Source of the DNA: Candidatus Woesebacteria bacterium | GTDB lineage: Bacteria; Patescibacteriota; Microgenomatia; UBA1400; UBA12028 | NCBI GenBank assembly: GCA_018060955.1 | Contig: JAGOVC010000002.1 | Coordinates: 1-53,061, forward strand | Reading direction: 5' to 3' | Length of the DNA: 53,061 bases | Shown here: piece after piece, positions 1 to 53,061 of the stretch | Layout of the letters: the number at the start of each line of letters is the position of its first letter | Position numbering within the stretch: position 1 is the first letter of the stretch | The notes under the pieces: model-generated | What the model was told of the DNA's origin: nothing | The model's input: only the letters and a program-made list of their open reading frames with translations | Database searches by the model: none | Translations under genes and position numbers: made by a program

Positions 1-729
1 AACCGCTGCAAACACCACTACGATGATGACACGTAGTGAAGTGAAATCTTGCAGCATGACTGTATAGAGTAATGACATGGAGAACGATGACTCGACCAGG
101 CTTAAGATCAAAAATGTGACAAGGCCTACAATAAAGCTGATGCTACTCACGAATAATTTAGGGATGTGTTTAAAGGCTGACTTCGCTTTCAAGAAATAAA
201 TCACAGTAGCCAACGTGTGCACTAAAATCAGAACATTCCCGCGCAACAGTCCACCCATTGATGGGGAGAACATCGCCAGAAGTGGAGAGACAACTAAGAG
301 AAGTGTTCCAATGATTGCCAAAAAGAGTCCCCATAACTCCCGTTTTTCTTCCTTCTCTTTGAGGAAATAGACACCTCCAAGCGTCAGTAAAATTGGAGCA
401 GTAGTCCCAATCAAATTCGCTTCGATAGACGTTGTGTATTGCAAACCTACATATAGGACAGACAGAGCTAGTGAGGTTCCAATCAGCTCTAGCGCAACAA
501 TCGTTTTGATTGCCTGGAATGGTTGCTTTACTCGGGGGAAATAATGCCAGAGAATTGGTATTGAAAGTATGGAAGCGACAAAGAATCGATAGAGGAGGTA
601 GCGAAAGGGTGAGGTATCCTGCAGCCCCCACTTTGCGATGGGAAGGAGTGCTCCCCAACACACCGTGTTGATCAGTAGATAGAAGTAGGAGATCGCTCGT
701 AGCTTAGATTTTTTGGAGATCACTTTCAT
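1..729 (-). CDS. EamA/DMT-family membrane transporter (partial, 3' end outside window)
   Basis: Own translation of the minus strand from ATG 729-727: MKVISKKSKLRAISYFYLLINTVCWGALLPIAKWGLQDTSPFRYLLYRFF... It stays open for 243 codons to position 1 and contains several TM helices with EamA-like motifs. It is absent from the ORF track because no stop lies in the window. Confidence 0.6.
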   Translation of the reverse strand, partial: MKVISKKSKLRAISYFYLLINTVCWGALLPIAKWGLQDTSPFRYLLYRFFVASILSIPILWHYFPRVKQPFQAIKTIVALELIGTSLALSVLYVGLQYTTSIEANLIGTTAPILLTLGGVYFLKEKEEKRELWGLFLAIIGTLLLVVSPLLAMFSPSMGGLLRGNVLILVHTLATVIYFLKAKSAFKHIPKLFVSSISFIVGLVTFLILSLVESSFSMSLLYTVMLQDFTSLRVIIVVVFAAV

Positions 730-837
730 CTACTATACGGGATTGAATGACCACAGGGGAAGTCTGAGCTATTCTGGTCAGATAGAATCTCGAAAAGTTG
801 TTTCTATTTGATACAATGACACCCTGCAGTAATCTCT

Positions 838-922
838 GGAGGGGTCGCATAGTGGTTTAGTGCAGCGGTTTACTAAACCGCCGTAACGAAAGTTACCGAG
901 GGTTCGAATCCCTCCCCCTCCG
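838..922 (+). tRNA. class II (long variable arm) Ser-type tRNA with anticodon ACU
   Basis: Hand-folded cloverleaf: acceptor 838-844/915-921, D stem GCA/TGC, anticodon stem 865-869/877-881, loop TTACTAA (anticodon 872-874 = ACT). Variable arm GTAAC-GAAA-GTTAC, T arm GAGGG-TTCGAAT-CCCTC, discriminator G922, no encoded CCA. Confidence 0.8.
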
Positions 923-978
923 CCCATACATTGTAAGATGCCCTTGCTTTCACAATAAGTGAGTCATACCATCAAGGG

Positions 979-2130
979 ATGACTATTAAAAAACTCCTTA
1001 CAACAGCGGTTCTCTTCGTACTGTGCATCGTGTCCTTTTTATCACCGGCGCTTATTCAGGCACAGTCGGCAAAGCCAATCATTGTCTTGAGTCCCAGTAC
1101 AACAGTTGCAGTGGGTGTTACTAACCCCATTCAAGTTTTTCTCGTGAATATGGGGATTCCACTACGCCGATTGGAGATTACGGTTCGCCTTTCTGGAGAT
1201 TTTGACCAAAAGCAAGGTTTTTCGTTTAAAAAAATGGATACTATGCAATATGGACTGGCATATAAGAGTCACTATGCGAGCCCCTTTGCAGGTCGGAGCG
1301 ATACGCAGGATCTTACGATGGTATTTGAGGCAACTGAGCCACAAGGGTATAACCAAGGGTCGGCTCAAATTCCGTTAGTTGAAGTATCATACCTGCCGGT
1401 TCAAGGGAATTTTGCAGCCTTTATCGTTCCCGAAAAAACGAAAGTCACTGATGCTAATGGCAACTTACTTCCTAGCATTCAGACCTATGGCGCCTACAAC
1501 TACAAAGCTGAAACCGGTACGACTTCAGTAAACAATGGACTTGATGGCTATAGCTTATCGTTTGAATCCGATCCTGTGCGCAAATGGTGGCCGACTGCTC
1601 CCAATAGCGTGCAGCAAATTGATGCAGCCATTTGGAAAGATTCGGATGGTGATAACGTAAAAAAATTCACTGATGTATGGGCTGAGTGGCAAATTGATTC
1701 CAACTATTTGGAGATTACCAACACGTCCAGTTCCTACTTTGATAAATGTCCGGTGCCAACCGTCAGCGAGCGGCCATGTATCCGATTTGTTGCGCATGTC
1801 ATTACGAAAATGCCAGGTAAAACTGGTATTACTCTTCGCGTGAACGATCCGGTAACAAATACACAAACATGGAACCAGTACCCATTAGAAATCTATGCAT
1901 TGAATCAACCGTCATCGACTCCTGTCATGACAGCGACCAGCGTGCCAGTTGTTAAACCACAACCCACTTTCATCCCAAAGAAGCAGGTGACAGACAAGGA
2001 ATTCGAAGAAGTGCAGCAGAGAGTAACGTATTTACAAAGCCAGGTGGATCAACAGCAACGGGAACTAAAAGAAACACAAAGTGTCTTGAGCAGAGTGGTC
2101 AGATTCCTCAAGGGACTGTTTGGATTCTAA
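979..2130 (+). CDS. secreted protein of unknown function (signal peptide, C-terminal coiled coil)
   Basis: 383-aa ORF with N-terminal signal sequence MTIKKLLTTAVLFVLCIVSFLSPALIQAQS. The body looks beta-rich and the C-terminus is Q/E-rich and helical. No catalytic motif recognised. Confidence 0.6.
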   Translation: MTIKKLLTTAVLFVLCIVSFLSPALIQAQSAKPIIVLSPSTTVAVGVTNPIQVFLVNMGIPLRRLEITVRLSGDFDQKQGFSFKKMDTMQYGLAYKSHYASPFAGRSDTQDLTMVFEATEPQGYNQGSAQIPLVEVSYLPVQGNFAAFIVPEKTKVTDANGNLLPSIQTYGAYNYKAETGTTSVNNGLDGYSLSFESDPVRKWWPTAPNSVQQIDAAIWKDSDGDNVKKFTDVWAEWQIDSNYLEITNTSSSYFDKCPVPTVSERPCIRFVAHVITKMPGKTGITLRVNDPVTNTQTWNQYPLEIYALNQPSSTPVMTATSVPVVKPQPTFIPKKQVTDKEFEEVQQRVTYLQSQVDQQQRELKETQSVLSRVVRFLKGLFGF

Positions 2131-2251
2131 GGATTGGACTGGTGCGTCATTCTTCTTCTTGCAAGTGTCGATGCGCAACATCCAAGATCTGGGTATAGGT
2201 GAATTGAATCCTGTAACAAAAATGCGGTTCGTTTGATACACTTCACACACT

Positions 2252-2647
2252 ATGAAAACTATTTTAGTTGATGCAGTCTATGCATTTGTAGTCAAAACCG
2301 AGCAGGGCTTTTCAATTTACAAGCCAATGCACGAGATGCTGGATCAGTTTCCCAACCCCAAAATAGTACTAACTGGCGCTGATGACGAGCAGGTGAAGGA
2401 GTTTGGATTAACAGCCTTACCGTATGAACTTTTTTCTTTAAAACATAACCCTGAGAAATCCGATCCCAAATACTACACCTTGATGCTGGAACACTTTGGT
2501 CTTATGGCTGAGGATGTTGTCTATTTTGAGCATAACGCTGACGCTGTTAAGAGCGCTCAGTCCGTGGGGATTACTACCTACCACTATGATCCCGAGGCAC
2601 GCAATATCGATTTACTTCGAAGTTTCCTAGCCGCAAACCTTGATTAA
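2252..2647 (+). CDS. small HAD-like protein (degenerate motifs)
   Basis: 131-aa ORF. The N-terminal ILVDAVYAF resembles HAD motif I but lacks the second Asp. The C-terminal VVYFEHNADAVKSAQSVGI resembles HAD motif III/IV. Confidence 0.35.
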   Translation: MKTILVDAVYAFVVKTEQGFSIYKPMHEMLDQFPNPKIVLTGADDEQVKEFGLTALPYELFSLKHNPEKSDPKYYTLMLEHFGLMAEDVVYFEHNADAVKSAQSVGITTYHYDPEARNIDLLRSFLAANLD

Positions 2648-2662
2648 TGTAAAGACCACACT

Positions 2663-3109
2663 ATGCCATCCGTAATCTCGTCAGTTAAAGCGCTTTTGTT
2701 TCATAAAGGAAAGTTTCTAGTTCTCAAAGAAGAGCTGCATAAAAAAGACATTTGGGATCTTCCGGGAGGGAAAATCGAATACGGGGAAAATCCCAGTGAT
2801 GCCCTGCATCGTGAGATACAAGAAGAGCTTTGTTTGAGCATTGAGATCAAGTTCTCAGTTGGACTATGGTATTTCTTTTCAGCAACACATCAACATCAAG
2901 TGATCTGCCATACGTTTCTCTGCATTCCCATAGGTGAATTGCAGATTGATACCACAAAGAATCCAGCGAATGAGAATTTTACGGAGCTTCAATGGGTAAC
3001 GATAGATGAAGTGTTGGCTTCCAAGGAAATCATTTTAGAGGAAAGTTTGGTACAGTTACTCGAAGGGCTGCAAGTCGACCCCCGATTAACTCCAGAATTA
3101 GTAAAATAA
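2663..3109 (+). CDS. NUDIX hydrolase
   Basis: Nudix box GGKIEYGENPSDALHREIQEELCL (GX5EX7REUXEEXGU). Confidence 0.8.
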   Translation: MPSVISSVKALLFHKGKFLVLKEELHKKDIWDLPGGKIEYGENPSDALHREIQEELCLSIEIKFSVGLWYFFSATHQHQVICHTFLCIPIGELQIDTTKNPANENFTELQWVTIDEVLASKEIILEESLVQLLEGLQVDPRLTPELVK

Positions 3110-3206
3110 GTTCCCATGTATCTTCATAATGGGGGAGAGTTTACCAAAAAAACCTGCCATCCTCTTTTACGATCCAATTTGATATCATTGTGCCAGATTT
3201 CTCTGA

Positions 3207-3296
3207 GGAAGCGTCGCATAGTGGCCTAGTGCAGCGGTTTGCTAAACCGCGACCCTTAATCGGGTCTCGTGGGTTCGAATCCCACCGCTTCCGCCA
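3207..3296 (+). tRNA. tRNA-Ser (anticodon GCU)
   Basis: Acceptor GGAAGCG/CGCTTCC, anticodon loop TTGCTAA (GCT at 3241-3243), long variable arm, T arm GTGGG-TTCGAAT-CCCAC, discriminator G and encoded CCA 3294-3296. Confidence 0.9.
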
Positions 3297-3384
3297 TCCT
3301 TTCAAAGAAATCGTTTATCTTATTTTCCAACTTGTTAAATACATTGTACTTATATACGAGCTGAAAAAGTCTTACAATAAACCT

Positions 3385-4053
3385 ATGAAAAAATCTGCTC
3401 AACTTTCAAAAAGATCTCTCCTATTTTTCTTTACCCTAGTCATTGCCGCTTTGATAATCACTGTTTATACACAAATGGATAGTAGTAAAATATCTTCTCA
3501 GCGGATCCAAACTTCAGAGAGTTATGGCCCTCTTGGATATGGACGTGGTCAAGGTAGCGGTAAGGGAAAATTGAATACTCAGGCTGCAAAAGCAGTGAAC
3601 AAAGAAAACTGTTTGATGGATGGTTGTTTGTTGGCAGAAGATGCCGATTATCCCGTGGCAAATCTGGATGAGAAAACAACTGAATCACTCAATTTAGCAT
3701 TAGCCGATGAACGCAAGGCATTGGCAACATATCAAGCTACCATGGCAAAATTTGGTTCAGTTAAACCTTTTATTAATATTGCCAGGGCAGAAGAACAACA
3801 CATCTCTATGCTTTTAGCTCTTTTTGATAAGTACGGAGTCTCAATTCCGAAAGATACAACCAAAGTTGGTCCATTGCCAGCTACTCTTCAAGAGGTTTGC
3901 CAAGTGGGGGTTACAGCAGAAATTGATAATGATGCGTTATATCAGAAAATGCTTCCAGAGATTCAACATGAAGACATTAAGACAGTTTTCACATCTCTAG
4001 CTATAGCTTCAATAGAAATGCATTTGCCAGCTTTTAAACGTTGTGCAAACTAG
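3385..4053 (+). CDS. ferritin-like DUF2202-type protein, membrane anchored
   Basis: The track ORF 3190-4053 begins inside tRNA-Ser, so I start at the internal ATG 3385 (MKKSAQLSKRSLLFFFTLVIAALIITVY, a TM anchor). LADERKALATYQATMAKFGSVKPFINIARAEEQHISML matches my memory of DUF2202 ferritin-like proteins. Confidence 0.6.
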   Translation: MKKSAQLSKRSLLFFFTLVIAALIITVYTQMDSSKISSQRIQTSESYGPLGYGRGQGSGKGKLNTQAAKAVNKENCLMDGCLLAEDADYPVANLDEKTTESLNLALADERKALATYQATMAKFGSVKPFINIARAEEQHISMLLALFDKYGVSIPKDTTKVGPLPATLQEVCQVGVTAEIDNDALYQKMLPEIQHEDIKTVFTSLAIASIEMHLPAFKRCAN

Positions 4054-4132
4054 ATTATTTACTATTGAGAATTAATCTTTTCAAAACTACCGAAGATGCT
4101 TTTTTTAATACTACAATTGGCAGAAAACAACT

Positions 4133-5038
4133 ATGGCTGATTTCGATCCTAGTTTAGCTCCACATCCTCCTGAAAAACAGAAATCAGATCCATTAACAGC
4201 TGATCAACTGTATGATGATGTTAAGCGCGCATCAGAAGGAGACCAGGCTGCAGCAGATAGAGCAAATAAATTTGCTGAAGATTTCCCTGAACTAGCTGCA
4301 GAAATAGGAGTCGAAGTGAAAGCTCGGCTTGAAAAGGACAAAAGAGAAGCTGATGAAATACAAGCAGAGGCAGAACGGAAAAATGCAACGCCAGAAGATA
4401 TTGCAGAAACGCACAAGCTAATTGACGGTGCATTTACCATGATGAGAGAAGCCTTAAAAGCAGGAAATTCAGAAGTAGCACTACGATATACTACCCCCGG
4501 CCAGGATGATATTGAGTACTGGAGCGTCATAACAACCTCAGATCCAAAGGAGGAACCAACAAAGAATAATCGGAAGCTGATCGTGATCGCAGTGGATACT
4601 AAAGCTCAAACTGCTGTTGCAATGGGGCAAAATACTGTCGCAAAAGTAACTATTAAAGCTGATCAAGCCCCACGCCACACTTCAGCCTCTTTTGTGTATG
4701 TTGATGTCCCGTACCGAGGTAAAGGACTGAGTAGTGGAATGGAATCACTGATTCGAAATTTCATCCAAGAATCAGCAGACAAATTAAATGTGGAGATCAG
4801 TCGTTCGGAAACAAATAACAACTATGGGCAAAACAAACCCGTTGAATTACAACGGTGGAATTCTTCGTTTTCCGAGCAGAGAAATAGAAGATATCAACCC
4901 AATGAGGAATCAGGAGCGAAGCGGGAGATGCGCAAAATGGATGACAAAACCTTAACGCTAGATGATGTGACTGCAGTCGAGGACACCACTCACCGCTCTT
5001 GGGAACAGCCGAGCACAGAACCCTCACAAGCCGGTTAG
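4133..5038 (+). CDS. hypothetical protein (acidic helical N-terminus, possible GNAT-like RGKG motif)
   Basis: 301-aa ORF. VYVDVPYRGKGLSSGM resembles acetyl-CoA motif A (R-x-x-G-x-G). Nothing else recognised. Confidence 0.45.
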   Translation: MADFDPSLAPHPPEKQKSDPLTADQLYDDVKRASEGDQAAADRANKFAEDFPELAAEIGVEVKARLEKDKREADEIQAEAERKNATPEDIAETHKLIDGAFTMMREALKAGNSEVALRYTTPGQDDIEYWSVITTSDPKEEPTKNNRKLIVIAVDTKAQTAVAMGQNTVAKVTIKADQAPRHTSASFVYVDVPYRGKGLSSGMESLIRNFIQESADKLNVEISRSETNNNYGQNKPVELQRWNSSFSEQRNRRYQPNEESGAKREMRKMDDKTLTLDDVTAVEDTTHRSWEQPSTEPSQAG

Positions 5039-5150
5039 GTGATGAATTGCATGTAAATCTCTCTCAACATTGATTTCTTACATCGATCTAGCGTTTTCTT
5101 AATCGCATTTTCAATCGGGTAGTGTTTACTTTCTGTAAAGGATTTTCACT

Positions 5151-5381
5151 ATGCCATTTCAAACTGCTAAGGACCTACCAGATACTGTGAAAGAACATCT
5201 TCCGGAGCATGCGCAGGACATCTATCTAGAAGCGTTTAATTCTGCATGGGATCAATACGATCAGCCAGAAGAGCGACGCGGAGACGATTCGCGAGAAGAA
5301 ACTGCGCATAAAGTGGCTTGGTCTGCAGTGAAGAAGAAATATGAAAAAAATGACCAAGGTCGATGGGTGGAATCAACATAG
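5151..5381 (+). CDS. ChaB-family protein
   Basis: MPFQTAKDLPDTVKEHLPEHAQDIYLEAFNSAW...AHKVAWSAVKKKYEK is the typical ChaB pattern. AAGGA lies 9 nt upstream of the ATG. Confidence 0.75.
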   Translation: MPFQTAKDLPDTVKEHLPEHAQDIYLEAFNSAWDQYDQPEERRGDDSREETAHKVAWSAVKKKYEKNDQGRWVEST

Positions 5382-5461
5382 TATCGGTGGTTACGCACTT
5401 TTGAATGTTTCGTTTTTTACATTTTCTCTGTAGGATGTGACTAGTAGATCTACACACAGAT

Positions 5462-5974
5462 ATGTCATATCCCGCGTATTCGATTTGGCTGATGCCAGAT
5501 CAAGAGTCTTCCGCAAGTATCAAGCAACTCATCGACCCCTTGAGCGTAAAGTATCACTCCCATTCGTTTGAACCACATATTACGTTGTTATCGCGAATTG
5601 GAAAAAGCGAAGGATACGTCCGGGATCGTGTGAAAGACCTATCTAAGGTGATTCATCCCTTTGAAATAGAACTAAAAGAAATTGAATACAATACGACCTA
5701 TTTTCAGTGTGTTCTTGCTCAGGTCAAGCCTACTCTAGAATTAATGGAAGCTAGAGTTCTTGCACAAGATCTCTTAGAAGCAGATAAAACGATTTTTTAT
5801 AATCCACATCTAAGTCTCTTGTATGGGGATTTTGTCTTGGAAGAACGAGAAAAAATCAGTCGACAAATCACTCTTCCCATCCACACACTTCGCATCGATA
5901 AAATTTGGATGACCCCATCTGGAGTTCGACCGGAGCAATGGGTGACCTTAGAAGAATTTGTGTTAACCCCATAA
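5462..5974 (+). CDS. 2H phosphoesterase superfamily protein (cyclic phosphodiesterase / RNA ligase-like)
   Basis: Two H-x-T/S-x motifs: PHITLL and PHLSLLYG. Confidence 0.65.
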   Translation: MSYPAYSIWLMPDQESSASIKQLIDPLSVKYHSHSFEPHITLLSRIGKSEGYVRDRVKDLSKVIHPFEIELKEIEYNTTYFQCVLAQVKPTLELMEARVLAQDLLEADKTIFYNPHLSLLYGDFVLEEREKISRQITLPIHTLRIDKIWMTPSGVRPEQWVTLEEFVLTP

Positions 5975-5985
5975 GTTTTAATCCT

Positions 5986-6465
5986 ATGAACTGGAAACTT
6001 CCTCCCCGCATTAAAATCTATGAAGCCCTTGGGTGTGTAGCCGATGAACGATTGTCGTTAACTGAGAAGGGTGCAGATGTAACATCATCGGATGGGTCAA
6101 AAACCTACACTGTTATTTTTGATGCGGAACAGAAAATGATCTGTGCAAATGATAATGGGTCATTTTGGCAAGGATATCTAGGCTATCCTGCAATCGCGTA
6201 CTTACTAAAAACGGAACTACTTTCCCTCGAGCCGGAGATCGCAGAACTGCTTTCGGGGATTGCTTGGAAGAGAATCAATCAACTCCATAAAAACGACTGG
6301 GAGAAAACAGAGGCATGGATTTATTCACAACAGCTTAGTAATGACAAAACCAAGATTCAATCGTTGGAACGTTATGCTAATAAGATTGCCCGGGCTATCG
6401 ATGCACTGTCATTGCAGCAACCCTCAAAGCGTCTTCGTCCTCCTAGCGTTAAAAAAGCTGATTAA
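5986..6465 (+). CDS. hypothetical protein
   Basis: Track ORF 5905-6465 overlaps the preceding gene. The internal ATG at 5986 (MNWKLPPRIKIYEALGC...) removes the overlap. No motif recognised. Confidence 0.4.
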   Translation: MNWKLPPRIKIYEALGCVADERLSLTEKGADVTSSDGSKTYTVIFDAEQKMICANDNGSFWQGYLGYPAIAYLLKTELLSLEPEIAELLSGIAWKRINQLHKNDWEKTEAWIYSQQLSNDKTKIQSLERYANKIARAIDALSLQQPSKRLRPPSVKKAD

Positions 6466-9400
6466 TCAGCGATTCCTTCGGGCCAGCAGTGCGAAAAGAA
6501 TTCACAATCAGAGCAGACTGCAGCGTTGGAAGTACGATTAAACTTTAAGTCTCTAATCTCTTGCATCACGGTCCTAATTGTCGTTTTAAGTTCTTCAACG
6601 TCTTCTCTACTAATGCTAAACGACTCTTGTTTATGTTTTCCACTCGTTTTATCGGGTTCAATAAAATCAAGCACGAAATTCTCTGCGGTTGGAGTAAAGG
6701 TTTTGTCTAGCTCTGTGAGCAATTTGTAAAAAACTAATTGTCGTTTGTAGGCAGGATCTTTTTTCCCAGTTTTACCTTCAATTTCATTGCGGGTGCGCGG
6801 TCGCCCTGTTTTGTAGTCTGTGATGCGCACAGTTTTATCGGATTCACTCAACCAATCAATTCGATCAACTTTTCCTGTTAACGGTATATCGTCCAAATAG
6901 GTTTTGGACCACCCAGATCCAAACTGTCGTTCACAGAAAAGCGGAACGGTAAATTGATCTTGATTGGCCAAATAATACGACTGCAAGATGAGTTCTCCAT
7001 GGCGACGTCGTTTTTTTTCTGCGTCGGGAGTTAAGAGTTCTTTTTGTAACGCGTTTTTAAATGATTCCAGGAGAAAATCGATCGATGGAGTCTGTTTCTC
7101 GGTTTGAAGTTTCAAGAAGAAGAGTTCCAGAGCTTTATGGATTGCTGTACCTAAGGCTTGGTGTTCTGATTTTGCGCGTGGAACTTTAAGCAGGTGATTA
7201 AGCTTAAATTTATACGGACACTTTAGGTAGGTATCCAGCGCAGTAGGGGACAGCTTAAATGTAGAAACAAGCTGTGACAAAAAATCTTCCTCTTGATTGG
7301 TTATTACAACAGGCGGTCTTGGAGATACCAATTTTTCCAGGAGTGCAGCGGGATTGGATTCAAATTGTTCCAAGCTGACCTCTTGGAGGTATGTCGGAGT
7401 GATTTCCGTGGTAAAGATGCTGGGAACGGTTTCTTTACTAGAATCACCGGAGATTAAAGTCGAAGGGATACTTAGCGTAATCGATGACTTCGCACGAGTA
7501 AGGGCAACATAAAATAATCGACGTTCATCTTCGTTAGGATCTTTGGAGGAGATGTCCATGGATGTAATGATCGACTCCGGAAGAGGAAGTAAGTTGCGAG
7601 TGGAATTGTTCCCCCACTTTTTATCGATTGCCGTCAAGATAAACACGTGTTCCCATTCCTGACCTTTAGATTTATGCGCAGTAGTGAGATGAACTGCATG
7701 ATGTTGTATATTTTGATCTTCTTCCGTAATCGATAGATCATGCGCATTCAAGGTCTCAATAACCTGTAAGAATCTGTCTAAATTCAGCGTATGGTCAAGG
7801 TTTGCAAGCCGTTTAATCTCATTAAACAGAGTATTAACGCGGTTAAGATCCTCCACTACACTTTGACGCTGTAACACAAAAGGGAGGAATCCAGAGTTTT
7901 GCAGAACCGATTCAAACCAAGTAACAAAAGTATGGTTTGTTTCTGCGTTCAACAGTGCAACGAGCTTTAAAACAAAGCGTTGGATCGATGCAATGGCAGG
8001 ATCAGCATTAAAGACAAATGACGCTGGAAGATACTCATCAAGTGGAATGCCTACGAAAGGTGTCTCGCTGGATGAATGTTTCTCATCCTTTGCTGGTGGG
8101 TTTAACACTAGGGTGACTTCTTGGACATTGTCAGTAGATTCAGCTGCACTGGAATCTACAGGAACAACTGCGGGTACGTTTTCTAGAATTACATCTAAGA
8201 TCTGGGTATGTTGCGTTGCGGCTTTTCTTGTCAATTTAAGAATTGCTAAAGGATCTAAGCCAGTCCATTCAAAATTGAGTAGAGTGAAAAGATCCATGTC
8301 TTCTATTCCAGTTTTGAGGCCGGAAATGACGCGTAATAACAATAATAATTGTCCAATGATTGGGGTAGTCAGAATGTTGACCCCTCCATCAATTTCATAC
8401 AGAATGCCCCATTTGGCTAAGGCACTAGAAATGGCAATAGAGTCGTTGTTGTGACGATATATCACCGCAATTGACGAGGCATCGACCTTTGCATTAAGCA
8501 GCTCTTTGATTTTTTCTGCAACGTACACAACTTCAAGTTGACCTGATGAGGGACGAATGAATGATAGTGGAATGCCAACACCTGTTTGACTTAAAAGAGT
8601 ATGTGCATGTCCCGTTAAGGTGTCTAAGCGAATATTGTTATGAAGGATTAGTGAATGGGCGGCGTCCAAGATCGTCTGGCTGCTACGATAATTTTGTTCT
8701 AAATGCACAACGGTGGCAGCAGGATATTGTTTGATAAAATTGAGCACATTTTCTGCGGAGGCACCTTGGAAACGATAGATACTTTGATTGATGTCTCCAA
8801 CCACAAACAAATTTGCTGACTCTCCCCAGAAAGAACTTAATAAATTAATCACATGGAATTGGGCACCGTTCGTGTCCTGATATTCATCGATTAATATGAA
8901 GTGGAATTTTTCTTGATAGGTTGCTAGTAATAACTCCTCTGTTTCAAACGCATGCGAAACCAGCATGATCATATCGTCGAAATCAAATCTTCCGACTTTT
9001 GAAAGCGTATCCTGATATTGGCAATAAATAATGAGGAGATCACGGTGTTTTGAAATGTTTTTTTCTTTCAGTAATCGGGCAGTCTTTTTGAGTTCGACAG
9101 TATTAAGTTCCGTTATTTCCTGGTCAATAATTTCTTGCAATTGATCCGGTGTAATTCCTTCACGTTTCAAATCGGAAATTGATTTAATAATGGCTTTCAC
9201 ATAGTAATCTGGAGCATTTAATGGTTTAAGAATTCCGAGGTCGTTATTGGCGATGATCGTGGAAAAGATTTCATACCGTTCAAGTTCTGATAACGCCTGA
9301 GCATTTGGGGGCAGCGGGAAGTATTCTGGATGATTCGAAATGACATCGGCGCAGAATGCATGGAATGTGGAGATGTAGACATAGTACCCAGTCTGACCAA

Positions 9401-9644
9401 TGAGGCTAATCAGCCGCTTTCGCATCGCTGCAGCTCCACTTTCTGTAAAGGTGAGAGCCAAGATTGAACTTGGGTTTGTGTCTGTTTTGCTTAAGATATT
9501 GGCAATGCGCGTGGCAAGAATCTGTGTTTTACCAGTTCCTGGACCAGCAACAACCATCACCGGTCCTTCTAACGTATCTACCGCTGTTTTTTGCTCTGTA
9601 TTAAGCTGTGCGTAGGCTTTAAGGAAGGACGAGGACACTGGCAT
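6462..9644 (-). CDS. UvrD/PcrA-like superfamily 1 helicase fused to a C-terminal PD-(D/E)XK (Cas4/AddB-like, Cys-cluster) nuclease
   Basis: Walker A VVAGPGTGKTQ, motif II ILIDEYQDTN, VGDINQSIYRFQGA, TAHKSKGQEWEHVF, YVALTRAK. The C-terminus has YLKCPYKFKL, DRIDW...ITDYKTG and CSDCEFFSHCW. Confidence 0.85.
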   Translation of the reverse strand: MPVSSSFLKAYAQLNTEQKTAVDTLEGPVMVVAGPGTGKTQILATRIANILSKTDTNPSSILALTFTESGAAAMRKRLISLIGQTGYYVYISTFHAFCADVISNHPEYFPLPPNAQALSELERYEIFSTIIANNDLGILKPLNAPDYYVKAIIKSISDLKREGITPDQLQEIIDQEITELNTVELKKTARLLKEKNISKHRDLLIIYCQYQDTLSKVGRFDFDDMIMLVSHAFETEELLLATYQEKFHFILIDEYQDTNGAQFHVINLLSSFWGESANLFVVGDINQSIYRFQGASAENVLNFIKQYPAATVVHLEQNYRSSQTILDAAHSLILHNNIRLDTLTGHAHTLLSQTGVGIPLSFIRPSSGQLEVVYVAEKIKELLNAKVDASSIAVIYRHNNDSIAISSALAKWGILYEIDGGVNILTTPIIGQLLLLLRVISGLKTGIEDMDLFTLLNFEWTGLDPLAILKLTRKAATQHTQILDVILENVPAVVPVDSSAAESTDNVQEVTLVLNPPAKDEKHSSSETPFVGIPLDEYLPASFVFNADPAIASIQRFVLKLVALLNAETNHTFVTWFESVLQNSGFLPFVLQRQSVVEDLNRVNTLFNEIKRLANLDHTLNLDRFLQVIETLNAHDLSITEEDQNIQHHAVHLTTAHKSKGQEWEHVFILTAIDKKWGNNSTRNLLPLPESIITSMDISSKDPNEDERRLFYVALTRAKSSITLSIPSTLISGDSSKETVPSIFTTEITPTYLQEVSLEQFESNPAALLEKLVSPRPPVVITNQEEDFLSQLVSTFKLSPTALDTYLKCPYKFKLNHLLKVPRAKSEHQALGTAIHKALELFFLKLQTEKQTPSIDFLLESFKNALQKELLTPDAEKKRRRHGELILQSYYLANQDQFTVPLFCERQFGSGWSKTYLDDIPLTGKVDRIDWLSESDKTVRITDYKTGRPRTRNEIEGKTGKKDPAYKRQLVFYKLLTELDKTFTPTAENFVLDFIEPDKTSGKHKQESFSISREDVEELKTTIRTVMQEIRDLKFNRTSNAAVCSDCEFFSHCWPEGIAD

Positions 9645-9709
9645 GGCATCAAGCGTACCATGGTCTCTAACCGATGAAAAGACGAAAAGGGGCCAACTCA
9701 GCTAACGGT

Positions 9710-11539
9710 TTACTCTTTTTTCTTCGATGCGCGAGCGCGTTCTGCTTGTGTGAGTAATCGCTTGCGTAGTCGTAGCGTTGAGGGCACCACTTCTAACAAT
9801 TCGTCATCGGCAAGGAAGTCCAGAGACTGCTCTAAAGAGAATCGGACTGGAGGTGTCAGCTTGACCATCATGTCCTTGGTAGCGGAACGAACGTTACTAC
9901 TGGCTTTTACTTTGTTAACATTCACTTCCATGTCTTGCTCTCGTGAGTTTAAACCCACGATCATGCCCATGTATGTCTCTTCACCCACACCAATGAACAG
10001 TAGTCCACGTTGTTGGGCATTATCGAGTCCTTCCGTGGCACTCTTACCGTGCTCGGAGGCAACAAGAACACCATTGCGTAGCTGACTATATTCTGTCCCT
10101 ACTGGTCGATATTCTAAAAAGATCGAACTCATTTGTAATGTTCCACGGGTATCTGTGAGGAGTTTTGTTCGTGCACCTAAAAGATTGCGTTCGGAAATTT
10201 CAAAGATCATTCGCGTATCTCCCCGTCCATTCGGTTCGATGGATTGGGTTACAGCCCGACGTTGGCCAAACTCTGTGGTGATCACACCGACGAATTCGTC
10301 GGGGATATCTACCGTGACTTCATCGTATGGTTCAAGTTTGACTCCGTTTTCTTCTTTCAAAATAACCTGTGGTCGCGAGACTTCTAGCTCATATCCCTCT
10401 CGGCGCATGGTTTCAATCAACACAGCAAGATGAAGTTCACCACGACCAGAGACTACGAATCCGACACCTGTCGAATCTTCTTCGATCCGAAGTCCTAAGT
10501 TGGTTTCTTTTTCTTTGAGTAGGCGTTCTTGAATTTGGCGAGAAGTTAAATATTTCCCTTCACGGCCTGCAAGTGGGGAAGTATTAGGTCCAATGGTGAT
10601 TTTGATGGTCGGTTCACTGACTTTAATAGAAGGGAGAGCTTCAGGGGTGGCAGGAGCTGTTACTGTCCAACCAATTGAAAGTTCTTTCATTCCTGCAATG
10701 GCGACAATGTCACCCGAGACTGCGGTTTCTACTGGGACCTTTTCAATCCCTTTGGAGACAAACAGTTTTTCAACAGTATATGTTGCTTGATGACCGTCCT
10801 GTGTTACTAATGCAGCTCGATCTCCAGTATGCAGTGTTCCTCGAGTAATACGACCAATACACATTTTCCCTAAATACGGGTCGCGTTCTAAGGTAGAAAT
10901 CAATAACTGGAAGGGAGCTTCGTCATCTCCTCGGGCTGAAGGAACGGTTTTAAGAATCTGCTCAAAGAGAGGAAGTAAATTTCCTTCACCCATTTTCTCT
11001 TCTTCTGTGGGCAAATGATCCCAAGCTTTTCCTTCTCTGCCAATGGCATAAATGACAGGGAAATCGAGCATGGAGTCGTCATCGGCAAGATGGAGGAACA
11101 AATTTTCCACTTGATGAAGAACCGTGGAAGGCTCTGCATCTCTCTTGTCAATTTTATTAATTACAACGATTAACTTCAGTTTACGTTTGATCGCTTGTTG
11201 TAAAACAAAGCGAGTCTGTGGAAGTGGACCTTCCGCTGCATCAACCAGTAAAAGAGCTCCATCTGCCATGTTAATGATGCGCTCCACTTCACCACCAAAA
11301 TCAGCGTGACCTGGGGTGTCAATGATGTTGATCTTAATTTCTCCGTATTGAACCGCAGTGTTCTTTGCAAGAATCGTAATTCCTTTTTCTCGCTCTAAAT
11401 CATTACTATCCAAAATCGTTGTCTGCTGCATTTCTGCTTGATTGTCGCGAAAGGAATGGGTTTGTTTAAGCAGTTCGTCGACAAGGGTTGTCTTCCCGTG
11501 GTCAACGTGCGCAATGATTGCAATGTTTCGAATATCCAT
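9710..11539 (-). CDS. typA: translational GTPase TypA/BipA
   Basis: MDIRNIAIIAHVDHGKTTLVDELLKQ, DTPGHADFGGEV, NKIDK. The start is placed at ATG 11539 (AGGA about 10 nt upstream); ATG 11548 is an alternative. The track start at 11638 looks too long. Confidence 0.9.
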   Translation of the reverse strand: MDIRNIAIIAHVDHGKTTLVDELLKQTHSFRDNQAEMQQTTILDSNDLEREKGITILAKNTAVQYGEIKINIIDTPGHADFGGEVERIINMADGALLLVDAAEGPLPQTRFVLQQAIKRKLKLIVVINKIDKRDAEPSTVLHQVENLFLHLADDDSMLDFPVIYAIGREGKAWDHLPTEEEKMGEGNLLPLFEQILKTVPSARGDDEAPFQLLISTLERDPYLGKMCIGRITRGTLHTGDRAALVTQDGHQATYTVEKLFVSKGIEKVPVETAVSGDIVAIAGMKELSIGWTVTAPATPEALPSIKVSEPTIKITIGPNTSPLAGREGKYLTSRQIQERLLKEKETNLGLRIEEDSTGVGFVVSGRGELHLAVLIETMRREGYELEVSRPQVILKEENGVKLEPYDEVTVDIPDEFVGVITTEFGQRRAVTQSIEPNGRGDTRMIFEISERNLLGARTKLLTDTRGTLQMSSIFLEYRPVGTEYSQLRNGVLVASEHGKSATEGLDNAQQRGLLFIGVGEETYMGMIVGLNSREQDMEVNVNKVKASSNVRSATKDMMVKLTPPVRFSLEQSLDFLADDELLEVVPSTLRLRKRLLTQAERARASKKKE

Positions 11540-11671
11540 ACACTTCATTTCCTTTAACTGGCTCGCAATGCCTACACCTAGGTAAGGACCTAGAAAAATC
11601 AACTCACGAACTTCAAGGGAACGAGGCTGACGAAGCAAAACTATAGGTTAATTATTATACGCTATTTTCTT

Positions 11672-12425
11672 TCAGTTGTCAGCTATTCCTTTAGATTGGG
11701 TCTCTGTGTTCAAAAAGACGAATGAAGAGAGGATTGATTTGAGTGTTTGTCGATCTCTATTGGGTCCAGAAAAGATGATTGCTGACTGCGAACTGATCTG
11801 GGCAAGCACATCGATATGATCCTGTGAATCGATAGTATAGGTCAACTCTAAGGCGGATAGGTTTCCAACCTTTACGGTTGATTGAGCAGAAAGTAGCGCA
11901 CCAGATACTGACGCGCTTTGTTTTGCATCCTCAAGTCGCTCTGCCGAAAACCCATCTAGGCTTTGCCACAACGGAACAATGGCAATTTGATAGTCGTGGT
12001 TTTTGGTACCAGAGGATGGTGCAGATTGCGGGGGGGGATAATAGCATAAGTGATGTGGAATTCGTTTCTTTTAAGGGTGTCACCCCCCATGTGGGTGGAT
12101 AATGAAATCGAAAGCTTCCTGTGGGATGGACATATTCTTTCCAGTCAAGTTGAGGAACACTCGTTTCAGATTCTGGACAGGGAGCAAAACTGCAGTTGGG
12201 TCCTTGTCTGCCCACAAAAGAACCATCTGGGCATTGTAATGCCTCCATCGTACACATGAATTCTTCACTTGGAGGGACAAGAGGTTGTGGTGCTGAGGTT
12301 GAGTAGACACCTAATAAATAGCCTACTGCACCAACACTGAGTACACAGAGCCCCACAATGACCCCAATAATACTGAGGGTAGCAATCCATTCTTTTCCGG
12401 GGCTATGGCTTGGGCGAAACATCAT
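11672..12425 (-). pseudogene. TM-anchored secreted protein split by a frameshift in a C8 (G8 on + strand) homopolymer
   Basis: ORFs 11931-12425 and 11672-11971 are adjacent frames of one reading unit. Removing one C from the tract at 12030-12037 reads through ...LLSPPQSAPSSGTKNHDYQIAIVPLWQSLDGFSAERLED... into the downstream ORF. Confidence 0.6.
12030..12037. repeat. G8/C8 homopolymer at the frameshift point
   Basis: Read directly: gcagattgc-gggggggg-ataatag. Confidence 0.95.
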
Positions 12426-12557
12426 ACTGGTAGTCTAGCTGTGAAAACAGGAGATTAGCAAGTTTAATTTTGATCTCGACTTCCAAATGACCTATCAGAA
12501 TCAGACATATTTGCTAATATACATCTGATTAGGTTAAATCTTTGAAAGGTACACACT

Positions 12558-13679
12558 ATGACACGATTGGGAGTGATTTTTGGATCACGTTCTGTGGAAC
12601 ATGAAGTTAGCATCATTACAGCCTGCCAACTCATGAAACACGTTAATACGGAAAACTATTCGGTGGTACCACTCTATATTGATAAACGGGGTAAGTGGTG
12701 GACGGGGGACCGTGCGAAAACAATCGACAGTTATAAGAATCAAGATCTAACGAACCCAACGGGATTTGAGGCGACCAATCTTCTTGCTGATCCATTGGAG
12801 GATCATGGGATCGATGTTGCCATTATTTGTACCCACGGAACATACGGAGAAGATGGGTCCATTCAAGGCTTGCTGGAGTTGGCAGGAATTCCCTATCAAG
12901 GGCCTGGGATTGTGGGATCTGCTCTGTGTATGGATAAAATCCTCACAAAGCAGGTGCTAATGGCGTCAGGAATTCCGGTTGTTCCTTTCCAATGGTGTAC
13001 ACGGGATGAGTGGACCCAACGACCCAAAGAGGTGTTGTCGCGATTACTTGATACTAGTGTGCCACATACGAGCCGATTGTCCTTTCCTCTTTTCGTAAAG
13101 CCAGCCAACTTAGGATCCAGTGTTGGAATCAGTAAGGCAACGGATGAACTATCCTTACAAGCAGCGATTGAAGTTGCGTTTCAGTTTGATCGACGCGTAT
13201 TGATTGAACAAGGCAAAGAAGCAATCAAAGAAATCAACGTATCGGTTCTTGGGTTTAACGAACTCATTGCTTCGACCCCTGAAGAGCCCGTTTCTAGTGG
13301 AGAGTTACTTAGCTATAGTGACAAGTATGAACAGGGCGGTAAAAAGACCGGCGGGATGGCATCCTTACGTCGTCGGATACCCGCTCCAATTCCCATGAGT
13401 CTGACGAAGAAAATTCAAGAAACTGCGGTTAATGCGTGTAAACAGCTGGATGTGAGTGGAGTGGTTCGTATTGATTTCTTAGTGAACCCAGGAACTGGTG
13501 AATATTGGCTCAATGAGCTCAACACAATTCCAGGGAGCATGTCCTTTTACCTATGGGAAGCCTCGGGAATTTCATACCCTGAATTAATTGATCGACTCGT
13601 TGCGATAGCCATGGAAAGAAATGCGTCTATGCGTAACGTAATCACGTCGATTGCGACCCCGATAATCACTACCACCTAA
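12558..13679 (+). CDS. ddl: D-alanine--D-alanine ligase
   Basis: GVIFGSRSVEHEVSIITA, HGTYGEDGSIQGLLELAGIPYQGPGIVGSALCMDK, ATP-grasp LNELNTIPG. Confidence 0.9.
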   Translation: MTRLGVIFGSRSVEHEVSIITACQLMKHVNTENYSVVPLYIDKRGKWWTGDRAKTIDSYKNQDLTNPTGFEATNLLADPLEDHGIDVAIICTHGTYGEDGSIQGLLELAGIPYQGPGIVGSALCMDKILTKQVLMASGIPVVPFQWCTRDEWTQRPKEVLSRLLDTSVPHTSRLSFPLFVKPANLGSSVGISKATDELSLQAAIEVAFQFDRRVLIEQGKEAIKEINVSVLGFNELIASTPEEPVSSGELLSYSDKYEQGGKKTGGMASLRRRIPAPIPMSLTKKIQETAVNACKQLDVSGVVRIDFLVNPGTGEYWLNELNTIPGSMSFYLWEASGISYPELIDRLVAIAMERNASMRNVITSIATPIITTT

Positions 13680-13682
13680 CCT

Positions 13683-14090
13683 TTATTCCTCAGAAACGAG
13701 CAACCAGTGAAAGAAGCTTAACGTCCATGCGAGCAAAAATGTGAAGAGGAAATACGTCCAAATGAGCTTGAGTGTGATTTCAGGAATAATAAATCGTCCC
13801 AGTTGGATACTTGAAAGATGAAAGGGTTCAATGGAAAAACCTGGAACCAACAACACGACCAACAGGATGACAACAATGTTAAGTACCCAGGCAAATAATC
13901 CTAGAGTGATGATGTTGATCGGAAGCCACAAGATTTTTAAGAAAGGTTTCCCAATAGTATTGAGAAGGTAGAGAGTGGTTCCTGCGGCTAACAAAATTGC
14001 TACACTTCGAATTTGAATAAATTCAAACAAACTATCGAGCAAGTACAGTGAAACTACATGCAAAAACCATTCTCGAATAATTGTACGCAT
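13683..14090 (-). CDS. small 4-TM membrane protein (phage-holin-family-4 / YvlD-like)
   Basis: 135-aa hydrophobic ORF. The pattern LLNTIGKPFLKILWLPINIITLGLFAWVLNIVVILLV resembles PF04020-type proteins as I remember them. Confidence 0.5.
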   Translation of the reverse strand: MRTIIREWFLHVVSLYLLDSLFEFIQIRSVAILLAAGTTLYLLNTIGKPFLKILWLPINIITLGLFAWVLNIVVILLVVLLVPGFSIEPFHLSSIQLGRFIIPEITLKLIWTYFLFTFLLAWTLSFFHWLLVSEE

Positions 14091-14102
14091 CTACACATGA
14101 TA

Positions 14103-15518
14103 CTACTTTAGGAAATTGTTCGTGCGCTTGATCGTATGCAATCGTTTGGCGAACCGATGGGACTCATCGCGGATCGTTTGGATTAAACGTGTCGCTGCAA
14201 CCTCATCCGTCAATGGAATTTCTTTATAGGTAATTGTAGGACTTGTTGTCTTTTTCTTTGAAACTGACACAAGAGGAATGAGAAGTCGATCGGGTTTTTT
14301 TGCAATGGAGATGACAATCGATGGCCATTTCCAGACTGAAAGAACGGATCGCAACTGGCCTTTTCCACCATCAATGAGGATGACGTCCGGGATCCCCCAT
14401 TCTGGATGCCCTTGCCGTCTAGTTAATGCCTCTTTTAACATTCCAAAGTCATTAGGGGTACTTAGCGTTTTTATTCCAAAATGTTTGTATTCTTGATGAT
14501 CCATTTGTCCGTTAATCGCGACCACCATGGAACAAGATGCATTCGTACCCATAATATTACTCACATCATATCCTTCGATTCGGGACAGAGGTGCGGTAGC
14601 GGGAACACTTAAATATTGTCGTAACAACGCGCGTAAACTGACAAGAGACTCTTCCTGCAAGTTACTGGTTAAGGTGGGAAGAATTAAATCAGGGGCCAGC
14701 CGATATTTAGGTGAAGTTACATGCACAATTGCTTGTAATCGATCTCTAAATAAAGCAGCTTGTTCAAAATCTTTTGCTTGAATGCTGCGTTCAATGTCCT
14801 GTTTGTAACTCTGAATCAGCTGTGCGGTTTTTCCGTTTAAAAATTGTTTAACTTCAGTCATCTTGAGTTGATACTCTTCAGGAGAACAGTCACCTATGCA
14901 GGCGCCATCACACAAATTGATATGGTAGTAAAAACAAGCCCGTCGCTGTTTTAAAGAGTCTTGATCCGGATGATCGCACCATTTAAAAATGCTGCGGGCA
15001 ATCGAAAGAACTTGCGAGACGCGTAAGCTCGATGGGAAAGGCCCAAAGGTAACAAGTTTACGCACACTTCGCAAAATTTCAGGTTTGCGGGCAGTGAAGA
15101 TTTTAGGATACGTATCCTTTGACAGACAGATATACAAATCTGATTTGTCATCTTTTAATAAGATATTGAAATATGGCTGGTAGCGTTTGATCAGTTCTGC
15201 TTCGACCAATAACGCTTGCAACTCACTTTCTAAGACTTCCCACTGCACCGTGCGTGTTTGTTGGGTAAGGGCAAAAATTTGCGGGCGGTCATCCTGCGCA
15301 TGAGCATACTGACTTAAGCGTTTTTTTAACGACTTTGCCTTTCCCACGTACAGTACCTTATCGTTTTCGTCGAGGAACCAATAAACGCCAGGTAATAAAG
15401 GCAGCGATTCCCAAGATTGTTGCCACCACGAGGGTAACGAGGAGGAGAGGGAGGTTTTCTTGGAGGGTGCTTTGGACGGTGATGGCATGATCAAAACTTT
15501 GATTTTGGACGCGTACAT
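14103..15518 (-). CDS. uvrC: excinuclease ABC subunit C, short form without C-terminal (HhH)2 domain; start uncertain
   Basis: GIY-YIG PGVYWFLDENDKVLYVGKAKSLKKRLSQY and an RNase H-like endonuclease region ending ...IRDESHRFAKRLH. The ORF overlaps the upstream gene, whose stop is at 15358-15360. Confidence 0.8.
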   Translation of the reverse strand: MYASKIKVLIMPSPSKAPSKKTSLSSSLPSWWQQSWESLPLLPGVYWFLDENDKVLYVGKAKSLKKRLSQYAHAQDDRPQIFALTQQTRTVQWEVLESELQALLVEAELIKRYQPYFNILLKDDKSDLYICLSKDTYPKIFTARKPEILRSVRKLVTFGPFPSSLRVSQVLSIARSIFKWCDHPDQDSLKQRRACFYYHINLCDGACIGDCSPEEYQLKMTEVKQFLNGKTAQLIQSYKQDIERSIQAKDFEQAALFRDRLQAIVHVTSPKYRLAPDLILPTLTSNLQEESLVSLRALLRQYLSVPATAPLSRIEGYDVSNIMGTNASCSMVVAINGQMDHQEYKHFGIKTLSTPNDFGMLKEALTRRQGHPEWGIPDVILIDGGKGQLRSVLSVWKWPSIVISIAKKPDRLLIPLVSVSKKKTTSPTITYKEIPLTDEVAATRLIQTIRDESHRFAKRLHTIKRTNNFLK

Positions 15519-17244
15519 TTACTGTAGTTGCATATGTGGACAGAATGTCATTTCTTGGAAGGGCGATCGGGATATCGATGCTTCCTAATGGTGCCAATGT
15601 TACTTTATCAGACAGTTCAAGGCTACCAGCAGTATTTTGGACTCGTATCGTGGTAGGCACGGCATACACCGCCGACAGCGAGGTATTGGTGAGTCGTAAT
15701 CGGTAGGTATTTTGCAGTCCAAACAACGATGACGGGCTAAGGTGTAAATCACTGCTAAAGGTTTGGGTGTAACTAGGAATAGAATCGATAAATTCGACAT
15801 GAATCTGTTTCCCATCCTGCGTAGGGGTCGTGTACATTCCTGCTGCCAGAGGGAACTGGCTAGATACTCCCTGGATTGCAAAGGCAATGTGACTAAAATC
15901 CATCCGAGAAAAGTAATCAACTCCGCCAGTGGTGTGTTCCCATGTGGGATCTACCGCGATCCATTGTTCTGTGGTTTCATCCCAGTATTCTGGCCAAGAG
16001 TGGAGAACGTCGCGAACTAAGCTTAAAGGACGCAGCGATTCATTTTGGGTATAGGCATAGCCAATTACCGCTCGGGCTGGAATTCCAGCAGCTCGTGAGA
16101 GGGACACAAAAAGATCGGTAAATTCCTGACAGAGTGCCTGGTTTGGTTGGACGAGCACCCGGCTTGCCCCATAGCGCTCATTAGAATCGGAGAGACGTTT
16201 GTAGTCATACACCAGATTTTTTACTACATAAGAGTAAATTGCATCCGCTGTTTTCAATTCTTTTGCGAGCTTTTGAATCGCATGATCGTTAACTTGCCAA
16301 TACGGTTGGGCTTTTAGATATTCAGAACCAGGCCGCTTGGTGGTAAATTTGGCATGCTCTTGAGAAGTTAATCGTAGGTTTACATAGACGGTTGCGGCAA
16401 TTGAAAGTTGTTCTCCCGATGCCAGTTCGTAGTTTGCCATCCAGTTCCCATCTGCGTCTGACGTAATCGATACTGGAGTGGGCTGTATGGAGTCGATAAA
16501 GACGCGTTGATAGCGAGTATCGGGGGGTAGTGTCACTGACATCGTGCCTTTGGTGTTGGTGGGGTTGGTTAGAATGTAGGAGAGTGTTACTTTTGCATTT
16601 TGCTGTTCGCCAAAAATAACACTGATTCCACGATCCTGGGGGGCATTGGGGAAACTGACGATGAGTCTTCCGTTTTCACTACGCGTGGTGAAATCTTTGG
16701 GAAACGCGACACTTGGTGTCTGATAGTGCTCATCCACAATAAGATGCACAGCATACCGGGAAAATTCTTGGGAGCGTGCCAGTTTCGGGATATTCACTTC
16801 GAGAGTTTTGCTGGTGACCGTTGCCAGGTCCGTCGTGTCATATTCCACCACGAAGGTCCGTATCTGATCTTTTCCGACGATTTTATCTGGAAATTCAATC
16901 TGTATCGTTGTTTTATTACTCTGACTCGTTGTTGTAGGCTTCAGTGTCGAACCGTTGCTAATTACGCTAATATTACTGACCGTGTTGGATCCAACTTCTA
17001 ACGCGTAATGGGTGGCATAGGTCGTAGAGGTGGAGTTTGCTAACGAAAACTGCGCCTTCACATGGACAGTCCCATTTTTTCCTATCGTATAGGTACTCTC
17101 AAGTTGCGTTGAAAATCGATCAGCTGCATTAGCCTTCAACGGAACTAGACATCCGAGGAATAGAAATACGATGGTGGAGTAAAGAATCGATGAAACAGAC
17201 ATGCGTAGATGACTATTGTACTTGGTAGGTTCAACTACTGGCAC
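15358..17244 (-). CDS. secreted transglutaminase-like protein with C-terminal TM anchor
   Basis: Core Cys CQEFTDLFVSLSRAAGIPARAVIGYAY, then His/Asp in HSWPEYWD...WIAVDPTW. It has a signal peptide and a C-terminal TM segment plus RRKR. The GTG start at 17244 has AAGGA 8 nt upstream. Confidence 0.8.
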   Translation of the reverse strand: MPVVEPTKYNSHLRMSVSSILYSTIVFLFLGCLVPLKANAADRFSTQLESTYTIGKNGTVHVKAQFSLANSTSTTYATHYALEVGSNTVSNISVISNGSTLKPTTTSQSNKTTIQIEFPDKIVGKDQIRTFVVEYDTTDLATVTSKTLEVNIPKLARSQEFSRYAVHLIVDEHYQTPSVAFPKDFTTRSENGRLIVSFPNAPQDRGISVIFGEQQNAKVTLSYILTNPTNTKGTMSVTLPPDTRYQRVFIDSIQPTPVSITSDADGNWMANYELASGEQLSIAATVYVNLRLTSQEHAKFTTKRPGSEYLKAQPYWQVNDHAIQKLAKELKTADAIYSYVVKNLVYDYKRLSDSNERYGASRVLVQPNQALCQEFTDLFVSLSRAAGIPARAVIGYAYTQNESLRPLSLVRDVLHSWPEYWDETTEQWIAVDPTWEHTTGGVDYFSRMDFSHIAFAIQGVSSQFPLAAGMYTTPTQDGKQIHVEFIDSIPSYTQTFSSDLHLSPSSLFGLQNTYRLRLTNTSLSAVYAVPTTIRVQNTAGSLELSDKVTLAPLGSIDIPIALPRNDILSTYATTVNVRVQNQSFDHAITVQSTLQENLPLLLVTLVVATILGIAAFITWRLLVPRRKR

Positions 17245-17258
17245 AATGGCTGTCCTTT

Positions 17259-17921
17259 TTATAACAATTGTTGCTGCTGTGTATAGTGTTGCACGGATGC
17301 TGGAAGATATTCATGTTTACCAGCTAAGACTGCCGTTGAGGAGGCTTGTGTAGATAGTGCTGAAAGGAATCGGGGGTCAGCAGGAAGAATATACACCTGA
17401 TGATTTTGTAGATATGGCGTTAGAGTTGGAGAGAGATTCTTTTCGATTTGAAGCGGTGTTTGAAGTGCAGCACGCGGAACGATATACAGACGTGCAATCT
17501 GCAAAATTTCTTGCCAATTCTTCCATCGAGTAAACGAGGTAGCTGCGTCTGCGCCCATTACAATCCCAAGCGATTGGGTTGGGGGTATTTGTTCTCGTAG
17601 GACATGCAATGTGTTAATCGAAAAATTACCGTCGATACCTTGCTTGAGAAGCTCCAACTCAATGTCACTAATGTGTATTTTTGCCTGTTCGCTTGCTGTC
17701 AGTTCGCTTTTACACGCTTCTTGTAACATGTGCACTCGATGCTTGAAGGGAAGGGTATATTCCCCCCAGGTTGGTGTATCCGGAGATGGAACAATCGTGA
17801 TTCCATAGGTTGGAGAAAGTAGCGCAAGTGCAAGTTTCATTACACTTATGTACCCATGATGGGCGACGTTAAAACGTCCAAAGTAGAAGAGGTGGTCAAC
17901 GGAAGGTAGCGTTGCTGACAT
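17259..17921 (-). CDS. nadD: nicotinate-nucleotide adenylyltransferase-like nucleotidyltransferase
   Basis: FGRFNVAHHGY approximates GxFxPxHxGH, and a C-terminal SSTAV approximates ISST. The motifs are degenerate, so function and symbol are tentative. Confidence 0.5.
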   Translation of the reverse strand: MSATLPSVDHLFYFGRFNVAHHGYISVMKLALALLSPTYGITIVPSPDTPTWGEYTLPFKHRVHMLQEACKSELTASEQAKIHISDIELELLKQGIDGNFSINTLHVLREQIPPTQSLGIVMGADAATSFTRWKNWQEILQIARLYIVPRAALQTPLQIEKNLSPTLTPYLQNHQVYILPADPRFLSALSTQASSTAVLAGKHEYLPASVQHYTQQQQLL

Positions 17922-17984
17922 GCTGGCTGGCAGTATAGCAGTCTTTGATCAGTTCTGTCAGCGTTTCTTTGGTATACTCGCCTC

Positions 17985-19748
17985 ATGAGTTCCCAGATTT
18001 CCCAGGTAAAAGATGCGATTGATATCGTCGCCTTGATTTCAGAGAAGGTTAAATTAACGAAAGCAGGTAAAAACTACAAAGGCCTGTGTCCTTTTCATAG
18101 TGAGAAATCGCCCTCCTTCTTTGTCACTCCAGAACTTGGGAGATATAAATGTTTTGGGTGCGGAGAGTCAGGGGATGCGTTCACGTATTTACAAAAAACA
18201 GAGAATCTTTCCTTTGCCGAAAGTTTACGAGAATTGGCAGGAAAAGCAGGCATTACATTGGAATCTGTCCCCTTGACGCAAGAAGACCATCGCAAAGATA
18301 GATTAAAGGAAATTCTTTCACTGAGTAAAGAGTTCTATCATTATCTCCTACTCTCCCATGAAGTAGGGAAAACTGCTCGAAGCTATTGCACGCAGCGTGG
18401 GGTATCGCAAGATACCGTTCGTCTGTTTGGCTTGGGTGCTTCACCTGACTCCTGGGATAGTTTAGTGCACTATTTGGTCGGGAAAAAAGGGTTTGATCCA
18501 ACCGAAGCGGTGGACGCTGGACTTGCAATTCGATCTCCAAAAGGGCATTACTATGATCGCTTTCGTAATCGCTTAATGTTTCCCCTTACCGACAAGCGCG
18601 GGCAAGTAGTGGGATTTTCCGGCCGACTGTTGGAGAGTGACGCGAAAGAAGCGAAATACATCAATTCTCCTGAAACGTTGTTGTACCACAAGAGTGATTT
18701 ATTATTTGGGTACTCTCAACTTTCCACCGCAATACGTCAGTCCGAAGAAGTCGTGGTGTGTGAAGGTGAATTTGATGTTATTAGTTCTTTTCAAGCACAC
18801 GTTAGCAATGTGGTTGCCATCAAAGGATCTGCATTATCGTTGTCCCAAATTCAGTTGCTTTCCCATTCGGTACGCCGAATCTGTTTAGCGTTAGACGCAG
18901 ATTCTGCAGGCATCGAAGCCACTAAACGTGCTATTACGTTAGTCAAAGAAAGCGGAGTCGATGTGAATTTACGCGTTATCCCGGTATCGGGTGGAAAAGA
19001 TCCCGATGATATTGCTCGATCGTCACCCTCAAAGTGGCGGGAGATGGTGCAACAGAATATCTCTGTCTATGAGTATCTGATTGATGTGTCATTTGCTTCC
19101 AATGATAGTAAATCTGGTGACGGGAAAAAAGAAATCACGAAAGAATTGGTTCCGCTTCTAAGCCAAATCCAAAACGCGGTCGAACAAGCGCACTATGTGC
19201 AGCAGGTTGCTCGTCGATTAGGTGTATCGGAAGAGATATTTGAAAAAGAGTTACGCAAAGCAAAATTGCCCCAGTCGTTGTCTTCATCGGATGGAACCAA
19301 AAAAGTGGAGGACATACGCAAACCAAAGAATCGATCTGAAGTATTACAGCGTTACTTGTTTTTAGTGTTACTAGCTAGTGATGGAGGAGAGTTCTCCTCA
19401 AGACTGGATCGATTGCGCGCAAATGGAACATTTTCTGGTGTGTATGCAAAATTACTCTCTGAGAGTTCCACCGTACCGATTATGGATTCGCTAAGTTTTA
19501 CCCAAGTTCTGCCCGAAGAACTTAAAGAGTTTTTTACCAGTTTGTATTTAGAAGCATCGGATCTGGGGGGACAAGTTAATTTACAATCGGAGTTCGATGG
19601 CGCGTTGGAAGAGTTAACAGAACTCGTAAAAAAAGAAGATAAAATTAAATTAGCAAAGCAGCTCGGTGAATTAGAAAGTAAAGAAAATCTTACGCCGGAA
19701 GAAGAAGCACAACTTAAAGTACTTACTATGCGCATGAAAGGTCTCTAA
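17985..19748 (+). CDS. dnaG: DNA primase
   Basis: Zinc ribbon CPFHSEKSPSFFVTPELGRYKCFGCGESGD and TOPRIM VVVCEGEFDVIS...LDADSAG. Confidence 0.9.
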   Translation: MSSQISQVKDAIDIVALISEKVKLTKAGKNYKGLCPFHSEKSPSFFVTPELGRYKCFGCGESGDAFTYLQKTENLSFAESLRELAGKAGITLESVPLTQEDHRKDRLKEILSLSKEFYHYLLLSHEVGKTARSYCTQRGVSQDTVRLFGLGASPDSWDSLVHYLVGKKGFDPTEAVDAGLAIRSPKGHYYDRFRNRLMFPLTDKRGQVVGFSGRLLESDAKEAKYINSPETLLYHKSDLLFGYSQLSTAIRQSEEVVVCEGEFDVISSFQAHVSNVVAIKGSALSLSQIQLLSHSVRRICLALDADSAGIEATKRAITLVKESGVDVNLRVIPVSGGKDPDDIARSSPSKWREMVQQNISVYEYLIDVSFASNDSKSGDGKKEITKELVPLLSQIQNAVEQAHYVQQVARRLGVSEEIFEKELRKAKLPQSLSSSDGTKKVEDIRKPKNRSEVLQRYLFLVLLASDGGEFSSRLDRLRANGTFSGVYAKLLSESSTVPIMDSLSFTQVLPEELKEFFTSLYLEASDLGGQVNLQSEFDGALEELTELVKKEDKIKLAKQLGELESKENLTPEEEAQLKVLTMRMKGL

Positions 19749-19756
19749 TCGATCCT

Positions 19757-20284
19757 ATGTCCGATGAGCAGGTAGATATTCTCGATGAAAACCATTCTGT
19801 ACTCTATTCCACGTTAAAAACAACAGCTCATCAACTTGGGTTATTGCACAAAACCGTTATCGGGGAAGTCATCAACAAAAAGGGGGAGTGGTTGTTGGTT
19901 AAACAATCCAGTTCTCGACAGGATCCTGGTCAATATGTTTCTCCAATCGGAGGTCATGTTCGCGCAGCAGAGTCTTGTGAAGAAGCCTTGAAAAGAGAGG
20001 CAATGGAGGAACTAGGAATATCGGTCGAAACCTTTGAGTATATTGGTAATTTTGTCTTTAACCGTTCGGTTATTGGTCGGAAAGAAAATCACCTTTTTGT
20101 GGTGTATGAAGTCCATTGCGATCAGCAGATTTTGCTCAATGAAGAATCGGTTGGTTTTGTGTGGATGTCACCGACTGAGCTACGTGATATTTTTCACCAG
20201 AATCCGAGCTTTTTTGGGGCATCGTTTCATGCCGTCGTAGATAATCTCTTTCCACACCTCAAAACAAATGCATTATCCGAATAG
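19757..20284 (+). CDS. NUDIX hydrolase
   Basis: Nudix box GGHVRAAESCEEALKREAMEELGI. Confidence 0.8.
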   Translation: MSDEQVDILDENHSVLYSTLKTTAHQLGLLHKTVIGEVINKKGEWLLVKQSSSRQDPGQYVSPIGGHVRAAESCEEALKREAMEELGISVETFEYIGNFVFNRSVIGRKENHLFVVYEVHCDQQILLNEESVGFVWMSPTELRDIFHQNPSFFGASFHAVVDNLFPHLKTNALSE

Positions 20285-20311
20285 ATAGATCTTTTTGCTC
20301 TCAGCTTGCTC

Positions 20312-20340
20312 TTGTGTTTTTTCGTTCTATTGCGTATAAT
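20312..20340 (+). promoter_or_regulatory. candidate sigma70-type promoter for rpoD
   Basis: TTGTGT (20312-20317), 17 nt, TATAAT (20335-20340). Confidence 0.4.
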
Positions 20341-20499
20341 CACTCTATTATTTGCTTGAGGTAGGCCATAGTCCAATATACTATTTTGCACGGTACAAAT
20401 CATTCACGTGCTCCAAGTTCTCAAGCAATATTAACCGTACAATTTTCCAAATAACCCATGCCTGGCAGAACCTGCACAGGCTTTTTATCTATTTCGTTT

Positions 20500-21594
20500 A
20501 TGACAACAACATTGAAAAATGCGATTGACGAGCTCGTGAAGCGTGGAAAGAATCAGGGGTACCTTACCCAGGATGATATCCTCGCAGTTTTTGCAGAGCC
20601 AGAAGAACACGTAACCCAGCTCGACGATTTTTATAAGAAGGTGTTTTCCTTTGGAATTGACGTGTTTGAAAATGTTTCTGAAGAAGACATGAAACAGGAT
20701 GCCGCTGTTTCTACGGACTTAGAAAAAGAATTAGAAATGTTGTCCTCCCTGGATGATAAGAGTGTTTCCGATCCTGTCCGCATGTACCTAAAAGAGATCG
20801 GTCGTATCCCACTGTTAAATCGAGAAGAAGAAGTAGATTTAGCGCAGCGTGTAGAACAAGGTGATTTGCAAGCCAAAGCAAAGCTTACCGAAAGTAACTT
20901 GCGTCTCGTTGTTTCCATTGCCAAAAAATATATCGGTCGTGGAATGACATTTTTAGACCTGATCCAAGAAGGAAATAAAGGTTTAATTCGTGCAGTTGAA
21001 AAATACGACTGGACCAAAGGATTTAAATTCTCTACGTATGCTACATGGTGGATCCGTCAGGCAATTACCCGTGCTATCGCAGACCAAGCACGTACGATCC
21101 GTATCCCAGTCCACATGGTGGAAACCATCAATAAGATGATGCGGGTACAGCGTAAATTGATGCAGGATTTGGGAAGAGAACCAGAACCATCGGAAATTGC
21201 GATCGCCATGGGTGATCAAATGGATGAAGAAAAAGTACGTGAGATCATGAAGATCTCGCAAAAGACAACTTCCTTGGAAACTCCGATTGGTGATGATGAA
21301 GATTCCTATTTGGGTGATTTTATCGCGGACGAAACTCAAGCTTCTCCGTATGATGCGACGAGCAAGAAGCTTTTAAAAGAAAATATTGATGAGGTTCTTT
21401 CTGCGCTTTCTGATCGGGAAGCAAAAGTACTCGCTATGCGATTTGGCCTCAATGGCGCACGACCGATGACCTTAGAAGAAGTAGGACAAAAATTCGGAGT
21501 TACGCGTGAGCGTATTCGTCAGATCGAAGCCAAAGCACTGCGTAAACTTCGTCATCCTTCCAAGCGTAAGAGACTGCAAGATTTCTTAGAGTAA
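20500..21594 (+). CDS. rpoD: RNA polymerase primary sigma factor
   Basis: Regions 2-4: [80 protein letters not shown]. The start is taken at ATG 20500 ([17 protein letters not shown]). Confidence 0.9.
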
Positions 21595-21596
21595 TA

Positions 21597-21989
21597 TCAA
21601 TCACGAATGATCATCGTCCATTTCTCGTTATTTGTTGGATGATTTGGGACGCCTTTCCTGCCAGTCCAAATATCTGTTTCTACTAGTAAAGTACCCGTGT
21701 TTAGTGTCAAATTTCCCAATTCAAAGCTTCTCGTTCCAGGCAGAATTTGACTCTCTATAGTAAGCACAGTGGGAGGTGGAATTTTCTTTCCTGATTCCAA
21801 AAGAACGGTAATGAGGTGATATACAATCACTAACTCTTCACCGTTAGATATTGTTAAAAGCTCGGGGTTTGTAATCATTTCCAGAATAACTTGATAGGTA
21901 CCAGGTCGACAAGATCGAGCATCAGCCTCCACTCCGTTCTCATCTTGGAAAGATAGATTCAATTGTATTGCTGCAGTTTTTTCAGCCAT
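21597..21989 (-). CDS. hypothetical protein
   Basis: 130-aa ORF convergent with rpoD. No motif recognised. Confidence 0.45.
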   Translation of the reverse strand: MAEKTAAIQLNLSFQDENGVEADARSCRPGTYQVILEMITNPELLTISNGEELVIVYHLITVLLESGKKIPPPTVLTIESQILPGTRSFELGNLTLNTGTLLVETDIWTGRKGVPNHPTNNEKWTMIIRD

Positions 21990-22052
21990 AGTATTCCTTT
22001 TGGCTAGGATTTTAACATGACAAACCGATGACTATAAACTATAGTAGATCCT

Positions 22053-23150
22053 ATGGATTCCAAAGTTGCTCAAACCACTGTTCCCGTTGCCACTGATACT
22101 ATCGAAGATGCCTTGCTTGCGGAAGTAAAAACACTGCGCGACAAAATCGGTACCGTTAAACTTCCCGATGAAATGCGGGTTAAAGCCAACATGGTCTTGG
22201 ATCGACTAGAGCGCAATGTTCGCTTGCGTTCCTATGGTGAAGAATTTGAAAAAACCTCCCATTACATAGAATGGATTTCTACATTGCCCTGGGAGCAACG
22301 AACCCAAGACAACTTAGATTTAGTTCATGCAAAAGAAATTTTAGACAAGCATCACTACGGACTCAATGATGTCAAAGAACGCATCCTCCAGTTCGTCTCG
22401 ATTTTAAATTTGAAGACGCAAAAAAATCCGGATGGAAATATCAAAGCCCCCATCCTGTTGTTGGTAGGTTTAGTAGGAACAGGGAAGACAACCTTTGCCT
22501 ATTCCTTAGCGGAAGCTCTAGGACGGAAAATTGTCCGTATTCCTTTTGGTGGAATGGGAAGTGCTCGCGATTTGCGTGGACAGTCTCGACTGCATATTGA
22601 ATCAGAACCCGGAGCCGTCATTAAAGGCTTACGCCAATCCGGAGTCAAGAATCCGATCATGTTGTTAGACGAAATCGATCGTGTGACCGAAGATGCACGT
22701 ATGGACATCATGGGTGTTTTGGTAGAGTTACTCGACCCATCCCAGAACTATGCGTTTGTGGACCATTATATTGACTATCCGGTGGATCTCTCCGAGGTAT
22801 TGTTTATCGCTACAGCCAACAATACCCGCGGAATTGCTACTGCGGTGATGGATCGTTTGGAACAGCTCGATATGCCGTCGTATTCCGACGAAGAAAAAAT
22901 TCATATTGCTCGAGAATATTTGCTGCCCAGAGCGTTGGAGGAAAGTGGGTTGGATGTGGGTAGTTTGGTTGTGGATGAAGCCGTATGGCCAAATGTGGTG
23001 CGCCCCTTAGGATTCGACTCTGGTATCCGTACACTACAGCGTACGATTAAGAATATGTGTGGCAAGGTTGCAAAAGAAATTGTTGAAAAAAAGGTTGCTA
23101 CCGTTCAGGTGACTGCAGAAAACGTTAAATTCTATTTGCCACAATACTAG
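22053..23150 (+). CDS. Lon-like AAA+ ATPase lacking the N-terminal substrate domain and the protease domain
   Basis: YIEWISTLPWEQRTQDNLDLVHAKEILDKHHYGLNDVKERILQF, Walker A LVGLVGTGKTT, Walker B IMLLDEIDRV. The ORF ends at the alpha-subdomain (GIRTLQRTIKNMCGKVAKEI) with no Ser-Lys protease region. Confidence 0.8.
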   Translation: MDSKVAQTTVPVATDTIEDALLAEVKTLRDKIGTVKLPDEMRVKANMVLDRLERNVRLRSYGEEFEKTSHYIEWISTLPWEQRTQDNLDLVHAKEILDKHHYGLNDVKERILQFVSILNLKTQKNPDGNIKAPILLLVGLVGTGKTTFAYSLAEALGRKIVRIPFGGMGSARDLRGQSRLHIESEPGAVIKGLRQSGVKNPIMLLDEIDRVTEDARMDIMGVLVELLDPSQNYAFVDHYIDYPVDLSEVLFIATANNTRGIATAVMDRLEQLDMPSYSDEEKIHIAREYLLPRALEESGLDVGSLVVDEAVWPNVVRPLGFDSGIRTLQRTIKNMCGKVAKEIVEKKVATVQVTAENVKFYLPQY

Positions 23151-23233
23151 ATTTTGCCCAAAATTGCTGTGCGTTGATTCATACTTGATTCCCATTTCTT
23201 GCCTGGTAGACTGAACTCTTAATTGTTTTTCCT

Positions 23234-23797
23234 ATGACAAGACAAACTAGTATTCGCATCCTTACCTATGCTGGTGGGGTGGTTCTCATTATTTTTGTTC
23301 TGTTCCTTTCCATTACCCGGCAAGCGTTATATGCGCCGACCTTGGAAGAGCAACAAGCACGTTCAAAGATTCCGATCTCTACGCGATTAACGGAACTTCA
23401 GGCTTGGCCACCCACTCCCGACCACCCTTTCTATCCGATTCGCATGGTTTGGGATCAGATTGATTTGCGATTCACTTCAGGACCAGAAAGAGTAGAAAAG
23501 AAGTTTTCTTTTGCAAAAGAGCGCATGCGGTCAGCCTCAATTCTTCTGTCTCGTGGACGGTATTCACTGGCGTTAACTACTTTAACCAAGGCAGGAAAAT
23601 ATACGATTAGTGCCGCAATCGATGCGGATGCGGTCTATGCCAATCAGTCCACCCAATTTCGGGAGTCTGTGAAGGCAGAAGTGGCTTCGCAGCAATTAGA
23701 ACTAGAACGTCTAAAACCGTTCTTTAACGACGGCCAACGGGCAGAAATTGATCGCTTGATTGCGGAACTTTCCATTCTTTCCTCCCGCTTTCCCTAA
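23234..23797 (+). CDS. membrane-anchored helical protein (DUF5667-like)
   Basis: N-terminal TM segment, then PDHPFYPIRMVWDQIDLRF and helical repeats typical of DUF5667 as I recall it. Confidence 0.5.
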   Translation: MTRQTSIRILTYAGGVVLIIFVLFLSITRQALYAPTLEEQQARSKIPISTRLTELQAWPPTPDHPFYPIRMVWDQIDLRFTSGPERVEKKFSFAKERMRSASILLSRGRYSLALTTLTKAGKYTISAAIDADAVYANQSTQFRESVKAEVASQQLELERLKPFFNDGQRAEIDRLIAELSILSSRFP

Positions 23798-23874
23798 CCT
23801 GTTTCCTGCAGAAACTGCAACAATTCCTTCAAGCTCTGGTAGAGATAGATTGATGGGGTTCTTTCTAGTTGACC

Positions 23875-23924
23875 CCTACTAACGCTAGTGGTTCACTTAT
23901 CTTCCGATAACTATATATAGTGGT
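23875..23924 (+). promoter_or_regulatory. tandem NrdR boxes upstream of nrdR-nrdJ
   Basis: Box 2 core CTATATATAG (23911-23920) fits the NrdR-box palindrome. Box 1 core CTAACGCTAG (23879-23888) is weaker. Both are followed by TGGT, and the centres are 32 nt apart (three helical turns). Confidence 0.6.
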
Positions 23925-23976
23925 ATTGTCAAAGAAGTGACGACTCCTTTCCCAATACACCAGAGTAAAAGATCGT

Positions 23977-24450
23977 ATGCGCTGTCCCTATTGCTTACAT
24001 GCCGAAACCGCAGTATTAGAATCTCGAATTGCGGAAAATGGACGAGCCCTGCGCCGTCGTCGGTCCTGTAGCAAGTGCGGGAAGCGATTTACAACTTATG
24101 AACGGGTAGAAGGAATTGACATTACCGTTATAAAGAAGGACGGAGAAAAAGAACGATTTGATCGAGAGAAAATGCGAAAGGGGATTTTAAAAGCCACATG
24201 GAATCGACCAGTTAGTCTAGAGCAAGTCGAGGAATTGATGGATGAAGTAGAGCGCGAGTTACGAAAGCGCAACAGTAGTGAGGTCAAAAGTTTTGAAATC
24301 GGAAAAGAAGTCTTAACACGGTTACGCAAATTAGATGCACTGTCATCGTTATTGTTTGCCAGTGTGTATCGAGATTTTCGCACGCTAGAGGATTTTGAAT
24401 CAGAACTGGGCAAGCTCATGCAAGAGCAACAACCAGATACAAGTCGGTAA
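23977..24450 (+). CDS. nrdR: transcriptional repressor NrdR
   Basis: MRCPYCLHAETAVLESR...RRRRSCSKCGKRFTTYERVE zinc ribbon plus an ATP-cone. Confidence 0.9.
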   Translation: MRCPYCLHAETAVLESRIAENGRALRRRRSCSKCGKRFTTYERVEGIDITVIKKDGEKERFDREKMRKGILKATWNRPVSLEQVEELMDEVERELRKRNSSEVKSFEIGKEVLTRLRKLDALSSLLFASVYRDFRTLEDFESELGKLMQEQQPDTSR

Positions 24451-24468
24451 TCATAGTAGGGAGAAGAT

Positions 24469-26778
24469 ATGGAACAACCAATTTCAGGTTCGTCAGCAAA
24501 GAAGAGACGGCTACATACACAAGATCAAAAATTGGATGGTAATGGGAAAGCGGTTGCCACCAAAAAGAAACGAGTTGTTGGAGCAGTTGCTTCAACCCGC
24601 AACTGGGTGCCAAAGAAGATGAAGTTTGAAATTCGAAAACTTGCACTCGGGATGGGTGAAGCCGTTGCTAAGAGAACAATCTTACGCAAGAAAGCAGATG
24701 GATCAGTAGAAACTTGGGGAGAAGTAGCCGAGCGCGTCGCCGCAGGAAACGTTGCCTTACTTCCCGCAAAACTACAACAAGAACAAGAGTCCGAATATGC
24801 GGTGCTCTATAAGCACATTGCCAACGGATCGATGCTCATGTCCGGACGTCATCTCCAACACGGAGATTTGACCCAACCAACGCGCAACATGGAAGTATTT
24901 ACCAACTGTGCAACGTCTTCTTCGTCCTTTATTCTCTTTTATCTCCTCCTCAACGGATCCGGGGTGGGACGATCGTATGATGATGATATGTGTGTGGTCA
25001 ACTGGGATAACATGCCCATCATCCACTGTGTGATCGATGAAAAGCACGGAGATTTTGAATGGGGTACCGATGAAAGTGTGAAAGATGCCAAACACAAATA
25101 TAAAGACGCGATCTGGTATGAAGTGCCAGACTCCCGCGAAGGATGGGCATCTGCAGTCGAAAAAATGGAAGTCATGGCGTATGAAAAAAAGTATAAGAAT
25201 GACACTCTGATCTTAGACTTCTCTAAGGTTCGTCCCAAAGGGGCTCCGATTGGTGGAATGCAGAATCGACCAGCATCTGGTCCCAAGCCGTTGATGAATG
25301 CAATTTCCAAGGTTGCCACAATAAAGAATGCTGGCATGAGTGCCTGGAAACAAGCAATCTTTGTTGATCATTACCTGGCGGAATGTGTGTTGGTTGGGGG
25401 AGCACGACGGGCCGCCCGGATTGCCACCAAAGTATGGACTGATGCAGAGATCTTTGACTTTATCGAAATCAAGCGTGGAGGTTTCTTGTGGAGTGCCAAC
25501 AACTCGATTGCAGTCGATGAGAAATTTTGGAAGCAAAAGACCAAGCACTCGCAGAAAGTATTAGATTTAGTGCTCAAGGCATCCTATCATGATGGAACCG
25601 GAGAACCGGGATTTGTTAACCAGCATCGATTTGTGCAAAACGATGAAAACTATGATGGCTATATGGACGGAAAGTATGCCACCAGTCCGAAATACAAGCC
25701 GTTTAAGAACACGGAAAAGATGCTTTCCTTGATTGCCAAGCATGCTGGCGCAAAATACTATGCCCAGATCCCAAACCCATGTGGAGAGATTTCATTGAAT
25801 ATGCTGGGTGGATACTGTGTGATCGGTGATGTCGTTCCCTACTTTGCACCCAACGATGACGATGCAGAAGAAGCATTTCGAGCCATGGTCCGAGCGCTCA
25901 TACGTGTGAACACCATGGACTGTCTCTACAAAAAAGAAGTTAAACGCACCAACCGTATCGGTGTGTCCATGACAGGGCTGCATGAATTTGCCTGGAATCG
26001 CTTTGGCTATGGATTCCGTGATCTGGTGAATGAAGAGAAGAGCAAGGATTTTTGGTTGACGCTCTCCCGTTTCAAGCGAGCGGTCGTTGAAGAATCAACC
26101 GTGTATAGCAAGAAAATGGGAGTCACCGTTCCCCATACGAATACCACCATCAAACCAGCAGGAACCACTAGCAAACTGTTTGGATTAACGGAAGGAGCCC
26201 ATCTTCCGAGTATGCGCGAGTATATTCGTTGGGTGCAGTTTAGAAACGATGACCCGTTAGTCAAAAAGTATCGCAAAATGGGGTATCCAACCAAAGAACT
26301 CCAAAGCTACTCGGGAACCACGGTTATTGGCTTCCCAACCCAACCGGAAATCTGTCAGCTTGGAATGGGGAATGAATTAGTAACAGCTGCAGAAGCTACC
26401 CCAGAAGAACAATACAAGTGGTTAATGCTCTTGGAAAAGTATTGGATCCAGGGTGTGGACACAAATGGAGAAGCCTTAGAGGATACGGGAAACCAAGTGA
26501 GTTATACCTTAAAGTATAACCCCAAGAAGGTGAAGTTTAAGGACTTTGCCAAGATGGTTCGCCTGTATCAGTCTCAAGTGAAGTGCTGTTCCGTCATGCC
26601 ACAGACCGATGCTACCGCCTATGAGTATCAGCCAGAACAACCAGTAACGATTGTAGAGTTTGAAGCAATCCGACGCGAAATCCGTGCCGATGAGGATCTT
26701 GCTGAAAAGGCAGAAAAGCTCACGGAAGACATTGATCTAGAGAGCTTAAAGTGTGCCTCTGGAGCATGTCCAATCTAA
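24469..26778 (+). CDS. nrdJ: adenosylcobalamin-dependent ribonucleoside-triphosphate reductase (class II, monomeric RTPR type)
   Basis: NPCGEISL, PDSREGW, RPASGPKPL, NRIGVSMTGL, TIKPAGTTSKL and the C-terminal redox pair CASGACPI, all parallel to Lactobacillus leichmannii RTPR as I remember it. SD GGGAGAAGAT precedes the ATG. Confidence 0.9.
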   Translation: MEQPISGSSAKKRRLHTQDQKLDGNGKAVATKKKRVVGAVASTRNWVPKKMKFEIRKLALGMGEAVAKRTILRKKADGSVETWGEVAERVAAGNVALLPAKLQQEQESEYAVLYKHIANGSMLMSGRHLQHGDLTQPTRNMEVFTNCATSSSSFILFYLLLNGSGVGRSYDDDMCVVNWDNMPIIHCVIDEKHGDFEWGTDESVKDAKHKYKDAIWYEVPDSREGWASAVEKMEVMAYEKKYKNDTLILDFSKVRPKGAPIGGMQNRPASGPKPLMNAISKVATIKNAGMSAWKQAIFVDHYLAECVLVGGARRAARIATKVWTDAEIFDFIEIKRGGFLWSANNSIAVDEKFWKQKTKHSQKVLDLVLKASYHDGTGEPGFVNQHRFVQNDENYDGYMDGKYATSPKYKPFKNTEKMLSLIAKHAGAKYYAQIPNPCGEISLNMLGGYCVIGDVVPYFAPNDDDAEEAFRAMVRALIRVNTMDCLYKKEVKRTNRIGVSMTGLHEFAWNRFGYGFRDLVNEEKSKDFWLTLSRFKRAVVEESTVYSKKMGVTVPHTNTTIKPAGTTSKLFGLTEGAHLPSMREYIRWVQFRNDDPLVKKYRKMGYPTKELQSYSGTTVIGFPTQPEICQLGMGNELVTAAEATPEEQYKWLMLLEKYWIQGVDTNGEALEDTGNQVSYTLKYNPKKVKFKDFAKMVRLYQSQVKCCSVMPQTDATAYEYQPEQPVTIVEFEAIRREIRADEDLAEKAEKLTEDIDLESLKCASGACPI

Positions 26779-26809
26779 AACAACGAAATTAAGTTGAAGT
26801 TCCAACAGT

Positions 26810-26836
26810 AGGGCAGGGAAATCCTGTCCTTTGTTG
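26810..26836 (+). terminator. intrinsic terminator candidate after nrdJ
   Basis: AGGGCAGG (26810-26817), loop GAAAT, CCTGTCCT (26823-26830), followed by TTGTTGG. Confidence 0.5.
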
Positions 26837-26849
26837 GATCTTGGGGATT

Positions 26850-26873
26850 CTGCCCGCCGGTGAAGGCGGGCAG
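26850..26873. terminator. perfect 9-bp GC-rich hairpin between convergent genes (no U-tract)
   Basis: CTGCCCGCC-GGTGAA-GGCGGGCAG, read directly. Confidence 0.4.
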
Positions 26874-26888
26874 CAACAATGAACTTGC

Positions 26889-27404
26889 CTAGGGACGGAT
26901 CCTAAACTGGAACAGGACCCACCCAAGGAGGACAAAAACGCCAGCGAGCACAGGCGTACAACACACGCTCGCTAGCATTGCCATCTCGGCTGACTGGTTT
27001 GACCAGTTCACCGAGATCCAGAACGTTACAGCCATCAGCAGGAGGTAGAACCCCCCACTGACGAGGACCGGTAGCAGCCCAGGATACGAGATTTTTAGTT
27101 CCCGTACCCAGAGCTGGTGCTCCAGGATCGTGACCAGGGTTCTGATCACGATCCAGTTGATCAGCGCGGCCACGACGGCCGCCAACGGGACGTTCGCGCA
27201 GAGGATTGTCACCACTGCGCTCGACTGGGCTGCAAAACGCATGTCAACCCAGACGAAAAAAACCGCTAATACAACGAATAGGAGAGCAAAGTAGAAAAAC
27301 TTTGCTCTCCCCCAGATCCACCACGGGCGGGGTGGATGTAGCTCGTGCTTGTCCACTGCTTCCTCGCGATATATTTTGGCAAGAGCCAACTCCAGACAGT
27401 ACAC
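26889..27404 (-). CDS. orphan multi-TM membrane protein in a GC-rich patch
   Basis: 171-aa ORF with four to five hydrophobic helices. No motif recognised, and the composition differs from the flanks. Confidence 0.55.
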   Translation of the reverse strand: MYCLELALAKIYREEAVDKHELHPPRPWWIWGRAKFFYFALLFVVLAVFFVWVDMRFAAQSSAVVTILCANVPLAAVVAALINWIVIRTLVTILEHQLWVRELKISYPGLLPVLVSGGFYLLLMAVTFWISVNWSNQSAEMAMLASVCCTPVLAGVFVLLGWVLFQFRIRP

Positions 27405-27629
27405 GTAACGTGCGCAGTCCAGAGCTAGAGTAGGAAGAATTATATCCGAAATTCAAGAAAAAGAAACCTATAATAAGTAAGAAGCTGAAAGGGATAGCGC
27501 TATTTTTCAATTCCCGAAGTAAATTCTAGATTTAAAGAACGGCAGTTCGCTTGCACATTTTTCAAACTCTGCTAGTATCGACGCAATACCATACGAAAAA
27601 TACTTCAAGTAGAGAAAGGAATGGTAGCA

Positions 27630-28550
27630 ATGAGGTCTGTTCCTTCGATTGAACCGCTTAAAAAAGAGTTACAAACATTAAAGAAAGTACTCCTTCTTCT
27701 TTCCTCAACTCCTAACGTGGATTCGGTAGCTGCTGCCCTTGCATTCTCCATTGCGCTGCAAAAAAAAGGAATTGATGTCCATGTGGCATCTCCTTCCGAT
27801 ATGCGTGTCGAGTTCTCACGACTGGTTGGAGTCGATGGGGTAAAGAATAAGATTGGGAATCGCAATCTTGTTATTTCATTTGAGTATTCGGAAGACCGAG
27901 TCGAAAAAGTCAGTTACAACATTAGTGAAGATGGGAAGCGCTTCAACTTAGTTGTTGCTCCCAAGACCGGAGCTGTGTCATTAGATCCTGCAACAGTACA
28001 ATACGACCATACTGGAGTCGATGCGGAAGTGGTGATCATGGTTGGAGTGAGTAACTTTGCCGAACTCGGACCTTTTTATGAAGAGGAACGCAACTCGATT
28101 GAAGGTGCAAAGACCGTCGCCATTACCTTATTTCCAGCTCCCACTTTTGCCAATATCCATGTTGATGCACAAGGCTTTACCAGTCTCTGTGAGCTCATGA
28201 CTGCCTGTATTGTTCAGTTGGGGTTAGAGTTGGAAACTGACAGTGCCAATAACTTAATGTTTGGAATTGATTCCATTACCCAGTCATTGACCAGTCCTAC
28301 GGTGACAGCAGATACGTTCGAGACTGTTGCTGCCTTATTACGTGCAGGTGCTAAACGCCAACCAATGGGTCAACATGGAAATCTCACTCCAAATCAGATG
28401 CCATGGCAGCCACGACAATCAACGACAGTAGCTGCACCAGTGATGGCAACACCACCCACTTCCTTATCTGCAAATCCCTTTGCTGCTGCACTTCAAAAAT
28501 CAGCAGTGATGCCTCCAGGTCATTCTGCTACGGGGGAGCTGAAGGGGTAG
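27630..28550 (+). CDS. DHH-phosphoesterase-like protein with degenerate catalytic motifs
   Basis: VLLLLSSTPNVDSVAAALAFSIALQKKGIDVHV resembles the NrnA/DHH N-terminus, but DxD is replaced by NVD and no DHH triad is seen. The start is placed at ATG 27630 (AGGA 9 nt upstream). Confidence 0.4.
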   Translation: MRSVPSIEPLKKELQTLKKVLLLLSSTPNVDSVAAALAFSIALQKKGIDVHVASPSDMRVEFSRLVGVDGVKNKIGNRNLVISFEYSEDRVEKVSYNISEDGKRFNLVVAPKTGAVSLDPATVQYDHTGVDAEVVIMVGVSNFAELGPFYEEERNSIEGAKTVAITLFPAPTFANIHVDAQGFTSLCELMTACIVQLGLELETDSANNLMFGIDSITQSLTSPTVTADTFETVAALLRAGAKRQPMGQHGNLTPNQMPWQPRQSTTVAAPVMATPPTSLSANPFAAALQKSAVMPPGHSATGELKG

Positions 28551-28559
28551 AAAGGTTTT

Positions 28560-28817
28560 ATGGAAGGTGAGCCTCGGTCTGGGAGATTATATAGACCTCT
28601 CGTGAATTTTGTTGAACCCAAGAGCAGAGAGTTACGTGCTTCTACTGATTCGTATCTACTTTTTACTTCCAGAGTTGGAGATTCATGGTATTTTGATGTT
28701 CTTGATCCAATCTCACAAAGAACCTCAAAAATTAGTTTAAACGTACATGATCTGGAATTAATACAAGTTGAACTTAATGTGAGAGTAGAGGACATTACCA
28801 GAATGCTTAGGCAGTAA
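28560..28817 (+). CDS. hypothetical small protein
   Basis: 85-aa ORF with GAAAGG 4 nt upstream. An antisense ORF of similar length exists, so coding status is uncertain. Confidence 0.3.
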   Translation: MEGEPRSGRLYRPLVNFVEPKSRELRASTDSYLLFTSRVGDSWYFDVLDPISQRTSKISLNVHDLELIQVELNVRVEDITRMLRQ

Positions 28818-28864
28818 AACAGCAACTGCTTTCTCGAGGAGCATTTTGCTTCCAGATTGAACTT

Positions 28865-28892
28865 CTTGAGATATTTGGTACAATACCCACCT
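28865..28892 (+). promoter_or_regulatory. candidate extended -10 promoter for rpsO
   Basis: TTGAAC (28865-28870), 16 nt, TGG-TACAAT (-10 at 28887-28892). Confidence 0.45.
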
Positions 28893-28952
28893 ATAGTAAT
28901 CGTGTTACTTTTTTACCTGGATCTGTCTGGGTAAACAAGGAAGGATACACTT

Positions 28953-29222
28953 ATGTCTCTAGACAAGACAAAAAAACAAGAAATCATGAAGGAATTCGCC
29001 ACTAAAGACGGCGATACTGGATCTCCAGAAGTGCAGATTGCACTCCTTACCTACCAAGTTAATGACTTGACGGAACACTTAAAGAAACACAAGAAAGATA
29101 ACCACTCCCGAAAAGGTCTCTTGAAAATGGTTGCGAAGCGACGTCGCTTGATTAATTTCTTGCAACGTAAAGATGAGAAGCGCGCCAAAGAGGTATTGGG
29201 GAAACTCAAGCTTAGTAAATAA
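28953..29222 (+). CDS. rpsO: 30S ribosomal protein S15
   Basis: [51 protein letters not shown]. Confidence 0.95.
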
Positions 29223-29243
29223 GCTTGTTAACATTGAAACGGA

Positions 29244-29279
29244 AGACTGCGCGAGGTCTTAAAAAGCTTCGTGCAGTCT
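29244..29279 (+). promoter_or_regulatory. long stem-loop in the rpsO-pnp intergenic region (processing or attenuation site candidate)
   Basis: AGACTGCGCGAGG pairs with GCTTCGTGCAGTCT (about 13 bp including G-U pairs). A second perfect 7-bp hairpin CTTGCAC-ATTTC-GTGCAAG lies at 29381-29399. Confidence 0.4.
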
Positions 29280-29484
29280 AAGGAAAAGTGGCAAAGAGAA
29301 TAAAGGATTCGCTCGTGCACATGATACCTGTGTAGGATTGAACTCTTCATTCTCTCCCAAGTTTTCTTTTTTCTTACTTTCTTGCACATTTCGTGCAAGG
29401 CTAAAAAACGCTACAATAGTGTCATATTTTATTACAAGAAAGGACTGGCTCCCGATTTAGGTGGAGCTGGAACAAACAGACAGT

Positions 29485-31746
29485 ATGTCTAATTTTTATA
29501 CAAAAACGGTTCAGGTAGCCGATAAACAAATTACCTTAGAAGTCGGACGATTTTCCGAACAAATTGATGCAGCAGTTCTTGCCACTTGTGGCGAAACAGT
29601 TGTGCATGTCACCTTAGGAAAAGGTCGACCGGCCAACTTGGGATATTTCCCACTCTCCGTTGAATACGCAGAAAAGTTATTTGCTGGTGGTCGTATTAAA
29701 GGATCCCGTTGGGTGAAGCGCGATGGACGACCAACTGATGATGCGATCTTAAAAGGTCGTGTGATTGATCGTACACTTCGACCGATGTTCACCGAAGGAT
29801 TAACCAATGAAGTCCAAGTCATTGCGACTGTCTTGTCCGTTGATGGTGTCAACGATGCCGATATGGTGGCCTTAGTTGCATCCTGTGCAGCTGCAGAGAT
29901 TTCTTCTGTTCCCTTTGATGGTCCAGTTGCCGGTCTTCGTATTGGATATATCCAAGAATCCGATTCTTTTGTCTTTAATCCTACCTATGAGGAACGAGCC
30001 AAAAGTGCATTAGATTTAATTCTGTGTGGAAATGCCGAGGCCATCGTGATGGTCGAAGCTGGAGCTCAAGAAGTTTCCGAAGAGGTCATGATTCGTGCCT
30101 TTGACGAAGGTCAAAAGATGTTAGCTCAAATCGCCGCTACGATTGGTGAGATGCGTAAAGACATTGGCAAACCAAAGTTTGAATTCATCCCAGAACCGGA
30201 ACAAACCGAACTTCAAGATGCGTTTAGAGATTCCCACAAAGACAAAATCCGCGAAATGATTGAAAAAGAAGCTAAGCTAGAGCCAACCGGCTTAGATGAA
30301 GTGGTTGCGCAAGTGGTTACCGAACGCGCTGATTTAGCAGAGCGTGTCGATGACGTGAAGCATGCCTTCTATAACTTAATGAAAGCAGAAGGTCGACGGA
30401 TGATTTTGGAAGAAAGTCTTCGCCCAGATGGACGAAAACTGGAAGAAATCCGACCCATCACTTGTGAAGTCGATATTCTCCCACGAGTCCATGGAAGTGC
30501 GATGTTTAAGCGTGGTGCAACCCAGGCCTTAACGGTGACAACCTTAGGATCACCAGCCATGGCTCAATTGATTGAAGATGCTGAAGGTGAGGAATCACGA
30601 CACTATATTCATCACTACAACATGCCTCCGTATGCATCCGGTGAAACGGGTCGTTTCGGAGCGCCAAAGCGTCGAGAAATTGGACACGGAGCATTAGCAG
30701 AACGAGCACTTCTACCAATGATCCCTTCCCAAGCAGAGTTCCCATATACCATCCATGTTGTCTCTGAAATCATGAGTTCGAATGGATCAACCTCACAGGC
30801 GTCCGTCTGTGGAAGCACGATGAGTCTGATGGCCGCCGGTGTTCCAATTAAACGCCCGGTTGCAGGAATTGCCATGGGACTGATGAGTGATGGAAAGGGA
30901 ACCTATGCGGTTCTTTCCGATATTCAAGGCTTGGAAGATCATGTCGGAGACATGGACTTTAAGGTTGCAGGAACAGAAGTTGGAATCACTGCCATGCAGA
31001 TGGATATCAAGATCAAAGGGATTCCGATGGATATCATGCGCAAGGCCTTGAATCAGGCGCGTGATGGTCGCTTATTCATCTTAAACAAGATGCTTGAAGC
31101 CATTCCACAATCTCGTCCTTCACTGAGTAAATATGCTCCCAAGATTGTGCAATTAGAGATCCCACAGGAACGCATCGGCGAACTGATCGGGCCAGGTGGA
31201 AAGATGATTAAGAACATCATCGCTACTACTGGAGCACAAGTTGATGTGGAAGAGGATGAAGAACGTAAAGTCGGTTTAGTGAACATTGCATCGGATGATG
31301 CAGAGAAGCTAGAAAAAGCACGTTCTTGGATCTCTGGCATGATGCGCGAAGTCAAACCTGGAGAAGAGTTTGATGGAGTGGTTACCCGAGTTGAAAACTT
31401 TGGAGTGTTCGTTGAATTCTTGCCAGGACGAGAAGGACTGGTGCATGTGTCCCGCATGAGTGTTGATTACATCGCAGATGCCAATGATGTCTTCAAGGTG
31501 GGAGACACTGCGCATGTGCGATTAACCGAAGTGGACGATCAAGGTCGTAACAACTTAACCATGTTGACCACTGAACAAGAGGCTCAGAAGGCTTCAGCAG
31601 GTGGAGAACGACGTGGTGGAGGTGACGATCGTGGCGGACAAGGTGGAGACCGTGGTGGATATCGCGGTGGTGGTAACCGCGGCGGAGGCTTCCGCGGCGG
31701 AGACCGACGTGGAGGTGGAGATCGCGGTGGATACAGAGGTCGATAG
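29485..31746 (+). CDS. pnp: polynucleotide phosphorylase with a C-terminal RGG-repeat tail
   Basis: Two RNase PH domains, KH (IGELIGPGGKMIKNI), S1 (GVVTRVENFGVFVEFLPGREGLVHVS) and a tail GGERRGGGDDRGGQGGDRGGYRGGGNRGGGFRGGDRRGGGDRGGYRGR. The start is ATG 29485; GTG 29461 is an alternative. Confidence 0.9.
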   Translation: MSNFYTKTVQVADKQITLEVGRFSEQIDAAVLATCGETVVHVTLGKGRPANLGYFPLSVEYAEKLFAGGRIKGSRWVKRDGRPTDDAILKGRVIDRTLRPMFTEGLTNEVQVIATVLSVDGVNDADMVALVASCAAAEISSVPFDGPVAGLRIGYIQESDSFVFNPTYEERAKSALDLILCGNAEAIVMVEAGAQEVSEEVMIRAFDEGQKMLAQIAATIGEMRKDIGKPKFEFIPEPEQTELQDAFRDSHKDKIREMIEKEAKLEPTGLDEVVAQVVTERADLAERVDDVKHAFYNLMKAEGRRMILEESLRPDGRKLEEIRPITCEVDILPRVHGSAMFKRGATQALTVTTLGSPAMAQLIEDAEGEESRHYIHHYNMPPYASGETGRFGAPKRREIGHGALAERALLPMIPSQAEFPYTIHVVSEIMSSNGSTSQASVCGSTMSLMAAGVPIKRPVAGIAMGLMSDGKGTYAVLSDIQGLEDHVGDMDFKVAGTEVGITAMQMDIKIKGIPMDIMRKALNQARDGRLFILNKMLEAIPQSRPSLSKYAPKIVQLEIPQERIGELIGPGGKMIKNIIATTGAQVDVEEDEERKVGLVNIASDDAEKLEKARSWISGMMREVKPGEEFDGVVTRVENFGVFVEFLPGREGLVHVSRMSVDYIADANDVFKVGDTAHVRLTEVDDQGRNNLTMLTTEQEAQKASAGGERRGGGDDRGGQGGDRGGYRGGGNRGGGFRGGDRRGGGDRGGYRGR

Positions 31747-31777
31747 CCGTTTAACTTCGATTCATAACGTAAACAAA

Positions 31778-31802
31778 CAAGGGCCCGATACTCGGGCCCT
31801 TG
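31778..31802. terminator. bidirectional terminator hairpin between pnp and the glycoside hydrolase gene
   Basis: CAAGGGCCCG-ATACT-CGGGCCCTTG (10 bp). The minus-strand side is followed by TTTGTTTAC. Confidence 0.7.
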
Positions 31803-31824
31803 TGCTATCTAGTCAATCGTGTTG

Positions 31825-34800
31825 TTAGAACGCGTAGCGAAGATATTCAAAGATACCAATCTTTCCATCTCCGTTTGTATCCATGCTGTTGCGTTCTTCT
31901 GTCGTGGCGCCTTGAACTGCAGACGTGTAGGTAAAGGTCAAGTCGACATAGTTCCACGTGTTATTGTAGTAGGCAACTGCCCGCACTGATGTGCCATTTG
32001 CGACTGCAAAGCCATTGGGTGCTCCATTGGTGTCTCCACCTAGGAAGAAGGGCACAACCTTGTCTTGGGTGGTCCATTTCCCGTTGATGTACCAGTCTAC
32101 CTGGGTCACATTCAATGTTGGGTCTACGGTTTGCAGTTGCAAGTAGACTTTTCCATTGGAAGGAGCGGCAGCTTCCACAACCTTTATCTTAGAGGTTGAC
32201 CCGAGAACCCGTGCGGCTGTCGGAGTGGTGGTCGTTGTAACCGAGGATGTATAGGTCAACGTTGATTCCACAAAGTTCCAGGTGTTATTGACATATCCCA
32301 CCGCTCTAAATTTAGTGGTGCTCCCAGTGAGCGTGAATCCCACTGCCGTTCCGTTGGTATCTCCACCAATATAGTAGGGAACAACTTTATCCTGTGATGT
32401 CCACTTATCATTCACGTAGAGCTCCATTTGAGTGACATTGAGTGAAGGATCCGCCACCATTTGAATAAAGACTTTATTTCCTTCTTTTGGTTTGACTTCC
32501 ATGAAACGGATCTTGCCTCGGTTCGTTGAGGTAAGTTCTCGTGGAAAGGTTGCTCCAGAAATTGGATCCGTTGTACTAATGGGGAAGGGAGTCGCACTCG
32601 TTGGAACTGGAGTCGGTGTGGATGGTGCCGTTGTTGGAATTCCAGTAGGGAGAACCGTTGATAGCGGAGGTGTGGTTCCCACAGGAATAATGACATCGGG
32701 TTGATTTGGAATTGGCGCTTGTGATGTAGATCCACCCCATGCAATTTTCATTGCTTCCAATTTATTGGTGTCTCCTAGTACCATTGGACCACTCCAATTG
32801 TAAATTCCCCATCGCCAACCTGAGAGGACATCATGTCGCCATCCGTAGTGCGCGTGATGAACACCCCAGTCTCGATAGAGCTCTGCTTTGTCCTTGATGT
32901 ATTGAACATATCCCTTGGTCCAACCCTGTCCGCCCCATTCTCCAACATAGTGCGGGACGTTGTTTTGGGCTGCCCAATCCATCGCGTATTTCTTACGCAA
33001 GCTGAATTGTGGATAGCGTGTTCCAGCCATTGTCGATTTATCGAAATACAAGGTTTCTTTACCTAGTTCAGTCCAAACCGATGAATTTCCAGGGTATTGC
33101 GCAGAGGTATCTACCGCATTGTACCCAGGATGTGAAATTCCCATTGGTTCATAATCGTGAACTTCGTAGACAATGTTTTCGAGTTTTGCGCCACTTGCTG
33201 TCTTGAGGACTCGACTAAAGGAGGCATCCGCACAAGCTTCCACAAAGATTAAGTGGTTGGGGTCTATCGCAACGACTGATCGTGCAATGCCCTCGGCGAT
33301 ATTAAACCAGTGATTACAGTTGTATTTTCTCCAGTCTGGGAAGGGTTCGTTGAGCAAATCATAACCTCCCACAACTGGGTTGTTTTTGTAGCGGGTGGCT
33401 ACATCAAGCCAGAACGCTTTGAGTTCTGCTTGCTCACTAGCACTGTCCCAGAATCCACAGATATTGCTGTATCCTTCATAACAGTTCCCAGGTGTGGTGA
33501 ACATATTGAGGATAAACCAGAGTCCATTCGCTTGGGCATAGCCGATGTGCTGATCAAGCTTCTGAAAGAATTCTGTCCGATTATTTTTGTACCAGTTAAA
33601 GCTTAATCCATAGCGAATATGGTTGATTCCTAAGCTCTTCGCAACCCGGTAGTCTTCCTCCGTATTATTCAGGTTTCCCATATTTCCACTACCAATTCCC
33701 GCTCCGAGGCTTTTGATGTTATCAAAGTTTGTTCCTCGAAGGGTGATTTTTTGACCGTTATAGATAATGTCTTTCCCTGAAGCCTGAAGGAACCCTCCAC
33801 TTGTTCCTGCACCAGTCGATGGAGTAGGTGTTGGGAGTATGGAAGGGATAGGTGTGGAAACGACATTTGTTGGGACCGGCGTTGCAATTGGTGTAGGAAC
33901 AGGAGTTCCTTGAACAGGGGTACCGGATCCGCCGTTTACCTTTGAGAAAAAGTTCGTCACATAGGTTTGACCATAGCTGTTGAGGGTGGTGAAGTCCCCA
34001 CTAGTCATGTTGTTTTCATCACACCAGTTCCACATCCATGCAAACACACCGTTGTGTCCTTTGGGTATTCCGGTGCTCACAAGAGAACTAAGGAGATTGC
34101 TAGGATAGCTGGAAACAACCCCTGTAGTACCAGGATTAATTTGTCCCAGTTCACCGATTAACACCGGAACTGTACCGGCTGCATCAAAAGTGGGTTTGAC
34201 TCGGGAATTGAGATCAAGATTGGGATACCAGTGATTTGAGAACACAACATTGGCCGCGCCACCAAGCAGTGAAGCATCATGGGTGCGGACTTCTGCCATA
34301 TGTGTCGCACTTGTTCCTCCAGCCCATCCTCTAGTATCAAGGACGACCACACCTTTGAAGTTTAAGGTGTTACGAAAATAGGTAAGTGTGGTTTTATTTT
34401 GGTCTCTCCAATGTTCCCAAGTGTTTCCATCTGAGGAAGCTTGCGATCCATAAGGTTCATTGTAGGGGTTCATGATGAGCATGGATTCAAAGCCACGGTT
34501 TCTAGATTCCTGGACCATTTTCTGGAACAAGGGATAGGACGTGGTCTGATACCCTGAAAGTACTTTTCCGGTGAAACTATGGTCCGATGGCATCACATAG
34601 ATCCCATTGCGTGCAAAGAGCTCCATAAAGTCCATGAACTGTGTGAAGTTTGTTGTGCTTTCTGAAAGCCAACTTGTTTTGTAATTAAAGCGAACAGCAT
34701 TAATACCCATCGACTTCATGGTTGCCACGATGTCATTTCTCTTATTCCATTGACCGGATGTAATATCGCTGCAGCCTCGATCACGATAGAACTCAAGATT

Positions 34801-36291
34801 CACACCTTCGACAATGAAACGGTTTCCATTCGGAAGCTGCAGAGAAGTACCAGACATCTTCAATGCTCCGTTTGAAGCTCCACCAGTTGATGGGGAGGGA
34901 GTCGGTGTTCGAATGGGGGTTGGGGTTGGAGTCAGTTGTGAGGTAGGAACAGGCGTTGGCGCAGCTGTGGAAGGAACTCCCGAGGCAGAGGTCAGTTCCA
35001 CAAAATATGCTTCACCGTTATTTAGGGATGGTAAAGACAACGATAAGGTATTGTTTGTAACTGCAAATGTTTGGTCGTAGCTAACTGATAGTGAGCTGAC
35101 TTCATTTTGCGCAGTCGATGGGCTAAAGGGGATTTTAGAAGCTTGGACTCGGACGGACGATCCTAATCCTAAGTTTTGAAGGGTAGCCGGTGTGGCACCA
35201 CTCCCACTGTAACGGCCGATGAGTAGATAGGCTTTCGAACCGTTTTTGGTCGCAACTGCGTCTAAACCACTGTCATAATTTACTTTGACTACTGTCCCTG
35301 TCATGTCGGCATACTTTCGATATGTCCAATAGGCAGCGCGTGGCTTTAGGTTTGTGGTTAATAGGTGATTGAGCTGTCGACGAGCGGATGATTCCACCAC
35401 ATCCCAGTAAGCTAACGAAGAGCCGGCGAGTTGATTACGCTCGGTATGGGCGATCAGCGTCACTAGTGACGAAGGTTTCACACTGTCATAGATACTCATA
35501 GAGGGGTTGTAGTACAACACTTCATTGAGTTCATAACCCGGATTATAGTTCGCATACGCAGGATAGGTGCTTCGAATCTGCGTGACGATAGCTTTTGCGT
35601 CGTTGAGATTTCTTTCTAATACAGCAGGGGTAATCGATGTAAACTCGTGCCAGGAAATAATGTCGGGAAGGACATTGTTTTGTGCCGAATAGAGTAGGAA
35701 GGCACGAACCCACTCATAGCTATTCGGTTCTAATGTTTTGCTAAACGCAATGGTACTGGGTCCCACAATCTCAGCTTGGGGATCGAGTTGACGAAGCAAC
35801 ACATAGGTGCGTTTCCACCACTCAAAGAAAACATCCCGACCTGCAGTCCAGGTCCAATCGCTATCAGCTTCATTCCATATGTCATATTGATAGGAAATTC
35901 CTTTTCCTTTTACTTCTGCCACTTTCGTCCGGACAAATGCGTCCCAGGAGGGCCACTTGTTGGAGATGTCCGCCATACTACTAGGCTTGTAGTTATATCC
36001 AGGAAGTAGTTGGACCACGGTCGTTCCATATTGTTGGGCTCGGCTTAAGCCTTTGGTTCCCGTCAATCGACGGAAAATCTTTGGTCGCAACGGATCGATG
36101 AGACTATCGGGAACTGCATCATCAGCTCCTCCATGAAATCCCAGACCTCGTCGACTTGCAGTTCCCAAGGATTGTGAAAAATCTACTTCCAGTGCATATG
36201 AAAAAGTGGGCTGGACCAAAAAAGTAAAAAGGAAGAAGAGAAAGACCGCTATTCTGGAGATTACCGAGAAAGGTGGGAACTTGGAATTCAT
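31825..36291 (-). CDS. secreted multi-modular glycoside hydrolase (three clan GH-A type modules, two GH5-like)
   Basis: Signal peptide, then an N-terminal module with YDIWNEADS. GH5-like module 2 has MNPYNEPYG and IGELGQ; GH5-like module 3 has DLLNEPFP, HDYEP and VGEWGG. Pro/Thr linkers separate the modules, followed by two 93-aa tandem C-terminal domains and a terminal DTNGDGKIGIFE. Confidence 0.85.
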   Translation of the reverse strand: MNSKFPPFSVISRIAVFLFFLFTFLVQPTFSYALEVDFSQSLGTASRRGLGFHGGADDAVPDSLIDPLRPKIFRRLTGTKGLSRAQQYGTTVVQLLPGYNYKPSSMADISNKWPSWDAFVRTKVAEVKGKGISYQYDIWNEADSDWTWTAGRDVFFEWWKRTYVLLRQLDPQAEIVGPSTIAFSKTLEPNSYEWVRAFLLYSAQNNVLPDIISWHEFTSITPAVLERNLNDAKAIVTQIRSTYPAYANYNPGYELNEVLYYNPSMSIYDSVKPSSLVTLIAHTERNQLAGSSLAYWDVVESSARRQLNHLLTTNLKPRAAYWTYRKYADMTGTVVKVNYDSGLDAVATKNGSKAYLLIGRYSGSGATPATLQNLGLGSSVRVQASKIPFSPSTAQNEVSSLSVSYDQTFAVTNNTLSLSLPSLNNGEAYFVELTSASGVPSTAAPTPVPTSQLTPTPTPIRTPTPSPSTGGASNGALKMSGTSLQLPNGNRFIVEGVNLEFYRDRGCSDITSGQWNKRNDIVATMKSMGINAVRFNYKTSWLSESTTNFTQFMDFMELFARNGIYVMPSDHSFTGKVLSGYQTTSYPLFQKMVQESRNRGFESMLIMNPYNEPYGSQASSDGNTWEHWRDQNKTTLTYFRNTLNFKGVVVLDTRGWAGGTSATHMAEVRTHDASLLGGAANVVFSNHWYPNLDLNSRVKPTFDAAGTVPVLIGELGQINPGTTGVVSSYPSNLLSSLVSTGIPKGHNGVFAWMWNWCDENNMTSGDFTTLNSYGQTYVTNFFSKVNGGSGTPVQGTPVPTPIATPVPTNVVSTPIPSILPTPTPSTGAGTSGGFLQASGKDIIYNGQKITLRGTNFDNIKSLGAGIGSGNMGNLNNTEEDYRVAKSLGINHIRYGLSFNWYKNNRTEFFQKLDQHIGYAQANGLWFILNMFTTPGNCYEGYSNICGFWDSASEQAELKAFWLDVATRYKNNPVVGGYDLLNEPFPDWRKYNCNHWFNIAEGIARSVVAIDPNHLIFVEACADASFSRVLKTASGAKLENIVYEVHDYEPMGISHPGYNAVDTSAQYPGNSSVWTELGKETLYFDKSTMAGTRYPQFSLRKKYAMDWAAQNNVPHYVGEWGGQGWTKGYVQYIKDKAELYRDWGVHHAHYGWRHDVLSGWRWGIYNWSGPMVLGDTNKLEAMKIAWGGSTSQAPIPNQPDVIIPVGTTPPLSTVLPTGIPTTAPSTPTPVPTSATPFPISTTDPISGATFPRELTSTNRGKIRFMEVKPKEGNKVFIQMVADPSLNVTQMELYVNDKWTSQDKVVPYYIGGDTNGTAVGFTLTGSTTKFRAVGYVNNTWNFVESTLTYTSSVTTTTTPTAARVLGSTSKIKVVEAAAPSNGKVYLQLQTVDPTLNVTQVDWYINGKWTTQDKVVPFFLGGDTNGAPNGFAVANGTSVRAVAYYNNTWNYVDLTFTYTSAVQGATTEERNSMDTNGDGKIGIFEYLRYAF

Positions 36292-36597
36292 AAACAGCCT
36301 TTTTAATTAGGTGTAGGAAATTGCAAGCAAGTGCATTGTACCATTTTGCTACAGAATCCTTGCTTCATTCAGGGTATAGAGTATGTAGTGTCAAGTCAAC
36401 ATTAAATTCTCTTACGATCCAGATGTAATAATCGCAGTTATTAAACTTTTTGAATGTAAGAAAAAATGCGGCGCTTTTGCAAGTTTTTTACGTTTCGTTC
36501 TTACGTATTTCTCACCATTTTGCTATTGCACTGGCTGCATTCACCCCGTATAAGTATTTAACTAACTTAAATAATATGAAGTGAGAGGAGCGTTTCT

Positions 36598-37191
36598 ATG
36601 AAACACTATTTACTAGCTATTCCAGCAGCAGCACTTGTCCTGGCAGGGTGTAGTAGTTCCATGCAAAACAGTCCGACCCCGATGCCAACATCATCGCCAA
36701 TGGTAGAGCAAACAGAAACAATGAGCTCACCGGAAGTTCTTCCCCCAGAAGCAATGATGAGTGCCACTAAAGACGTTGTTGATAATGCAATGGCATCTCC
36801 GGACCACACGACTGCAGTGACTGCTATTCAAGCTGCAGGCTTGGTCCAAACATTAAAAGGGAAGGGGCCATTCACTGTTTTTGCTCCGACCAATGCCGCG
36901 TTTAACAAACTACCAGCAGGAACGGTCGATACGTTGTTGAAACCTGAAAACAAAGCGATGTTAACCAAGGTATTAACCTATCACGTGGTACCGGGTAGCT
37001 ACATGTCTGCTGACTTGAAAACCAACATGAAACTCAAAACCGTTCAAGGTCAAGAGCTCACCTTACTGTTACAAGATGGGAAGTGGTGGATTAAGGATGC
37101 GGTTGGAGGAATGTCCGAGATAACTATGGCTGACATTCAATCCTCTAATGGAGTAATCCATGTGATTGATACCGTGATCATGCCTAAATAA
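36598..37191 (+). CDS. fasciclin (FAS1) domain lipoprotein
   Basis: Lipobox LAGCSS, FAS1 motifs FTVFAPTNAAFNKLPAGTVDTLL and NGVIHVIDTVIMP, SD GAGGAG. Confidence 0.85.
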   Translation: MKHYLLAIPAAALVLAGCSSSMQNSPTPMPTSSPMVEQTETMSSPEVLPPEAMMSATKDVVDNAMASPDHTTAVTAIQAAGLVQTLKGKGPFTVFAPTNAAFNKLPAGTVDTLLKPENKAMLTKVLTYHVVPGSYMSADLKTNMKLKTVQGQELTLLLQDGKWWIKDAVGGMSEITMADIQSSNGVIHVIDTVIMPK

Positions 37192-37222
37192 GGAATCTGT
37201 TTTTGGAATACGACTATACATT

Positions 37223-37255
37223 ATCGCCTCGATCTAGCATCGGGGCGATTTTTTT
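37223..37255. terminator. intrinsic terminator (fasciclin gene), overlapping the 3' end of the convergent MarR gene
   Basis: ATCGCCTCGAT-CTAGC-ATCGGGGCGAT followed by TTTTTT. Confidence 0.75.
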
Positions 37256-37670
37256 AAGTCTTGATAATGGCGTTTAAGACGTTGAAGTAACCTTCAAGAT
37301 CTTTAGTCGATACGTCATCAAAATTATGCTGGAGCTCTGTTTTTAAATGGCTTTGGGAACACGCCAAGGTTTCAATCCCAAGCTTTGTGAGGGTCAGTGT
37401 CCGTTTGCGTTTGTCCTGTTGGTCCACACTGCGTTCAATCATTTTCTTTTCTTCTAATGAATTGAGTAAGTTGGTGATCATCGGGATCTCAACGCCTAAC
37501 TCAGATGCGGCAGAGGTGATTCGTACTTCTTTATCCGCAGAGACCATTCCGAGTAATGCCCACTCTAATAAGTTGAGATTAAACGGAGAAAGCAACGCTG
37601 ATACCTCTTGTCGTAGCTTACGGTGTGCTTTTGCCTGGAGAAGAGCTGCTTGATACGCAGGGATGTGCAT
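37254..37670 (-). CDS. MarR-family transcriptional regulator
   Basis: Winged-helix region ITSAASELGVEIPMITNLLNSLEEKKMIERSVDQQDKRKRTLTLTKLG. Confidence 0.85.
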   Translation of the reverse strand: MHIPAYQAALLQAKAHRKLRQEVSALLSPFNLNLLEWALLGMVSADKEVRITSAASELGVEIPMITNLLNSLEEKKMIERSVDQQDKRKRTLTLTKLGIETLACSQSHLKTELQHNFDDVSTKDLEGYFNVLNAIIKT

Positions 37671-37763
37671 AGTTGACCAATTCTACTTCTTACTTGAGGT
37701 AAAATCACCCCCAGAATCCGTAAGAATGTAAGGAAAGGTTAGTTTTTACTTGATGAGCCAATA

Positions 37764-37792
37764 TTCCAATTCCTACACCTGTTTGGTACAAT
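37764..37792 (+). promoter_or_regulatory. candidate extended -10 promoter for tRNA-Asn
   Basis: TTCCAA (37764-37769), 17 nt, TGG-TACAAT (37787-37792). This is the same TGGTACAAT as the rpsO promoter candidate. Confidence 0.4.
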
Positions 37793-37817
37793 CTACTCCT
37801 GTTAAGAGACTTACCGA

Positions 37818-37892
37818 TCCCCGATGGCGCAACGGTAGCGCGGCTCGCTGTTAACGAGATGGTTCTAGGTTCGAATCCTAGTCGGGGAGCCA
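37818..37892 (+). tRNA. tRNA-Asn (anticodon GUU)
   Basis: Acceptor TCCCCGA/TCGGGGA, D arm GCGC-AACGGTA-GCGC, anticodon loop CTGTTAA (GTT 37850-37852), T arm CTAGG-TTCGAAT-CCTAG, discriminator G, encoded CCA. Confidence 0.9.
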
Positions 37893-37947
37893 CTTTTCAC
37901 TTATCCGAACTATATCGTGAGATAAGTGTTAAAAGTCATAAGGACAA

Positions 37948-40878
37948 ATGGCTTTTATATTTTCAAATGGATCAGAATATCGTAAATGGGATCTACATTT
38001 TCATACACCTTCTTCTTACGACTACAAAGACCAATCTACTACTAACCAACAAATCATAGATCAACTAACTGCAAATGAAATTCGAGTGGTTGCGATCACA
38101 GACCACAATACGATTGACTCATCTCGATTTAAAGAACTTCAAACGCTGGCAGGTGAGGCAATAACTTTCCTTCCCGGCATTGAACTATGTACTAGTTCTC
38201 GTGGCACTGACCCAATTCATATAATTGGAATTTTTCCCGAGAACAGCGATAGTGATTATGTCTGGAATCAGCTGAACGTGAAGCTTGGAATTTCAAGCAT
38301 GTTGCACGATGGTAAAAAAGAAAATGAAGTTTACTGTGATATTAAGGTTGCTTCTGAACTCATTAGATCTTTGGGTGGCTTGGTTACTATTCACGCTGGG
38401 CGAAAATCAAATTCGATTGAAGAAATCACCAATGCGTTGCCTGTAATGATGGCTGAGAAAAAGGACATAGCTGAGTGCGTAGATATTTTTGAGGTTGGAC
38501 AGGTCAAGGATGTTGAAGATTACACGGCCATTGTGTTTCCCAAAATTGGCAAGGAGTACCCATTAGTAATCTGCTCTGACAACCATGATTGTAAAACCTA
38601 TGAAGCCAAAGAAACACTTTGGATAAAAGCTGACCCCACTTTTGAAGGTTTGAAACAAATTACCTACGAACCATCACGTGCTTACGTTGGAAGTGAGCCT
38701 CCAATTCATGCGCGAGTAAGGCAAAACCCTACCAAATTTATTGAGAGTGTGAACGTCACTAAAGTTAGTAGCTATCAAGAGAATGATGGAGTTTGGTTCA
38801 AAGATGTCTCCATCTCCTTGAATTCTGAAATGGTGGCAATTATTGGTAATAAAGGAGGGGGCAAGAGTGCCATAGCCGACATCATAGGATACGTCGGGGG
38901 CGCAAAGACTGTTATTGAAACGGATGATGCTTCCTTCTTAAACGAGAAAAAGTTTAGAAAAAATGACCTCGCATGTAATTTCACTGCAACCCTCAAATGG
39001 GTAAGTGGTGACACCGATACTGAAAACCTTCAGTCACCCGAAAACCCACACACCACGGAAAAGGTGAAGTACTTACCGCAGCATTGGTTTGAAGAGCTGT
39101 GTAACGATCTCGATGGTAAGAAATTCAACGAAGAACTTGAAAAAGTCGTTTTCTCTCATCTTGATCACAGCGAAAAAATTGGCCACGATAGTTTTGCTGA
39201 GCTAATCAGAGAGAAAAGCCAAACTGCAAACCAAGAAATTGCTAAATTAAAGACACAACTCACTGACCTAAATACATTAATAGTTGAATTGTTAAAAAAA
39301 CTCCACCCTGACCATAAAAATGAACTTGAAGAAGCTATCAAACAAAAGCAACGCGAGCTTGATGCTCATAACAAGACACAGCCTGCTGAAGAACCAAAGC
39401 CTGCCGATGATAACCTCGCCACCCAAGCACTTGCTATACAAATTAACCAACTTAATACGAAGATTACTGTGCTAATAGCACAGCTACAAGAGTCTGTAGC
39501 CGCTCAAACGAGCATTAAACAAAAGCAACAAAAATTAAGTGACTTTGAAGCTGAACTAGTACATCTTCAACAAGAAGTAAAAGAACTTACAGAAACGTAC
39601 GACTTTACTGAAATAACGGGAGAGATTTTAGGCGATCCGCTTTTTCAATTCACTTACGACGAAGAAAAATTTAAAACCGCAAAAAGAAAGTTGGCAGACC
39701 AGCTAGCCATAGAGGAACAAAAACATTTTACCAATGAGGAAATAGGTCAGTTTCCCAACTTAACCCAACAACAGAAAGCTAATTACATTCAAAGAAGTAT
39801 CGTGGCGCAGCTAGAAATAGCGAACGGCGAACTGAAAGATGTTAAGAAACAACTCAGCAAACCACAGGAAAAATACCAACAGTATCTCGAAGATAAGAAA
39901 AAGTGGGAAACTGACAAGTTAAAGATTGAAGGTGCGACAACTGACCCAGCGGACGGAACACTTAACTACCTTAAAAACCAACTTGCAGCCTTAGGAAAAG
40001 TAGTTCTTGATCTACTTACCAAAAAAGAAAAGCAGCGAGTAGAACTGACACGACAAATTTTCGAGAAAAAACATCAGATCGTTATCATCTATGAATCTAT
40101 CAAACAACAAGTTGACGATGTGCTTCAGCAGGGAAAACAGAGTATTGATGGGTATAGTATTTCAGTTGATGCAGGATTCCAACTTAGCCCTTCGTTCGTA
40201 TCACATACAATAGGCCACATTAACTTACGTGCCAAAGGTTCCTACATGGAAACAGACAACGCGCGAGCTCAGATTAAAAAGCTGAGTGAGCAAAGTAACT
40301 TGCAAACCTTTGAAGAAGTGAAGACTATGGCACAGAAAATTCTAGATGACCTAGCCACAGATAACAGATCTGAGGTAGACCAAAACAACAGGCAAAGATA
40401 TTTACAAGACCAGGTTAAATCACCTGTAGAGTTTTTAGATTACTTGTTTGGCCTAGATTATTTAGCGCCTAATTACCAACTCAAGCTTGACCAAAAGAAC
40501 CTTAGCAGCTTATCCCCAGGGGAAAAAGGTGCTTTACTCTTAGTTTTCTATCTGATGTTAGACCAGGATGATATTCCTCTAGTCATAGATCAGCCTGAAG
40601 ACAATTTAGATAACGAAAGTGTTGCCAAAATACTCGTGCAGTTCATTAAGAGCGCGAAACACCGGCGGCAAATTATCATGGTCACCCACAATCCTAACTT
40701 AGCCGTGGTTGCAGATGCTGAGCAAGTAATCTACGTCAATATCGACAAAGCCGATGGAAACACCTTTAGTTTCATATCAGGATCAATTGAGAATGACGAA
40801 GTGAACAAAAAAATTGTTGATGTACTTGAAGGAACAATGCCCGCTTTTGATAAAAGGAGGCTACGTTACTTAAGGTAA
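37948..40878 (+). CDS. PHP-domain phosphoesterase fused to an SMC/Rad50-like ABC ATPase with a long coiled-coil insert (Ppl-like defence candidate)
   Basis: PHP motifs WDLHFHT (from 37996), VAITDHNT, TIHAGR, ICSDNHD. Walker A GNKGGGKS (38845-38868), about 400 aa of K/E/Q-rich coiled coil, signature LSPGEKG (40510-40530), Walker B LVIDQPED (40579-40602), H-loop MVTHNP. Confidence 0.85.
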   Translation: MAFIFSNGSEYRKWDLHFHTPSSYDYKDQSTTNQQIIDQLTANEIRVVAITDHNTIDSSRFKELQTLAGEAITFLPGIELCTSSRGTDPIHIIGIFPENSDSDYVWNQLNVKLGISSMLHDGKKENEVYCDIKVASELIRSLGGLVTIHAGRKSNSIEEITNALPVMMAEKKDIAECVDIFEVGQVKDVEDYTAIVFPKIGKEYPLVICSDNHDCKTYEAKETLWIKADPTFEGLKQITYEPSRAYVGSEPPIHARVRQNPTKFIESVNVTKVSSYQENDGVWFKDVSISLNSEMVAIIGNKGGGKSAIADIIGYVGGAKTVIETDDASFLNEKKFRKNDLACNFTATLKWVSGDTDTENLQSPENPHTTEKVKYLPQHWFEELCNDLDGKKFNEELEKVVFSHLDHSEKIGHDSFAELIREKSQTANQEIAKLKTQLTDLNTLIVELLKKLHPDHKNELEEAIKQKQRELDAHNKTQPAEEPKPADDNLATQALAIQINQLNTKITVLIAQLQESVAAQTSIKQKQQKLSDFEAELVHLQQEVKELTETYDFTEITGEILGDPLFQFTYDEEKFKTAKRKLADQLAIEEQKHFTNEEIGQFPNLTQQQKANYIQRSIVAQLEIANGELKDVKKQLSKPQEKYQQYLEDKKKWETDKLKIEGATTDPADGTLNYLKNQLAALGKVVLDLLTKKEKQRVELTRQIFEKKHQIVIIYESIKQQVDDVLQQGKQSIDGYSISVDAGFQLSPSFVSHTIGHINLRAKGSYMETDNARAQIKKLSEQSNLQTFEEVKTMAQKILDDLATDNRSEVDQNNRQRYLQDQVKSPVEFLDYLFGLDYLAPNYQLKLDQKNLSSLSPGEKGALLLVFYLMLDQDDIPLVIDQPEDNLDNESVAKILVQFIKSAKHRRQIIMVTHNPNLAVVADAEQVIYVNIDKADGNTFSFISGSIENDEVNKKIVDVLEGTMPAFDKRRLRYLR

Positions 40879-40937
40879 CCTTGTATTAACTATTGATAGG
40901 GCAAACCTAACAAAATTCTTCACATAATATTCGATGA

Positions 40938-40954
40938 AGTCCCACACGGGGAGC
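40938..40954 (+). repeat. left copy of a 17-nt direct repeat AGTCCCACACGGGGAGC
   Basis: Read directly. 16/17 identical to 43735-43751, and both copies contain a small TCCC/GGGA hairpin. Confidence 0.8.
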
Positions 40955-41042
40955 TCTGAAGACTCGAGTTTATTCTTCCCCAAGTCGATTGGTTATACCG
41001 ACTTACTTGTCCAACACTTCCATATCCGAATTCGCTCAAAAA

Positions 41043-41070
41043 TTGACGTAATGTAATTTCATAGTAAAAT
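41043..41070 (+). promoter_or_regulatory. candidate promoter of the T-box leader
   Basis: TTGACG (41043-41048), 16 nt, TAAAAT (41065-41070). Confidence 0.5.
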
Positions 41071-41093
41071 GTTATATACAAGTTAATATTAAA

Positions 41094-41436
41094 GCGTCGA
41101 CGGAAGACCAAGTAAGTCCTTAGGTGGTAACCAGAGATTCAGCGGTTGGTGAAAGCTGAACAAGCCTGAGAGAAACCGAAATACCTTCCCGAGCAGTCCA
41201 AACCAATTCTTGATTTCAAGATAGTAGCGCGGAATGGGTGTGCCCATAATAGCACTAGAGCATGTCACAAATGACACAGAGTGCTCGAACAACAAGGATA
41301 GTCTTGGTTTGTTTCGAGTCTCCCATGTAGGAGACTTTTTTGTAGGCCAAAGCTATTGAAGCACGGTGGTACCGCGTATTCCTTTTGATGAAGACGCCCG
41401 TGTATTTACTTAAACGAGTAAGTACGCGGGTTTTTT
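41094..41436 (+). promoter_or_regulatory. T-box riboswitch leader (transcription attenuation type)
   Basis: K-turn, S-turn AGUA/GAA, AG bulge AGAGA 41133-41137, distal loop GGUUGGUGAAA, Stem III-like hairpin 41316-41337, T-box sequence GGUGGUACCGCG 41365-41376. A 15-bp terminator at 41397-41430 is followed by U6, and a competing antiterminator pairing exists (41362-41365 with 41399-41402). Confidence 0.75.
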
Positions 41437-41455
41437 AGTACTTAAAAGGAGGTAT

Positions 41456-42523
41456 ATGCAACCACATGAACTAGGACGACACTTAATACGTCCCGAGCAA
41501 AGACAATTAGTGACACAAAACATCATTGATCATTGGGTAGGCCAATTAGCTCAATTACGTATCAGCGATATTCGTGAATCGATTATTAATAAACAACGGT
41601 TCATAGATTTGCTCGTGAAATCAGTACAAACACAAACGCCATTGTCATTTATTGCATTGGGTTGCCAAGACTGGGTAAAACCAGAATGGGGTGATCCACA
41701 TGTAGATCGCATAATGGGGAGGATTAATAGTAGTAACAAGCGAGCTCGACGATTCACTACTGAAGTAGCTAGTTTCAGCAGTGCACTAATCTCTCTAGGA
41801 GTTCCTCATCAAATCCACTTTACTTTATCTGATATTGAAGCATTGATTCATATTCGTCTACAGAATATGGGTCTAACAATTCACAACTCAGACGCACAAG
41901 AAGTTTTAGAAAAGAATGTCAGATTTTTAACTGAAGAATTGCAAAAACTTGGAGCTCAGGTTGTGCAGTTTACGCATAGTACTGTATTGGAAGACCTTTT
42001 TGGCACAACTAATCTGGCGGAATTACAGCAACGAATTACTGGACATCATACTGTAAAGTACAGGACATTCTTAGACAACCTATACAAAGTTGATTTAACT
42101 CAAACAGCTATTCATGTTGCTGGTGAAAACACACTAGGACCGGTTTGGTTGGATATTCAATCGTTAAATTTTACTGATGATGTTATCTCATTGGCTCAAG
42201 CTGCTCAAGAAGTTGCTCCAGATATGCCAATACTAACAATTTTCCCAAATGCCGGGAGTTGGCATGCAGGGCAACAAGCTTCAATAACTTTTCCTAAGCG
42301 TGAAGATGTTGTGGCTCAAATGTTGGGACATACAAGGACACCAGCATCGCAAAAGGAATGGAAAGATAAGGTTCATAAAACAAATGATGAAAAGCTTATT
42401 CAACTTTTACAAAAATTTGGTCAAGAAATCTCTGTTATTGATTCAGGAATGGAAAAGACATTGGCAGTTCGAGCATTTTTCCAATTGGTATTCGAGTTCG
42501 ATCCATTTGATCAATCATTATGA
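41456..42523 (+). CDS. hypothetical protein, first gene of the T-box-controlled operon
   Basis: 355-aa ORF with strong SD AAGGAGG (41446-41452). No family motif recognised by eye. Confidence 0.7.
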   Translation: MQPHELGRHLIRPEQRQLVTQNIIDHWVGQLAQLRISDIRESIINKQRFIDLLVKSVQTQTPLSFIALGCQDWVKPEWGDPHVDRIMGRINSSNKRARRFTTEVASFSSALISLGVPHQIHFTLSDIEALIHIRLQNMGLTIHNSDAQEVLEKNVRFLTEELQKLGAQVVQFTHSTVLEDLFGTTNLAELQQRITGHHTVKYRTFLDNLYKVDLTQTAIHVAGENTLGPVWLDIQSLNFTDDVISLAQAAQEVAPDMPILTIFPNAGSWHAGQQASITFPKREDVVAQMLGHTRTPASQKEWKDKVHKTNDEKLIQLLQKFGQEISVIDSGMEKTLAVRAFFQLVFEFDPFDQSL

Positions 42524-42534
42524 GAGGGAAATAT

Positions 42535-43632
42535 ATGAATACAAGTTCTATAGCTCAAGAGATTGCACTACAACTAATTGCTATTGATACCTCCAAGCAA
42601 AATGGAATCCACTCTGCAATGAATTGGATTGAAACATGGTGCAAAGCTCAAGGACTTCTAATAAAAAGAATCCCTCATACAAAAGCAATCCTAATAGAGA
42701 CACATCCTGAAGCCCAAAAGCATGTGAATTTTGTTACGCACATCGATGTAGTTCCGGCAGATGGATGGAATGAAGCATTTACTCCTCTGGTCAAAAACAA
42801 CTGTCTAATTGGTAGAGGCGCAGTTGATGACAAAGGACCATTGGCTATTTGCCTAGAGGTATTGGTAAAAGCACAACAACATTCGCACATAAATGTCTCT
42901 TGCTTGATTGTGACTGACGAAGAAACTCAAAATACAGAAATTCAAGAGATTACAAAAGCAAATACATTCCATCCTGATCTATGTATTGTTGTCGATGGAG
43001 GAACACATAAAGTCTTTGATATTGGCCAAAAAGGCATCATTCGTTTTGATGTTTCAATTCAAACGCCTGGAGGTCACAGTGCATTTGAAGAGGTAGAGAA
43101 GAGTGCAAGTATCCAGCTACTGCAATTCATCTCAGATTTAGAAAAACTTGCAATAACTTTTCCTCATCACGTTGCATTCTCAAAAACATTTATCAATGTG
43201 AGTAAAATTTCTGCAGCAACTGTTCCGTATGGTTTGCCCACTCTAGCCATAGCACATATTGAATTACAATTCGCCCCTCCGCAAACAAGTGAAGAATGGA
43301 GAAATCAAATCAATCAACTTTTGGGAAAATTTAATGAATACGAATTAAACATTCATTGGATTAGCGAACCGCACATGCTAGAAAATCAAAAATTCTTAAA
43401 CCTCCTTCATTCGTTACCGAATGTTCGGTGTGTTACCACTGGAGGTAACAATCTTGCTAAAGATCTTTGTTTGGCTGGTGTTCCAGCAGTAAGCCATTGT
43501 CCCGTTAGTGAATACATTGCCCATTGTAAAGAAGAAAAAATAAACCTAATAGATTTCAAAAAAGGTGTACACTCATACCTAAAAATAATTGAACTATTTT
43601 GCGAAAATTATGATGATTTGACAAAGAAATAG
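42535..43632 (+). CDS. M20-family metallo-amidohydrolase (ArgE/DapE/acylase-like)
   Basis: THIDVVPA, GRGAVDDKGPLA, IVTDEE. The start is ATG 42535 with GAGAGGG 6 nt upstream; ATG 42520 overlaps the upstream stop (ATGA) and is an alternative. Confidence 0.85.
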   Translation: MNTSSIAQEIALQLIAIDTSKQNGIHSAMNWIETWCKAQGLLIKRIPHTKAILIETHPEAQKHVNFVTHIDVVPADGWNEAFTPLVKNNCLIGRGAVDDKGPLAICLEVLVKAQQHSHINVSCLIVTDEETQNTEIQEITKANTFHPDLCIVVDGGTHKVFDIGQKGIIRFDVSIQTPGGHSAFEEVEKSASIQLLQFISDLEKLAITFPHHVAFSKTFINVSKISAATVPYGLPTLAIAHIELQFAPPQTSEEWRNQINQLLGKFNEYELNIHWISEPHMLENQKFLNLLHSLPNVRCVTTGGNNLAKDLCLAGVPAVSHCPVSEYIAHCKEEKINLIDFKKGVHSYLKIIELFCENYDDLTKK

Positions 43633-43734
43633 GAAAAAGCTGAAGTACTTCTAATCACTTAGAGAGATATAATTTATGCCACAATAATTCTTTTTTGAGA
43701 ACTTGGAAAAATCAAGCTGTTATCTTTCGGATTG

Positions 43735-43751
43735 AGTCCCACACTGGGAGC
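43735..43751 (+). repeat. right copy of the 17-nt direct repeat AGTCCCACACTGGGAGC
   Basis: Read directly. It lies 103 nt after the M20 stop codon. Confidence 0.8.
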
Positions 43752-43801
43752 AAAACTTTTTAGCTTCAATCTTGGAGCACCCTAGGTGGGACATCGAACC
43801 A

Positions 43802-44011
43802 TTACTGATTATTATGCTCTACTTTTAGAAGTATGTTTGGTTTGACGCCAGCGACGGCTGGTAGCAGGTGATTGAGTACCTGTTCGGCTGTCATTCTGAA
43901 TTCTTTACCTTTTGCTGATATCTTTACCCAACCTATTTCATCTTTGTAGTATTTTTCTGTGAAGTTTTTAGTTCCCATCCAAATCACATAACTATCATTT
44001 TTTAAATTCAT
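43802..44011 (-). CDS. hypothetical small protein
   Basis: 69-aa ORF. On the minus strand TGT-TAAAAT (44018-44023) sits 6 nt upstream of the ATG, a leaderless-type arrangement. Confidence 0.5.
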   Translation of the reverse strand: MNLKNDSYVIWMGTKNFTEKYYKDEIGWVKISAKGKEFRMTAEQVLNHLLPAVAGVKPNILLKVEHNNQ

Positions 44012-44101
44012 ACTGAAATTTTAACATAATGAGTTCTGAACGATTTCACTAGGAGGAACCAGACATTAGACGATTGAAACTTTTTAGATATAATAAAACA
44101 C

Positions 44102-44380
44102 ATGTCATTTCAAGCATATTTAGATAACATTGAGGAAATGACAGGAAAAACTCCACAAGAGCTTATTGATCGAGCAAAATCTAAAGGTTTCGACAAAAAC
44201 ACAAAGGCTGGGGAAATTCTTGCTTGGTTAAAAGATGAATATAAGTTAGGACGAGGACATGGAATGGCATTAGTTCATGTTATTAAGAATGGACCGATTA
44301 TAGGTGAAAAAAATGTAAATAGTGGTGGGGTTCATAGTGACGAATCCAATACTCTCATCCTGACTGGAAAGAAAAAGTAG
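44102..44380 (+). CDS. DUF4287-domain protein
   Basis: MSFQAYLDNIEEMTGKTPQELIDRAKSKGF...EILAWLKDEYKLGRGHGMALVHVI. TATAAT (44089-44094) lies 7 nt upstream of the ATG. Confidence 0.7.
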   Translation: MSFQAYLDNIEEMTGKTPQELIDRAKSKGFDKNTKAGEILAWLKDEYKLGRGHGMALVHVIKNGPIIGEKNVNSGGVHSDESNTLILTGKKK

Positions 44381-44580
44381 AATCATCAACTTCTTTGAAG
44401 TAGGTTTTAAAAGAGTCCTTCATCTGGAACAGGAATAACTTGAACTAATCTTTTAGTTCTATAGATACATTCAATTCTCTAGTTCCTGTCGGATCTTGAA
44501 TTCATAGAAAAATGTCGCATGGAATGTTGCCATCAAAAAAAAGCTGTTTGGAAGTAAATCTGGATTTTAGGGAATCGTCG

Positions 44581-44853
44581 TTATTTGCCAGTAGACTGAG
44601 CTTCAGCTTCTTTTTCCATTTTTAATAAACGAGTGTAATAATCGGGAAGCTCATTGAGATGGGCGAGTGCAATTTTACCCGTTATTAACAAATCATCATT
44701 CGTAACATTAGTGTGCGGAGAAGCGGTTCCATGCTCTAATTCTACTTCCATACCCATTTTATATTGATCCACGTCAAACTTATCCCAGGTAATACCTAAT
44801 TGGTCTCCTATCTGCTTCGCTTCTTCAAAAGAAATTTGTTTTTTTGCTGTCAT
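44581..44853 (-). CDS. DUF5661-like protein
   Basis: EEAKQIGDQLGITWDKFDVDQYKMGMEVELEHGT...NVTNDDLLITGKIALAHLNELPDYYTRL. TATACT (44860-44865, minus strand) lies 6 nt upstream of the ATG. Confidence 0.6.
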   Translation of the reverse strand: MTAKKQISFEEAKQIGDQLGITWDKFDVDQYKMGMEVELEHGTASPHTNVTNDDLLITGKIALAHLNELPDYYTRLLKMEKEAEAQSTGK

Positions 44854-45032
44854 ATTGAAAGTATACTCTTATCCCTCTAGTCGTACTGAACTCAATTTCC
44901 ATTTTGATTTTTAGCTACTGAGACTTCAACTTTTTGTTCCTGAATATGTTTACAATTGCTGGCACACCTTTCACATAGATGTGACTTTAAATAGTCCCTC
45001 AAAATACTAGAGCAGTTTGTTATACTTCAAAA

Positions 45033-45416
45033 ATGCCTGAAGCTTACACTCGTAGAGAGATTATTTTTCACAACAAAATTGGTCTAGATGAATTTTTAAG
45101 ACTCGCAGCAAATTTATTAGAAGGCAGAAAGATTGGTAGTGTTGAGATTAGACTTTGGGGAGAGATCCCTAATATTAGAGATAATCCCATTGACTATCTC
45201 CGTTTCCGTTTAGGTACAGTTATTCCCTTAATAGATTTTCAAGCGGAAGGTATTGGGGTAGAAGCTTGGTCTCCAGTTAATGATCAGAGCACCGTTGATG
45301 ATTTCTTTGATTTCTTCGTTAGAAGGCTTAGAGACGACGGGCCGAAAACATCAGAAGGGACTGCAGTCTCTGCATATAGACAAAGAGTTAAAGAGTGGTC
45401 AGAGAATCAGAATTAA
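45033..45416 (+). CDS. hypothetical protein
   Basis: 127-aa ORF. TGT-TATACT (45021-45026) lies 6 nt upstream of the ATG. Confidence 0.5.
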   Translation: MPEAYTRREIIFHNKIGLDEFLRLAANLLEGRKIGSVEIRLWGEIPNIRDNPIDYLRFRLGTVIPLIDFQAEGIGVEAWSPVNDQSTVDDFFDFFVRRLRDDGPKTSEGTAVSAYRQRVKEWSENQN

Positions 45417-45617
45417 GTTGTCGAAAAATCGACCTATTTCGCCCCGATTATACTGTGAAGCAATGACATGATCGAGATTTCGGATAAGTTCATGAACAGG
45501 GAGCCCATTAGTACCTGCTCGAACTTTTGCTATAATTATAGTTCTGAGATCAAACACATTTCGAGTTACCACACTGGCACTTCTTTCTCTTCTTTCGATA
45601 GCATTTATTGAAGGCAT
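45399..45617 (-). CDS. hypothetical small protein
   Basis: 72-aa ORF, convergent with the previous gene and overlapping it by 18 nt. No motif recognised. Confidence 0.35.
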   Translation of the reverse strand: MPSINAIERRERSASVVTRNVFDLRTIIIAKVRAGTNGLPVHELIRNLDHVIASQYNRGEIGRFFDNLILIL

Positions 45618-45648
45618 TCTAGAGTTTATTTCTAGTAAACCTGCTCCT

Positions 45649-46005
45649 ATGTTTGTAGTAGGCTTATGTGATTTTTCAACCCATCATCTTTGTTTAGCTC
45701 TAGGTATCTATCATTTTTTACTTGAAGGATTACCCACTCTTTTATTATTAATTGCGTTTTGGTCATTACTACTTCGAAAACTCAAAGTTCCACACCCATT
45801 TTTTATTGTATTGAGTGGGTTTTTTCTATGGATCTTACTCTTTTGGAAGTTGCCTATTGGGCAGATTTATATAGCTGTGGGAACATCTAACCTACTTTAT
45901 TACGTCACGTCAGTGACTATTCATGTCTTATTGCCGTATTCTTTGGCATACTTTGTTGCTCTATTACTCTTTAAACGAGAATGGACGAAGCTAAATGAAT
46001 CCTAA
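45649..46005 (+). CDS. hypothetical membrane protein
   Basis: 118-aa ORF with three to four hydrophobic helices. Confidence 0.5.
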   Translation: MFVVGLCDFSTHHLCLALGIYHFLLEGLPTLLLLIAFWSLLLRKLKVPHPFFIVLSGFFLWILLFWKLPIGQIYIAVGTSNLLYYVTSVTIHVLLPYSLAYFVALLLFKREWTKLNES

Positions 46006-46152
46006 ACGGAAAGGACAGAGTTTCTCAGAGGTGACAACCTTTAGTGTTGTTATCATATTTGAACCTCTTTTACCTTTAGGGTGTCTCACATCCATAAATC
46101 AGGGTATAATGCACATAGAAGTATAGGTGCAATTAGTTGAAAGGAAATAAAT

Positions 46153-46344
46153 ATGATTACAGGATATTGTGTTAAATGTAAAGAAAAAGGTGTTGAACTA
46201 TCAGGTGCAGAGATTCACCAGACCCAAAAAGGTGGATTCATGGCAAAAGGGAAGCATGATAAGTGCGGAACAACTGTTTGTGCCATGATGTCAAAAGACA
46301 ATGCAGAAAAAGCAGTAGAAAATGGTGCGACAAAAGCGTACTAA
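46153..46344 (+). CDS. DUF5679-like zinc-ribbon protein
   Basis: CVKCKEK...KCGTTVC cysteine pairs. SD GAAAGGA is present. Confidence 0.55.
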   Translation: MITGYCVKCKEKGVELSGAEIHQTQKGGFMAKGKHDKCGTTVCAMMSKDNAEKAVENGATKAY

Positions 46345-46523
46345 ATGTCTACCTAACTTGATGTAGTTGGATCCTTTTTACCAAAGAATTCATATCTTCA
46401 AAGATCAGGAACCAATAAGCTCTTGGATTAACTTTCGGGAAGATAGTCCATGGTTTCCTCGACTCAAGAGTGCTTTATTCTATTCTGATATACTGAAATT
46501 TAGTAATTTCATTGAAAGGGTAT

Positions 46524-46655
46524 ATGGCAGATCAGGGAGAGTACTTATCAGGTGCAGTCGATGCAAATGGCATGATTGGCTTATCTGCTAAACAAGAACA
46601 AGCTGATCAGGATCGGGCGATTGCTGAGGATCAAAAAAAATATAAGGGAAAATAG
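46524..46655 (+). CDS. possible 43-aa protein (below the ORF-track cutoff)
   Basis: Own translation: MADQGEYLSGAVDANGMIGLSAKQEQADQDRAIAEDQKKYKGK. TGA-TATACT lies at 46489-46494 and GAAAGGG precedes the ATG. Confidence 0.3.
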   Translation: MADQGEYLSGAVDANGMIGLSAKQEQADQDRAIAEDQKKYKGK

Positions 46656-46672
46656 GTCTTGCATTATCTACA

Positions 46673-47071
46673 GTGGATCGAAAACTGCAACAAGCCAAAG
46701 AACTAAGAGATAGTGCCACTAGTGTGGAAGAGAAAGCGCAATTTGCTGCTGAAGCCGAACGCTTAGCTAAAATGATGACAGTTTTGGAATTAGATACAGG
46801 CTTGACCTCTCAAATGATCGAAAGAAGGCAAAAACAAGGAGTACATACGATGACTGCTGCATACGCAGAAAAGTATGGTTCTAGTATTAAAGAGAGTATG
46901 TGGAAATCATTGAGCCTGACTGAAGCTATTGATAAAGTTGCAGATGCCTGGAAGAAAGAAAAGGAAACACATAAGGATGATCCCGCCTATCTTACCCAAA
47001 GAGAAAAAGCATTTAATGATGCAAGAATATTGCTAATGCAACTACAAATGGCAGAGTTAACGATCCGGTGA
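46673..47071 (+). CDS. hypothetical helical protein (GTG start)
   Basis: 132-aa ORF, charged and helical. No motif recognised. Confidence 0.45.
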   Translation: MDRKLQQAKELRDSATSVEEKAQFAAEAERLAKMMTVLELDTGLTSQMIERRQKQGVHTMTAAYAEKYGSSIKESMWKSLSLTEAIDKVADAWKKEKETHKDDPAYLTQREKAFNDARILLMQLQMAELTIR

Positions 47072-47220
47072 ATCTTCTAACAAACTATTGAACGAAATAT
47101 TAGAGAAATAGGTTCCTGTTCGTTAACAGGCGAAATAAGAGGAAATGATTAACCTAATCTTGCCTTTAGGGACATCGCTGTAAATAGTTTATGGCTTGAG
47201 AACTCTGATAAAATCATTCA

Positions 47221-47757
47221 ATGTGGAAAATACTTAAGACTTCAGTTTTATTTGATCATCCCAGAATTACTCTTTTAGAGGATGAAATTGAGCTTCCAAA
47301 CGGCTCTCACACAAAGTATCTAAAGTTTCAAAATAAGGGTGACGGATCAGATATTATTGCTATTCGTGACGACGGCAAGATACTCCTAGTTAAAGAATAT
47401 AATCATCCAGTAGAAAAAGAGCTTTGGCAGTTTCCCGGTGGTTTTATCGATAACGGTGAAACTCACGAACAAGCCGCAATAAGGGAGCTTATTGAAGAGG
47501 GGGGATATTTAGCAGATACCTGGGAAACACTAGGCTACCAGCACATCTATCGTCGGCGCATTTCCGAAATGTCTTGGGTCCATATCGCAACGCAACTGCA
47601 TGAAGTTGAACGGACTATAGAGAATTCAGAGCAAGGAATGACAACTCACTGGTTTGGCGAAGACGAAATTGATGCAATGATTGCAAACGGAGAGATTACA
47701 GCAGGGGACACATTAGCAATTTGGGCAATCTATAAGGCACACAAACAACAGAAATAG
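47221..47757 (+). CDS. NUDIX hydrolase (ADP-ribose pyrophosphatase-like)
   Basis: Nudix box PGGFIDNGETHEQAAIRELIEEGGY. TGA-TAAAAT (47209-47214) lies 6 nt upstream of the ATG. Confidence 0.8.
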   Translation: MWKILKTSVLFDHPRITLLEDEIELPNGSHTKYLKFQNKGDGSDIIAIRDDGKILLVKEYNHPVEKELWQFPGGFIDNGETHEQAAIRELIEEGGYLADTWETLGYQHIYRRRISEMSWVHIATQLHEVERTIENSEQGMTTHWFGEDEIDAMIANGEITAGDTLAIWAIYKAHKQQK

Positions 47758-47831
47758 ACACAGTGCTATAGTCATCATCTTTGACTTACAGAGAAATCGC
47801 TTAATCGATCTTCATTTGTTATCATTACGTT

Positions 47832-48260
47832 ATGAAAACAATCAACACATGGATAAATTTTAACGGGAATGCACTAGAGGCGTTTACCTTTTATAAATCG
47901 GTATTCGGCGGAGAGTTTACAAAAGTGGTGCATTTCAAAGATATCGCTACTGAGGAATTCCCAGTGGCACTCAATGAAGAAAATAAGATCATGTATATTG
48001 CGTTACCGATGGGTACAAACTCGATGTTGATCGCCAACGATGTCCCAGAGGTCTTAGGGAAAGTAAATGAACACGAGAATCGAAGCAAAATATTGGTGAG
48101 TGCAGATAGCAAAGAAGAGGCAGATCGAATATTTAGTGGTCTATCGGTTGGAGGCGAAGTAGAAGGCTCAATGGGAGACAGTCCCTGGGGAACCTATGCA
48201 GGTATGTTTCGAGATAAATACGGCATAGAGTGGATGATTGAATTTTCTCCTACAGCTTAA
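47832..48260 (+). CDS. VOC/glyoxalase-fold protein (PhnB/YjdN-like)
   Basis: INFNGNALEAFTFYKSVFGGEF...PWGTYAGMFRDKYGIEWMI. TGT-TATCAT (47820-47825) lies 6 nt upstream of the ATG. Confidence 0.75.
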   Translation: MKTINTWINFNGNALEAFTFYKSVFGGEFTKVVHFKDIATEEFPVALNEENKIMYIALPMGTNSMLIANDVPEVLGKVNEHENRSKILVSADSKEEADRIFSGLSVGGEVEGSMGDSPWGTYAGMFRDKYGIEWMIEFSPTA

Positions 48261-48411
48261 ATCAGGCTTCAAACGCTATCCCAATTCCTGAATTGCTTGA
48301 ATCCAATTCCAAAGATTAAGCCAAAATGGCTAGTGAGACCCAGCTTTTGTAAACTGCATTGGATGGATCGCTTTCCCTTTTATTTTTCCAACATTTCATT
48401 ATAATTAAATC

Positions 48412-48579
48412 ATGTCTAAATCTTCTTCTGGTGCTATTTACGGAATGGGTCTCATCGGGGCCTTGTTCTATAACATGCAGTATGCTGATAGCTTTAAAGA
48501 AGTGCTCTGGGGACTCTTCAAGACACTTTTTTGGCCAGCATTTCTCATTTACCAGGTCTTTTCCCGCCTGCAAGCTTAA
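48412..48579 (+). CDS. 55-aa small membrane protein (below the ORF-track cutoff)
   Basis: Own translation: MSKSSSGAIYGMGLIGALFYNMQYADSFKEVLWGLFKTLFWPAFLIYQVFSRLQA. TATAAT (48400-48405) lies 6 nt upstream of the ATG. I prefer this over the two overlapping 90-100-aa track ORFs. Confidence 0.5.
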   Translation: MSKSSSGAIYGMGLIGALFYNMQYADSFKEVLWGLFKTLFWPAFLIYQVFSRLQA

Positions 48580-48791
48580 TGACGCTACCTGGATCTGGGA
48601 GTTTAAGAGTGCAAGCAAACTCGTGATTTAGTAGTGATCGTTTTAATTCATGTGTTCTCTGCAAATTCGAAACTCCTTTTTAGAATTAAAGTCTATCTGT
48701 AATACTGCAATGCTATTTTCATGGTTCCGGCTTCATTTGATACAATAGTTACAAGATTATCGTGAATGTGACAATTTGAAAGACGATACCC

Positions 48792-49094
48792 ATGTCTACC
48801 ATAAAAATTTCCAGTGGAGTCGTACATAGTGTGCCAGCTGATTTACGGGGAGCACTGACTTCTGATTCCAAAGCCTTAGGATTGTGGGAAGGACTTACTC
48901 CACTTGCGCGAAATGAATGGATTTGTTGGGTTACATTTGTCAAGAAAAAAGAAACACGCCAGGAACATGTGGGAAGAGTAGTCATGCAACTGAAAGAAGG
49001 GAAACGTCGTCCTTGTTGCTGGCTCGGTTGTACTCATCGTACAGATAAAGCAATCAGTCCATCAGTGCAAGCAATTTTAAAAAGACGCAAATAA
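48792..49094 (+). CDS. YdeI/OmpD-associated family protein
   Basis: LTPLARNEWICWVTFVKKKETRQEHVGRVVMQLKEGKRRPCCWLGCTHR. Confidence 0.7.
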   Translation: MSTIKISSGVVHSVPADLRGALTSDSKALGLWEGLTPLARNEWICWVTFVKKKETRQEHVGRVVMQLKEGKRRPCCWLGCTHRTDKAISPSVQAILKRRK

Positions 49095-49150
49095 CCATGC
49101 GCTTGGATAATACCAACATTTTCCTACATTATCAGAGATAAGGTATCACT

Positions 49151-49762
49151 ATGTGTACACCCATTGTTTCAGCTGGAATGGCTATTTCGCTTGACGGTTT
49201 TACTGCAGGGATTAATCAGAGTTTTGATCATCCGTTTGGAGAAAACTTCGATGTTAATCTGTTACGGAGTTGGATGTTTGAAGAGCCGGAAAAAAAGAGT
49301 CATACAACCGAAATTGAGGCAATCCTGGATGCAGGAGCTTTCATCATGGGAAGCAATATGTTTGGCCCAAAGGATCGAAGAAATACCCCAGAATGGAGAG
49401 GATGGTGGGGTGAAACTCCTCCCTATCACGCACCTGTCTTTGTACTCTCCCACACGAAACGAGATCCGATGGTGATGGAAGGTGGTACAACCTTCTTCTT
49501 TATAACCGATGGAATTGAATCCGCATTAGAACAAGCAAAAGCCGCTGCAGGAGATCGCAATGTAAAAATTAATGGAGGTGCCGCGACACTCAATCAATAT
49601 CTCCAAGCACGATTAGTGGATGAACTCTGGTTACATATCCTCCCCGTCACAATCGGAGCAGGGACGCGATTATTTGACGGTGTCACCAATCTTTCCTTAA
49701 AGCCTGTTGCTATCAGTGGAACGAGTCTCGTTACGCATATCCGTTACGAAGTAAAAAAGTAA
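49151..49762 (+). CDS. dihydrofolate-reductase-family (RibD C-terminal domain) protein
   Basis: ISLDGF..., INGGAATLNQYLQARLVDELWLHILPVTIGAGTRLFDG. Confidence 0.75.
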   Translation: MCTPIVSAGMAISLDGFTAGINQSFDHPFGENFDVNLLRSWMFEEPEKKSHTTEIEAILDAGAFIMGSNMFGPKDRRNTPEWRGWWGETPPYHAPVFVLSHTKRDPMVMEGGTTFFFITDGIESALEQAKAAAGDRNVKINGGAATLNQYLQARLVDELWLHILPVTIGAGTRLFDGVTNLSLKPVAISGTSLVTHIRYEVKK

Positions 49763-49877
49763 GAAATCTTCCAGTAACACCTTGATAATCTGAACGCACT
49801 GACAACGGTTTTTCACTGTTGTGATTTATATCACCTTGCGTCAAACTAAGAGAAATTTGTAATCGAAAGGGAGTCCT

Positions 49878-50258
49878 ATGGCCAAATACGTTGATGGTTT
49901 CATCCTTGTAGTTCCAAACGACAAGGCAGAGGAATATAAGAAAATGGCAGAATCTGGCAGAGATTCATGGATGAAACATGGTGCAATCGGATACTTTGAA
50001 TGCCGTGGTGATGACATGGCTCCGCAAAAAATGGAAAGTGAATCTACTCGACCATTTCCAGAAATGGCTGGTGCCAGTAGTACGGAGACCGTCTGGTTTT
50101 CCTTTATCATCTTCAACTCAAAAGTAGATCGAGACAGAGTGAATGCAAAAGTCATGGCAGAGATGGGCGCTCAAATGCAAGAGTACCAAAATGTTCCGAT
50201 GCCTTTTACCATGAACAAAATGGCTTATGGTGGATTTCAAGTAGAAGTAGAAGGCTAG
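49878..50258 (+). CDS. DUF1428-domain protein
   Basis: MAKYVDGFILVVPNDKAEEYKKMAESGRDSWMKHGAIGYFECRGDD. SD GGGAG is present. Confidence 0.75.
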   Translation: MAKYVDGFILVVPNDKAEEYKKMAESGRDSWMKHGAIGYFECRGDDMAPQKMESESTRPFPEMAGASSTETVWFSFIIFNSKVDRDRVNAKVMAEMGAQMQEYQNVPMPFTMNKMAYGGFQVEVEG

Positions 50259-50294
50259 TCAACCGATGACTGCCTTGCCTGTTACAATGGCTTG

Positions 50295-50927
50295 ATGTCG
50301 ACTTTATTTCTAACATCTAACTTCTTTTCGGTGGCGACAGCAATCAATGGATTGCTTGATCCGAGCTTGCGTCGATCACGAGCACTTTTTATTACAACCG
50401 CTGCTGAGGCTGAAGTAGGGGACAAAACGTGGTTAAACGACGATCGGCAAGCCTTGCGGGGACTGGGGTTTGAAGTATCGGATTATACCCTTACTGGAAA
50501 AACTGTAGAGGATTTTTCCAATGATCTTGCTGATATTCATGTAGTGCTTGTTTCTGGGGGGAATGTATTTTATTTGCTAGAAAAAGCACAGGAATCAGGG
50601 TTCATTTCATTCATACAGGATTTTGTGTCGAAACCAGGGAACATCTATATCGGTTCCAGTGCCGGTGCGGTGATCACCGGGCCAGATATTCAACCGTTCG
50701 CCGTTCTAGATTCACCATCCGCAGCACCACACCTTCGTAACACCAAAGGGTTTTGTTTTACGGATCTTACACTATTTGTTCACTGGGGTAGCGAAAACTT
50801 TAAGCAGGCCTATCTACAAGGAATGGAAACCATTTATCAGGAAGTGGGAAAATCAGTTCTTCTGACCAATCAGCAATTTTTGCATCTTAACGACGGTGTG
50901 TATTCCATTTACCACGTAGGTCTTTGA
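50295..50927 (+). CDS. peptidase E / S51-family (type 1 glutamine amidotransferase-like) protein
   Basis: VSGGNVFYLLEKAQESGF...IGSSAGAVI. TGT-TACAAT (50283-50288) lies 6 nt upstream of ATG 50295. Confidence 0.7.
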   Translation: MSTLFLTSNFFSVATAINGLLDPSLRRSRALFITTAAEAEVGDKTWLNDDRQALRGLGFEVSDYTLTGKTVEDFSNDLADIHVVLVSGGNVFYLLEKAQESGFISFIQDFVSKPGNIYIGSSAGAVITGPDIQPFAVLDSPSAAPHLRNTKGFCFTDLTLFVHWGSENFKQAYLQGMETIYQEVGKSVLLTNQQFLHLNDGVYSIYHVGL

Positions 50928-50940
50928 TATACTCAAGGAT

Positions 50941-51111
50941 ATGGCGCTAAATCGAGAATGGCATCTCCAAAATAAAATGCCAAAAAATCCCACCAAAGAT
51001 CAGCGAATATTCTGGCATCGCAATCATGCTCAACATTGTGATTGTCGAAAGATGCCAAGTTCAATCCAAGTAGAAATTGAAAAACAAACTCAAAAAGAGG
51101 AATCGTCATGA
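50941..51111 (+). CDS. 56-aa His/Cys-containing small protein (below the ORF-track cutoff)
   Basis: Own translation: MALNREWHLQNKMPKNPTKDQRIFWHRNHAQHCDCRKMPSSIQVEIEKQTQKEESS. TGA-TATACT (50928-50933) lies 7 nt upstream of the ATG, and the stop overlaps the next start (ATGA at 51108-51111). Confidence 0.45.
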   Translation: MALNREWHLQNKMPKNPTKDQRIFWHRNHAQHCDCRKMPSSIQVEIEKQTQKEESS

Positions 51112-51665
51112 ACCGGTATGCAATCTTGCTTCGTGGGATTAATGTAGGTGGCAAAAATAAAATGCCAATGGCCAAGCTAAAAATCTTCTTAGAAGAATTA
51201 GGATGTCAGAATGTTCGACCTTATATTCAGAGTGGCAATGTGATTGTCGACTCTCCCGATGGTACAAAAAAACTAACCCAACGCATCGAAGAAGGGCTTA
51301 CAACAACTTTTTCACTCGATAGCTCGATCATTAAAACCTTAGTGCTTACTCCAGATGCGTTATCGCAAGTGGTTGAGAACCGACCGCCACAGTTTGGAAA
51401 TAAGCCTGATACCTATCATAGCGACGTCATTTTCTTGATTGGAATTTCTGCAATCGATGTCAAAGAGTATTTTCACCCCAAAGAGGGGGTAGATTCGATT
51501 TGGTTTGGAGACAAGGTTGTGTATTCGCAACGGCTGAGTGCAAAACGGACGCAAAGCAGACTTAGCCGGATTGTTGGCACTCCTGTCTATGCATCAATGA
51601 CCATCCGAAATTGGAATACGACAATGAAGCTTCTTCACATGATCAAAGAATCATCGTTAAAGTAG
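51108..51665 (+). CDS. DUF1697-domain protein
   Basis: MNRYAILLRGINVGGKNKMPMAKLKIFLEELGCQNVRPYIQSGNVIV. Confidence 0.85.
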   Translation: MNRYAILLRGINVGGKNKMPMAKLKIFLEELGCQNVRPYIQSGNVIVDSPDGTKKLTQRIEEGLTTTFSLDSSIIKTLVLTPDALSQVVENRPPQFGNKPDTYHSDVIFLIGISAIDVKEYFHPKEGVDSIWFGDKVVYSQRLSAKRTQSRLSRIVGTPVYASMTIRNWNTTMKLLHMIKESSLK

Positions 51666-51719
51666 AGTCGTGATGCTTCTCACTGACAGAATCAGTCGTA
51701 CTAGATAGGCTATTGGCAT

Positions 51720-52091
51720 ATGACATCAAAAGTACTCGTTAAAATCGTTTGCTGGGGATTTTCTTTGTGGCTAATAGGCTACCTTTTAGGGATTCTTTTT
51801 TTCATGATCGCTCCCCCCGGTTTGATTGGCTGGTTGATCATGCCAATCGGAGTATTGTTTACGGTGTGGGTGTTGTGGACGAAGTTTCGCGAGGAACTTT
51901 CTACGCAAGCAGTTTGGATGGGAGTCATTTGGATGCTACTGGCGATACTTCTGGACTATTTTTTCCTTGTTAAGGTTTTTAAACCAGAAGATGGCTACTA
52001 CAAGCTGGATGTATATCTGTACTATGGAAGCACGCTCGTCCTCCCATTTATTGCCTCACGAGTGCAGCAGTCACATAAAAGACTAGGATGA
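51720..52091 (+). CDS. hypothetical membrane protein
   Basis: 123-aa ORF with four hydrophobic helices. Confidence 0.5.
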   Translation: MTSKVLVKIVCWGFSLWLIGYLLGILFFMIAPPGLIGWLIMPIGVLFTVWVLWTKFREELSTQAVWMGVIWMLLAILLDYFFLVKVFKPEDGYYKLDVYLYYGSTLVLPFIASRVQQSHKRLG

Positions 52092-53061
52092 GAGCGCAGA
52101 ATCTGTGATGATACTTACTTGCGAGAGGAGATCCGGAGTCCAACGCGTTAAACGCTGAGAGGGTAGTAACAGTACCCGACTTGGGTTTAATTCACTCACG
52201 AATTCTTCTGTATGACTGACAAGTAATAGAGTGCCCGTGTATGCTTTGAGCGCCTCTAATATGACCCGCTGGCTTAACACATCTAAGTAGGTGGTAGGTT
52301 CATCTAACACTAAAACGTTGTAGGGATGTGTCATCAACATCGCAATGGAAAGTCTGGTTTTTTCCCCTCCAGATAATGTACCAACTCGTTGTTTCAATCG
52401 TTCGGGATCAAAGAGGAAACGACGCAAGAACGCGGGAATCTTATCTGCAGGAATCGTCTGCTCAGAAAGCAATGTCTCAAAGATAGTTTGCTTGTCATTT
52501 AATGTCTGACTTTCCTGGGAGTAGTACCCTAATAATAATGCGTCACTTGCAATGATCGAACCTTCATCGGGAGCAAGCGATCCAGTCAGCATTTTAATTA
52601 AGGTAGTCTTCCCGACACCATTGGGTCCAATGAGGGCAAAACGTTCACCGCGAAGTAGCTCAAAGGATAAATCCGAAATAATGCTACGGTTCTCAAATGA
52701 CTTAGAAAGGTGTGCGGCACGCAAGGGTACCTGCCCAATCGGAGATGGCTCTGGAAATTTTGCCTTAAAGGTTTTCAGCTCCGTTGGCAGTTCCGGCAAT
52801 TTATCTTTTAAGCGTTCGATTTTTCGTTCTTGCATCACACGTTGATGGACACCTTTTTTTGAAGTGAACTTACGTAAATTTACCAGCCCTTTTTCCATCC
52901 GGGTAATGTGTTTCTGTTCATTGAGTACTTTGCGTGTCAGGAGCCGGTCTTTTTGCGATTTTAACTTCACGAAAGCGGAATAGTTTCCCGTATATGCGTC
53001 GATGGTATGGGAATGAGGATCTAAGAATAACACTTGCTGGATGTGGCGGTCTAACAGCTGC
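52083..53061 (-). CDS. ABC-F family ATP-binding protein (partial, 5' end outside window)
   Basis: Second ABC cassette: Walker A GPNGVGKTTLIKML, signature LSGGEKTRLSIA, Walker B LVLDEPTTYLD, with the inter-domain linker upstream. The frame stays open to the window edge, and the track start at 53033 is an internal GTG. Confidence 0.8.
   Translation of the reverse strand, partial: QLLDRHIQQVLFLDPHSHTIDAYTGNYSAFVKLKSQKDRLLTRKVLNEQKHITRMEKGLVNLRKFTSKKGVHQRVMQERKIERLKDKLPELPTELKTFKAKFPEPSPIGQVPLRAAHLSKSFENRSIISDLSFELLRGERFALIGPNGVGKTTLIKMLTGSLAPDEGSIIASDALLLGYYSQESQTLNDKQTIFETLLSEQTIPADKIPAFLRRFLFDPERLKQRVGTLSGGEKTRLSIAMLMTHPYNVLVLDEPTTYLDVLSQRVILEALKAYTGTLLLVSHTEEFVSELNPSRVLLLPSQRLTRWTPDLLSQVSIITDSALSS

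What the first reader, a model, noticed from the sequence alone, without database searches (positions are those of the whole stretch)
37948..40878. Stand-alone PHP phosphoesterase - SMC-like ATPase fusion immediately after tRNA-Asn (Ppl-type anti-phage architecture)
The 976-aa protein has three parts.
- An N-terminal PHP domain with its metal-ligand motifs (HFHT, TDHNT, HAGR, SDNHD).
- An ABC/SMC-type head split by about 400 aa of coiled coil. The head carries Walker A GNKGGGKS, signature LSPGEKG, Walker B VIDQPEDNLD and H-loop VTHNP.
- No partner gene: the next transcription unit is the T-box cassette.

As I recall, a single-gene PHP plus ATPase protein (PplA, polymerase/histidinol-phosphatase-like) was reported as an anti-phage system. 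This protein has that architecture. It sits 56 nt downstream of a tRNA gene at the start of an AT-richer accessory region, a typical context for defence genes. Defence systems in small-genome lineages are sparsely described.
Basis: partly seen in the sequence, partly recalled or inferred. Interest (0 to 1): 0.65.

Follow-up and report, generated by a model that had tools for sequence, protein, structure and literature searches.

The report
Ppl-like PHP nuclease–ATPase defence gene
A single 976-residue gene in a small-genome (Patescibacteria) bacterium fuses a metal-dependent nuclease-type domain to an SMC-like ATPase; it is a clear but distant relative of the known anti-phage protein Ppl, is present in some strains and absent in others, and is a new member of a known family rather than a new kind of system.

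Summary

NCBIfam places it full length in the "TrlF family AAA-like ATPase" (633 bits, cut-off 350). It scores only 123 bits on the Ppl model (cut-off 1000). Validated E. coli Ppl itself passes the TrlF model (477 bits), so Ppl is a clade inside this family. The window protein is a distant paralogue, about 20% identical.

An AlphaFold model (pLDDT 85.7) matches SMC/MukB/Rad50/JetC heads with a coiled coil, plus an RNase AM / Pol III-type PHP domain.

No partner gene is conserved. Relatives sit inside Type I and other R-M operons, next to serine recombinases, on conjugative plasmids and on proviral contigs.

In freshwater metagenomes, about 97%-identical strains keep both flanks but lack the gene. 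The variable segment runs from the tRNA-Asn 3' end to just before the T-box leader.

The most likely function is a Ppl-like, nucleotide-gated exonuclease defence gene. This is inferred, not tested. It is a new member of a known kind, of modest interest.

The parts
37818..37892 (+). tRNA-Asn (GTT). Its 3' end is the left boundary of the strain-variable segment.
   Evidence: ARAGORN and Rfam, 64.6 bits. In runs X5, X6, X9 and X10, contigs diverge from the window at 37890-37892.
37893..37947 (+). 55-nt spacer with an AAGGA ribosome-binding site at 37940-37944. The scan found no sigma-70-like promoter in it.
   Evidence: Sequence read and promoter scan.
37948..40878 (+). TrlF-family (Ppl-like) PHP-ABC ATPase gene, 976 aa.
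   Evidence: ORF. NCBIfam NF045780 scores 633 bits against a cut-off of 350, matching model positions 1-943 of 944. The PADLOC Ppl HMM gives E = 1.7e-32. More than 3,100 homologues were found.
37969..38697 (+). N-terminal PHP phosphoesterase domain (about aa 8-250). Putative metal ligands are H17, H19, D25, H53, E79, H91, H149, D211 and H213.
   Evidence: The ligand positions are invariant or at least 90% conserved, except D25, which is the consensus residue but below 90%. A PHP profile built from the family hits every member, Ppl included. Foldseek matches RNase AM 7ug9 (TMt 0.66), 9etk, and the Pol III alpha PHP domain 4gx8/2hnh.
38734..39192 (+). ATPase head, N-terminal lobe (about aa 263-415). 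Walker A GNKGGGKS is at aa 300-307 (nt 38845-38868); the Q-loop residue is Q378.
   Evidence: Invariant G300, G303, G305, K306, S307 and Q378. Pfam SMC_N and AAA_29 hits, both below their gathering cut-offs. Sequence matches to ABC ATPases in the PDB.
39193..40146 (+). Long helical insert (aa 416-733). It is predicted to be an antiparallel coiled-coil arm with breaks near aa 476-489 and 662-671 and an apex at about aa 551-606. There is no CxxC zinc hook.
   Evidence: AF2 secondary structure. Foldseek matches to SMC, MukB, Rad50, JetC, LmuB and RecN heads with coiled coil, E = 4e-9 to 1e-5. The sequence shows no Cys pair. The antiparallel pairing is inferred, not measured.
40159..40875 (+). ATPase head, C-terminal lobe (aa 738-976). 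It carries the signature LSPGEKG (nt 40510-40530), the Walker B/D-loop VIDQPEDNLD (nt 40582-40611) with Gln in place of the canonical catalytic Glu, and the H-loop VTHNP (nt 40681-40695).
   Evidence: Invariant columns. D-Q-P-E occurs in 119 of 120 homologues and in E. coli Ppl and two plasmid TrlFs. Pfam AAA_21 covers aa 835-918.
40879..41077 (+). Downstream spacer, the right-hand part of the strain-variable segment. Relatives resume similarity to the window at 41022 or 41078.
   Evidence: Loose ends and contig pieces in X5, X6 and X10. A promoter-like site for the T-box unit lies at 41043-41070.

Best explanation
The gene encodes a stand-alone TrlF-family protein. This is the broad family that contains the anti-phage protein Ppl. 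The protein is an N-terminal PHP metal-dependent nuclease fused to an SMC/Rad50-like ABC ATPase, whose head is split by a coiled-coil arm of about 320 residues.

The gene is a strain-variable, laterally exchanged accessory gene in a Patescibacteria (Microgenomates-group) genome, and it most likely serves defence against phages or other invading DNA.

Proposed mechanism, by homology with E. coli Ppl. While nucleotide levels are normal, NTP bound to the ATPase head (and possibly to the PHP site) keeps the nuclease off. When infection lowers the NTP pool and exposes DNA 3'-OH ends, the PHP domain degrades DNA exonucleolytically and infection stops. The invariant Walker B Gln (D-Q-P-E) suggests the head works mainly as a nucleotide-binding switch or sensor rather than as a fast motor.

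What is shown here: the architecture, conservation of the active sites, family membership, the variable and defence-linked context, and the absence of a partner gene.

What is inferred: dimerisation, the substrate, nucleotide gating, and the anti-phage role.
For: Family and architecture:
- NCBIfam TrlF scores 633 bits against a cut-off of 350, over the full length.
- Validated Ppl passes the same model with 477 bits, also over its full length.
- The PADLOC Ppl HMM gives E = 1.7e-32.
- The AF2 model has pLDDT 85.7. Foldseek finds SMC/MukB/Rad50/JetC/LmuB/RecN heads plus RNase AM and Pol III PHP nucleases.
- All PHP ligands and ABC motifs are conserved.

Stand-alone status: no neighbour cluster occurs in more than 12 of 86 loci.

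Defence and mobile-element context:
- Neighbour families, by number of loci: Type I HsdS/M 12, HsdR 7, N6_N4 methylase 6, ResIII-type helicase 5, GmrSD 3, RhuM 4, Fic 5, tyrosine integrases 4.
- Type I S subunits are the commonest immediate neighbour.
- The closest relatives (68-78% identity) lie 3-8 kb from large serine recombinases, next to an N6_N4 methylase + ResIII pair or an EcoRI-type methylase + GmrSD/HNH pair.
- 1,150 plasmid records carry a match, 827 of them conjugative plasmids.
- About 25 full-length copies lie on IMG/VR contigs.

Lateral transfer: the protein is 75% identical to its L091 counterpart, while RpoD is 65% and DnaG 43% identical between the same organisms.

Strain variability: in X5, X6 and X10 both flanks have depth 6-18 at about 96-97% identity, but depth is about 0 over 38002-41007. 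In X1 and X2 the gene has the same depth as its flanks.

Mechanism from the literature:
- Ppl is a single-gene PHP + ATPase defence system (PMC11482910).
- Ppl is an ssDNA 3'-5' exonuclease. It is inhibited by NTPs bound to its PHP and NTPase domains, and activated by NTP depletion plus 3'-OH ends (PMC12904381, summarising Xu et al., Mol Cell 2026, cited).
Against: - Identity to Ppl is only about 20%, and the Ppl equivalog model is failed by a wide margin (123 bits against 1000). Transferring Ppl's trigger and substrate to this protein is therefore an extrapolation.
- No member of this clade has been tested.
- The family's eponym, Photorhabdus TrlF, lies in a locus with a growth-restriction phenotype in which only trlG mutations were recovered. 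No role for TrlF itself was shown (PMC7554251).
- The best structural match of the PHP domain is an exoribonuclease, RNase AM.
- The window has no recombinase, no att repeat and no other recognisable defence gene beside it.
- The relatives that lack the gene do not show a clean empty site.
Confidence: 0.6

Rival explanations
1. It is a weapon of conflict between mobile elements (anti-plasmid or anti-conjugation), carried by mobile elements for their own benefit, rather than an anti-phage gene of the host. The biochemistry (a nucleotide-gated nuclease) would be the same; the target would differ.
For: Family members lie on 1,150 plasmid records, 827 of them conjugative, and on proviral contigs. 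The closest relatives lie in serine-recombinase cassettes. Structural neighbours include Wadjet JetC, which is an anti-plasmid system.
Against: Ppl was validated against phages T7 and Bas63. The window copy is chromosomal and has no recombinase or transfer genes nearby.
Confidence: 0.12
2. It is a TRL-type stress-triggered growth-arrest module, as in the Photorhabdus temperature restriction locus. It would halt replication under stress and would not be dedicated to phage defence.
For: NCBIfam names the family after TrlF of that locus. The TRL operon causes growth arrest at 36 C (PMC7554251). TrlG-like AlbA_2 + HATPase_c_4 neighbours recur in 5 of 86 loci.
Against: Here there is no TrlG or TrlR, and 81 of 86 loci lack a TrlG-like neighbour within five genes. 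No trlF mutations were recovered in the Photorhabdus screen. The TRL phenotype is itself compatible with autoimmunity of a defence system.
Confidence: 0.1
3. It is an RNA-directed nuclease. The PHP domain would act as an RNase AM-like exoribonuclease on tRNA, rRNA or phage transcripts, under ATPase control. This is analogous to the ABC-ATPase-linked anticodon nucleases PrrC and RloC that sit in Type I R-M loci (the PrrC/RloC comparison is from my own knowledge).
For: The best PHP fold matches are RNase AM structures 7ug9 and 9etk, and NCBIfam gives weak RNase RNM and bisphosphate-phosphatase hits. The phage counter-defence protein against Ppl is Ro60-like, that is, an RNA-binding fold. The gene is frequently embedded between hsdS/M and hsdR, as prrC is. 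It lies next to a tRNA gene here.
Against: Ppl is reported to be an ssDNA 3'-5' exonuclease. Pol III alpha PHP domains also match. tRNA adjacency is found in only 2 of 86 loci.
Confidence: 0.08
4. It is a housekeeping DNA-end processing or repair enzyme, a single-chain functional analogue of Mre11-Rad50/SbcCD in a reduced genome.
For: A Rad50/SMC-like head with a coiled coil is fused to a metallo-phosphoesterase. Ppl's head matches Rad50 by sequence. Some records annotate relatives as 'DNA repair protein'.
Against: It is absent from about 97%-identical strains. There is no synteny among close relatives. The family is distributed sporadically across phyla. Neighbours are R-M and mobile-element genes, not repair operons.
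Confidence: 0.05

Closest known systems
TrlF family AAA-like ATPase (NCBIfam NF045780; eponym: Photorhabdus laumondii TrlF of the trlR-trlF-trlG temperature restriction locus)
   Same: It matches the model over the full length and above the curated cut-off (633 against 350 bits). The architecture is the same PHP + ABC ATPase with the same D-Q-P-E-D Walker B. PGAP would give it this name, as it does for the plasmid copies.
   Different: There is no trlG or trlR partner here. It is only about 22% identical to the Yersinia plasmid TrlF. The function of TrlF itself was never demonstrated.
Ppl anti-phage protein (Gao et al. 2020; NCBIfam NF042955; PADLOC Ppl)
   Same: It is a single-gene system with the same domain order. 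It is homologous over both the N-terminal PHP/Walker A region and the C-terminal lobe. Both proteins pass the TrlF model. The PADLOC Ppl HMM gives E = 1.7e-32. The D-Q-P-E-D Walker B is shared.
   Different: It scores 123 bits against a cut-off of 1000 on the Ppl equivalog model, is about 20% identical to Ppl, and sits on a separate long branch. Other differences: 976 aa against 891 aa, a longer helical insert, signature LSPGEK against SPGQK, and H-loop THNP against SHSA.
SMC-like defence complexes and Mre11-Rad50/SbcCD (Wadjet JetABCD, Lamassu LmuACB)
   Same: An ABC head split by a coiled coil is paired with a nuclease. These are the top Foldseek matches.
   Different: Here the nuclease is fused in cis and is of the PHP type, not Toprim, Cap4 or Mre11. 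The arm is much shorter and has no hinge or zinc hook. There are no kleisin or KITE partners. The canonical Walker B Glu is replaced by Gln.
OLD / Gabija GajA / PARIS AriA (AAA_21-type ABC ATPases in defence)
   Same: The C-terminal lobe is of the AAA_21 type. PADLOC AriA hits and a match to AriA structure 8v46 were found. Gabija is likewise reported to sense a drop in cellular NTPs.
   Different: There is no Toprim domain and no AriB/GajB partner. A PHP nuclease sits at the N-terminus instead.

Membership tests
TrlF family AAA-like ATPase (NF045780) | Full-length match to the curated HMM at or above the 350-bit cut-off | tested here: met
   633.4 bits, residues 7-974 matched to model positions 1-943 of 944. 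For calibration, the Yersinia TrlF scores 551, the S. aureus TrlF 586 and Ppl 477.
TrlF family AAA-like ATPase (NF045780) | N-terminal PHP domain with a complete set of metal ligands | tested here: met
   H17, H19, H53, E79, H91, H149, D211 and H213 are conserved at 90% or more, and D25 is the consensus residue. The PHP profile hits all members. The fold matches RNase AM and Pol III PHP domains.
TrlF family AAA-like ATPase (NF045780) | ABC-type head with Walker A, Q-loop, signature, D-Q-P-E-D-x-L-D Walker B/D-loop and H-loop | tested here: met
   Invariant columns and the motif census, 119 of 120.
Photorhabdus TRL operon (trlR-trlF-trlG) | Adjacent TrlG (AlbA_2 + HATPase_c_4) and a small TrlR regulator | tested here: not met
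   The neighbours are a divergent MarR gene, tRNA-Asn and a T-box unit. A TrlG-like neighbour occurs in only 5 of 86 loci.
Ppl anti-phage protein (NF042955 equivalog) | HMM score at or above 1000 bits | tested here: not met
   123.1 bits. Bona fide Ppl scores 1330.
Ppl anti-phage protein (PADLOC / DefenseFinder call) | A hit to the Ppl HMM that passes the pipeline's E-value and coverage thresholds | tested here: inconclusive
   E = 1.7e-32 and 110 bits in two stretches, but the best stretch covers only model positions 707-892 of 894. The pipelines' coverage rules could not be run here.
Ppl anti-phage protein | Single-gene PHP + ATPase architecture with no partner | tested here: met
   Ppl on pLZ135-NDM is likewise stand-alone.
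Ppl anti-phage protein | Protects against phage; ssDNA 3'-5' exonuclease gated by NTPs and 3'-OH ends | not testable with these tools
   Known only for E. coli Ppl.
SMC / Rad50 superfamily | ABC head split by an antiparallel coiled coil | tested here: met
   Foldseek E = 4e-9 to 1e-5 against Smc, MukB, Rad50, JetC, LmuB and RecN. Helices span residues 416-733.
SMC / Rad50 superfamily | A hinge or CxxC zinc hook at the apex, and the canonical Walker B D-E | tested here: not met
   There is no Cys pair in residues 550-610. The Walker B is D-Q with an invariant Gln.

The most novel reading that the evidence does not exclude
The whole NCBIfam 'TrlF family' may be one large superfamily of Ppl-like, nucleotide-sensing nuclease defence proteins.

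On this reading, the clade represented here is an untested subtype with its own trigger. That clade is widespread, from Patescibacteria to Bacteroidota, Bacillota and Planctomycetota, and is often wedged between hsdS/M and hsdR in the way prrC is.

Its invariant natural E-to-Q Walker B would mean the SMC-like head senses nucleotide by binding it rather than by hydrolysing it. The Photorhabdus 'temperature restriction' phenotype would then be autoimmunity of such a defence locus.
Probability: 0.3. Interest if true: 0.5.

Novelty: new member of a known kind. Interest (0 to 1): 0.3.

Why it matters
The result adds a clearly assignable single-gene nuclease-ATPase defence candidate to a Patescibacteria genome, a lineage in which experimentally grounded immunity genes are few. 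It also comes with direct population evidence that the gene is gained or lost at a site next to a tRNA.

More generally, the analysis links three things that are annotated separately:
- Ppl, which is validated as a defence protein and has a published mechanism;
- the much larger 'TrlF family', which has no assigned function;
- the Photorhabdus temperature-restriction locus.

The shared D-Q-P-E Walker B is a simple and testable clue to how the ATPase head is used.

None of this is a new kind of system, and standard annotation (PGAP) would already name the protein.

Tried and rejected
- **Integrative island with att sites.** No direct repeat flanks the gene, and no second copy of the tRNA-Asn 3' end exists in the window. 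Rejected.
- **tRNA adjacency as a family trait.** Only 2 of 86 loci have a tRNA within 1.5 kb. Rejected; here the tRNA looks like a local hotspot boundary.
- **An obligatory partner gene.** Clustering of the ±5 neighbours found nothing in more than 12 of 86 loci. Rejected.
- **Swapping of the N-terminal effector domain.** Relatives whose N-terminus does not align by BLAST still match a PHP profile. Rejected. P0004 is a mosaic of a divergent PHP domain with a closely related C-terminus.
- **Empty-site test through the 355-aa flank gene.** The metagenome scan found no relative, and the family has only 8 members, whose contexts are too distant to help. This test was replaced by laying sequencing-run contigs. 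That worked, but it showed cargo replacement rather than a clean empty site.
- **A solved Ppl structure.** None is in the PDB copy. The primary Ppl paper is not held.
- **One broad literature search.** It returned only noise.
- **Organism names for the closest homologues.** The cluster look-up returned none. The lineage was obtained from RpoD instead.
- **Batch PADLOC scan of neighbours.** Redundant Type I S-subunit models dominated the output, so it gave only a coarse count.
Full report
**1. Observation**

The window has an ATG-initiated ORF at 37948-40878 (+) encoding 976 aa. tRNA-Asn(GTT) lies at 37818-37892 (+). This leaves a 55-nt spacer that contains AAGGA three bases before the ATG.

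In an alignment of 43 homologues the following are invariant or at least 90% conserved:
- the PHP ligand positions H17, H19, H53, E79, H91, H149, D211 and H213;
- Walker A (G300...K306-S307);
- the Q-loop residue Q378;
- the signature (L855-S-P-G-E859);
- the Walker B/D-loop (D881-Q-P-E-x-N-L-D888);
- the H-loop (T913-H-N-P916).

Pfam by itself is weak. AAA_21 passes, while PHP and SMC_N fall below their gathering cut-offs. This is why a domain-only annotation could miss the architecture.

**2. Family**

NCBIfam gives a full-length match to NF045780, 'TrlF family AAA-like ATPase': 633 bits against a cut-off of 350. The 'anti-phage protein Ppl' model scores only 123 bits against a cut-off of 1000. 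PADLOC's Ppl HMM hits at E = 1.7e-32, but mainly over the C-terminal lobe.

I fetched a PGAP-annotated Ppl from an E. coli IncF plasmid and two plasmid TrlFs and scored them on the same models. Ppl scores 1330 on its own model and also 477, over its full length, on the TrlF model. So Ppl is a clade within the TrlF family as NCBI defines it.

The window protein is about 20% identical to Ppl, 22% to the Yersinia TrlF and 33% to the S. aureus TrlF. In a neighbour-joining tree it groups with its 64-78% relatives (L001, P0003, P0004), with P0104, and with P0029, a protein annotated as Levybacteria. Ppl and the Yersinia TrlF are separate long branches.

All members, including Ppl, retain a PHP-homologous N-terminus. 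They also share an unusual Walker B, D-Q-P-E, in which Gln occupies the position of the canonical catalytic Glu. This is seen in 119 of 120 database homologues, in Ppl and in both plasmid TrlFs. That D-E is the canonical form is my own knowledge.

**3. Structure**

AlphaFold2 run with the 43-sequence alignment gives mean pLDDT 85.7 and pTM 0.65. The model has three parts:
- an alpha/beta N-terminal domain;
- a split nucleotide-binding head;
- long helices spanning residues 416-733, with breaks near 476-489 and 662-671.

Foldseek against the PDB returns Smc, MukB, Rad50, JetC (Wadjet), LmuB (Lamassu) and RecN heads with coiled coils, at E = 4e-9 to 1e-5. For the N-terminal domain it returns RNase AM (7ug9, TMt 0.66; 9etk) and the Pol III alpha PHP domain. 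The apex has no CxxC zinc hook. No Ppl structure is in the PDB copy.

**4. What is known about the family**

TrlF takes its name from the Photorhabdus laumondii temperature restriction locus, trlR-trlF-trlG. Temperature-tolerant mutants mapped to trlG (AlbA_2 + HATPase_c_4), none mapped to trlF, and no function was shown for TrlF (PMC7554251).

Ppl is a validated single-gene PHP + ATPase anti-phage system, and Bas63 gp130 (Ro60-like) counters it (PMC11482910). A 2026 review summarises its mechanism (PMC12904381):
- it is an ssDNA 3'-5' exonuclease;
- it is inhibited by NTPs bound to both the PHP and the NTPase domains;
- it is activated by phage-driven NTP depletion together with 3'-OH ends made by phage homing endonucleases.

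The primary source is Xu et al., Mol Cell 2026, 86:180 (cited; not held in the library).

**5. Context elsewhere**

The family is large and phylogenetically scattered:
- more than 3,100 proteins among the 8,000 candidates scored;

I clustered the ±5 neighbours of 86 loci. No partner is universal. The recurrent neighbours are:

| Neighbour | Loci |
|---|---|
| Type I HsdS/M (same strand, mostly just upstream) | 12 |
| HsdR | 7 |
| N6_N4 methylase | 6 |
| ResIII-type helicase with a weak TnsA-like nuclease hit | 5 |
| Fic | 5 |
| TrlG-like AlbA_2 + HATPase_c_4 | 5 |
| RhuM | 4 |
| Tyrosine integrases | 4 |
| GmrSD | 3 |

At least 20 of 86 loci have R-M-type neighbours. Type I S subunits are the commonest immediate neighbour.

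The three closest relatives (68-78% identity) lie 3-8 kb from large serine recombinases. Two of them sit directly next to restriction-modification-type genes: an N6_N4 methylase + ResIII pair in one, and an EcoRI-type methylase + GmrSD_N/HNH pair in the other. A 44% relative sits between a fused Type I M/S gene and RhuM-DUF1016-HsdR.

Family members also occur on 1,150 plasmid records, 827 of them conjugative, and full-length on about 25 IMG/VR contigs.

**6. Context here**

The host is a Patescibacteria bacterium of the Microgenomates group. RpoD is 90% identical to a 'Patescibacteria group' protein and about 80% to 'Microgenomates group' proteins.

Upstream of the gene are a GH5/GH39 giant protein, a fasciclin protein and a divergent MarR gene. 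Downstream are a T-box leader, an orphan 355-aa gene and an M20 peptidase, followed by a run of small accessory genes. There is no recombinase and no att-like repeat.

There is no synteny with the closest relatives apart from one glyoxalase gene. Against the L091 organism, the PHP-ATPase is 75% identical while RpoD is 65% and DnaG 43%. This points to lateral exchange.

The most direct evidence comes from public metagenomes:
- In wastewater runs X1 and X2 the region is 100% identical and the gene has the same depth as its flanks.
- In freshwater runs X5, X6 and X10 a relative about 96-97% identical carries both flanks (depth about 18 in X5, 6-8 in X6), but depth over 38002-41007 is essentially zero.
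- Sequence unlike the window starts right after the tRNA-Asn 3' end (37890-37892), and similarity resumes at 41022 or 41078.
- One X6 contig has at least 745 nt of unlike sequence upstream of 41022.

So the site carries different cargo rather than being simply empty. The segment from 37893 to about 41021-41077 is strain-variable. The tRNA is its left boundary, but tRNA adjacency is not a family trait: only 2 of 86 loci have a tRNA within 1.5 kb.

**7. Mechanism**

Shown here: an intact, conserved PHP metal site of nuclease type; an intact nucleotide-binding head with a conserved signature motif, which implies head-to-head engagement; a Walker B Gln; a coiled-coil arm; and stand-alone, variable, defence- and mobile-element-linked genomics.

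Inferred by homology with Ppl: nucleotide binding holds the PHP exonuclease off, and loss of NTPs together with exposed DNA 3' ends during infection turns it on.

The natural E-to-Q substitution fits a sensor or switch role. In other ABC ATPases an engineered E-to-Q allows ATP binding and dimerisation but not hydrolysis (my own knowledge), although E884 could substitute as the catalytic base.

The rival explanations (inter-element conflict, TRL-type stress arrest, RNA targeting, housekeeping repair) are weighed in their own sections. The repair reading is the least compatible with the presence/absence data.

**8. Verdict**

The precise assignment is a TrlF-family protein that is Ppl-like but not a Ppl orthologue.

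It is a new member of a known kind. It has modest added value as a Patescibacteria example with population-level evidence of variability, and as a pointer that Ppl, TrlF and the TRL locus belong together.

Noticed in passing
window 41088-41404 (leader), 41456-42523 and 42520-43632 (genes); L156, L157: A full-length T-box leader (61.6 bits, below Rfam's cut-off of 93; E = 7e-13) has its own promoter-like site and a terminator hairpin. It precedes an orphan 355-aa protein with no Pfam domain, from a family of only 8 proteins in 5.8 billion, and an M20 peptidase. In relatives this gene pair sits beside a tRNA-synt_1b (TyrRS/TrpRS-class) gene and aromatic amino-acid genes: chorismate mutase, prephenate dehydratase, an aminotransferase, DAHP synthase and prephenate dehydrogenase. 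The triplet at the specifier position reads AUA or UAC depending on register. UAC (Tyr) would fit the neighbourhood, which suggests a possible novel enzyme pair of Tyr/Phe metabolism under tRNA sensing in a Patescibacteria genome.
   Followed up: partly
L091:10001-13105 (P0004) compared with window 37948-40878: P0004 is 75% identical to the window protein over the C-terminal 752 residues. Its N-terminal PHP domain of about 300 aa is detectable only at profile level (120 bits, against 395 for close relatives). This suggests domain-level recombination within the family.
   Followed up: partly
window 43600-46300: This AT-rich stretch (GC 0.35-0.37) holds small genes (DUF4287 at 44102-44380, DUF5661 at 44581-44853) and several unannotated small ORFs. 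Sequencing-run contigs show many small deletions there (for example 43666-43746 and 44411-44562). They also show locally much higher depth at 43741-44674 than in the flanks, as if a short element is shared among many organisms.
   Followed up: no
window 37818-37892: Contigs in runs X2 and X8 show a joint that goes back 70 nt (37887 to 37818). This points to a tandem duplication of the tRNA-Asn gene in some strains. Depth over the tRNA is many times that of the flanks, because the tRNA is shared by many community members.
   Followed up: no
window 31825-36291 (-): A 1,488-aa predicted secreted protein has a GH39-like domain and two stretches matching GH5 cellulase, joined by Thr/Pro-rich linkers, with repeated C-terminal modules. 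This is a large carbohydrate-active enzyme for a small-genome Patescibacteria bacterium.
   Followed up: no
L004:4907-14767, and 11 other loci (L010, L011, L015, L040, L043, L045, L046, L053, L069, L072, L073): Members of the TrlF family are repeatedly inserted on the same strand between Type I hsdS/M and hsdR, sometimes together with RhuM and DUF1016/YhcG. This is the same position the anticodon nuclease PrrC occupies in the EcoprrI locus (the PrrC comparison is from my own knowledge).
   Followed up: partly
window 837-926 and 3207-3296: Two tRNA-Ser genes (anticodons ACT as printed by ARAGORN, and GCT) lie 2.3 kb apart. The ACT anticodon call is unusual and may be a mis-call.
   Followed up: no

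Follow-up and report, generated by a model that had tools for sequence, protein, structure and literature searches.

An RNA leader resembling a tRNA-sensing T-box riboswitch lies in front of an operon in a Patescibacteria host, which raises the questions of whether the leader is a working switch, which tRNA it would sense, and what the protein under its control may do. The window is the whole stretch of DNA analysed (53,061 nt), and coordinates are positions in it, on the + strand unless stated (Table 1). The region 41088–41436 is very probably a transcriptional T-box riboswitch of class I that senses tRNA-Tyr specifically, a grading that applies to how the RNA works and to its specificity for Tyr. 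As a riboswitch it is textbook material and belongs to an already known RNA class; the interest of the locus lies in what the regulated protein does biochemically.

Table 1. Features of the leader and the operon, with positions in the window
Feature	Position	Strand	Basis or detail
Promoter-like site, TTGACG (−35), 16-nt spacer, TAAAAT (−10)	41043–41070	+	10/12 matches; putative function
Complete T-box leader	41088–41436	+	From the first base matched by RF00230 to the last of the terminator U-tract
Stem I	41094–41194	+	Sequence, covariance-model alignment, RNAalifold
K-turn, GC/GUC/GA opposite GA-GC	41094–41100 and 41191–41194	+	Sequence
Specifier-loop helix, GGAAG with CUUCC	41102–41106 and 41185–41189	+	Sequence
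S-turn, AGUA and GAA	41111–41114 and 41178–41180	+	Sequence
AG bulge, AGAGA	41133–41137	+	Sequence
Distal hairpin, loop GGUUGGUGAAA at 41144–41154	41138–41160	+	Sequence
Specifier codon UAC (Tyr)	41182–41184	+	Invariant across leaders
Stem II with AGUAG S-turn-like motif and Stem IIA/B element	41196–41249	+	Covariance-model alignment, MFE fold
Extra clade-specific hairpin, AGCACU...AGUGCU around GUCA/UGAC	41251–41285	+	Insertion relative to RF00230
Extended Stem III	41297–41357	+	Basal helix 41297–41311 / 41343–41357; apical 8-bp hairpin 41316–41337
Antiterminator	41361–41403	+	Covariance-model alignment; MFE of truncated RNA
Intrinsic terminator, stem of about 15–16 bp; U-tract	41396–41431; 41431–41436	+	16 pairs called
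Ribosome-binding site AAGGAGG	41446–41452	+	Sequence; 3 nt before ATG
355-aa protein, short form without S4 domain, of a rare, putatively TyrRS-derived family	41456–42523	+	Structure prediction, Foldseek
370-aa M20 metallohydrolase, ArgE/DapE type	42520–43632	+	4-nt overlap between its start and the upstream stop

The T-box leader and its transcriptional switch

The T-box call of the original prediction was borne out. In the covariance search suggested there, RF00230 was aligned end to end to the leader (model positions 1–219) with a significant match of 61.6 bits (E 5.2e-13) when the local region was searched at an E-value threshold. The Rfam gathering score for RF00230 is 93 bits, an operational cut-off and no structural feature. 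Because 61.6 bits is below it, the T-box was missed by the default scan of the whole window at the gathering threshold, which returned three tRNAs only; the shortfall is due to three large insertions relative to the model. Conservation at homologous loci, also proposed as a check, was seen as well: T-box matches were found upstream of homologues of the 355-aa gene in 8 other lineages, before proteins down to 21% identity. Seven of these were complete, and the L098 leader was truncated at the 3' end and had no antiterminator. Their scores were 116.6 bits (L011), 90.4 (L002), 85.6 (L097), 81.4 (L098), 79 (L003), 68.6 (L007), 63.2 (L099), and 62.3 (L001), with L011 the one leader exceeding the gathering score. 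No T-box was found at L008, L009, and L094, where an aromatic leader peptide and a terminator take its place. Real T-boxes of Patescibacteria (CPR) can thus score under the Rfam cut-off and go unannotated, and no paper linking T-boxes to Patescibacteria/CPR was found in a limited literature search.

Each element listed in the original prediction was present where it had been placed. The promoter-like site was the sole + strand candidate upstream of the leader in a scan of 40850–43800, and the L098 leader has TTGACT-17-TATAAT at the equivalent relative position. All features of a T-box-class Stem I (K-turn, S-turn specifier loop, AG bulge, and distal loop) were in place as predicted, and 17 of the 22 pairs called by RNAalifold in an alignment of 8 leaders were changed on both sides. 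In Stem II, three non-canonical pairs were seen in the covariance-model alignment; the putative Stem IIA/B pseudoknot element comprises GGG 41236–41238 and CCC 41243–41245, then AUAA. The extra hairpin that follows was kept in all aligned leaders and formed in the MFE structures.

The Stem III-like hairpin predicted at 41316–41337 exists but is merely the tip of a longer Stem III, which formed in the MFE folds of the window leader, L001, L002, L003, and L099, and as a variant in L097. The apical hairpin is followed by a U-run (41338–41343), and G-A-A (41358–41360) precedes the antiterminator. In T-boxes, Stem III is flanked by 5'-RRRxG and AA-3' (PMC11404447). The 3' AA is present in the window (41359–41360), the 5' ACAAG fits RRRxG only partly, and the L011 flanks (GAGAG-stem-AA) fit the rule well. 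As a side observation, the apical hairpin with its U-run was scored as terminator-like.

The canonical T-box sequence GGUGGUACCGCG at 41365–41376, recognised from the start, occurred once in the window against 0.05 expected (one mismatch allowed). The antiterminator consists of the helices A1 (41361–41366 / 41398–41403) and A2 (41374–41377 / 41394–41397) and a 7-nt bulge, in which UGGU 41367–41370 is the predicted partner of the tRNA 3' end ACCA. The bulge, earlier read as GUGGUAC, is actually UGGUACC (41367–41373); the competition between antiterminator and terminator proposed with it was reproduced. When the region was folded, as had been recommended, the antiterminator was the MFE structure in 6/6 leaders when the RNA ended ahead of the terminator 3' arm (−13 to −17 kcal/mol), and the terminator was that of the full-length RNA, again in 6/6 (−39.6 kcal/mol for the window segment). 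The terminator, placed by the original prediction at 41397–41430 and followed by U6, has a 16-pair stem at 41396–41431. Its 5' arm reuses the antiterminator 3' strands, 41396–41403 being common to both, and the two structures are mutually exclusive in all six folded leaders. The ribosome-binding site lies outside the terminator, and control is therefore transcriptional.

Specifier codon and comparison with known leaders

All eight leaders with a full-length Stem I carried the specifier loop GAA-N-UAC-C (N = A, A, G, U, U, U, A, A), and the short L099 loop, AGAUACC, also contains UAC. In the window, UAC is preceded by the S-turn GAA and one variable base (41181), and followed by the invariant C (41185). 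UAC is invariant while the preceding base varies, and the specifier is therefore Tyr. Since the C after UAC faces U and cannot pair in L011 and L097, the frame is fixed as UAC, then C. The specifier-loop alignment proposed with the original prediction thus assigned UAC (Tyr), its second option. Its favourite, AUA (Ile), was contradicted by the eight leaders; the mis-call arose because the register of the Bacillus subtilis glyQS leader was copied, while here a variable base separates GAA from the codon. Comparison with the related leaders ruled out both AUA and AAU.

Directly downstream of the T-box, L011 and L097 carry tRNA-Tyr(GUA) genes with A73. The U of UGGU is complementary to this A73, in line with the A73 tRNA expected from UGGU; as the window holds no tRNA-Tyr gene, the match is shown only in these relatives. 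T-boxes normally have a purine 3' of the codon, and a purine was present in every glycyl T-box examined (PMC11404447). The base at this position is C41185 in the window and C in all eight full-length leaders. A purine after the specifier is a conserved tendency and not a defining feature, from which C41185 deviates.

Two other accounts of the RNA were weighed. By the usual rule, the codon occupies bases 2–4 of the specifier bulge, counted from its 3' end (TBDB, PMC7778990), and the rule gives AUA if the G41106–C41185 pair forms. Together with the tRNA-Asn(GUU) gene at 37818–37892, this would allow an AUA or AAU specifier sensing tRNA-Ile2 or the tRNA-Asn encoded 3.5 kb upstream. Such a reading is highly improbable: the varying base would give AUA/GUA/UUA or AAU/AGU/AUU and different amino acids while UAC stays constant, the C after UAC is opposite an unpairable U in L011 and L097, and the gene context is Tyr throughout. 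In addition, the discriminator base of bacterial tRNA-Asn is normally G73, for which UGGU would be a partner by wobble only. It is equally hard to credit that the leader resembles a T-box through decay or chance and regulates nothing. The score under the gathering threshold, the large insertions, the three non-canonical Stem II pairs, and the pyrimidine after the codon would suit decay, but the alignment spans the whole model at E 5e-13, leaders with compensatory changes precede proteins down to 21% identity, and the terminator/antiterminator switch is intact in 6/6 leaders.

The tyrosine-specific T-box has a close counterpart in the B. subtilis tyrS leader, the founding member of RF00230. Both have the K-turn, S-turn specifier loop, AG bulge, distal loop, Stem II with IIA/B, Stem III, UGGN antiterminator bulge, and competing terminator, with UAC as specifier, UGGU for A73, and a gene of TyrRS lineage under control. 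The window leader differs in its sub-cut-off Rfam score, the extra hairpin 41251–41285, a C where the base after the codon is expected to be a purine, and a Stem III that is much longer, with a terminator-like tip and then a U-run. Its host is a member of the Patescibacteria, and its target is not tyrS but a TyrRS-derived protein without recognisable HIGH/KMSKS together with a hydrolase. The parallel to glyQS drawn in the original prediction stood for the Stem I layout, the order GAA-codon-N-helix-GAGC, and the antiterminator/terminator logic, and failed by one base in the codon register: in glyQS the codon directly follows GAA, and here one variable base lies between. Stem II and IIA/B are also missing from glyQS.

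The TyrRS-derived protein and its operon

The first gene of the operon encodes a 355-aa protein of a rare family (8 clusters at 90% identity and about 40 at 50%, among 1.8 billion proteins). No Pfam or NCBIfam match was obtained for this protein and several family members, which also fell outside the TyrRS profile PF00579; neighbouring true TyrRS genes matched that profile at 2e-55. In this sense the gene was rightly called an orphan, but it is not unrelated to T-box biology, being TyrRS-derived by predicted fold. No homologue was found in species-representative genomes with two peptide patterns, the source genome being possibly masked there; a metagenome scan with an 8-sequence alignment gave one further locus.

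The AF2 model of the 355-aa protein had a pLDDT of 84, and its best Foldseek matches were TyrRS and TrpRS. For the long-form model (pLDDT 93.7), the top 14 matches were all full-length bacterial TyrRS (E 1.4e-8 to 5e-7). The TyrRS matches had a probability of 1.00 but low TM values (0.25–0.41), the catalytic core being similar by fold alone. The TyrRS fold and domain order (Rossmann core, helical domain, and C-terminal S4-like domain) were recovered; the window protein is a short form without S4. In the long forms, the C-terminal module matched S4 domains and the TyrRS C-terminal domain (weak Pfam hits, PDB profile search, and hhalign); for the long form P0008, no S4 match was found in Pfam at E up to 1. 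With default settings, hhalign of the family against TyrRS detected the S4 module alone. The greedy local mode gave a TyrRS match over 316 columns at 91% probability with core confidence near zero, and the forced global mode gave 28%. Because core alignment confidence was near zero, hhalign was not used to place HIGH, KMSKS, or Tyr-pocket residues.

Neither HIGH nor KMSKS was recognisable in the 36-sequence family alignment, where the conserved motifs are GCQDW, KR..RF, SLSD.E, WLD.QS, and NAGNW. C70, close to where the first core strand ends, is invariant. HLGH and a loop of the KMSKS type (KFGKT, KMGKT, or PMSKT) are seen in the neighbouring TyrRS genes. By its modelled fold and domain architecture, the 355-aa protein is a TyrRS-derived paralogue; with no profile match and no recognisable HIGH/KMSKS, it is not to be filed as TyrRS. 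Judged from the models, a TyrRS-derived family without recognisable catalytic signatures would offer a definite and testable starting point for work on a new aaRS paralogue.

HisZ, AsnA, GluQRS/YadB, and the cyclodipeptide synthases (CDPS) are catalytically divergent aaRS paralogues. They keep the synthetase fold, and often the amino-acid pocket, and have a new regulatory, biosynthetic, or tRNA-dependent role with the same amino acid. To our knowledge, none of them derives from a bacterial TyrRS of full length that has retained its helical and S4 domains, and we know of no divergent aaRS paralogue that is controlled by a cognate T-box and partnered by a peptidase. No relation of the 355-aa family to these proteins was found at the sequence level in Pfam, NCBIfam, and Foldseek comparisons, nor was a CDPS fold or profile found for the 355-aa protein in Pfam and the best 50 Foldseek matches. 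The isonitrile synthases PvcA/PIsnA, which have a TyrRS-like Rossmann fold and bind L-Tyr, were weaker Foldseek matches ranked below TyrRS (9dhm and 9dh4, E 2e-3 to 3e-2; 3e59, 0.09). The family differs from them in having no DIT1_PvcA Pfam match, and PvcA/PIsnA have no S4 domain and no tRNA or T-box link.

The second gene product was matched by Pfam Peptidase_M20 (3e-18) and M20_dimer and by the NCBIfam ArgE/DapE family, under every equivalog cut-off; its nearest PDB sequence is DapE 7lgp (3e-13). A peptidase follows the homologue in 8 of the 10 lineages with a readable next gene (M20 in seven and M24 in one), and the partner types are M20, M24, or M20 with an HD protein. No adjacent peptidase was found in L097 and L099, and the hydrolase partnership is thus not universal. 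The family typically adjoins an M20 or M24 peptidase and often lies near canonical TyrRS, tRNA-Tyr, or aromatic amino-acid genes. A canonical TyrRS is in the same operon as the homologue in L002, L011, and L098, and chorismate mutase, prephenate dehydratase, aminotransferase, and DAHP synthase adjoin the gene pair in L002 and L003. The idea that this T-box controls a target outside the usual aaRS, biosynthesis, and transport repertoire was therefore overstated, the target being a TyrRS-derived paralogue with homologues co-transcribed with TyrRS, tRNA-Tyr, and peptidases.

Instead of a T-box, the L008/L094 branch has a short ORF rich in aromatic codons (MHFFKQYYWYF...), then a terminator. A simple ribosome-masking fold of this leader reproduced no clear antiterminator, and the aromatic leader peptide therefore remains a candidate attenuator. 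Taken as a functional label, the T-box, together with the aromatic leader peptides of the sister branch, would tie a rare family that is nameless in the sources to tRNA-Tyr charging.

The upstream neighbour of the operon is a defence-type TrlF/Ppl-like ATPase, and the defence-type gene noted beside the element was thus recovered. G+C drops to 0.37–0.40 around the operon and a tRNA-Asn gene is nearby, which lends weak support to the accessory region postulated with it; against it, the remaining window is core chromosome (TypA, Ddl, UvrC, DnaG, RpoD, and PNPase) and PADLOC was negative. A defence role was also tried for the two operon genes themselves, and PADLOC gave no defence match for them.

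Possible functions of the operon

By analogy with established T-box biology, transcription would start just after the TTGACG/TAAAAT promoter. The tRNA elbow would be docked by Stem I on the platform of the AG bulge and the distal loop, and the GUA anticodon would be read by the UAC specifier. The free ACCA 3' end of uncharged tRNA-Tyr would pair with UGGU and stabilise the antiterminator, and RNA polymerase would then read into the operon. With charged tRNA-Tyr, the terminator would form and transcription would stop at the U-tract. For about 8% of T-boxes, the gene downstream has an unknown or unrelated function (PMC2494555), and B. subtilis rtpA-ycbK (anti-TRAP) is a T-box-regulated operon of initially unknown function (cited in PMC2494555). 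It is a precedent for a T-box over non-synthetase genes whose role follows the charging of the sensed tRNA; it differs from the window operon in its amino acid, Trp, and its proteins are unrelated.

Induction by uncharged tRNA-Tyr fits several different functions. We tentatively propose, with rather low confidence, that the TyrRS-like protein and the M20 hydrolase work as a tyrosine-starvation module and make more Tyr or Tyr-tRNA-Tyr available. Tyr would be freed by the hydrolase from peptides or N-acyl-Tyr, and the TyrRS-like protein would have a non-canonical part, either acting on Tyr or tRNA-Tyr or binding one of them. Biosynthesis is minimal in CPR bacteria, and a starvation-induced pair of this kind may show how an aromatic amino acid is secured.

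The same induction would follow if the operon under this T-box were an immunity module against TyrRS inhibitors and not one for Tyr supply, for TyrRS inhibition also leaves tRNA-Tyr uncharged. The TyrRS-like protein would then be an inhibitor-binding decoy, with the hydrolase cleaving mimics of aminoacyl nucleotides. A TyrRS fold in which no catalytic motifs are recognisable, the variable hydrolase partner (M20, M24, or M20 with an HD protein), the extra canonical TyrRS in some operons, and the position of the window operon next to a defence-type gene in a low-G+C stretch are all consistent with this, as is the analogy with antibiotic-resistant aaRS copies, some of which are T-box regulated. 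Immunity is nonetheless improbable. The operon has no linked genes for an inhibitor, a transporter, or an acetyltransferase, no PADLOC match was obtained, and the link to aromatic biosynthesis genes and the aromatic leader peptides fit nutrition better; a decoy for adenylate mimics is also less plausible if the adenylate-binding motifs are truly lost.

It is somewhat less doubtful, though still unlikely, that the TyrRS-like protein is an enzyme using tRNA-Tyr or Tyr-tRNA-Tyr as its substrate, with the peptidase processing the product or the substrate. It might be a CDPS-like aminoacyl transferase acting via the invariant Cys, or an enzyme modifying or loading tRNA-Tyr; cyclodipeptide synthases are class-Ic-derived and have no HIGH and KMSKS. 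The helical domain, anticodon-binding in TyrRS, is kept, and the long forms have an S4 domain, which in TyrRS binds the long variable arm of tRNA-Tyr. The tRNA-Tyr gene co-transcribed immediately upstream in L011 and L097 and the position of C70 near the end of the first core strand point the same way. The window protein itself has no S4 domain, however, no CDPS structure was among the top 50 Foldseek matches, there was no CDPS Pfam match, and it would be counter-productive to induce, at low charging, a protein that uses up Tyr-tRNA.

Beside the tyrosine-starvation module, a bolder and less probable proposal is that the TyrRS-derived family is a new tRNA-Tyr-linked enzyme or regulator, which in nutritionally dependent CPR bacteria would join with a peptidase in supplying or loading Tyr without the canonical HIGH/KMSKS adenylation chemistry. 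It would belong to a T-box lineage with tRNA-Tyr genes under T-box control and a terminator-like Stem III hairpin. The family might, for instance, help specifically in the salvage or charging of Tyr, or provide a missing Tyr-forming step.

The T-box leader and its folding switch

All sequence elements of the original prediction, which placed a T-box riboswitch at 41043-41455, were found in place. The 53-kb window has a single copy of the canonical T-box sequence GGTGGTACCGCG, where 0.05 would be expected (within one mismatch). Scanning the whole window at the default Rfam gathering thresholds returned three tRNAs only. The RF00230 search of 40950-41500 with an E-value threshold gave a T-box match at 41088-41404 (E 5.2e-13), aligned end to end over model positions 1-219 with three large insertions that the model lacks, and scoring 61.6 bits, below the curated RF00230 cut-off of 93.

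Contigs were taken for twelve members of the downstream protein family, and RF00230 matches lay directly upstream of the gene in eight loci (L011, 116.6 bits, above the gathering score; L002, 90.4 bits; L097, 85.6 bits; L098, 81.4 bits; L003, 79 bits; L007, 68.6 bits; L099, 63.2 bits; L001, 62.3 bits). The proteins behind these T-boxes were down to 21% identical to the window protein. For the eight leaders whose Stem I is of full length, RNAalifold predicted 22 pairs, 17 of which were kept through changes on both sides.

The six leaders aligned by that stage were folded. The MFE structure of RNA truncated before the 3' arm of the terminator was the canonical antiterminator (-13 to -17 kcal/mol) with a 7-nt bulge, UGGUA(C/U)C, and that of the full-length RNA was the terminator, which takes the 3' strands of the antiterminator into its own 5' arm; both states of the proposed competition were thus recovered. 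Given these folds, a ribosome-binding site outside the terminator and the recurrence of the leader across lineages, the window leader is a transcriptional T-box, well beyond chance expectation. It belongs to a known class: the Stem I, antiterminator and terminator features of the T-box family are present, the operational Rfam cut-off is missed and the usual post-codon purine is absent.

Features of the window and of contigs carrying homologues of the 355-aa gene
Sequence	Feature	Coordinates	Remarks
Window	tRNA-Ser genes (two)	837-926 and 3207-3296	
Window	tRNA-Asn gene	37818-37892	Immediately before the 976-aa ATPase gene
Window	976-aa TrlF-family AAA-like ATPase, N-terminal PHP domain	37948-40878	NCBIfam, 633 bits
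Window	Promoter-like TTGACG-16-TAAAAT	41043-41070	Consensus scan, 10/12 matches
Window	Extra hairpin, conserved	41251-41285	3' of Stem IIA/B
Window	Stem III long helix	41297-41311 / 41343-41357	Then G-A-A, then antiterminator
Window	Terminator-like hairpin (Stem III tip)	41316-41337	Consensus scan
Window	Stem III tip hairpin and U-run	41316-41343	Same position in L001, L002, L003, L007, L011, L097, L099
Window	Terminator-like hairpin (real terminator)	41396-41431	Consensus scan
Window	Ribosome-binding site	41446-41452	Outside terminator
Window	355-aa protein	41456-42523	Downstream of leader
Window	M20 ArgE/DapE-type amidohydrolase	42520-43632	Second gene
L011	T-box, then tRNA-Tyr(GUA) gene, ahead of TyrRS-like gene	3071-3492	
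L097	T-box, then tRNA-Tyr(GUA) gene, ahead of TyrRS-like gene	3518-3940	
L098	T-box leader	5754-6001	Normal Stem I (UAC), Stem II, IIA/B
L099	T-box	1-260	Ultrashort Stem I: K-turn, then hairpin GGAG-AGAUACC-CUCC
L094	Aromatic-codon ORF and terminator	6810-6944	
L008	Aromatic-codon ORF and terminator	5803-5986 (and 5648-5785)	
L009, L010	Aromatic-codon ORF and terminator		Upstream of gene

The extra hairpin and a long Stem III helix are specific to this clade of leaders. The predicted Stem III hairpin exists (8 bp), though only as the tip of that helix, with the U-run in the internal loop 3' of the tip. The G-A-A 3' of the helix is in keeping with the published Stem III-AA rule; the layout also fits the finding that Stem III needs only its ends for function (PMC11404447). 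In every leader the tip is a GC-rich hairpin with at least 5 U, scored as terminator-like by the consensus scan and situated, in leaders other than that of L098, upstream of the real antiterminator/terminator switch; at a guess, it may be a transcriptional pause site. Two leaders are unusual. That of L098 ends at the Stem III-tip hairpin and U7, directly followed by ATG; the hairpin includes a GGAG ribosome-binding site, the UGGN element/discriminator is absent, and the leader may be truncated or may act differently from other T-boxes. In L099 the short Stem I is like that of actinobacterial ileS T-boxes, yet a transcriptional terminator is kept.

Specifier codon and sensed tRNA

The AUA (Ile) specifier, originally preferred by analogy with glyQS, gave way to UAC (Tyr) once the eight full-length leaders were aligned at the specifier loop. 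The loops read GAA-N-UAC-C (N = A, A, G, U, U, U, A, A), with UAC as the sole invariant codon among the three candidates; either alternative frame would switch the amino acid between orthologues. The TBDB rule counts from the 3' end of the bulge and takes bases 2-4 as the codon (PMC7778990), so the window is ambiguous, giving AUA if G41106-C41185 pairs and UAC if it does not. The C after UAC has a G available as partner in six leaders and is opposite a U in L011 and L097, which makes it the post-codon base. As this position is normally a purine (PMC11404447), the invariant C is, on the alignment, an exception characteristic of this clade.

The UGGU of the bulge predicts A73 in the sensed tRNA. 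In L011 and L097, the T-box terminator and the TyrRS-like gene are separated by a tRNA-Tyr(GUA) gene whose discriminator is A; the sensed tRNA therefore appears, from gene order, to be under the control of its own riboswitch. The 467-aa gene call of P0008, a long-form relative of the window protein, reads through this tRNA in L011, and the true start is probably the ATG at 3508. The tRNA genes of the window are those for tRNA-Ser (two copies) and tRNA-Asn only.

Taken with what is established for T-boxes, the computed structures imply that uncharged tRNA-Tyr would bind Stem I by way of UAC and the elbow platform, and that its free ACCA end would pair with UGGU, stabilising the antiterminator and allowing transcription of the operon. 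With charged tRNA-Tyr, the terminator could form.

In the branch of L008 and L094/L009/L010, no T-box was found. A short ORF rich in aromatic codons (MHFFKQYYWYFTSNPSSLR..., fuller MHFFKQYYWYFTSNPSSLRQFCL, and ...SYLWFVKFYPSSLR...) is followed there by a strong terminator immediately ahead of the TyrRS-like gene. The layout is that of a candidate leader-peptide attenuator, perhaps with a tandem pair in L008. With a T-box in some lineages and this attenuator-like layout in others, the same operon thus looks to answer to two unrelated kinds of sensor for aromatic or Tyr-tRNA charging, one of them, the attenuator, being a candidate.

The regulated protein and its proposed role

The regulated gene had been called an orphan. 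This held in that the 355-aa protein had no Pfam or NCBIfam match, and did not hold in that structure prediction, and an S4 module in its longer relatives, place it in a TyrRS-derived family. Its relatives formed 8 clusters at 90% identity among 5.8 billion proteins, and 40 family proteins were recovered by exhaustive profile search of 1.84 billion representatives. The AlphaFold2 model of the window protein (8 sequences; pLDDT 84, pTM 0.86) best matched TyrRS (1jil, 6byq, 1wq4, 1h3e) and TrpRS in the PDB; isonitrile synthases that bind Tyr (PIsnA and PvcA) were weaker matches. In about half of the family the C-terminus is longer by roughly 80 residues, and this extension had weak Pfam S4 matches in 5 of 10 members tested. 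The family profile matched S4 proteins and the entire C-terminal domain of H. pylori TyrRS (E 2.4e-4), and hhalign against TyrRS aligned the same module (79% probability). For the long-form relative P0011 (35 sequences, pLDDT 93.7), the top 14 structure matches were all full-length bacterial TyrRS (E 1.4e-8 to 5e-7, 450-497 aligned columns), including T. thermophilus TyrRS bound to tRNA-Tyr; TM-scores against TyrRS were low (0.25-0.41).

The catalytic core was recognised by none of the sequence profiles tried. Conserved motifs are GCQDW, KR..RF, SLSD.E, F.H, LY..D, WLD.QS and NAGNW, with C70, N265 and W269 invariant. The predicted TyrRS-like fold, with no recognisable HIGH or KMSKS signature, unlike the adjoining true TyrRS genes, which have HLGH and a KMSKS-type loop, argues that the family is a TyrRS-derived paralogue and not a TyrRS.

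An M20 gene lies 3' of the family member in the window, L001, L002, L003, L008, L009/L010/L094 and L098, and an M24 peptidase follows it in L011. This recurring peptidase suggests that the hydrolase partner may release Tyr from peptides or N-acyl-Tyr. L002, L011 and L098 also carry a canonical TyrRS in this gene string. Gene context and T-box logic point to a response to Tyr starvation, in which the TyrRS-like protein may bind Tyr or tRNA-Tyr and have a non-canonical action. The other roles considered were rated lower: a transferase dependent on tRNA, a decoy for TyrRS inhibitors, and a missing step in Tyr biosynthesis. Context further ties the pair to tyrosine: chorismate mutase, prephenate dehydratase, aminotransferase and DAHP synthase genes accompany the pair in L002 and L003, and no TyrA-type gene was seen beside it there. 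A Phe_leader-like match (RF01859, 49 bits; cut-off 55) was observed at L003 10268-10386, upstream of a DAHP synthase gene and on the same contig as a T-box-controlled TyrRS-like operon.

T-boxes before genes of unknown function have precedent (about 8%; Wels et al. 2008, PMC2494555). Added here are the Tyr assignment, the placing of the "orphan" in a family derived from TyrRS, the occurrence of a tRNA-Tyr gene behind the T-box, and the exchange of T-box for leader peptide (a candidate attenuator).

Window neighbourhood

The window is chromosomal, as it carries TypA, Ddl, UvrC, DnaG, RpoD, RTPR and PNPase. The proposed defence-type neighbour was borne out: the gene upstream of the operon encodes a TrlF-family, Ppl-like ATPase (NCBIfam, PADLOC), which PADLOC relates to the anti-phage protein Ppl at 1.7e-32. 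PADLOC gave no match to the operon genes. Around the operon and the ATPase gene, G+C drops from about 0.46 to 0.37-0.40, and the low-G+C stretch with tRNA-Asn and the ATPase may be a small island. One tRNA-Ser has anticodon ACT according to ARAGORN, which is unusual because A34 in bacteria is normally confined to tRNA-Arg. The window PNPase is 98% identical to that of one MAG and 79-84% to those of MAGs labelled Woesebacteria, Cerribacteria or Patescibacteria, which places the host in the Patescibacteria (CPR), probably within a Microgenomates/Woesebacteria-like group. Many MAGs with a PNPase 57-98% identical to it (L014-L055) are labelled 'uncultured Pseudomonadales bacterium'; these labels look like wrong or placeholder taxonomy in public records.

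Follow-up and report, generated by a model that had tools for sequence, protein, structure and literature searches.

A TyrRS offshoot without ATP-binding signatures, paired with an M20 hydrolase behind a tyrosine-specific T-box, suggests a new tyrosine-supply module in a tiny Patescibacterium

What is a T-box leader doing in front of an orphan gene and a hydrolase? The question is raised by a contig of Candidatus Woesebacteria bacterium (JAGOVC010000002.1, positions 1 to 53,061; this whole 53,061-nt stretch is the window referred to below), in which a sequence-only reading had placed a T-box before a 355-aa ORF of no recognisable family and a gene for an M20 metallo-amidohydrolase, and had proposed a module that is induced when one tRNA is uncharged and regenerates the cognate amino acid. 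The combination of a TyrRS offshoot that has lost its ATP signatures with a hydrolase suggests a new tyrosine-supply module, and T-box regulons gain with it a class of cargo that is neither aaRS nor transporter.

The cassette and its surroundings are laid out as follows.
37892-45498, no strand assigned: accessory island of ~7.6 kb with a Ppl-like defence gene, the T-box cassette and small ORFs, delimited by same-genus comparison
40933-40954, plus strand: left copy of a 22-nt direct repeat that brackets the cassette, 86% identical to the right copy
41043-41070, plus strand: sigma-70-like promoter candidate (TTGACG, 16 nt, TAAAAT), by consensus match only
41446-41452, plus strand: Shine-Dalgarno sequence AAGGAGG
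41456-42523, plus strand: TyrRS-derived protein P0001, 355 aa, short form without S4 domain (ATG 41456, TGA 42521-42523)
42535-43632, plus strand: M20 dinuclear metallohydrolase, 365 aa from ATG 42535 (alternative ATG 42520), with Pfam M20 and M20_dimer domains
43730-43751, plus strand: right copy of the 22-nt direct repeat

The limits of the 355-aa ORF, its Shine-Dalgarno sequence and the overlap of its stop codon with the ATG at 42520 all stand where they had first been placed, with the qualification that ATG 42535, which is preceded by GAGAGGGA, is a likelier M20 start than ATG 42520. The promoter candidate matches 10 of the 12 consensus positions. That the first gene is real follows from its 36 homologous clusters, which reach down to ~20% identity, and from a structural model with a pLDDT of 94; it is co-transcribed and translationally coupled with the M20 gene behind a T-box specific for tyrosine (UAC). 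The leader itself contains the following elements.
41088-41438, plus strand: T-box leader (RF00230) with Stem I, specifier loop, T-box sequence and terminator
41182-41184, plus strand: specifier codon UAC (Tyr) in the loop GAA-A-UAC-C, in the cmscan register
41316-41343, plus strand: terminator-like hairpin of 8 bp followed by a U-run, at the Stem III position inside the leader
41365-41376, plus strand: conserved T-box sequence GGUGGUACCGCG
41396-41438, plus strand: intrinsic terminator with a 16-bp stem (41396-41431) and T-run, predicted competitor of the antiterminator

The T-box upstream of the 355-aa ORF is thus borne out by its RF00230 match, its T-box sequence and its terminator, though it is a divergent one: all 219 of the 219 model positions are matched, at a score (61.6 bits, E 6e-13) that falls below the RF00230 gathering score of 93, and homologous leaders score between 63 and 90 bits. 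The features of RF00230 are all present in the window, that is Stem I with its specifier loop, the T-box sequence and the terminator/antiterminator, and the fold has a z-score of -4.5. The UGGU of the T-box sequence would pair with the 3' ACCA end of the tRNA. The hairpin at the Stem III position has equivalents in the leaders of loci L001, L021 and L023.

T-boxes with a UAC specifier are found at six loci of the family (the window, L001, L021, L022, L023 and L024); GAA(A/U)UACC is common to the leaders of L001, L021, L022 and L024, and in L023 the UAC lies within a short Stem I loop. Furthermore, three loci have leader peptides rich in tyrosine and other aromatics, each with its own terminator, namely L032 (FYFWYF), L034 (YYWYF) and L024 (YYYY, in tandem with the T-box). 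A threonine specifier, ACC, which lies one base off the register, was rejected because the same leaders stand on tyrS-containing operons and because Tyr-rich leader peptides replace or accompany the T-boxes. The loci of the family are always under Tyr-specific control, by a UAC T-box, a Tyr-rich leader peptide or both, and the earlier proposal that the pair is regulated through a single tRNA is supported, the tRNA being tRNA-Tyr; given such a T-box, the pair is predicted to be made when tRNA-Tyr is uncharged. No T-box was found within ~1.5 kb of tyrS in the host's own genome or in ten relatives, so the leader belongs to the cassette and not to tyrS generally.

The family behind these leaders is very rare: a set of 1.84 billion proteins yields 36 clusters of it. 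In 60 relatives and 400 members of the phylum, only ordinary TyrRS S4 domains or nothing came up, and pattern scans based on the close alignment found no relative among the GTDB species representatives. Neither Pfam nor NCBIfam recognises P0001 at a significant level: only chance-level hits far under the curated cut-offs were seen (E 0.017 or weaker), with none to PF00579 or the NCBIfam TyrRS models at E up to 1, and PADLOC, PHROGs and, by phmmer, the PDB gave no match. In the literature no description was found of a TyrRS paralogue linked to a T-box and an M20 enzyme. The sequence-only reading had regarded a match to a well-characterised family, or homologues never found with M20 genes or T-box leaders, as evidence against its proposal; no such match appeared, and homologues do co-occur with both.

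The term "orphan" is nevertheless valid only at the level of sequence families, as the protein shares both its fold and its C-terminal domains with TyrRS. The AF2 model of P0001 (pLDDT 94.4) has TyrRS or TrpRS as all its top Foldseek matches, so that the structural comparison which the sequence-only reading had recommended found a TyrRS fold and pointed to aaRS ancestry: it remains true that no described family is matched, whilst the protein does have kin among the aaRSs, being a highly diverged TyrRS paralogue. The model of a long-form relative (pLDDT 94.2) matches full-length bacterial TyrRS over its whole chain (Foldseek E 1e-9), with VIA-align pairing residues 17-420 with 4-424 of the chain; such whole-chain matches were to the E. 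coli, M. tuberculosis and T. thermophilus enzymes. The family has a TyrRS/TrpRS-type Rossmann catalytic domain with a CP1 insertion, followed by C-terminal helical anticodon-binding and S4-like domains, of which the window's protein has only the helical part. The helical and S4 region aligns with that of TyrRS in hhalign (96.7% probability, E 4.6e-10), and the best PDB sequence match of the S4 region is the C-terminus of TyrRS, whereas the catalytic core shows no similarity to the TyrRS alignment (probability 0.3%). About half of the family keeps the TyrRS-type S4/anticodon-binding module (Pfam itself detects S4 in 5 of 38 members), and S4 has been lost at least three times, among them in the M20-linked clade to which the window's protein belongs. 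This rare and previously undescribed family thus descends from full-length bacterial TyrRS.

The absence of HIGH and KMSKS from the 355-aa protein was correctly read and extends to the entire family. At the helix after beta1 there is no HIGH, with no alignment column between 70 and 113 in which His exceeds 30%, and helix 95-113 begins K95-R96-x-x-R99-F100. The loop after the last Rossmann strand (261-281) has no KMSKS of the KFGKT type and no conserved Lys; an invariant N265-x-G267-x-W269 occupies the KMSKS position. Both ATP-binding signatures have been lost, and a different set of conserved residues, predicted to form a pocket, stands in their place, made up of Cys70, Arg96/Arg99, Ser125, Glu128, His174, Tyr210, Asp213, Asp233, Asn265 and Trp269, which were placed on TyrRS/CDPS pocket positions by secondary-structure order and spacing. 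Of these, C70, N265 and W269 are invariant, and conservation reaches 92% or more at R96, S125, E128 and D233. The family is a derivative of full-length TyrRS that has lost both class I signatures and is still under tight purifying selection.

The partner had been named an M20 enzyme from the motifs HIDVVPA, GRGAVDDKGP and VTDEE, all of which are in the product, and it scores above the Pfam cut-offs for both Peptidase_M20 (66.8 bits) and M20_dimer (38.7 bits). Analogy with DapE singles out H69, D99, E130, D154 and H330 (P0045 numbering) as candidate metal ligands, all of them invariant in 19 sequences. The product is ArgE/DapE-like yet lies under every NCBIfam equivalog cut-off (best 113 bits against 381). 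Since the partners are 41-54% identical to one another and the next relatives fall to 26%, they form a dedicated subfamily. Overlapping or adjacent pairs are found in the window, L001, L021, L022, L032 and L034, and eight pairs are counted in total, two of them deduced from orphan and M20 proteins whose longest contigs agree in length, which agrees with the expectation that the two genes form a conserved and tightly coupled pair. In two protein clusters an M24 PepQ-like dipeptidase takes the place of M20. Prediction of a complex between the two proteins returned a score of 0.00, which is no verdict and was counted neither for nor against a complex. The family travels with a hydrolase of its own and has Tyr-sensing leaders of two independent kinds, and these together provide a testable handle on the class of substrate, that is tyrosine. 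A TyrRS gene lies downstream in five loci, and the TyrRS linked to L024 bears a PheRS-type B3_4 editing-like domain. The aminotransferase at L001 has matches of only ~40%, to Bacteroidota and Gammaproteobacteria, which say little about the taxon of that locus.

It has been a recurrent finding that aaRS paralogues working outside translation reveal new biochemistry or regulation, as with HisZ, CDPSs, MshC, GluQRS, PoxA and IsnA. Compared with bacterial TyrRS (class Ic; PF00579, SYY C-terminal and S4 domains), long forms of the family share the order of catalytic, helical anticodon-binding and S4 domains, a C-terminal region that is homologous at the profile level, and a genomic link to tyrS and Tyr T-boxes; they differ in lacking HIGH, KMSKS, a PF00579 match and profile similarity in the core, in a different set of conserved residues and in an extra beta-hairpin insert after beta1, and the window's protein also lacks S4. 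HisZ is an aaRS paralogue without aminoacylation activity that serves the supply of its cognate amino acid together with an unrelated co-expressed enzyme, and the family is predicted to play a similar part; HisZ differs in its class II fold and in a partner, ATP-phosphoribosyltransferase, that is a biosynthetic transferase and not a hydrolase. The M20 partner resembles the ArgE, DapE and LysK deacylases and PepV dipeptidases in its catalytic and dimerisation domains and its full set of dinuclear metal ligands, but is set apart from them by its distance below the equivalog cut-offs and the gap from 41% to 26% identity.

The PvcA/IsnA isonitrile synthases (PDB 3e59, 9dhm) are a poorer comparison: P0001 has no PF05141 (DIT1_PvcA) match, those enzymes are paired with Fe/2OG oxygenases, and their consumption of tyrosine does not sit well with a gene induced when Tyr is limiting. 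Cyclodipeptide synthases have a class Ic aaRS-like fold without HIGH and KMSKS and use aminoacyl-tRNA (PMC3105412). The family resembles AlbC, Rv2275 and YvmC in this class Ic-like fold minus both motifs, and when the S37/Y178/E182/Y202 pocket of AlbC is compared, the family has a nucleophile-type residue, the invariant Cys70, near the end of beta1, a putative positional counterpart of Ser37. There is no sequence similarity or Pfam CDPS match, and CDPSs, at ~230-300 aa, have no C-terminal tRNA-binding domain and occur in secondary-metabolite clusters, unlike a family found with Tyr-starvation control and a hydrolase.

The host is a Patescibacterium of ~1 Mb (1.05 Mb, 95.6% complete). De novo tyrosine biosynthesis was considered and rejected, as searches of this genome found no shikimate or prephenate genes, neither chorismate synthase nor prephenate dehydrogenase among them, and from its gene content the host is predicted to be tyrosine-auxotrophic. 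The host also encodes a canonical TyrRS elsewhere, and most operons of the family include one. The island adjoins a tRNA-Asn gene (37818-37889/92) and is absent from the same-genus genome G001, in which the sequence of window positions 36500-37891 (89% identity) directly abuts that of 45499-46109 (91%). Its GC content, 38.4%, is lower than the 43.7% of the genome, and the core motif of the repeat, GTCCCACACNGGGAG, has only its two cassette-flanking copies in the whole genome. Stand-alone cassettes elsewhere adjoin a tmRNA gene or an AbiE pair.

What then does the pair do? The reading that we prefer, which we hold to be about evenly poised between right and wrong, is that the TyrRS-derived protein and the M20 enzyme together restore tyrosine for TyrRS, most likely through release of Tyr from an amide conjugate. 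Uncharged tRNA-Tyr would cause readthrough of the T-box and production of both proteins; the hydrolase would free Tyr from an amide-linked compound, which may be a dipeptide, an N-acyl-Tyr or an opened cyclodipeptide, and the TyrRS-like protein, without ATP chemistry, would recognise or pre-process the tyrosyl substrate through its former tyrosine/adenosine pocket, so that the freed Tyr would supply TyrRS in an auxotrophic host. The lack of the two biosynthetic genes favours this supply reading, and the family points to how ultra-small auxotrophic Patescibacteria may handle shortage of a single amino acid. Against salvage, a dipeptidase alone could release Tyr without a TyrRS-like partner, and the S4/anticodon-binding module in half of the family argues for binding of tRNA-Tyr and against salvage of small molecules only; furthermore, the position of the cassette in a mobile island beside a defence gene makes a non-nutritional role conceivable. 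A more specific version is tentative and rather doubtful: an ATP-independent catalytic TyrRS offshoot would use its invariant Cys in the old tyrosine/adenosine pocket and, with the dinuclear dipeptidase, provide a new way of salvaging tyrosine, in which, for instance, the ring of cyclo(Tyr-Xaa) is opened and the resulting dipeptide then cleaved; alternatively, the offshoot would have tRNA-Tyr itself as its target. Either way, amino-acid-auxotrophic CPR bacteria would carry the module on mobile cassettes, each equipped with a Tyr-sensing leader of its own.

It would seem unlikely that the TyrRS-like protein is a pseudoenzyme that binds tyrosine and/or uncharged tRNA-Tyr and, without catalysis, controls or scaffolds the hydrolase or TyrRS. 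The lost ATP motifs, the tRNA-binding domains kept in long forms and the start/stop overlap with the hydrolase in most loci, which suggests stoichiometric co-production, would all suit such a sensor, and there are precedents for it in HisZ, which is a paralogue of HisRS and controls HisG, and in the HisRS-like domain of GCN2. However, invariant or near-invariant Cys, Arg, Ser, Glu, Asp and Asn residues where topology places the former active site make catalysis or tight ligand binding likelier than a decaying site, and the losses of S4, the M20-linked clade included, speak against it too. Those same losses, complete in the M20-linked clade, weigh on the idea that the protein acts on charged tRNA-Tyr in the manner of a CDPS, binding the aminoacyl-A76 end and not ATP, for example as a trans-editing deacylase that clears D-Tyr or wrong residues when L-Tyr is scarce or, less likely, as an unconventional TyrRS. 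The complete TyrRS-type tRNA-binding architecture of long forms speaks for this, as do a fold similarity to TyrRS equal to that reported for CDPSs (PMC3105412), the absence from the genome of a detectable D-Tyr-tRNA deacylase (PF02580) and the editing-like domain at L024. We consider it decidedly unlikely, since the conserved dipeptidase/deacylase has no obvious part in editing, the T-box senses uncharged and not mischarged tRNA, consumption of Tyr-tRNA would be counterproductive when Tyr is limiting, and a canonical TyrRS is already at hand.

Finally, the cassette might be a mobile resistance module against a natural inhibitor of TyrRS, with the TyrRS-like protein as a decoy binder and the amidohydrolase cleaving a tyrosyl-mimic; with TyrRS inhibited, uncharged tRNA-Tyr would build up and so induce the pair. 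T-box-controlled resistant copies of aaRSs are a known theme, and the unique repeat, the low GC, the absence of the island from the sister genome, the neighbouring Ppl gene and the tmRNA or AbiE neighbours of other stand-alone cassettes are in keeping with it. It is nonetheless very improbable, as we know of no inhibitor in such a setting and loss of the ATP-site motifs would weaken the binding of adenylate mimics; moreover, in five loci the pair sits inside an apparent housekeeping tyrS operon, and at L001 it adjoins genes for aromatic amino-acid biosynthesis.

P0001, the 355-aa orphan ORF, the M20 gene that overlaps or adjoins it and an AAGGAGG motif were all located where the sequence-only reading had placed them, and together with a T-box leader they form a cassette. 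The features of this part of the window are:

37892-45498, 7.6-kb island beside tRNA-Asn, absent from a same-genus genome
37948-40878, + strand, Ppl-like gene, 976 aa, PHP-domain and ATPase (PADLOC single-gene defence protein Ppl, E 1.7e-32)
41182-41184, + strand, specifier UAC (Tyr) in the register of the T-box model
41316-41343, hairpin and U-run at the Stem III position (in related loci: L001 ~7347-7371; L021 ~5863-5887; L023 ~139-156)
41365-41376, + strand, T-box sequence GGUGGUACCGCG, within the T-box match
41396-41431, + strand, 16-bp terminator, part of the leader
41446-41452, + strand, Shine-Dalgarno AAGGAGG
41456-42523, + strand, P0001 ORF, 355 aa
42520 or 42535 (ATG) to 43632, + strand, M20 gene

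The junction between the two genes is cattATGAGAGGGAAATATATG, in which the ATG at 42520 overlaps the TGA stop of P0001; a separate ribosome-binding site, GAGAGGGA, precedes the ATG at 42535. The M20 product passes both the Pfam M20 and M20_dimer models and scores far under every cut-off of the NCBIfam DapE/ArgE equivalogs.

P0001 has no significant match in Pfam, NCBIfam or PDB sequences and its family is extremely rare: a set of 5.8 billion clustered proteins yields seven relatives, and one of 1.84 billion proteins yields 36 clusters at 50% identity. The catalytic core has diverged from TyrRS past profile detection; every top Foldseek match of the AlphaFold2 model (pLDDT 94.4, pTM 0.92, 38 sequences in the alignment) is a TyrRS or TrpRS. 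Approximately half of the family is longer, at 420-467 aa, with a C-terminal extension that matches Pfam S4 in 5 of 38 family sequences and has the C-terminus of TyrRS as its best PDB sequence match. In profile-profile comparison the last ~125 positions of the family align to this same region of TyrRS (96.7% probability, E 4.6e-10), which comprises S4 and a helical domain that is also present in P0001. The sole matches of a long-form model (pLDDT 94.2) are full-length bacterial TyrRSs (E 1e-9 to 5e-8), with residues 17-420 aligned end to end with TyrRS 4-424, and the family is therefore the descendant of a full-length bacterial TyrRS. The suggestion that the orphan might be an unrecognised enzyme family thus holds in that it is undescribed and without a family match, and has to be amended in that fold and C-terminal domains give it a TyrRS ancestry.

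In a maximum-likelihood tree the midpoint root has S4-bearing forms on either side and the short forms are nested, so that S4 has been lost at least three times; all M20-linked members, P0001 included, form one derived clade. As the repeated losses include this clade, S4 is dispensable for the M20-linked form.

Both class I signatures are absent from the core of the family: there is no conserved His at the HIGH position, where the local helix begins KRxxRF, and an invariant N265-x-G-x-W269 takes the place of the KMSKS loop. Residues conserved family-wide are C70, N265 and W269 (each 100%), R96 and S125 (97%), E128 (95%), D233 (92%), Y210 (89%), and H174 and D213 (87%). When mapped to TyrRS by strand order and spacing, rather than by superposition, the conserved polar residues would lie at the ends of beta1, beta2 and beta4 and in the helix before beta4, positions that in TyrRS bind tyrosine and the adenosine ribose. 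The ATP signatures have been lost while a new conserved site has been gained, and the proteins constitute a new family inside the class Ic aaRS-like superfamily, of which no published description was found in the literature. Judged by the features that define them, TyrRS and IsnA do not include the family, and CDPS probably does not either.

The proposed coupling of orphan and M20 gene is a recurrent one, with the M20 gene 3' of the orphan, overlapping or a few bases away, in six loci (the window, L001, L021, L022, L032 and L034/L035); the ORFs upstream of M20 in L032 and L034/L035 match the family HMM (E 1e-117 and 6e-130). Two further pairs are probable, given that the longest contigs reported for both proteins agree in size. 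On sequence identity the M20 partners form a subfamily of their own (19 proteins at 41-54%, next relatives at 26%), and the residues that analogy with DapE marks as candidate metal ligands are invariant in it. An M24, PepQ-like Xaa-Pro dipeptidase replaces M20 in two protein clusters and a NIF3 dinuclear-metal protein is the partner in one locus; linkage of the orphan to a dinuclear metallohydrolase is obligate. Canonical tyrS lies downstream in five loci, followed in L001 by chorismate mutase, prephenate dehydratase, aminotransferase, DAHP synthase and prephenate dehydrogenase. In L022 (8350-10264) an HD phosphohydrolase and a second, DapE-like M20/M28 hydrolase lie between the partner gene and tyrS. 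In L024 (3049-4956), and likewise in P0117, P0118 and P0184-P0186, a patescibacterial TyrRS carries a fused N-terminal PheRS-type B3_4 (editing-like) domain, for a total of 616-636 aa; the added domain may serve the enzyme as its own proofreading module for tRNA-Tyr.

The T-box leader of the window, missed at the Rfam gathering threshold, is a full-length match at 41088-41404 in a local scan (61.6 bits, E 6e-13) and includes AGAGA and GGUUGGUGAAAGC Stem I motifs. T-boxes are likewise found upstream of the orphan in L001 (90 bits), L022 (81), L024 (74), L021 (66) and L023 (63), all with GAA(A/U)UACC or with UAC within a short Stem I loop. No T-box precedes it in L032 and L034, where a promoter, a short aromatic-codon-rich leader ORF (peptides MLQSNFYFWYFMFPQHLRPGSL and MHFFKQYYWYFTSNPSSLRQFCL) and a terminator are found immediately 5' of the orphan. 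L024 has tandem Tyr sensors before one operon (169-645), a UAC T-box and then a 21-codon leader peptide, MNESELVQQNSYYYYQLLYLR, that contains a YYYY run and has a terminator/antiterminator to itself; its stop codon lies inside a segment able to pair with the 5' arm of that terminator. Two unrelated sensing mechanisms are thereby predicted to converge on Tyr-tRNA-Tyr shortage, and the specifier register is therefore taken as UAC, the candidate ACC being rejected. The pair is predicted to be induced by uncharged tRNA-Tyr or Tyr-codon stalling, in agreement with the expectation of a module induced when one tRNA is uncharged. All T-box leaders of the cassette family share a GC-rich hairpin and U-run at the Stem III position, which looks like a second, upstream terminator.

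The tyrS genes of the host genome (G000; 1.05 Mb, 95.6% complete) and ten relatives have no T-box within ~1.5 kb, and weak matches, well under Rfam's cut-off, lie upstream of host class II aaRS genes (contig C53, 5227-5454, 36 bits; C21, 6129-6256, 32 bits); T-box control is therefore native to the 1-Mb host and the window's leader belongs to the cassette. The host has a tRNA-Tyr(GUA) gene and a TyrRS nearest to named Pacebacteria, Woesebacteria and Patescibacteria sequences; chorismate synthase, prephenate dehydrogenase and D-Tyr-tRNA deacylase (PF02580) were not found in its 95.6%-complete genome.

What the sequence-only reading observed is confirmed, and its interpretation is partly supported and can be sharpened: we infer that the module would raise tyrosine supply in an auxotrophic host. 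M20 and M24 dipeptidase-type partners swap for each other across loci, and this interchangeability suggests that the partners cleave an amide bond adjacent to an amino acid. The TyrRS-like protein, which stays constant, would most plausibly recognise a tyrosyl moiety, or process one without ATP. Speculatively, it might open cyclo(Tyr-Xaa) via an acyl-enzyme on Cys70, the dipeptidase then completing the breakdown; such ring opening would run CDPS chemistry backwards (PMC3105412). Rival readings are a HisZ/GCN2-like sensor or scaffold, an enzyme directed at aa-tRNA-Tyr such as a trans-editing deacylase, or a module conferring resistance to a TyrRS inhibitor. Because half of the family retains S4, the tRNA-linked readings stay viable; its repeated loss, in the M20-linked clade of the window as well, counts against them.

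Searches of 60 relatives, the same genus included, and of 400 further genomes from the phylum found no member of the P0001 family. In a same-genus genome (G001) the sequence left of 37892 is contiguous with that right of 45498, and the intervening 7.6 kb are therefore an island in the window. It contains the Ppl-type defence gene, directly upstream of the T-box cassette, the cassette itself and small ORFs; no integrase was seen in it, its GC is 38.4% versus 43.7% for the genome, and a 22-nt direct repeat, unique in the genome, lies on both sides of the cassette. Elsewhere, stand-alone orphan-M20 cassettes adjoin a tmRNA gene (L034, 5661-6092, - strand) and an AbiEi/AbiEii pair (L032, 4427-5707), settings typical of integration hotspots or accessory regions.
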